Source of the DNA: a virus
Taxonomy: Duplodnaviria; Heunggongvirae; Uroviricota; Caudoviricetes
DNA length: 7,171 nt
Strand: one strand, 5' to 3'
Virus record (IMG/VR): IMGVR_UViG_2609459832_000011
Shown here: positions 1 to 7,171 of the stretch, piece by piece
How the letters are laid out: each line of letters starts with the position of its first letter
How positions within the stretch are numbered: the stretch's first letter is position 1
Position numbers and translations under genes: made by a program
Notes under the pieces: model-generated
Databases searched by the model: none
What the model was told of the DNA's origin: nothing
What the model saw: only the letters and a program-made list of their open reading frames with translations

Positions 1-1587
1 ACCGTGCGTTATCTGCCGGAGTCCTTTGAGATCCCCTGGAATCCGAACACCCGTACCGAGGTGAGCACCCTCTGCATCAGCCAGTTTCGCTACAGCGCAC
101 AAATCCGCCCTTCTTCCGTGGTGACCAAAGACTACACCTTTAAACGACCCGGCTGGGCAGGGCGTTTTGATCAGGAAGGCCAGTACCAGGATTACCAGCG
201 CACACAGTATGAAGTGTATGACTACCCCGGACGTTTCAAGGGTGCCCACGGGCAGAACTTTGCCCGCTGGCAGATGGATGGCTGGCGCAACAACGCAGAA
301 GTGGCGCGCGGAACAAGCCGTTCGCCGGAGATATGGCCGGGACGGCGAATTGTGCTGACGGGGCATCCGCAGGCGAACCTGAACCGGGAATGGCAGGTGG
401 TGGCGAGCGATCTTCACGGCGAACAGCCGCAGGCGGTACCGGGACGCAGGGGTTCAGGCACCACGCTGGATAACCACTTTGCGGTAATCCCGGCAGACCG
501 GACATGGCGGCCACAGCCGTTGCTGAAACCGCTGGTGGACGGCCCGCAGAGCGCCGTCGTGACGGGACCGGCAGGCGAGGAAATCTTCTGTGATGAACAT
601 GGCCGCGTGCGGGTGAAATTTAACTGGGACCGCTATAACCCGTCAAACCAGGAAAGTTCATGCTGGATCCGTGTGGCACAGGCGTGGGCAGGCACCGGCT
701 TTGGTAACCTGGCGATACCGCGTGTGGGTCAGGAGGTCATTGTGGACTTCCTCAACGGCGATCCGGACCAGCCGATCATTATGGGGCGTACCTACCACCA
801 GGAAAACCGCCCCCCCGGCAGCCTGCCGGGGACGAAGACGCAGATGACGATCCGCTCGAAAACCTATAAGGGCAGCGGGTTTAATGAACTGAAGTTTGAC
901 GATGCGACAGGGAGAGAACAGGTCTACATCCACGCGCAGAAGAACATGAACACCGAGGTGCTGAATAACCGCACCACTGATGTGATAAACAACCATGCCG
1001 AAAAAATAGGTAACAACCAGGCGATCACCGTTACCAATAACCAGATCCAGAACATTGGCGTTAATCAGATACAGACGGTTGGTGTCAACCAGGTGGAAAC
1101 GGTGGGCAGTAACCAGATTATCAAAGTGGGATCAAACCAGGTTGAAAAGGTGGGGATCATTCGTGCGCTGACGGTGGGTGTGGCTTACCAGACGACGGTA
1201 GGCGGCATTATGAATACCTCGGTGGCGTTGTTGCAGTCCTCACAGGTAGGGCTGCATAAATCACTGATGGTGGGAATGGGCTACAGCGTCAATGTGGGGA
1301 ATAACGTCACCTTCTCGGTGGGCAAGACAATGAAGGAAAACACCGGACAAACAGCAGTTTATTCTGCCGGTGAGCATCTTGAACTCTGCTGTGGTAAGGC
1401 AAGGCTGGTGCTGACGAAGGACGGAAGCATATTTCTCAATGGTACGCACATTCATCTGGAAGGGGAGTCGGATGTGAACGGTGATTCGCCAGTGATTAAC
1501 TGGAACTGTGGTGCCACACAACCTGTACCGGATGCGCCTGTGCCGAAAGATTTACCCCCCGGAATGCCGGATATGCGGCAATTTTGA
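1..1587 (+). CDS. vgrG: Type VI secretion spike protein VgrG, C-terminal part (5' end lies outside the window)
   Basis: The frame is open from base 1 to TGA at 1585..1587. The translation has VgrG hallmarks: a gp27/gp5-like region (FKRPGWAGRFDQEG, RWQMDGWRNNAEV, GRTYHQENRPP), Val-Gly octapeptide beta-helix repeats and a DUF2345-like C-terminal region. The GTG at 4 used by the ORF track is internal, not the real start. Confidence 0.9.
   Translation, partial: TVRYLPESFEIPWNPNTRTEVSTLCISQFRYSAQIRPSSVVTKDYTFKRPGWAGRFDQEGQYQDYQRTQYEVYDYPGRFKGAHGQNFARWQMDGWRNNAEVARGTSRSPEIWPGRRIVLTGHPQANLNREWQVVASDLHGEQPQAVPGRRGSGTTLDNHFAVIPADRTWRPQPLLKPLVDGPQSAVVTGPAGEEIFCDEHGRVRVKFNWDRYNPSNQESSCWIRVAQAWAGTGFGNLAIPRVGQEVIVDFLNGDPDQPIIMGRTYHQENRPPGSLPGTKTQMTIRSKTYKGSGFNELKFDDATGREQVYIHAQKNMNTEVLNNRTTDVINNHAEKIGNNQAITVTNNQIQNIGVNQIQTVGVNQVETVGSNQIIKVGSNQVEKVGIIRALTVGVAYQTTVGGIMNTSVALLQSSQVGLHKSLMVGMGYSVNVGNNVTFSVGKTMKENTGQTAVYSAGEHLELCCGKARLVLTKDGSIFLNGTHIHLEGESDVNGDSPVINWNCGATQPVPDAPVPKDLPPGMPDMRQF
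1006..1155 (+). repeat. Tandem octapeptide Val-Gly repeats inside vgrG (IGNNQAIT/VTNNQIQN/IGVNQIQT/VGVNQVET/VGSNQIIK/VGSNQVEK)
   Basis: Six consecutive 24-nt imperfect direct repeats, each encoding xxxNQxxx with V/I-G periodicity. This matches the classical vgr repeats of VgrG proteins. Confidence 0.65.
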
Positions 1588-1647
1588 GTCAGGTGCAAAA
1601 AATTAAAACGGAACTGGTGCAGTGACCAGATAAACCATATTAAAAGC

Positions 1648-1654
1648 AGAAGGA
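1648..1654 (+). promoter_or_regulatory. Ribosome-binding site for rhs (AGAAGGA, 8-nt spacer to ATG 1663)
   Basis: Purine-rich Shine-Dalgarno-like motif at the right distance upstream of the first ATG of the 1411-codon ORF. Confidence 0.5.
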
Positions 1655-1662
1655 ATTGATTC

Positions 1663-1932
1663 ATGGGCGGAAAACCGGCGGCGCGGCAGGGTGATATGAC
1701 CCGCAAGGGACTGGATATTGTGCAGGGTTCAGCGGGGGGGCTGATAGGTGCGCCGACGGGAGTGGCCTGTTCGGTATGTCCGGGAGGGATTACCTATGCT
1801 AACCCGGTGAACCCGCTGCTGGGTGCGAAGGTGCTGCCGGGCGAGACGGACCTTGCGCTGCCCGGCCCGCTGCCGTTTATTCTTTCCCGCGCCTACAGCA
1901 GCTACCGGACCAGAACACCCGCGCCGGTGGGG
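1663..1932 (+). other. PAAR-like N-terminal domain of Rhs (boundaries approximate)
   Basis: KPAARQGD motif followed by a Gly-rich stretch with paired cysteines (VACSVCPGG). This is the conserved Rhs N-terminal region that caps VgrG in characterised systems. Confidence 0.6.
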
Positions 1933-4900
1933 GTGTTTGGTCCCGGCTGGAAAGCGCCCTTCGATATCCGCTTACAGATACGCGATGAAGGCCTGATACT
2001 CAACGACAACGGCGGCAGGAGCATTCACTTTGAGCCGCTGTTTCCCGGCGAGATAAGCTACAGCCGCAGCGAGTCACTCTGGCTGGCGCGGGGCGGGGTG
2101 GCGGAGCAGCACAGTTCGCAGCCGCTAAGCGCACTCTGGCAGGTGCTGCCGGAAGATGTTCGCCTGAGTCCGCATGTGTACCTGGCGACAAACAGCCTTC
2201 AGGGGCCGTGGTGGATACTCAGCTGGCCGGAGCGGGTGCCGGGGGCGGACGAGGTGCTGCCGCCTCCGCCGCCCGCATACCGGGTGCTGACGGGGGTGGT
2301 GGACGGCTTCGGGCGGACGCTGACTTTCCACCGGGCAGCTAAGGGTGACGTGGCGGGCGCGGTGACGGGGGTGACGGACGGCGCGGGCCGCCGTTTTCAC
2401 CTGGCGCTGACCACGCAGGCGCAGCGGGCGGAAGCCTTCCGTAAACAGCGCGCCACGTCTTTATCTTCCCCTGCCGGTCCCCGTTCTGCTTCCTCTTCTT
2501 CTGCTTTCCCCGACACGCTGCCCGCCGGTACAGAATACGGTGCCGATAACGGTATCCGGCTGGAGGCGGTGTGGCTGACACACGACCCGGCATACCCGGA
2601 TGAACAGCCGACTGCGCCGCTGGCGCGCTACACGTACACGGCCAGCGGAGAACTGCGGGCGGTGTATGACCGCAGCGGGACGCAGGTTCGCGGGTTTACT
2701 TATGATGCGGAGCACGCCGGGCGGATGGTGGCACACCATTATGCGGGGAGGCCGGAGAGCCGCTACCGGTATGATGATACCGGGCGGGTGACGGAGCAGG
2801 TCAACCCGGAGGGGCTGGACTATCGCTTTGAGTACGGGCAGGACCGTGTGACCATCACGGACAGCCTGAACCGGCGGGAGGTGCTGTACACGGAGGGCGA
2901 AGGCGGCCTGAAGCGTGTGGTGAAGAAGGAGCATGCGGACGGCAGCATCACCCGCAGCGAGTATGATGAGGCGGGGAGGCTGAAGGCGCAGACGGATGCG
3001 GCGGGACGGCGGACGGAGTACCGACTGCATATGGCGTCTGGAAAGCTGACTTCAGTGATACTGCCGGATGGCAGGACGGTACGGTATGGCTATAACAGCC
3101 AGCGGCAGGTGACGTCGGTGACGTACCCGGACGGGCTTCGCAGCAGCCGGGAGTATGATGAGAAGGGAAGGCTGGCGGCGGAGACCTCACGCAGCGGTGA
3201 GACGACGAGTTACAGCTATGATGACCCGGCGAGTGAGCTGCCGACAGGGATACAGGACGCGACGGGCAGTACAAAACAGATGGCATGGAGCCGTTACGGT
3301 CAACTGCTGGCCTTTACGGACTGCTCGGGGTACACGACGCGGTATGAGTACGACCGGTACGGTCAACAAATCGCCGTTCACCGGGAAGAAGGCATCAGCA
3401 CTTACAGCAGTTATAACCCGCGTGGGCAAATGGTCAGTCAGAAGGATGCGCAGGGGCGTGAAACCCGTTATGAGTACAGCGCCGCAGGAGACCTGACAGC
3501 AACGGTATCACCGGACGGTAAACGCAGCACCATCGCATATGATAAACGCGGGCGTCCGGTGAGTGTGACGGAAGGTGGACTGACGCGCAGCATGGGGTAT
3601 GACGCTGCCGGGCGCATCACCGTGCTGACCAACGAGAACGGCAGCCAGTCCACGTTCCGGTATGACCCGGTGGACAGGCTGACTGAACAGCGCGGTTTTG
3701 ACGGCCGGACGCAACGTTACCACTATGACCTGACCGGAAAACTCACGCAGAGTGAAGACGAGGGGCTTATCACCCTCTGGCACTACGATGCGTCGGACCG
3801 CATCACGCACCGGACGGTGAACGGCGACCCGGCAGAGCAGTGGCAGTATGATGAGCACGGGTGGTTAACCACCCTCAGCCATACCTGTGAAGGCCACCGC
3901 GTGTCGGTCCACTACGGCTATGACGATAAAGGCCGCCTGACGGGTGAACGGCAGACGGTGGAGAACCCGGAGACAGGGGAGATGCTGTGGGAGCATGAGA
4001 CGGGGCATGCGTACAGCGAACAGGGGCTGGCGACCCGTCAGGAGCCGGACGGTCTGCCGCCGGTGGAGTGGCTGACGTATGGCAGCGGTTATCTTGCGGG
4101 GATGAAGCTGGGCGGAACACCGCTGGTCGAGTACACGCGGGACCGGCTGCACCGTGAGACGGTGCGCAGCTTCGGCAGCATGGCAGGCAGTAATGCAGCA
4201 TATGAACTGACCAGCACATACACCCTCACAGGGCAGCTACAGAGCAGGCACCTGAACCTCCCGCAGCTTGACCGGGACTACGACTGGAACGACAACGGAC
4301 AGCTAATCCGCATCAGCGGCCCGCAGGAGAGCCGGGAGTACCGTTACAGTGACACGGGAAGGCTGACGGGCGTCCACACCACGGCGGCGAACCTGGATAT
4401 CGATATCCCGTATGCGACGGACCCGGCAGGAAACCGGCTGCCGGACCCGGAACTGCACCCGGACAGCACGCTCACGGCGTGGCCGGATAACCGCATCGCG
4501 GAAGATGCGCACTATGTCTACCGCCACGATGAATACGGCAGGCTGGCGGAGAAGACGGACCTCATCCCGGAAGGGGTTATCCGGATGCACGACGAGCGGA
4601 CCCACCACTACCATTACGACAGCCAGCACCGTCTGGTGTTCTACACGCGGATACAGCACGGCGAACCACAGGTGGAGAGCCGGTACCTCTATGACCCGCT
4701 GGGCCGCCGGACGGGAAAACGGGTATGGCGGCGGGAGCGTGACCTGACGGGGTGGATGTCGCTGTCGCGTAAACCGGAGGAGACCTGGTACGGGTGGGAC
4801 GGTGACAGGCTGACCACTGTACAGACCCAACAGACAAGAATCCAGACGGTATACCAGCCGGGAAGCTTCACGCCGCTCCTGAGAATCGAAACAGAGAATG

Positions 4901-5898
4901 GCGAACAGGCGAAGGCGCGGCACCGGAGCCTGGCGGAGGTGTTGCAGGAGGACACGGGGGTGACGCTTCCGGCGGAGCTGGCGGTGATGCTGGGGAGGCT
5001 GGAGCGGGAACTGCGTGCGGGAGCGGTGAGTGCGGAGAGTGAGGCATGGCTTGCGCAGTGCGGGCTGACGGTGGAGCAGATGGAAAGCCAGATGGAGGCG
5101 GAATACATCCCGGAGCGGAGGCTGCATCTTTACCACTGTGACCACCGGGGACTGCCGCAGGCGCTCATCAGCCCGGAAGGGGAAACGGCGTGGTGCGGGG
5201 AGTATGACGAGTGGGGGAACCAGCTTAATGAGGAGAACCCGCATCACCTGTACCAGCCGTACCGGCTGCCGGGGCAGCAGTATGATGAGGAGTCGGGACT
5301 GTATTACAACCGTCACCGGTACTACGATCCGTTGCAGGGGCGGTATATCACCCAGGATCCGATAGGGTTGAAGGGGGGAATAAATCTATACACGTATCCA
5401 CTGGCACCAATACGTTACACTGATCCACTGGGGTTAGAACGAGTTATAAGTGTATATGGGCCTCCCGCTCCAGACCGGGCAGGTGCTGAAACTCCTCTTG
5501 TTCTTACTGATATGACTGGAGGAGTGACTATTTATTATGATCCTGAAACAGGTGATTCAATGACTTTTGATAGTAGCAATAGAATTGATCGTCGTTCTCA
5601 ACGTGGTGCTGGTGATCCATATACAGGTGAAGTCGTTGGTTGTGAGACAAATGAATCAGGAATATCGGCAGCATATGGCACAACGAAGATCTATACTACA
5701 GATACTAGAGCAAGATGGCTACATGGTGGGGGATCATCGTTGCGCGATCCTTATGCTCCTCGACAAGGCTGGAAACCAACTATGGGATGTACCCGTGCAC
5801 AGAATGAAGATGTAGATGAGTTGTGTAAGAAAGTGACAAGTTGGATGTATTCGCATCCTGGAGAGAGAATTAGATATGAACGTTTTAAGACACGTTAA
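1663..5898 (+). CDS. rhs: Rhs family polymorphic toxin: N-terminal PAAR-like domain, RHS/YD-repeat core and variable C-terminal toxin tip
   Basis: 1411-codon ORF from ATG 1663 to TAA 5896..5898. The N-terminus [12 protein letters not shown]...[14 protein letters not shown] contains a literal PAAR motif. Many YDxxGR(L/V) repeats follow. The hyperconserved core end is [38 protein letters not shown], then a divergent AT-rich tip. Confidence 0.95.
2626..4710 (+). repeat. RHS/YD-repeat region (protein-level repeats forming the Rhs shell; boundaries approximate)
   Basis: Recurrent YxYDxxGRL-type motifs, e.g. [97 protein letters not shown]. Confidence 0.7.
5422..5436 (+). other. DPxGL motif (DPLGL) marking the end of the Rhs core and the likely autoproteolytic release site of the C-terminal toxin
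   Basis: The sequence [10 protein letters not shown] closes the conserved core. The DNA composition switches from GC-rich to AT-rich within about 50 nt of this motif. Confidence 0.8.
5437..5895 (+). other. Rhs C-terminal toxin tip (153 aa) with a YkuD-like L,D-transpeptidase catalytic signature
   Basis: His at 5722..5724 (WLHGGG), then 18 residues, then T-M-G-C-T-R with Cys at 5788..5790 and Arg at 5794..5796, then NEDVDEL at 5803..5823. Compare the YkuD consensus HG-x(14-18)-[ST]xGC[IV]R-x-N[KE]D[VI]xEL. Confidence 0.65.
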
Positions 5899-6109
5899 TG
5901 CGATTAACATGGGAGTGTGCATTCTAATTTTGGTTATTGGATGTGCAAATGCTAAAGTTCTTAAACGATGTATATTACCCGCTCCTGATGGTGGCGTAGA
6001 AAAACTATCAAAACCCAACTTACATGGAGTAATTAAAAAAGTTGATTTGAACACAAATGAAGCGGAAATTAAAATAAAAGAGGGGGGGGGCAGTGAGTTT
6101 TATTTTTAA
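5876..6109 (+). CDS. Putative Rhs immunity lipoprotein (77 aa as written; possibly truncated by a frameshift at the G9 tract)
   Basis: ATG 5876 overlaps the rhs 3' end by 23 nt. GGAGAG lies upstream at 5860..5865. The N-terminus [23 protein letters not shown]|ANAK has a basic n-region, a hydrophobic core and a lipobox (V-I-G-C, Cys codon 5942..5944). The ORF is AT-rich like the toxin tip and sits where Rhs immunity genes normally lie. Confidence 0.55.
6082..6090 (+). repeat. G9 homopolymeric tract inside the 3' end of the immunity-candidate ORF
   Basis: Nine consecutive G in otherwise strongly AT-rich DNA. A -1 G change shifts translation into a frame that stays open to TGA 6267..6269. Confidence 0.9.
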
Positions 6110-6309
6110 TGAGGAAACATTGTATTTTACTGTTTTTGGTGGGGATTTTATTATGGATGATTTAAAAAAAGTAAAAAATACGGAAGCATGGGTATGGTAT
6201 AAAAATTGCGATAGTAAAAATAAAAATGTGGCAGTTGAACTTCTTCAAATCTACGAATTGCATCAATGAAAAATATAGTTAAATAGAGGAGGTTATTAAT
6301 AGCAGGAAA

Positions 6310-6333
6310 AGCATCACGTGATGCTGATTTTTT
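6310..6333 (+). terminator. Candidate rho-independent terminator (AGCATCAC/GTGATGCT palindrome followed by a T6 run)
   Basis: Perfect inverted repeat at 6310..6325 (aGCATCACGTGATGCt) followed by GATTTTTTG, with the T-run at 6328..6333. It lies downstream of the rhs/immunity module and upstream of the H-rpt ORF. Confidence 0.45.
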
Positions 6334-6436
6334 GCACTAAATAATTCGCATTTTATGTTTAAAAATTGAGATATTCCTTATTACCTAAAGCTGTTTTTTA
6401 TTGCTTATACATGATCAAATACTCCTTACATAATTA

Positions 6437-6441
6437 AGGAG
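6437..6441 (+). promoter_or_regulatory. Ribosome-binding site for the H-rpt transposase ORF (AGGAG, 6-nt spacer to ATG 6448)
   Basis: Canonical Shine-Dalgarno core in TAAGGAGAACAAAATG. Confidence 0.6.
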
Positions 6442-6447
6442 AACAAA

Positions 6448-7171
6448 ATGGAACTTAAAAAATTGATGGAACATATTTCTGTTATCCCCGATTACAGACA
6501 AGCCTGGAAAGTGGAACATAAATTATCGGATATTCTACTGTTGACTATTTGTGCCGTTATTTCTGGTGCAGAAGGCTGGGAAGATATAGAGGATTTTGGG
6601 GAAACACATCCCGATGTTTTGAAGTGATATGGTGATTTTGAAAATGGTATTCCTGTTCACGATACTATTGCCAGAGTTGTATCCTGTATCAGTCCTGCAA
6701 AATTTCATGAGTGCTTTATTAACTGGATGCGTGACTGCCATTCTTCAGATGATAAAGACGTCATCGCAATTGATGGAAAAACGCTCCGGCACTCTTATGA
6801 CAAGAGTCGCCGCAGGGGAGCGATTCATGTCATTAGTGCGTTCTCAACAATGCACAGTCTGGTCATCGGACAGATCAGGACGGATGAGAAATCTAATGAG
6901 ATTACAGCTATCCCAGAACTTCTTAACATGCTGGATATTAAAGGAAAAATCATCACAACTGATGCGATGGGTTGCCAGAAAGATATTGCAGAGAAGATAC
7001 AAAAACAGGGCGGTGATTATTTATTCGCGGTAAAAGGAAACCAGGGGCGGCTTAATAAAGCCTTTGAGGAAAAATTTCCGCTGAAAGAATTAAATAATCC
7101 AGAGCATGACAGTTACGCAATCAGTGAAAAGAGTCACGGCAGAGAAGAAATCCGTCTTCATATTGTTTGCG
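6448..7171 (+). pseudogene. H-repeat-associated (H-rpt) ISAs1-family transposase gene interrupted by an in-frame TGA at codon 60 (6625..6627); 3' end outside the window
   Basis: The translation [116 protein letters not shown]... matches the H-rpt proteins found in E. coli Rhs elements, recalled from memory. The same frame stays open from 6628 to the window end. The track ORF 6629..7033 is in a different frame and is not the real gene. Confidence 0.8.

Follow-up and report, generated by a model that had tools for sequence, protein, structure and literature searches.

A predicted YkuD-type toxin tip on an Escherichia coli T6SS-1 Rhs protein, most likely a cell-wall toxin acting in the periplasm

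The 'Tox-LD-peptidase' domain was described in a purely computational study as an L,D-peptidase resembling 1ZAT, in which H, S and C residues are conserved and which is found at the C terminus of RHS-repeat proteins in T6SS-linked loci of beta- and gamma-proteobacteria, next to an immunity gene, and which was predicted to attack the peptide links of peptidoglycan and thereby compromise the cell wall (Zhang et al. 2012, Biol Direct 7:18; PMC3482391). A second related system is Tlde1 (Tlde1a, STM0277; Sibinelli-Sousa et al. 2020, Cell Rep 31:107813; Lorente Cobo et al. 2022, JBC, PDB 7UMA), which is toxic in the periplasm through L,D-carboxypeptidase and exchange activity (bioRxiv 10.1101/2020.02.18.954545) and is neutralised by a periplasmic immunity protein. 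The same preprint placed some members of the Tlde1 family at the C terminus of Rhs proteins in Shigella and Escherichia, naming WP_052983304.1 of S. sonnei and counting Rhs fusions in 387 of the 3,510 genomes of one subfamily (bioRxiv 10.1101/2020.02.18.954545). [quoted passage not shown] Our literature search found no experimental study of the tip described here or of any Rhs-borne YkuD toxin; a preprint on Rhs2-SciX concerns an Ntox47 nuclease and was set aside as not relevant to the tip.

We analysed a stretch of 7,171 nucleotides (IMGVR_UViG_2609459832_000011; hereafter the window), which matching complete genomes identify as a piece of the E. coli chromosome carrying the T6SS-1 vgrG–rhs locus (Table 1). 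A 1.2-kb query around the tip matches complete E. coli genomes at 99.9–100% identity, with at least 80% of the query present in 911 of 5,426 complete genomes; the tip module as a whole is found in about 1,000 of the 5,426, or about one in five complete E. coli genomes. The module is also widespread in Shigella sonnei, where the exact tip is abundant. The gene order in the matching genomes is tssB/tssC/tssE ... vgrG – rhs – small ORF – ISAs1/ISEc1 element – yafV – ivy – fadE. The vgrG gene, which starts about 555 nt upstream of the window edge, is annotated in these genomes as encoding the T6SS tip protein VgrG, near tssB/tssC/tssE, and its end is separated from rhs by 75 nt.

Table 1 Features of the window, with positions counted from its first nucleotide
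Feature	Position (nt)	Strand	Remarks	Basis
vgrG, 3' part	4..1587	+	last 527 codons	Pfam Phage_GPD, Phage_base_V, Gp5_trimer_C
rhs, full-length	1663..5898	+	1411 aa, identical to WP_032219660.1; stop codon 5896-5898	Pfam and sequence
DPLGL core/tip boundary	5422..5436	+	Rhs aa 1254-1258	sequence
Predicted YkuD-fold toxin tip	5437..5895	+	153 aa, Rhs 1259-1411	translation
Cys1327 (tip C69)	5641..5643	+	candidate disulfide partner of Cys1388	covariation
HGGG	5722..5733	+	predicted catalytic His1354 (tip H96) and three glycines	conservation
TMGCTR	5779..5796	+	aa 1373-1378; predicted catalytic Cys1376 (tip C118), Arg1378 (tip R120)	conservation
NEDVDEL	5803..5823	+	aa 1381-1387; start of C-terminal helix	sequence; model helix 123-139
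Cys1388 (tip C130)	5824..5826	+	candidate disulfide partner of Cys1327	covariation
Putative immunity gene, lipoprotein	5876..6269	+	overlaps rhs stop by 23 nt; signal peptide, lipobox VIGC at residue 20	
Poly-G tract	6082..6090	+	G9 here; in-frame length G8	alignment
ISAs1/ISEc1 (H-repeat) transposase pseudogene	6448..7171	+	runs past window end; broken ORFs here	internal stop annotated in matching genomes

The Rhs protein matches the Pfam models RHS_repeat (E=1.6e-74, in 12 stretches), DUF6531 (E=6e-19, aa 47–123) and PF03527 (E=1.5e-13), has its RHS core end at aa 1155–1190 and contains both a DPIGL and a DPLGL motif. Its N terminus combines DUF6531 with a literal KPAARQGD motif, and the Pfam PAAR model gave no match. 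The RHS/YD shell, the RHS core end, the DPxGL motif and the linkage to vgrG and the T6SS together mark it as a predicted T6SS Rhs effector. By analogy with other Rhs cages, DPLGL would be the expected site of C-terminal autoproteolysis: the same DPxGL motif stands before homologous tips, and it aligns with the ends of the cores in solved Rhs structures. From 63% in the Rhs core, GC content declines to 44% in the tip and to 33% in the downstream gene, a drop of the kind that usually marks an exchanged toxin/immunity cassette.

The tip begins with a disordered linker of about 20 residues, followed by a folded domain spanning approximately aa 21–150. A preliminary description made from the sequence alone had placed LHGGG, TMGCTR and NEDVDEL in a 153-aa tip after DPLGL, and translation of 5437–5895 confirms this arrangement (LHGGG lies at Rhs aa 1353–1357, nt 5719–5733) as well as its numbering of H1354 and C1376; the spacer between LHGGG and TMGCTR, given there as 18 residues, is in fact 15. 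We take the HGGG of the tip to correspond to the His-Gly of YkuD enzymes. In canonical members the His lies 18–21 residues before the Cys, and the distance of 22 positions from His1354 to Cys1376 is therefore one residue past that range. As a further departure, the tip has a Met in place of the second canonical His, that of (S/T)HGC, at a position that is variable across the tip family. TMGCTR matches the SKGCIR motif of B. subtilis YkuD, and the YkuD segment that the preliminary description had cited is real: residues 136–150 of PDB 1y7m read SKGCIRMHNKDVIEL, of which the tip shares G, C, R, N, D, V, E and L, including the pattern N-x-D-V-x-E-L.

The same description had seen a YkuD-type signature in these motifs, and this assignment is borne out by profile search, structure prediction and conservation. 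The Pfam YkuD model (PF03734) matched the isolated tip with E=3e-5 and 25.1 bits, above the gathering cutoff of 23.4, over profile positions 53–139 of 146; when the whole Rhs protein was searched, the score was 20.9, below that cutoff. YkuD was also matched by 15 of 17 homologues with 44–56% identity to the tip, for which no other model matched, and by 10 of 40 further relatives, all long family members. An AF2 model of the tip, built on the 17 sequences, reached a mean pLDDT of 83.5 and a pTM of 0.79, with low confidence confined to the first ~16 linker residues and one loop, and it adopts the YkuD beta-sandwich fold. The best Foldseek match of this model is the L,D-carboxypeptidase Csd6 (E=8.5e-4). 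Its structural neighbours include Ldts, L,D-carboxypeptidases and DpaA, and every one of them acts on peptidoglycan stems. Plain sequence searches were silent: phmmer and hmmsearch, run over PDB chains with the tip and the family profile, found neither an Ldt nor a Tlde1, a PDB search with the untrimmed tip alignment returned Rhs core ends only, hhalign comparisons of the tip profile with individual sequences (DpaA, Tlde1a and an Ldtfm fragment) were not significant, and NCBIfam had no match for the tip or the downstream ORFs. With these searches negative, the fold assignment is based on the Pfam profile, the structure prediction and the conservation described below. Taken together, a Pfam score that is marginal, the predicted structure and the conservation indicate that the tip is a predicted YkuD-type enzyme, that is, one of the L,D-transpeptidase fold.

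An exhaustive HMMER search of 1.84 billion cluster representatives retrieved 336 tip-family clusters that pass E<=1e-3, and 176 that pass E<=1e-10. Almost all members of the family form the C-terminal end of a long protein. Of 40 long members sampled, 28 carry RHS repeats, 8 a teneurin-type YD shell and 1 filamentous-haemagglutinin repeats; domains related to peptidoglycan (LysM, SLT lytic transglycosylase or phage lysozyme) occur in a few. Judged by sequence, then, the tip belongs to a small family of its own that occurs almost exclusively on Rhs/YD proteins. We counted conservation over the approximately 146 relatives that cover the active site, which are down to about 25% identical. H96 is present in 144–145 of these, G97–G99 are essentially invariant, and the remaining active-site and helix positions are similarly constrained (C118 in 146 of 146, R120 in 143 of 145, N123 in 145 of 145 and D125 in 142 of 145). 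Near-invariance at these positions is the pattern that fits an active enzyme rather than a decayed scaffold. Moreover, C69 and C130 vary together: in raw counts, uncorrected for phylogeny, both are present in 45 relatives, neither in 100 and one alone in 1. In the AF2 model, C69 lies on a strand and C130 on the C-terminal helix. This covariation is the pattern expected of a structural disulfide and suggests that the two cysteines form one; such a predicted disulfide points to an oxidising compartment.

We examined the gene directly downstream of the tip in E. coli and at seven unrelated metagenomic loci. Each of the eight products has a hydrophobic signal peptide at its start. Among the seven distant neighbours, six belong to one exported family of about 200 aa, with mutual identities of 24–43% and E-values down to 5e-64, whose genes abut or overlap the toxin stop codon and which gave no significant Pfam match; the E. 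coli lipoprotein is unrelated to this family. The lipoprotein has no relatives outside E. coli and Shigella, its only 'homologues' being frameshift variants and fragments from E. coli. A weak match of the 130-aa protein to DUF4367 is sub-threshold (21.7 bits against a cutoff of 22.1), and its AF2 model has a pLDDT of 31.8. It is a candidate immunity protein by the position of its gene. Exported immunity proteins are a hallmark of effectors that act in the periplasm. The exported neighbours, the covarying cysteines and the LysM, SLT and lysozyme domains of relatives all argue that the tip acts in the periplasm, on peptidoglycan, and in sequence terms it is most likely a cell-wall toxin acting there. 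The preliminary description's proposal of a peptidoglycan-targeting, periplasm-acting Rhs toxin is thus supported, above all by the exported downstream proteins.

We consider it likely that the protein is an E. coli T6SS-1 Rhs effector that delivers an encapsulated, cysteine-dependent peptidoglycan enzyme of the YkuD fold into the periplasm of prey cells. The Rhs protein would be carried on the VgrG spike, and the cage, by analogy with other Rhs cages, would cleave itself after DPLGL and so free the 153-aa, 17-kDa tip inside. Firing would then deliver the cage to the prey periplasm, where the tip would be released, again by analogy; with the cage placed in this compartment, the tip would need no further membrane crossing. 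There, the thiolate of Cys1376, with His1354 as the base and Arg1378 assisting, would attack the mDAP3–D-Ala4 bond of tetrapeptide stems, a bond specificity that we infer from Tlde1. The resulting acyl-enzyme could be resolved by water, for L,D-carboxypeptidase activity, or by an amine, for aberrant transpeptidation or the exchange of D-amino acids, and substrates of normal cross-linking would be depleted or corrupted and the wall weakened, as with Tlde1. Sister cells would be protected by the lipoprotein encoded directly downstream. The chemistry of the tip may be that of a carboxypeptidase, that of a transpeptidase or exchange enzyme, or a DpaA-like Lpp amidase activity, all three of which are represented among the structural neighbours of the model.

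The putative immunity gene is a single ORF of 130 aa in most strains. In the window, the G9 tract splits it into ORFs of 77 aa (5876–6109) and 58 aa (6093–6269) while rhs stays intact. Exact matching in 1,015 complete genomes with the gene counted 719 G8, 184 G7, 52 G9 and 7 G10 tracts, and the tract is out of frame in about 24% of the genomes with the gene. A G8 run in a gene of 33% GC is unlikely by chance. The G7 count may be inflated by long-read homopolymer error; in 19 kb of neighbouring housekeeping genes, screened for an error control, there is no G/C homopolymer of seven or more. Products of 72 aa and 77 aa each occur on at least 1,000 contigs, which argues that they are real alleles and not one-off errors.

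These polymorphisms bear on whether the module of the window strain is still in use or is a decaying remnant, in which the frameshift would mark relaxed selection at a mutation-prone poly-G. We related the tract to gene integrity at ten loci, namely the window and nine genomes. Both vgrG and rhs are intact at the two G8 loci, whereas rhs is broken at all three G7 loci and at the single G10 locus. Among the four G9 loci, the window and 51008369SK1 have intact genes, H9Ecoli has an internal stop in vgrG and 2013C-3181 has an IS3 insertion in rhs, so that one of the three G9 genomes besides the window has a broken rhs and a second a broken vgrG. Decay at a mutation-prone tract fits these ten loci, a small sample, better than programmed phase variation does. 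For the window strain itself we nevertheless judge a decaying remnant unlikely: its rhs encodes the complete 1,411-aa protein, its tip is 100% identical to that of G8 strains, and 51008369SK1 keeps both vgrG and rhs despite G9. Moreover, an immunity gene in the off state would be tolerable if the toxin acts in the periplasm, because such a toxin does not harm its producer from inside, and the association with broken genes was drawn from only ten loci.

A combined possibility, which we hold to be doubtful, is that the tip represents a separate, Rhs-specialised YkuD lineage nearer to housekeeping L,D-transpeptidases than to Tlde1, with a chemistry that may differ, and that the hypermutable poly-G switches immunity on and off. 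The tip might then, for instance, make true aberrant 3-3 cross-links or attach proteins, and the immunity-off state would be tolerable, a disulfide-dependent, periplasm-acting toxin being harmless to its producer from inside.

The preliminary description had implied kinship with Tlde1, and it is easy to assume that the tip is simply 'Tlde1 on Rhs', that is, an Rhs-fused member of the Tlde1 family (DUF2778; Tlde1c/'Tae7') with Tlde1's exact chemistry. This would agree with the Rhs fusions reported from Shigella and Escherichia in the 2020 preprint and with the abundance of the tip in S. sonnei, whose WP_052983304.1 likely carries the same tip, and the overall fold and the His/Cys chemistry are common to both. 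However, we regard membership as improbable and rejected the tip as a Tlde1/DUF2778 member. DUF2778 (PF10908) matched none of 57 tip-family members (17 + 40; E<=10 or E<=0.001), 25 of which match YkuD, and when the tip profile was compared by hhalign with Tlde1-family sequences sampled from the alignment of the JBC 2022 study, the probability was about 1% (E=0.057). Furthermore, the His of Tlde1a lies 10 residues before the Cys (IHDSTKGYSHGC; H121/C131), compared with 22 in the tip; the tip motifs were not found in the searched part of the JBC 2022 Tlde1 alignment; and the candidate immunity proteins are unrelated to Tldi1, the downstream E. coli protein having no DUF2195 match. The assumption of Tlde1 kinship is thereby corrected in favour of a separate YkuD-type tip.

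There is likewise only a slim chance, in our estimation, that the tip targets peptidoglycan-linked Lpp, by DpaA-like cleavage of the Lpp–mDAP bond or by aberrant protein attachment, and so destabilises the outer membrane. Loss of the link between Lpp and peptidoglycan is not lethal in E. coli, so an Lpp-targeting tip would be a weak toxin. DpaA is also outscored in the fold search by classical Ldts and L,D-carboxypeptidases as neighbours of the tip and, unlike the tip, has a short His–Cys spacing. That the tip is instead a thiol peptidase with a non-peptidoglycan target in the cytoplasm, where Rhs tips usually act (PMC12994826), we find scarcely credible, because, even if the substrate cannot be read from a catalytic dyad by itself, the candidate immunity proteins next to the tips are exported in all eight cases, the tip has a covarying cysteine pair, every structural neighbour acts on peptidoglycan stems and relatives carry LysM, SLT and lysozyme domains.

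A peptidoglycan enzyme delivered to the prey periplasm, our preferred reading, would make this protein a useful case for asking how the contents of an Rhs cage are released in the periplasm, since most characterised Rhs toxins act in the cytoplasm. Its practical value lies in a testable annotation, which covers the predicted catalytic residues together with a putative disulfide and a lipoprotein gene that is a candidate for immunity. What it adds is modest, namely the separation from Tlde1, the evidence from exported immunity candidates and the poly-G polymorphism, and it opens no new kind of system. An Rhs-delivered YkuD enzyme, which the preliminary description had called unusual, is indeed so among characterised Rhs toxins (PMC12994826), but it is not new, given Zhang et al. 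2012, the Tlde1 preprint and the name 'L,D-transpeptidase family protein' that NCBI gives to fragments of the tip. The tip is thus an uncharacterised representative of a class already known from computational work, and the find is correct rather than new.

Compared with the known systems, the tip resembles Tlde1, an antibacterial T6SS effector, in its T6SS setting, its fold of the L,D-transpeptidase type and its His/Cys active site. Tlde1 belongs to the DUF2778 family and is a stand-alone cargo protein of the Hcp type, with a capping subdomain and the immunity protein Tldi1 (DUF2195), whereas the tip is fused to Rhs, matches YkuD and not DUF2778, is without the capping insert and has an unrelated immunity candidate. 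The housekeeping YkuD enzymes with which we compared it, Ldtfm (6FJ1), B. subtilis YkuD (1Y7M/2MTZ), Csd6 (4XZZ) and Pgp2 (6XJ7), share only 9–16% sequence identity with the tip; they are secreted, carry extra domains (LysM, NTF2-like and PG-binding) and are not toxins. With Tox-LD-peptidase, compared by its description, the tip has in common an L,D-peptidase domain, a position at the C terminus of RHS-repeat proteins and a linked putative immunity gene. The immunity proteins differ: those of Tox-LD-peptidase are Imm16 (DUF2750) and Imm57, whereas the neighbours of the tip are the E. coli-specific lipoprotein, which has no Pfam match to DUF2750, or the ~200-aa exported family elsewhere. The tip is best filed under Tox-LD-peptidase, as a separate YkuD lineage specialised for polymorphic toxins.

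The tip/immunity cassette moves between Rhs loci, as seen in E. coli 2013C-4974, in which the same cassette lies at a second chromosomal Rhs locus, in the rhsE region between yncH and ydcC-pptA. The orphan tip at this locus is WP_167579191.1, which carries the PGAP name 'L,D-transpeptidase family protein'. Tips also occur outside full-length Rhs proteins. In the stand-alone protein P0028, the core-end motif of Rhs (RYVESDPIGL...DPRGLD) and then the YkuD tip come straight after an N terminus that resembles a signal peptide; the protein lacks the Rhs shell, and a Transglut_core2 gene lies upstream of its gene, in surroundings that are not those of a T6SS. P0028 may be an orphan tip turned over to Sec export. 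P0079 (672 aa) begins with a VgrG (Phage_GPD) N terminus that runs straight into an RHS core end and YkuD tip; it is probably the product of a deletion through which vgrG became fused with the 3′ end of rhs.

Among relatives of the tip, Cys69 and Cys130 are both present in 45 and both absent in 100, with one exception (raw counts that ignore kinship). This co-presence and co-absence suggests, at the level of sequence, that the two residues form a disulfide specific to a subfamily.

The putative immunity lipoprotein gene of the window is out of frame owing to the G9 allele of its poly-G tract. Across 1,015 complete E. coli genomes, the tract was G8 in 719, G7 in 184, G9 in 52 and G10 in 7. Inspection of ten loci (the window and nine E. 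coli genomes) showed that a broken rhs or T6SS tends to accompany out-of-frame alleles, although rhs is intact despite G9 in two. The window holds two further homopolymers, in rhs and vgrG; in a scan of three other E. coli loci, both tracts (at least seven residues) were absent.

At six of the seven distant loci, the product encoded directly after the tip belongs to a conserved family of exported proteins of about 200 aa, with several cysteines conserved across its members. The family gave no significant Pfam match, its C terminus being weakly DUF2845/BamE-like, and it has no relationship to the lipoprotein encoded downstream of the tip in E. coli. We consider it a candidate immunity family for the YkuD-tip toxin.

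Coordinates of features in the window and in related loci (L003, L006, L013, L015, L017 and L018, distant metagenomic loci; L020, E. coli 2013C-4974)
Feature	Locus	Position	Remark
C7 homopolymer	Window	810-816	Within vgrG
G7 homopolymer	Window	1734-1740	Close to rhs 5′ end
Tip Cys69 and Cys130 codons	Window	5641-5643 and 5824-5826	Covariation
Poly-G tract	Window	6082-6090	G9; inside putative immunity lipoprotein gene (5876-6269)
ISAs1/ISEc1 (H-repeat) transposase pseudogene	Window	6448-7171	Internal stop; directly after cassette
Tip/immunity cassette	L020	5975-6721	
P0028	L003	6001-6591	196 aa, stand-alone; also L004, L005
Exported family	L003	6597-7190	
Exported family	L006	4635-5243	
Exported family	L013	1299-1904	
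Exported family	L015	2204-2821	
Exported family	L017	1741-2337	
Exported family	L018	1462-2067	

In other strains, additional IS1, IS3 or IS66 insertions are found within or close to rhs. The placement of the H-repeat after the cassette in the window is like that in classical Rhs elements.

Follow-up and report, generated by a model that had tools for sequence, protein, structure and literature searches.

Within a single rhs gene of the locus described here, the DNA passes abruptly from a GC-rich to an AT-rich composition, which raises the question of what is joined at this break, where exactly the two parts meet, and by which route they came together. A preliminary description of the sequence had placed the break at 5380-5440, at the boundary marked by the DPxGL motif, and had read that motif as the point at which a horizontally acquired toxin and immunity module was recombined onto the core. 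The stretch of DNA analysed (the window, 7,171 nucleotides) carries the following features.

1..1587, + strand: 3' part of vgrG, encoding the T6SS spike (ORF 4..1587; Pfam Phage_GPD, Phage_base_V and Gp5_trimer_C)
1663..5898, + strand: rhs, an intact ORF of 1411 aa (Pfam DUF6531, 12 RHS_repeat stretches and RHS)
1663..5379, + strand: GC-rich conserved Rhs core (GC 0.636, GC3 0.757), mosaic between alleles and loci by divergence profiles
5356..5370, + strand: first aspartyl-protease motif, DPIGL, residues 1232-1236
5374..5380, + strand: GC3 change-point; DNA identity to other Rhs tips begins to decay here as well (LLR 90.9; alignments)
5380..5421, + strand: inter-motif codons for 14 residues, a core-like peptide written in AT-rich, tip-type codons
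5422..5436, + strand: second motif, DPLGL, residues 1254-1258, where the core ends at the protein level
5437..5895, + strand: C-terminal toxin domain of 153 aa with a predicted YkuD (L,D-transpeptidase/carboxypeptidase) fold (Pfam, homologues, structural model, Foldseek)
5722-5724 and 5788-5790, + strand: predicted catalytic His1354 and Cys1376, conserved in the homologue alignment
5876..6269, + strand: immunity-like gene with a lipobox (LVIGC, Cys23), split in the window
6270..6301, no strand: AT-rich 3' end of the variable cassette
6302..7171, + strand: left part of an ISAs1-family (H-rpt) element, the right-hand homology arm, with a transposase ORF from 6448

The locus and its compositional break

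The vgrG gene runs past the 5' end of the window, and VgrG is annotated at the matching locus of E. coli strain 2013C-3181, to which positions 4400-6450 are 100% identical. In that strain the locus forms the end of the T6SS-1 cluster, with tssF, tssE, tssC, vgrG and rhs followed by ISAs1, yafV, ivy and fadE; its rhs copy is split by an IS3 element that is absent from the window. The Rhs protein contains the YD/RHS shell repeats (Pfam RHS_repeat, 12 stretches, E 1.6e-74; TIGR01643 for the YD repeat), and its residues 1-1258 match the NCBIfam RHS_core equivalog NF041261 with 2609 bits against a cutoff of 2000. At its N-terminus, read over 11 residues, DUF6531 is the only Pfam match and no PAAR model was found; vgrG adjoins directly upstream. 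Two short ORFs (5876-6109 and 6093-6269) are listed after rhs, and they are followed by the ISAs1 element. The transposase of the latter (DDE_Tnp_1_assoc, E 2.5e-18; annotated as ISAs1 by RefSeq in identical DNA) is a pseudogene in the window, interrupted by an in-frame TGA at 6625-6627, and the copy is 91-98% identical to those behind other Rhs loci. In strains LY180 and LR-46, tandem partial and complete ISAs1 copies stand after the tip. Circular records holding the rhs locus only also exist (pL65-4, 6.8 kb; Klebsiella, 2.3 kb), without replication genes, and may be assembly artefacts.

The order of parts, the GC discontinuity and the downstream ISAs1/H-rpt are those of E. coli K-12 RhsA-E, and the preliminary description was right to name a GC-rich core with an AT-rich core extension as the known Rhs layout, which continues with an immunity ORF and H-rpt/ISAs1. 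The break as such is textbook Rhs architecture and already known. Unlike the K-12 Rhs, the window copy immediately follows vgrG at the end of the T6SS-1 cluster, and its tip is a predicted YkuD-fold toxin accompanied by a lipoprotein-like immunity gene.

The sharp switch from GC-rich to AT-rich DNA is real. Sliding-window GC and GC3, proposed earlier as a check, are far from uniform across the break: in 200-nt windows GC falls at 5300-5500, from 0.62-0.70 at 4900-5300 to 0.44-0.27 at 5400-6400, and GC3 over 30 codons in the rhs frame goes from about 0.8 to 0.1-0.3. The maximum-likelihood single change-point on GC3 lies before codon 1239, at nt 5377, with a 2-log support interval of 5374-5380, separating a GC3 of 0.758 on the left from 0.231 on the right, and its log-likelihood ratio is 90.9, where 200 shuffles gave 2.7 on average and 6.6 at most. 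Chance and an assembly chimera were rejected as causes of the break because of this ratio (LLR 91) and because the junction is common to about 1000 genomes. By region, GC is 0.636 in the core (1663-5379), 0.421 at 5380-5436, 0.437 in the toxin (5437-5898), 0.327 in the immunity gene, 0.27 in the spacer and 0.41 in ISAs1, and 0.368 across 5437-6447. Flanking housekeeping and T6SS genes at the identical locus of 2013C-3181 have a GC3 of 0.53-0.66, so that the core exceeds the host level and the tip falls far short of it. The codon styles named for the two parts also hold, with CTG (72), CGG (48) and GGC (37) in the core and AGA, ATA, GGT and CGT used in the tip.

The position of the break relative to the protease motifs is a different matter. 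The core end fits the pattern DPxG-(17/18)-PxxxxDPxGL, with DPIGL at 1232-1236, 17 residues, and the ten-residue element at 1249-1258 that ends in the second motif; TIGR03696 spans residues 1181-1258, and the NCBIfam core model likewise stops at 1258. The GC3 break falls between the two motifs, three codons past DPIGL and 15 codons (45 nt) before the D of DPLGL. The break described earlier exists, but the change-point lies at the 5' edge of the 5380-5440 interval, upstream of DPLGL. Two motifs with the same spacing are known from the TcC-type Rhs1 of Photorhabdus laumondii, where two DPLGL motifs lie 17 residues apart, the catalytic Asp belongs to the second, cleavage occurs after the second and the toxin follows immediately (PMC8636562). 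By analogy with that protein, autocleavage of the Rhs in the window is predicted after L1258. The Photorhabdus toxin is an ADP-ribosyltransferase, unlike the peptidoglycan enzyme predicted here, and for the window protein cleavage is predicted from the motif.

Limits of homology and exchange of the cassette

The window was compared with eight E. coli Rhs loci bearing unrelated tips, including the K-12-type rhsB/yhhH and rhsC/ybfC. BLASTN homology to these loci stops at 5379-5404 and restarts at 6301-6329, which leaves about 120-145 nt to the ISAs1 start codon; for rhsB/yhhH and rhsC/ybfC the alignment with the window ends at 5379-5403 and is taken up again at about 6302-6329. Mean DNA identity is 0.84-0.87 up to 5379, 0.62 at 5380-5403, 0.35 at 5404-5421, 0.78 over the DPLGL codons (5422-5436) and 0.26, the random level, after 5436, and the decay of similarity therefore begins at the compositional change-point. 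The loss of identity exactly after DPLGL that had been expected was thus found in part, as identity is random after 5436 but has been decaying since 5380. The DPLGL codons are a last island of identity, kept by protein constraint.

The same upstream offset is found in most other tips. Six of eight other E. coli tips have their GC3 change-point 11-17 codons ahead of the D of DPxGL; in a further one (L004) it is ambiguous, at +10 codons with support from -11 to +11, and another (L007) is short, GC-richer and without a clear break. Two Acidovorax Rhs genes with a related toxin have their change-point 27-28 codons before the D, and the offset overall is upstream in 7/9 E. coli tips and in both Acidovorax genes. 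The peptide at the junction, NLYxYPLxP, resembles E. coli-type core ends more closely than those of the distant toxin relatives, and the site of the ancestral fusion is therefore uncertain.

The tip and its immunity gene form a unit that is exchanged independently of the core. The segment 5405-6300 is present in 1026 of 5426 complete E. coli genomes (19%), with an identity of at least 99% in 1021 of them, and the cores to which it is joined in these carriers diverge by 4-6%, in patches. In all, 5,334 E. coli genomes gave matches, with roughly 38,000 Rhs core ends among them. Strain LY180 has the same T6SS-1/yafV locus (hcp, vgrG, rhs, ISAs1, yafV) and is 95% identical to window positions 1-5399, which cover vgrG and the rhs core, but carries another tip and immunity gene. 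Conversely, strain D3 carries the same tip, at 99.2% identity, on an rhs gene at another locus (ydcC/DUF3969 ... pptA/nhoA), where a different strain has the dsORF-h1 tip. In a four-way alignment the first 400 nt of the D3 gene match the local allele exactly and differ from the window at 34 positions, while D3, from nt 4863 at the latest to the end of the tip, shows 0-5 differences per 200 nt to the window, compared with 19-63 per 200 nt to the local allele. Differences from the window restart at 6307-6350, inside ISAs1. In this exchange, the one that could be mapped, the left crossover was thus 500 nt or more deep in the core, the right one was in ISAs1, and neither coincides with DPxGL. The D3 crossovers agree with experiments in Salmonella, in which a 522-bp stretch with 95% core identity served for recombination between main and orphan rhs genes (PMC3967940), and with a comparative study in which evidence independent of GC content showed that Rhs cores and tips are decoupled (PMC2935791).

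These observations bear directly on the claim that the module was acquired horizontally. That it is a swapped unit is borne out by LY180, by D3 and by its presence in 19% of genomes; composition alone, however, is no proof of foreign origin, and no donor was found. The protein database returned copies of the same allele from E. coli, Shigella and Salmonella, and beyond these only relatives at 53% identity or less, the closest of them in GC-rich hosts. A scan of genome contigs gave relatives from Betaproteobacteria, Verrucomicrobia, Stenotrophomonas and Negativicutes that are 37-60% identical over partial segments, none of them AT-rich enough to be the donor. A phage search for the toxin gave no phage carrier. 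The match to NZ_OL790696 was uninformative as evidence of a plasmid carrier, the record being chromosome-sized, and the apparent 56% and 43% relatives on CP044307 and CP044308 were set aside as well: CP044307, the one of the two that was examined, turned out to hold the window's cassette, in an assembly full of errors and with 7% gaps. The CP044307 case also shows that assemblies may differ in their homopolymers through error. A horizontal origin from an AT-rich donor is suggested by the distribution and composition of the cassette.

The toxin tip and the immunity-like gene

The tip is assigned to the YkuD fold, marginally by sequence and also from homologues and structure. The isolated tip scores 25.1 bits against Pfam YkuD (PF03734; cutoff 23.4, E 3e-5), the full-length Rhs reaches 20.9 bits, under the cutoff, and 13 of 15 toxin homologues match YkuD; none of the 15 matches DUF2778 at E up to 10. 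An AlphaFold model built on 15 sequences has a mean pLDDT of 74, rising to 84-94 in most of its folded domain, and its six best Foldseek matches in the PDB all have the Ldt fold (4xzz Csd6, 5bmq, 7o21 Bd1075, 1zat, 8da2), the top list comprising Csd6, a YkuD protein, Bd1075, an E. faecium Ldt and an A. baumannii Ldt. The probabilities of the best matches are 0.84-1.0, at a TM of about 0.45; this TM and the marginal sequence score (25 bits) speak against the assignment. Searched by sequence against PDB chains, the toxin gave chance matches only (E above 0.7), and NCBIfam holds no model for it. RefSeq labels fragments of the tip 'L,D-transpeptidase family protein'.

The predicted catalytic residues lie within a conserved block, RW[ILV]HGGG...T plus ten further residues. 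The canonical YkuD motif, quoted as H-x(14-17)-[S/T]-H-G-C-h (PMC9638812), is not matched literally, as the tip reads H1354-x18-T-M-G-C1376-T-R, with a spacing one residue longer. The second His of [S/T]HGC is Met in the tip and variable in its relatives, while His and Cys are conserved with a His-Cys spacing of 22, and the tip thus has a variant of the YkuD motif.

Related toxins (37-60% identity) stand directly behind DPxGL on Rhs/YD proteins of Variovorax, Acidovorax, Curvibacter, Nitrosomonas, Verrucomicrobia and Stenotrophomonas, while the relatives in Negativicutes are small free-standing proteins. In the Acidovorax Rhs genes GC falls from 0.63-0.64 to 0.44-0.45. Fusions of L,D-peptidase toxins to Rhs have been noted earlier (bioRxiv 10.1101/2020.02.18.954545; PMC3482391). 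The tip resembles Tlde1, a Salmonella T6SS effector (DUF2778), in being a T6SS-linked Cys/His toxin of L,D-transpeptidase fold for which periplasmic action is expected and in having an immunity gene with an export signal, and Rhs fusions of such domains have been reported. Unlike Tlde1, the tip has no DUF2778 match and groups with YkuD proper, its His-Cys spacing is 22 compared with 10 in Tlde1a (H121, C131), and its immunity protein is unrelated to any named family. A phmmer search of the toxin against PDB chains, Tlde1a (7UMA) included, gave no match to Tlde1a, and the Foldseek match to 7uma is weak (E 0.99).

The immunity-like gene has an intact 130-aa ORF in other strains, which have a G8 tract; in the window a G9 tract at 6082-6090 frameshifts it, giving rise to the two ORFs mentioned above, and decay of the locus may therefore be under way. 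The immunity protein, too, lacks a model in NCBIfam, and in Pfam it comes just under the threshold of DUF4367 (21.7 against 22.1) and reaches no named family above threshold. In view of the predicted fold and topology, its lipobox is consistent with a periplasm-facing immunity protein against a peptidoglycan-directed toxin. The toxin, in turn, probably acts on peptidoglycan stem peptides, as the fold and the exported, lipoprotein-type immunity candidate suggest. Rhs cages are usually said to hold toxins that act in the cytoplasm (PMC12994826), which runs contrary to this periplasmic reading.

How the junction arose and what it means

The explanation that we favour, held with high confidence when all its parts are taken together, is that the window represents the effector end of a T6SS-1 cluster of E. 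coli, consisting of vgrG, rhs, the immunity gene and ISAs1/H-rpt, and that the break at 5377-5380 is the junction of a multi-copy GC-rich core with an AT-rich toxin and immunity cassette of roughly 0.9 kb (5380-6301). Immediately behind the first DPxGL motif the cassette begins with a codon style of its own, and it thus brings along its own version of the last 19 core residues, including DPLGL and the predicted cleavage site. It would be swapped between strains and loci by homologous recombination in its flanks rather than at DPxGL, the left flank being anywhere in the core and the right one ISAs1/H-rpt or beyond. On established Rhs biology, the protein would be loaded on VgrG and fired by the T6SS with its tip encapsulated in the YD shell; the aspartyl-protease plug would cut after L1258 and free the 153-aa YkuD-fold enzyme. 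To judge from the fold and the immunity topology, this enzyme would act in the periplasm of the target on stem peptides of peptidoglycan, and the lipoprotein encoded downstream would shield the producer.

That the cassette was joined exactly at the DPxGL codons, used as the recombination point, was the original claim and is very improbable. Protein conservation and the NCBIfam core model do reach as far as DPLGL (residue 1258) and no further, DNA identity stays above random up to 5436, and the L004 tip, with its wide support of -11 to +11, has its change-point at +10 codons. Against this, the GC3 change-point of the window is at 5377 with tight support (5374-5380), identity has already dropped to 0.62 and then 0.35 before DPLGL, and most other tips have an upstream offset. 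A 15-nt motif is, moreover, too short for RecA-dependent exchange. The change-point lies between the motifs, the D3 crossover is at least 500 nt upstream with its right-hand counterpart in ISAs1, and experimental recombination went through 522 bp of core homology (PMC3967940).

The break could also have been made in situ, with GC-biased conversion lifting the GC of a multi-copy core while a single-copy tip drifts towards AT or has its AT-richness maintained to silence it or hold its expression low. Cores are indeed mosaic between alleles and loci, core GC3 (0.76) exceeds that of neighbour genes (0.53-0.66), and the break lies just where shared homology ends, but the GC3 of the tip (0.23) is far under that of host genes, and the cassette is at least 99% identical in about 1000 genomes, so it does not drift in place. 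Its distribution is patchy (19% of genomes) and covers two loci, and the same drop occurs in Acidovorax Rhs genes with a core GC of 0.63-0.64. The genome GC of Acidovorax is close to that of its Rhs core. Such an origin in place is quite unlikely; GC-biased conversion may have contributed to the high GC of the core but cannot account for the tip. A third route, C-terminal displacement as modelled by Jackson et al. (PMC2935791), in which a single crossover of a circular intermediate of core fragment plus tip shunts the old tip downstream, is unlikely here, if slightly less so. Small circular rhs-only records (pL65-4, Klebsiella) and the tandem ISAs1 copies of LY180 and LR-46 speak for it, although the circles lack replication genes and may be artefacts, low-quality 'plasmid' records occurring in the same collection. 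Neither a displaced core fragment nor an orphan tip stands between immunity gene and ISAs1 in the window, the right boundary of the cassette is ISAs1, and yafV directly follows ISAs1 in the matching genome; double crossover or conversion therefore fits better than single-crossover displacement at this locus, while displacement may still figure in the history of the cassette.

Flank-mediated exchange of the cassette places the locus among the polymorphic-toxin systems, in which tips and cores are decoupled, toxin and immunity gene travel together and recombination uses core homology (Jackson et al. 2009, PMC2935791; Zhang et al. 2012, PMC3482391; Koskiniemi et al. 2014, PMC3967940). The core mosaicism seen here involves two chromosomal loci, a situation considered infrequent by Jackson et al. 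(PMC2935791). We tentatively suggest, at somewhat less than even probability, that the mobile Rhs unit starts directly after the first DPxGL, each cassette having its own second Asp motif and cleavage context in about 19 tip-type codons, that the final strand of the protease plug would evolve together with the toxin that the plug sets free, and that exchangeable homology would truly end, on its 3' side, at the hyperconserved stretch whose last residues are DPxGLxGG. A mobile unit of this kind may already be implicit in older descriptions of the boundary between core and extension.

The new points are modest: the junction consistently lies between the two protease motifs, and a common E. coli tip is assigned to a YkuD-type, probably periplasm-acting toxin. 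Since the junction falls between the motifs and exchange takes place in the flanks, pipelines and typing schemes that cut tips at DPxGL split a unit that travels together. The correction gained is that the junction of composition and homology lies between the two DPxGL motifs, with exchange in the core and ISAs1 flanks. The tip found in 19% of complete E. coli genomes would accordingly be seen as a YkuD-fold, probably peptidoglycan-targeting toxin, housed in an Rhs cage of the kind usually thought to hold toxins that act in the cytoplasm.

The immunity-like gene and its G tract

The immunity part of the cassette lies in the window as follows:

5876-6269, immunity-like gene, with a G9 tract at 6082-6090

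The G9 tract frameshifts this gene into ORFs of 77 and 58 aa, while the G8 form found in other strains encodes an unbroken lipoprotein of 130 aa. The rhs ORF, unlike the frameshifted immunity-like gene, is unbroken in the window. The exact 70-nt version with G9 occurs in 52 of 1015 complete genomes, the remainder being mostly 1 nt shorter; some genomes are 2 nt shorter, and there the annotation gives two ORFs. The G9 frameshift may represent true slippage, decay of the locus or a homopolymer sequencing error.

In E. coli BL21-AI (NZ_CP047231.1), the immunity part (window 5911-6300) is the only portion of the cassette found, so the toxin seems to be missing from this strain and its immunity gene to be an orphan. 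REL606 (NC_012967.1) has a match to a short immunity probe at about position 242,165, in a comparison limited to the immunity part.

Insertion sequences at the locus

The ISAs1/H-rpt transposase contains an in-frame TGA at 6625-6627 (K-stop-YGDFENG...) and is therefore a pseudogene in the window, as it also is in the RefSeq annotation of strain 2013C-3181. In that strain, an insertion of the IS3 family, which is lacking in the window, splits rhs (positions 5003-7100 of the 2013C-3181 locus, set against the window from 1663 on). The two sequences are otherwise identical over window positions 4000-7000, and 5' of position 4000 they diverge, with as many as 45 differences per 200 nt. Strain LR-46 (NZ_AP027537.1) carries an IS21-like insertion, ISEc62, just a few bases 3' of the compositional junction, and this element parts the tip from the core. 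The BLAST pieces on either side of ISEc62 share an overlap of 5 bp (window 5400-5404), which suggests a target-site duplication.

Plasmid records with rhs-locus DNA

Two small circular records deposited as plasmids, pL65-4 (NZ_CP034740.1, 6.8 kb) and a Klebsiella record (NZ_CP054971.1, 2.3 kb), consist of rhs-locus DNA only, with either a core fragment and a small ORF or yhhH and a HEAT-repeat gene. Both were typed as non-mobilizable, and no replication gene is present among their annotated CDSs (just 5 and 2, respectively). Either these records are products of misassembly, or they represent the episomal core-plus-tip circles that Jackson et al. (PMC2935791) postulated.

Another plasmid-collection record, CP044307.1, had the look of a 56%-identical relative of the toxin, but its DNA is that of the same cassette (87% identity, 7% gaps), assembled with many errors. 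This case is a warning on comparing public assemblies at the homopolymer level.

Mosaic Rhs cores

Comparison of the window core (1663-5379) with three other Rhs loci reveals a patchwork between the T6SS-1/yafV and pptA/ydcC loci. Window positions 4063-4462 are identical to the pptA-locus allele, versus 59 differences from the LY180 allele of the window's own locus. Such patchwork cores imply that inter-locus conversion is frequent, whereas Jackson et al. (PMC2935791) judged it to be infrequent.

Follow-up and report, generated by a model that had tools for sequence, protein, structure and literature searches.

We report here that the G9 tract found at positions 6082..6090 of the 7,171-nt stretch of DNA under analysis (hereafter, the window) is probably a heritable null (+1) allele, arisen at a natural indel hot spot of a T6SS Rhs immunity gene. 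The tract interrupts a conserved reading frame that is paired with a toxin domain, and its length is polymorphic and has changed recurrently among E. coli strains.

The effector module and its putative toxin-immunity pair

ORF calls and Pfam annotation identify the window as an E. coli T6SS effector module, and the matching genomes carry vgrG and the T6SS cluster upstream. Its features are the following:

4..1587, + strand: 3′ part of vgrG, a T6SS spike gene, which precedes the Rhs gene (ORF call and annotation of matching genomes)
1663..5898, + strand: intact Rhs effector of 1411 aa (Pfam DUF6531, RHS repeats and RHS core) with a C-terminal toxin
5440..5895, + strand: C-terminal toxin domain, L,D-transpeptidase (YkuD)-like, after the DPLGLE end of the core (Pfam and paired homologue)
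5876..6269, + strand: whole putative immunity gene, a frameshifted pseudogene here; its G8 form is a 130-aa predicted exported small beta-barrel protein
5876..6109, + strand: truncated 77-aa G9 product, with signal peptide, N-terminal segment and two strands, then an out-of-frame SEFYF
6082..6090, + strand: poly-G tract, G9 here, encoding the end of Glu69 and the Gly-Gly turn; the in-frame ancestral length is G8
6093..6269, + strand: what is left of the immunity gene's C-terminal half, which can be called as an ORF of 58 aa that starts with GTG and lacks a signal peptide
6448..7171, + strand: ISAs1-family (H-repeat) transposase gene with an in-frame TGA (6625..6627), the downstream border of the module

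Two elements by which a T6SS Rhs effector is recognized are found here, namely the linkage to vgrG and a variable C-terminal toxin past the conserved core end; likewise, a small gene that co-varies with the toxin lies directly downstream, as in Rhs effector-immunity pairs, and its first 23 nt coincide with the end of the Rhs gene. The isolated Rhs C-terminus scores 24.8 bits against Pfam YkuD (cut-off 23.4) and presents the motif His…TMGCTR, and the N-terminus of the small protein has, by inspection, a signal or lipoprotein-type sequence (…LILVIGC, then ANA…). Moreover, an unrelated metagenomic contig (L036 2..945) encodes a homologue of the window's toxin domain, with 46% identity (E 4e-48), followed after 3 nt by a gene whose product shares 27% identity with the small protein. 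Such a diverged toxin and partner standing together elsewhere makes it reasonable, on sequence grounds, to regard the small gene as the putative immunity gene of the Rhs toxin. Its closest divergent homologue (P0053) is part of an array that also contains Imm57, Rap1a and MafI2-type immunity genes; a further homologue adjoins Rhs fragments. Altogether, this uncharacterised but conserved family of exported OB-like beta-barrel proteins likely provides the immunity against L,D-transpeptidase-like toxins carried by Rhs proteins. The partner family has two invariant cysteines and is covered by no solved structure or curated family; no earlier description of the tract or of the Rhs/immunity pair was found in the literature searched.

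The closest characterised analogue of the pair would be Tlde1/Tldi1 of Salmonella Typhimurium, in which an exported immunity protein accompanies a T6SS toxin of L,D-transpeptidase type acting in the periplasm, and for which the Tlde1a paper reports no complex structure (PMC9638812). Both systems would direct an L,D-transpeptidase-type toxin against periplasmic peptidoglycan, and both encode it beside an exported immunity protein. However, the toxin is here the C-terminus of a 1411-aa Rhs protein, whereas Tlde1 is a stand-alone effector, and the immunity protein belongs to an OB-like beta-barrel family without solved relative. In Salmonella, the loss of the analogous immunity gene has been reported as self-toxic (PMC13478106).

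Some other particularities of the module deserve mention. The Rhs gene has 1411 codons in the window and 1390 in its closest relative, USMARC-50748; the alignment of both splits in two around 3304/3354 (window ~3305..3353), which points to an in-frame indel of ~60 nt in the repeat region. Near the Rhs N-terminus there is a G7 run (1734..1740; protein …GSAGGLIG…) where other strains have GGGGGTG (…AGVLIG…). This run was considered as a second slippage site and rejected, as it originated by a T-to-G substitution and its length is constant in the 17 loci examined. At the downstream border, the transposase frame otherwise runs on past the TGA at 6625..6627 (…HPDVLK, the stop, then YGDFENG…); the gene is annotated as "ISAs1 family transposase, internal stop" in genomes of the same haplotype and is an intact 378-aa gene in other haplotypes, and therefore the bordering H-repeat element has been inactivated in the window's lineage.

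The tract and the conserved frame

The basic readings of the first-pass annotation hold: nine G occupy 6082..6090, and the ORF 5876..6109 (77 aa) stops at a TAA (6107..6109) located 17 nt past the tract. With one G fewer, translation does run to the TGA at 6267..6269, although the product has 130 aa and not about 131. A long open frame was also rightly held to be improbable by chance, the probability of 59 stop-free codons being ~0.004 at the local composition (31% GC); the frame 6093..6269 is open for 58 codons.

As for the tract itself, which lies within the ORF 5876..6269 and thus constitutes a repeat inside a reading frame, how unusual it is depends on the scale considered. G9 is the longest homopolymer in the window, where the other runs of at least seven are G7 at 1734, C7 at 810 and A7 at 6164. 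According to analytic first-order Markov estimates, the expected number of G/C runs of at least nine is 5e-4 to 3e-3 in the AT-rich module (5876..6447, 572 bp), but 0.2 in the whole window, which is mostly GC-rich Rhs core; therefore, the tract is remarkable locally and not window-wide. The plain count of the G7 pattern in the window showed no significant excess, and in strain 2013C-3181 there is no other G/C run of at least seven within 40 kb around the locus. The tract codons, GAG-GGG-GGG, are minority codons, since elsewhere in the gene GGG is used for one of seven Gly and GAG for one of eight Glu.

Which of the two frames corresponds to the gene was addressed by searching for homologues. 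A word-index protein search returned only near-identical E. coli/Shigella sequences, whereas an exhaustive HMMER search recovered 64 relatives, 26 of them full-length (23-46% identity to the G8 protein, about 120-145 aa), which are single proteins aligned across the tract. In this alignment of distant homologues, invariant positions exist both upstream (C32, P35, D38, G51) and downstream (G88, G89, C111, with W107 nearly invariant) of the tract, while the column of the tract itself is variable and gapped. An AlphaFold model was built on the homologue alignment with a database G8 protein (P0004) that is 98% identical to the window's G8 form. The model is confident (mean pLDDT 89) and presents an N-terminal signal-like helix (6-22) followed by a small beta-barrel with strands 49-57, 62-67, 72-76, 82-85, 102-107 and 122-125. 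Residues 68-71 (K-E-G-G), at the place of the tract, form the hairpin turn between strands 62-67 and 72-76.

The continuity of the homologues across the tract, together with the model, indicates that the 130-aa frame is the conserved gene and that G9 is a truncating allele. The suspicion that the true immunity protein is longer is thus borne out, the homologues being single proteins over the tract and 71% of the carrier genomes having G8 with one gene; the frame conserved in the homologue alignment is the longer one, which continues past 6109. A modulation of the immunity C-terminus had also been proposed; the predicted effect is far larger than a modulation, with four of the six beta-strands removed. 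The G9 product would keep two strands and lose the other four, as well as the invariant G88, G89 and C111, and from model and conservation it would almost certainly be non-functional, i.e., a null allele. In an exported protein, a disulphide between the two invariant cysteines would fit, and G9 loses one of them.

The interpretation as a programmed frameshift gene was rejected, as a single uninterrupted ORF is found in G8, the majority allele, and in every distant homologue. An assignment to Pfam DUF4367 (PF14285) was equally discarded: the full-length G11-form protein scored 20.7 bits against a gathering cut-off of 22.1 (E 6e-4), and the 77-aa G9 product gave no DUF4367 match; this name is nevertheless found on some database records. 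The family profile had no match among PDB sequences, and Foldseek of the model against PDB gave weak OB-like matches only (CusF, IF1, S-layer domain), all with E >1e-3, so none is an informative structural relative.

Genome annotations reflect the tract length. The immunity gene is a single annotated gene in G8 and G11 genomes, and mostly two genes in G7, G9 and G10 genomes; the 77-aa product appears as "hypothetical protein" in G9 genomes and, in out-of-frame genomes, the 58-aa fragment as WP_000008098.1. Whenever the allele is out of frame, the G-run falls in a Shine-Dalgarno position, a few nt 5′ of GTG 6093 (region 6078..6096), and with G7 or G10 this GTG and the upstream stop share bases as GTGA. 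From this arrangement of the sequence, re-initiation could yield a 58-aa C-terminal fragment, lacking the signal peptide.

Tract length among E. coli strains

Tract length, which the first-pass annotation suspected to be labile, varies among related strains from G6 to G11 and is not uniformly G9. Exact matches to queries of 44 nt + Gn + 44 nt were sought in 5426 complete E. coli genomes, 1015 of which have the locus, with the following distribution:

G7: 184 genomes (18.1% of 1015)
G8: 717 genomes (70.6% of 1015)
G9: 52 genomes (5.1% of 1015)
G10: 5 genomes (0.5% of 1015)
G11: 2 genomes (0.2% of 1015)

The 55 carriers without exact match are mostly G8 or G7 with a SNP in the flank, according to an evenly spaced listing, which agrees with the counts. 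Out-of-frame alleles thus represent ~24% of the carrier complete genomes, and the distribution drops monotonically on either side of G8, the in-frame G11 not being in excess. Furthermore, every length from G6 to G11 has its exact product among the contigs of a 15-billion-protein collection (at least 1000 contigs each for G7, G8 and G9; 198 for G6, 84 for G10 and 2 for G11), from which the exact G5 product is absent. G9 is common to five assemblies of strain Ec-050 and to a group of dog, cat and human isolates of near-identical size, and G7 to the listed O121 isolates; therefore, out-of-frame lengths are not to be dismissed wholesale as sequencing errors, though part of the allele counts from long-read assemblies may be errors.

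Changes in length have occurred repeatedly on the same genetic background. When the flanks of the tract (700 bp on the 5′ side, 330 bp on the 3′ side) were compared in 23 loci, three local haplotypes could be distinguished, each with several tract lengths:

Window's haplotype: G7 in ETEC4091; G8 in USMARC-50748, 120899 and LD22-1; G9 in the window, 2013C-3181 and STO_Bone1B; G11 in SCU-106
Common yafV-locus haplotype: G7, G8, G9, G10 and G11
Copy near ydcC/pptA: G7, G9 and G10

Over larger distances, P13-6 (G9) and ETEC1716 (G10) have 0 substitutions in 12,298 bp, and JP538 (G8) and ES4 (G11), of the P13-6 haplotype, are 2 and 6 substitutions away from P13-6. Similarly, 51008369SK1 (G9) and strain 44 (G8) differ by 3 substitutions, ZF34 (G9) and E2 (G8) by 2 in 9.7 kb, and E2 and 98-3133 (G10) have an Rhs deletion in common. 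These near-identical pairs (7 to 12 kb) were picked because their lengths differ and give no rate; they do indicate, however, that the tract changes its length in less time than a 12-kb stretch needs to gather a few substitutions. The existence of several lengths per haplotype, and on 12.3-kb loci separated by 0-6 substitutions, leads to the conclusion that the tract is a recurrent replication-slippage hot spot. As the complete genome nearest to the window, USMARC-50748 (99.9% over the window), has G8, the window's G9 is derived.

In turn, the length is kept in strains that were assembled repeatedly: G9 is found in five of five assemblies of Ec-050 (T0/T5/T20 included), G8 three times in ST540, and the EC0880B series is throughout one base shorter than the window, consistent with G8. 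This constitutes evidence against very fast switching.

The STEC strains SMN013SH2, RM8352 and 2013C-4974 carry a copy of the toxin-end/immunity/ISAs1 module at ydcC-pptA-yddH and not at yafV, with vgrG and Rhs heavily fragmented and with its own G7, G9 and G10 variants. A scan of species-representative genomes found the tract in a single representative other than E. coli, Shigella flexneri SFBU0723 (G8), where several other frameshifts and stops in the immunity gene and the toxin end, beside an IS element, mark a fully decayed locus. E. coli B and BL21(DE3) have kept an orphan G8 immunity gene (BL21(DE3) NZ_CP053602.1 243312..243683); the BL21(DE3) copy has its 5′ end clipped by IS1, and the entire T6SS cluster and the Rhs gene are absent.

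Competing explanations and biological meaning

The explanation that we favor as probable, a null allele at an indel hot spot, would operate as follows. The functional allele would be G8, with the Glu-Gly-Gly turn written GAG GGG GGG G in a 130-aa exported protein. During replication, the nascent and template strands would misalign within the G:C run and one G would be gained or lost; in G9, the frame shifts after Gly71 and meets the stop at 6107..6109. Such length changes have taken place many independent times in E. coli, each being followed by stable clonal inheritance. That slippage is the mechanism would accord with established knowledge of homopolymer indels. Indeed, indel rate depends on homopolymer length, and the 8-bp G.C runs of the leuP/Q/V/T tRNA genes are outlier hot spots of plus or minus 1 indels in E. 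coli mutation-accumulation work (PMC8510543). Species and run type are the same as here, but those data come from mismatch-repair-defective laboratory lines, whereas the present ones are a standing natural polymorphism in a protein-coding gene.

The alternative that the isolate is truly G8, its ninth G being a homopolymer-length miscall introduced by sequencing or assembly, is in our opinion unlikely. Long-read and some short-read chemistries are well known to be prone to errors in homopolymer length, the complete genome nearest to the window (USMARC-50748, 99.9%) has G8, and pairs like P13-6 (G9) and ETEC1716 (G10), otherwise identical in 12.3 kb, could include such errors. Nevertheless, G9 as such is genuine and widespread, occurring in 52 complete genomes, among them the five Ec-050 assemblies and several related isolates; its exact 77-aa product is present on at least 1000 contigs from several sources, and two genomes (2013C-3181 and STO_Bone1B) combine the window's own haplotype with G9. 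In this isolate, too, G9 is probably a real allele.

A different question is whether the changes in length are useful. SSR contingency loci comprise poly-G/C tracts in genes of Neisseria, Haemophilus, Campylobacter and Bordetella. The present locus resembles them in having a G tract within a reading frame, variable in length among isolates, that places the gene in or out of frame by slipped-strand mispairing. Two of the features by which such loci are recognized are found here, namely the repeat within a reading frame, and in-frame and out-of-frame lengths among isolates with independent changes. It differs in that the tract is short (8-9), the host is a mismatch-repair-proficient E. coli, the alleles look clonally stable and the target is a toxin-immunity gene and not a surface antigen. 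The slipped-strand switch suggested by the first-pass annotation stands in part, in that length varies recurrently on identical haplotypes, but these data establish a mutational hot spot, the alleles of which are stable in re-sequenced strains. We find it quite improbable that reversible ON/OFF immunity switching is useful and that the tract is maintained for it, whether by saving the cost of a periplasmic protein while the toxin plays no part or by diversifying kin recognition, both being possible benefits. The use of minority codons in a non-conserved turn where others would serve, improbable by local composition, speaks in its favor, as do the existence of all lengths from G6 to G11 on several haplotypes, the in-frame G11 alleles on two haplotypes, and the out-of-frame alleles adjoining intact vgrG and Rhs in some strains. 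On the other side stand the constancy of the Ec-050, EC0880B and ST540 series and the monotonic fall-off from G8 without G11 excess, as expected of stepwise mutation around an ancestral G8; moreover, where mismatch repair is functional, as in E. coli, the slippage of a G8/G9 run should be much slower than that of the classical phase-variable tracts. Repeat tracts typically switch at 100-10,000 times the basal rate, and the examples of E. coli phase variation taken from a 2025 review are inversion-based or epigenetic, none of them being repeat-based (PMC11868660).

The state of the neighboring toxin bears on these alternatives. For the comparison, 8 G8 loci were drawn without regard to their flanks, earlier G8 picks, biased to intact loci, being left out. 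Of the out-of-frame loci, 6 of 17 have an intact Rhs ORF, against 5 of 8 among the G8 loci (Fisher P = 0.39); for vgrG and Rhs intact together, the figures are 3 of 17 and 4 of 8, respectively (P = 0.16), in both cases with a small sample and with kinship ignored, so the association of out-of-frame alleles with a degraded toxin is a trend only. Its causation could run either way, as relaxed selection after toxin loss or as toxin loss selected after immunity loss. Intact vgrG and Rhs accompany an out-of-frame allele in 51008369SK1, STO_Bone1B, ETEC4091 and the window, and G8 is kept where the toxin is gone in BL21(DE3), E2 and strain 1223, which speaks against a simple neutral decay following toxin loss. 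With an active T6SS, an intact Rhs toxin beside a broken immunity gene should be harmful, a situation that a simple neutral decay does not explain. The tolerance of such alleles would be accounted for if RNA polymerase slippage or ribosomal frameshifting yielded enough full-length protein from G9 or G7, and both processes are known to occur at long homopolymer runs. We regard this rescue at the level of expression as very improbable, since slippage is best documented for A/T runs, and neither the majority allele nor any of the distant homologues has the out-of-frame layout, all being single ORFs, so it is not a programmed frameshift.

Since homopolymer slippage is well known, the finding of a null allele at an indel hot spot is instructive rather than surprising. 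In the literature searched, recurrent slippage in an E. coli T6SS immunity gene, with ~24% of out-of-frame alleles, appears not to have been previously described. At the level of annotation, the two small "hypothetical proteins" of roughly one quarter of the carrier genomes are the halves of one immunity gene, and tract length is to be checked before this gene is called.

There is a small chance that the locus is a genuine contingency locus, where reversible slippage switches on and off the immunity to a peptidoglycan-targeting T6SS toxin. If so, the susceptibility to self and kin would vary from one subpopulation to another, and the OFF variants would select for toxin or T6SS loss; it would furthermore constitute a repeat-based switch in a species whose phase variation is otherwise known from inversion and methylation, and the first one on a toxin-immunity gene.

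An immunity gene that carries its own mutational weak point constitutes a natural experiment. Strains with intact toxin and broken immunity should silence their T6SS, suffer killing by siblings, or rescue expression, and the many degraded toxin loci may be the record of a conflict between toxin and immunity.

Follow-up and report, generated by a model that had tools for sequence, protein, structure and literature searches.

Does the in-frame TGA that interrupts the transposase gene at the end of this locus mark a dead copy of an insertion sequence, a recoded codon, a boundary between two genes or an error in the sequence? A preliminary description of the window, by which we mean the whole 7,171-nucleotide stretch of DNA analysed here, assigned the open reading frame (ORF) that begins at position 6448 to an H-rpt transposase and raised these possibilities. 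H-rpts are reportedly long known as an accessory part of Rhs elements. The classic Rhs/H-rpt papers are those of Zhao et al. 1993 and Wang et al. 1998. Transposition of an H-rpt has not been observed (PMC3032704).

The window lies at the distal end of a type VI secretion cluster of E. coli and holds the 3' part of vgrG, an rhs gene, its immunity gene and the start of an insertion sequence (Table 1). In related genomes the gene order hcp-vgrG-rhs-immunity-H-rpt matches that of the window, in agreement with the preliminary placement of the H-rpt directly after the rhs toxin/immunity pair. The cluster adjoins yafV, ivy and fadE in related complete genomes, and in K-12 tRNA-aspV lies on the opposite side of the yafV cluster site; the H-rpt marks the distal edge of the hcp-vgrG-rhs-immunity cargo between aspV and yafV. 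An rhs element, rhsW1, has been described at the K-12 interval b0215-b0221 in the genome of E. coli W (PMC3032704). Across 6270-7171, the window shares 99.7-99.9% identity with RefSeq loci whose annotation is ISAs1/ISEc1 transposase, and it is one base apart from N1286 (long form) and one base from S51 (short form).

In relatives, this H-rpt (hereafter copy a, the window type) is followed by a gene for a 150-aa hypothetical protein and a DUF3969 gene and, further downstream, by a frameshifted RhsE-like second rhs with ydcD, two dead H-rpts and yafV. S51 is an exception, with yafV directly after the H-rpt and without the second rhs element. It had been proposed in the preliminary description that insertion of the H-rpt displaced orphan rhs-CT/immunity cassettes, and this was not borne out: in the window, the interval from the immunity gene to the H-rpt holds no orphan rhs tip, and where the sequence past the element was checked for orphan rhs fragments in the relatives, no orphan tips follow the H-rpt, the next element being either the RhsE-like rhs or yafV. 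Displacement of orphan cassettes is neither needed to explain the locus nor shown. In one orthologous locus (L004), 24 nt at 16666-16689, ~130 nt past the right end of copy a and within the 150-aa hypothetical gene, show 83% complementarity to the left subterminal sequence of the element (TGATTTTTTGCACTAAATAATTCG); they may derive from the end of a further H-rpt in inverted orientation, or the match may be due to chance.

The Rhs tip that follows the DPxGL motif (5350-5895) matches the Pfam YkuD L,D-transpeptidase catalytic domain (E 3.7e-5) with a score just above the gathering score, and the immunity protein begins with a lipoprotein-like signal (…LVIGC). As judged from sequence, these features suggest that the Rhs toxin is periplasmic and acts on peptidoglycan, and a toxin of this predicted kind presumably resembles the Tlde1-type type VI effectors. 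The immunity gene is frameshifted in the window by a G9 tract at 6082-6090, compared with G8 in most genomes, so that two ORFs (5876-6109 and 6093-6269) take the place of one. Of 1015 complete genomes with the immunity gene, 52 have the exact G9 86-mer, and PGAP annotates the G9-type gene as two hypothetical proteins; the ninth G could reflect genuine polymorphism caused by slippage, or a sequencing error that recurs at the homopolymer. In the rhs core, at ~3305-3353, 63 nt (21 codons, in frame) are missing from the two genomes most similar to the window (99.8-99.9% identity), which have a coding sequence of 4173 nt compared with 4236 nt in the window and most other relatives, and the breakpoint of this difference falls within a 14-nt overlap.

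Table 1. Positions of the features identified in the window.
Feature	Position	Strand	Remarks
vgrG, 3' part	4-1587		upstream of rhs
rhs core gene with YkuD-like C-terminal toxin domain	1663..5898	+	
Immunity gene of the rhs toxin	5876..6269	+	130-aa lipoprotein in relatives
H-rpt/ISEc1 (ISAs1-family) insertion sequence, left 869 bp	6303..7171	+	alignment with K-12 yhhI, ydcC, ybfL, ybfD and orthologous copies
Left terminal inverted repeat CAGGAAAAGCATCA	6303..6316	+	variant of canonical CAGGGAAAGATCA
Perfect 16-nt palindrome AGCATCAC/GTGATGCT, then GATTTTTTGC	6310..6335	+	terminator scan and alignment
Shine-Dalgarno AAGGAG	6436..6441	+	6 nt before ATG
Transposase ORF, 5' part (59 sense codons and TGA)	6448..6627	+	~2/3 of the DDE_Tnp_1_assoc N-terminal domain
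Derived patch of four linked substitutions (6611C, 6616G, 6625T, 6626G)	6611..6626	+	consensus CTC GAT TTT TTG AAG CAA
Premature TGA, followed by T	6625..6627	+	ancestral CAA (Gln60), two substitutions off
Remaining transposase frame, codons 61-241 of 378	6628..7171	+	end of DDE_Tnp_1_assoc and start of DDE_Tnp_1

The assignment of the ORF to an H-rpt (ISAs1-family) transposase held up, being supported by the family model, by the inverted repeats and by the position next to rhs. The NCBIfam ISAs1 transposase model NF033564 matches with 287.7 bits (E 1.1e-85; cut-off 70 bits), and the Pfam domains DDE_Tnp_1_assoc and DDE_Tnp_1 match residues 8-94 (E 3.5e-33) and 102-217 (E 2.3e-18), respectively. 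Alignment with other copies corrected the start of the element from 6448 to 6303, the site of a left inverted repeat that starts 33 nt past the stop of the immunity gene; the succession of rhs, immunity gene and left inverted repeat is that of an accessory H-rpt. In orthologous loci the whole element measures ~1292 bp, with a right end ~13 nt past the ORF stop, and the right repeat, seen in these loci outside the window, reads CAGGGCAAGATTA as reverse complement. As expected of the ISAs1 family, inverted repeats bound a unit of ~1.3 kb.

No common direct repeat that would represent a target-site duplication was found between the left flank (...TTATTAATAG) and the right flank in the orthologue L004 (GGTAGGAGGC...), as would be the case if the insertion is ancient or if copies have since recombined. 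The palindrome near the left end is particular to this copy, canonical H-rpt left ends being without it, and a sequence akin to that of the window is found at the left end of the UTI89 copy, which occupies the same position (GTAATGCTGCTTTTTTG, compared with GTGATGCTGATTTTTTG in the window). With the T-run that follows it, the palindrome resembles an intrinsic terminator that would end transcription of the rhs-immunity operon.

Translated in frame, 6448-7171 yields 241 codons with a single stop, the TGA at codon 60. The preliminary description had read this region in the same way, and its three observations stand: the TGA is the sole in-frame stop, codons 61-241 are open to the end of the window, and a good ribosome-binding site precedes the ATG (Table 1). 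The probability that the 181 post-stop codons stay open by chance is ~4e-6, given the base composition. Because the DDE_Tnp_1_assoc domain spans the stop, the TGA interrupts one gene and is not a two-gene boundary; a conserved true stop separating two genes, which had been named as a finding that would overturn the preliminary reading, was not encountered. With a stop at codon 60 of 378, the copy lacks the intact transposase ORF of an autonomous element, which makes it a defective H-rpt/ISEc1 within the ISAs1 family.

Alignment to intact H-rpt ORFs, a check put forward in the preliminary description, identified the ancestral codon as CAA (Gln60). Codon 60 is CAA in K-12 yhhI, ydcC, ybfL and ybfD, as well as in another copy of the same locus (copy c), and it is AAA in the more distant copy b. 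A scan of 185,579 species representatives recovered 26 copies, which come from a handful of Escherichia (including E. albertii) and Shigella genomes and from a few metagenome bins labelled as other taxa; 25 of the 26 have CAA at codon 60 and one has CAC, and TGA occurs in none of them. The change from CAA to TGA requires two substitutions, and the CGA intermediate on the common background was absent from all 5426 complete genomes searched. TAA at codon 60 is present in 4 records of the 5426, one of which is labelled ydcC. As the two records inspected (L73 and PK5074, our loci L036 and L037) both carry it in yhhI at the RhsB locus, the TAA60 alleles look like independent single-step knockouts, separate from the aspV-yafV copy. 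A search by eye for a quasi-palindrome or template-switch source of the 6611-6626 substitutions found no convincing template.

The TGA allele is common among E. coli. An exact match to the 62-mer that spans the TGA is present in 1041 records among 5426 complete E. coli genomes, and related TGA haplotypes occur in 292 (UTI89-type) and 59 (B1172-type) records, although summing the haplotypes slightly overcounts genomes, since at least one genome carries both the UTI89- and the B1172-type. An orthologous copy with the same TGA is found in S51, N1286, GE3, USDA-ARS-USMARC-50748 and CFIAFB20190172, and in these five related genomes RefSeq/PGAP lists it as a pseudogene with an "internal stop". These counts bear directly on whether the TGA is a sequencing or assembly error in the source genome, as had initially been considered. 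The window does contain a homopolymer-length frameshift (G9 vs G8) in the adjacent immunity gene, a typical type of long-read assembly error, but the TGA is a two-base substitution and not a homopolymer change, and the identical 62-mer was recovered from 1041 complete chromosomes that had been sequenced independently of one another. With the same TGA shared by more than 1000 such genomes, an error can be excluded with near certainty.

We also compared the window with UTI89 and B1172 (phylogroup B2-type), in which an H-rpt occupies the same position, between type VI cargo and yafV, downstream of cargo that differs from that of the window (a PAAR-like effector in UTI89 and a Tle1 phospholipase in B1172). 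Both copies share the TGA, on the backgrounds CTC GAT TTT and CCC GAT TTT, compared with CCC GAT GTT in the window, and they have accumulated a +1 and a -1 indel, a ~311 bp deletion and a further stop. Over codons 61-378, dN/dS is 0.4-0.6 for the B2 copies compared with ~0.1 among other copies. This is the pattern expected of a shared, old, inactivating stop with subsequent neutral decay.

The window-type copy has a dN/dS of ~0.1 relative to intact copies, and its 378-codon ORF is open apart from the TGA in every orthologue examined. Taken alone, low dN/dS and an open ORF could suggest continued constraint. However, copy c, which is dead by a TAA at codon 18, has an equally low dN/dS, and low divergence is therefore no evidence of present function; dN/dS here cannot separate live from dead copies and reflects inherited or converted sequence, with the B2 copy alone showing relaxation.

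Comparison of H-rpts within and between rhs loci revealed that they are mosaics. From the left end through the TGA, copy a differs from copy c at 26 of 297 positions, compared with 1-4 of 545 across 6627-7171, where the window itself is one position away from copy c; the window has c-type bases at 7011, 7053 and 7122 and an a-type base at 6972. All four combinations of codon 55 (CTC/CCC) and codon 60 (CAA/TGA) exist, which points to sequence exchange among copies or to mutations that recurred. S51 has one H-rpt (L001, 8179-9315), a hybrid with a 5' part, including the TGA, from copy a and a 3' part from copy c, and S51 is without the ~15 kb that separates copies a and c elsewhere (compared with L004, 15384-24214). 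This arrangement implies that recombination between two H-rpts probably deleted ~15 kb, including the second rhs.

The TGA patch is also embedded in yhhI at the RhsB locus of O111:H11 (L038), where it is flanked by K-12-yhhI-type markers at 6576 and 6666; given these markers, the converted tract is at most 88 bp. It is likewise present in ydcC at the RhsE locus of O157:H7 (L008), with flanking markers unlike those of copy a. One nonsense allele thus traces short-tract gene conversion among three rhs-linked loci. Other dead copies carry other lesions, namely the TAA at codon 18 in copy c and K-12 ybfL and frameshifts in copy b. Separately, the O157:H7 ydcC has, at ~7256 on the scale of the window, a 40-nt insertion of tandem AGCAGAAC-like units (protein ...AEQQNSRTAEQQNSRT...) and, ~20 nt beyond it, a single-base insertion that shifts the frame.

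The stop, its ancestral codon, its distribution, the mosaic structure of the copies and the B2 decay were all shown from the sequences. Taken together, they make it very probable that the window holds the left two thirds of an H-rpt/ISEc1 whose transposase was inactivated by an old nonsense mutation, Gln60 (CAA) to TGA, and that this is an ordinary pseudogene. The pseudogenising mutation that had been among the initial suggestions is thereby borne out by the ancestral CAA, by the presence of TGA in more than 1000 genomes and by decay in B2. Translation would stop after 59 residues, inside DDE_Tnp_1_assoc, and because it ends there no DDE catalytic domain would be made and the copy could not mobilise itself; full-length protein is probably absent. 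The lesion is old, as the strongly decayed B2 copy at the same position shares the TGA. The rest of the ORF would have remained intact since H-rpt paralogues homogenise by gene conversion, and not through use; gene conversion, we infer, accounts for the otherwise open ORF, and the same process would have exported the short TGA patch into yhhI (RhsB) and ydcC (RhsE) of other lineages.

Other readings give the TGA a role. It might be kept as a throttle, with leaky or programmed UGA readthrough allowing a few ribosomes to make full-length transposase, a possibility favoured by the otherwise intact ORF of window-type copies, by the frequency of the TGA allele and its presence at three loci, and by the fact that UGA is the leakiest stop codon in E. 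coli. However, the base after the stop is T, and Poole, Brown and Tate (1995) reportedly place UGA-U with the contexts in which UGA terminates more efficiently in E. coli. The stretch of 66 nt that starts at the TGA has a fold energy of -14.8 kcal/mol (z = -1.84), yet 10 of 200 shuffles fold as well, and the sequence of this non-significant 3' hairpin is identical in CAA copies. Moreover, the B2 lineage with the same TGA has decayed through indels, a deletion and raised dN/dS, and copy c is equally preserved despite its TAA at codon 18, so that preservation is explained without function. Recoding is not known in the ISAs1 family. Some low-level natural UGA leakage may occur at codon 60, but programmed readthrough is unlikely, with a small chance of being correct. 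Selenocysteine insertion, which the preliminary description had mentioned alongside it, would draw on the identity of the codon, UGA, and on the fact that a 3' hairpin can be drawn. That hairpin, the selenocysteine-type structure looked for downstream of the TGA, is not significant, predates the TGA and has no Rfam match, a scan of 6200-7171 at E values up to 10 giving noise only. None of the homologues has Cys at aligned codon 60; in the ancestor and in paralogues the residue is Gln, Lys or His, and the site lies in the non-catalytic N-terminal domain. Both marks of a bacterial selenoprotein, a UGA-specific SECIS hairpin and Cys homologues, are thus missing. To our knowledge, E. coli has three known selenoproteins only, the formate dehydrogenases, and selenocysteine is effectively excluded.

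The TGA could instead be a true stop between two products, of which one would be an N-terminal peptide of 59 aa (a DNA-binding transposition inhibitor, for instance) and the other a separately initiated C-terminal protein. Such an arrangement would fit the retention of TGA in more than 1000 genomes and the good Shine-Dalgarno sequence before the 5' ORF, but the stop cuts DDE_Tnp_1_assoc (residues 8-94), the first in-frame start past it is the ATG of codon 94 (6727), which is not preceded by a Shine-Dalgarno sequence, the ATG at 6629 belongs to another frame, and intact homologues are single 378-aa proteins; we consider two genes here very unlikely. A similarly slim prospect is that the TGA patch is favoured and spreads among H-rpts at the three rhs loci, silencing or throttling of the transposase being advantageous. 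The patch would then act by low UGA readthrough or through the 59-aa peptide as an inhibitor in trans, and it would be a domesticated regulatory allele and not simple decay.

An ordinary pseudogene, the reading we prefer, is an already known kind of insertion sequence remnant, and public annotation flags the exact copy. The closest intact counterparts are K-12 YhhI (b3484, RhsB-linked) and YdcC (b1460, RhsE-linked), which share the 378-codon ORF, the inverted repeats and the position downstream of rhs and an immunity gene, have ~97-99% DNA identity to the window copy and bear the NCBI name ISEc1. Both are intact and have CAA60, whereas the window copy has TGA60 and a variant left end with a palindrome. 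K-12 ybfL and copy c resemble the window in having a single nonsense codon in the N-terminal domain of an otherwise open ORF, but theirs is TAA at codon 18, one step from CAA, and that of the window is TGA at codon 60. A9K64_RS19360 (S51) and N1709_RS19315 (USDA-ARS-USMARC-50748) lie at the same locus, carry the same TGA and are annotated "ISAs1 family transposase, pseudogene, internal stop"; the RefSeq orthologues have 1-4 point differences from the window, and the closest genomes have G8 instead of G9 and lack the 63 nt of the rhs core. At the same chromosomal site in K-12, adjoining yafV, the H-rpt remnant yafF (b4503) is a 189-bp fragment, compared with the 5' two thirds of a full-length copy in the window, and no type VI or rhs genes are annotated at K-12 aspV-yafV, where the H-rpt fragment alone remains.

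For annotation, these findings mean that the ORF should remain a pseudogene and be treated neither as a recoded gene nor as an assembly error, and that the H-rpt beside the type VI rhs module is a fossil landmark, not an active transposon. The single nonsense allele is usable as a marker of short-tract conversion between H-rpts at three rhs loci, and H-rpt copies act as recombination anchors, the a/c hybrid of S51 being associated with the loss of ~15 kb. Both the conversion marker and the recombination anchors fit the original idea of "rearrangement hot spots".
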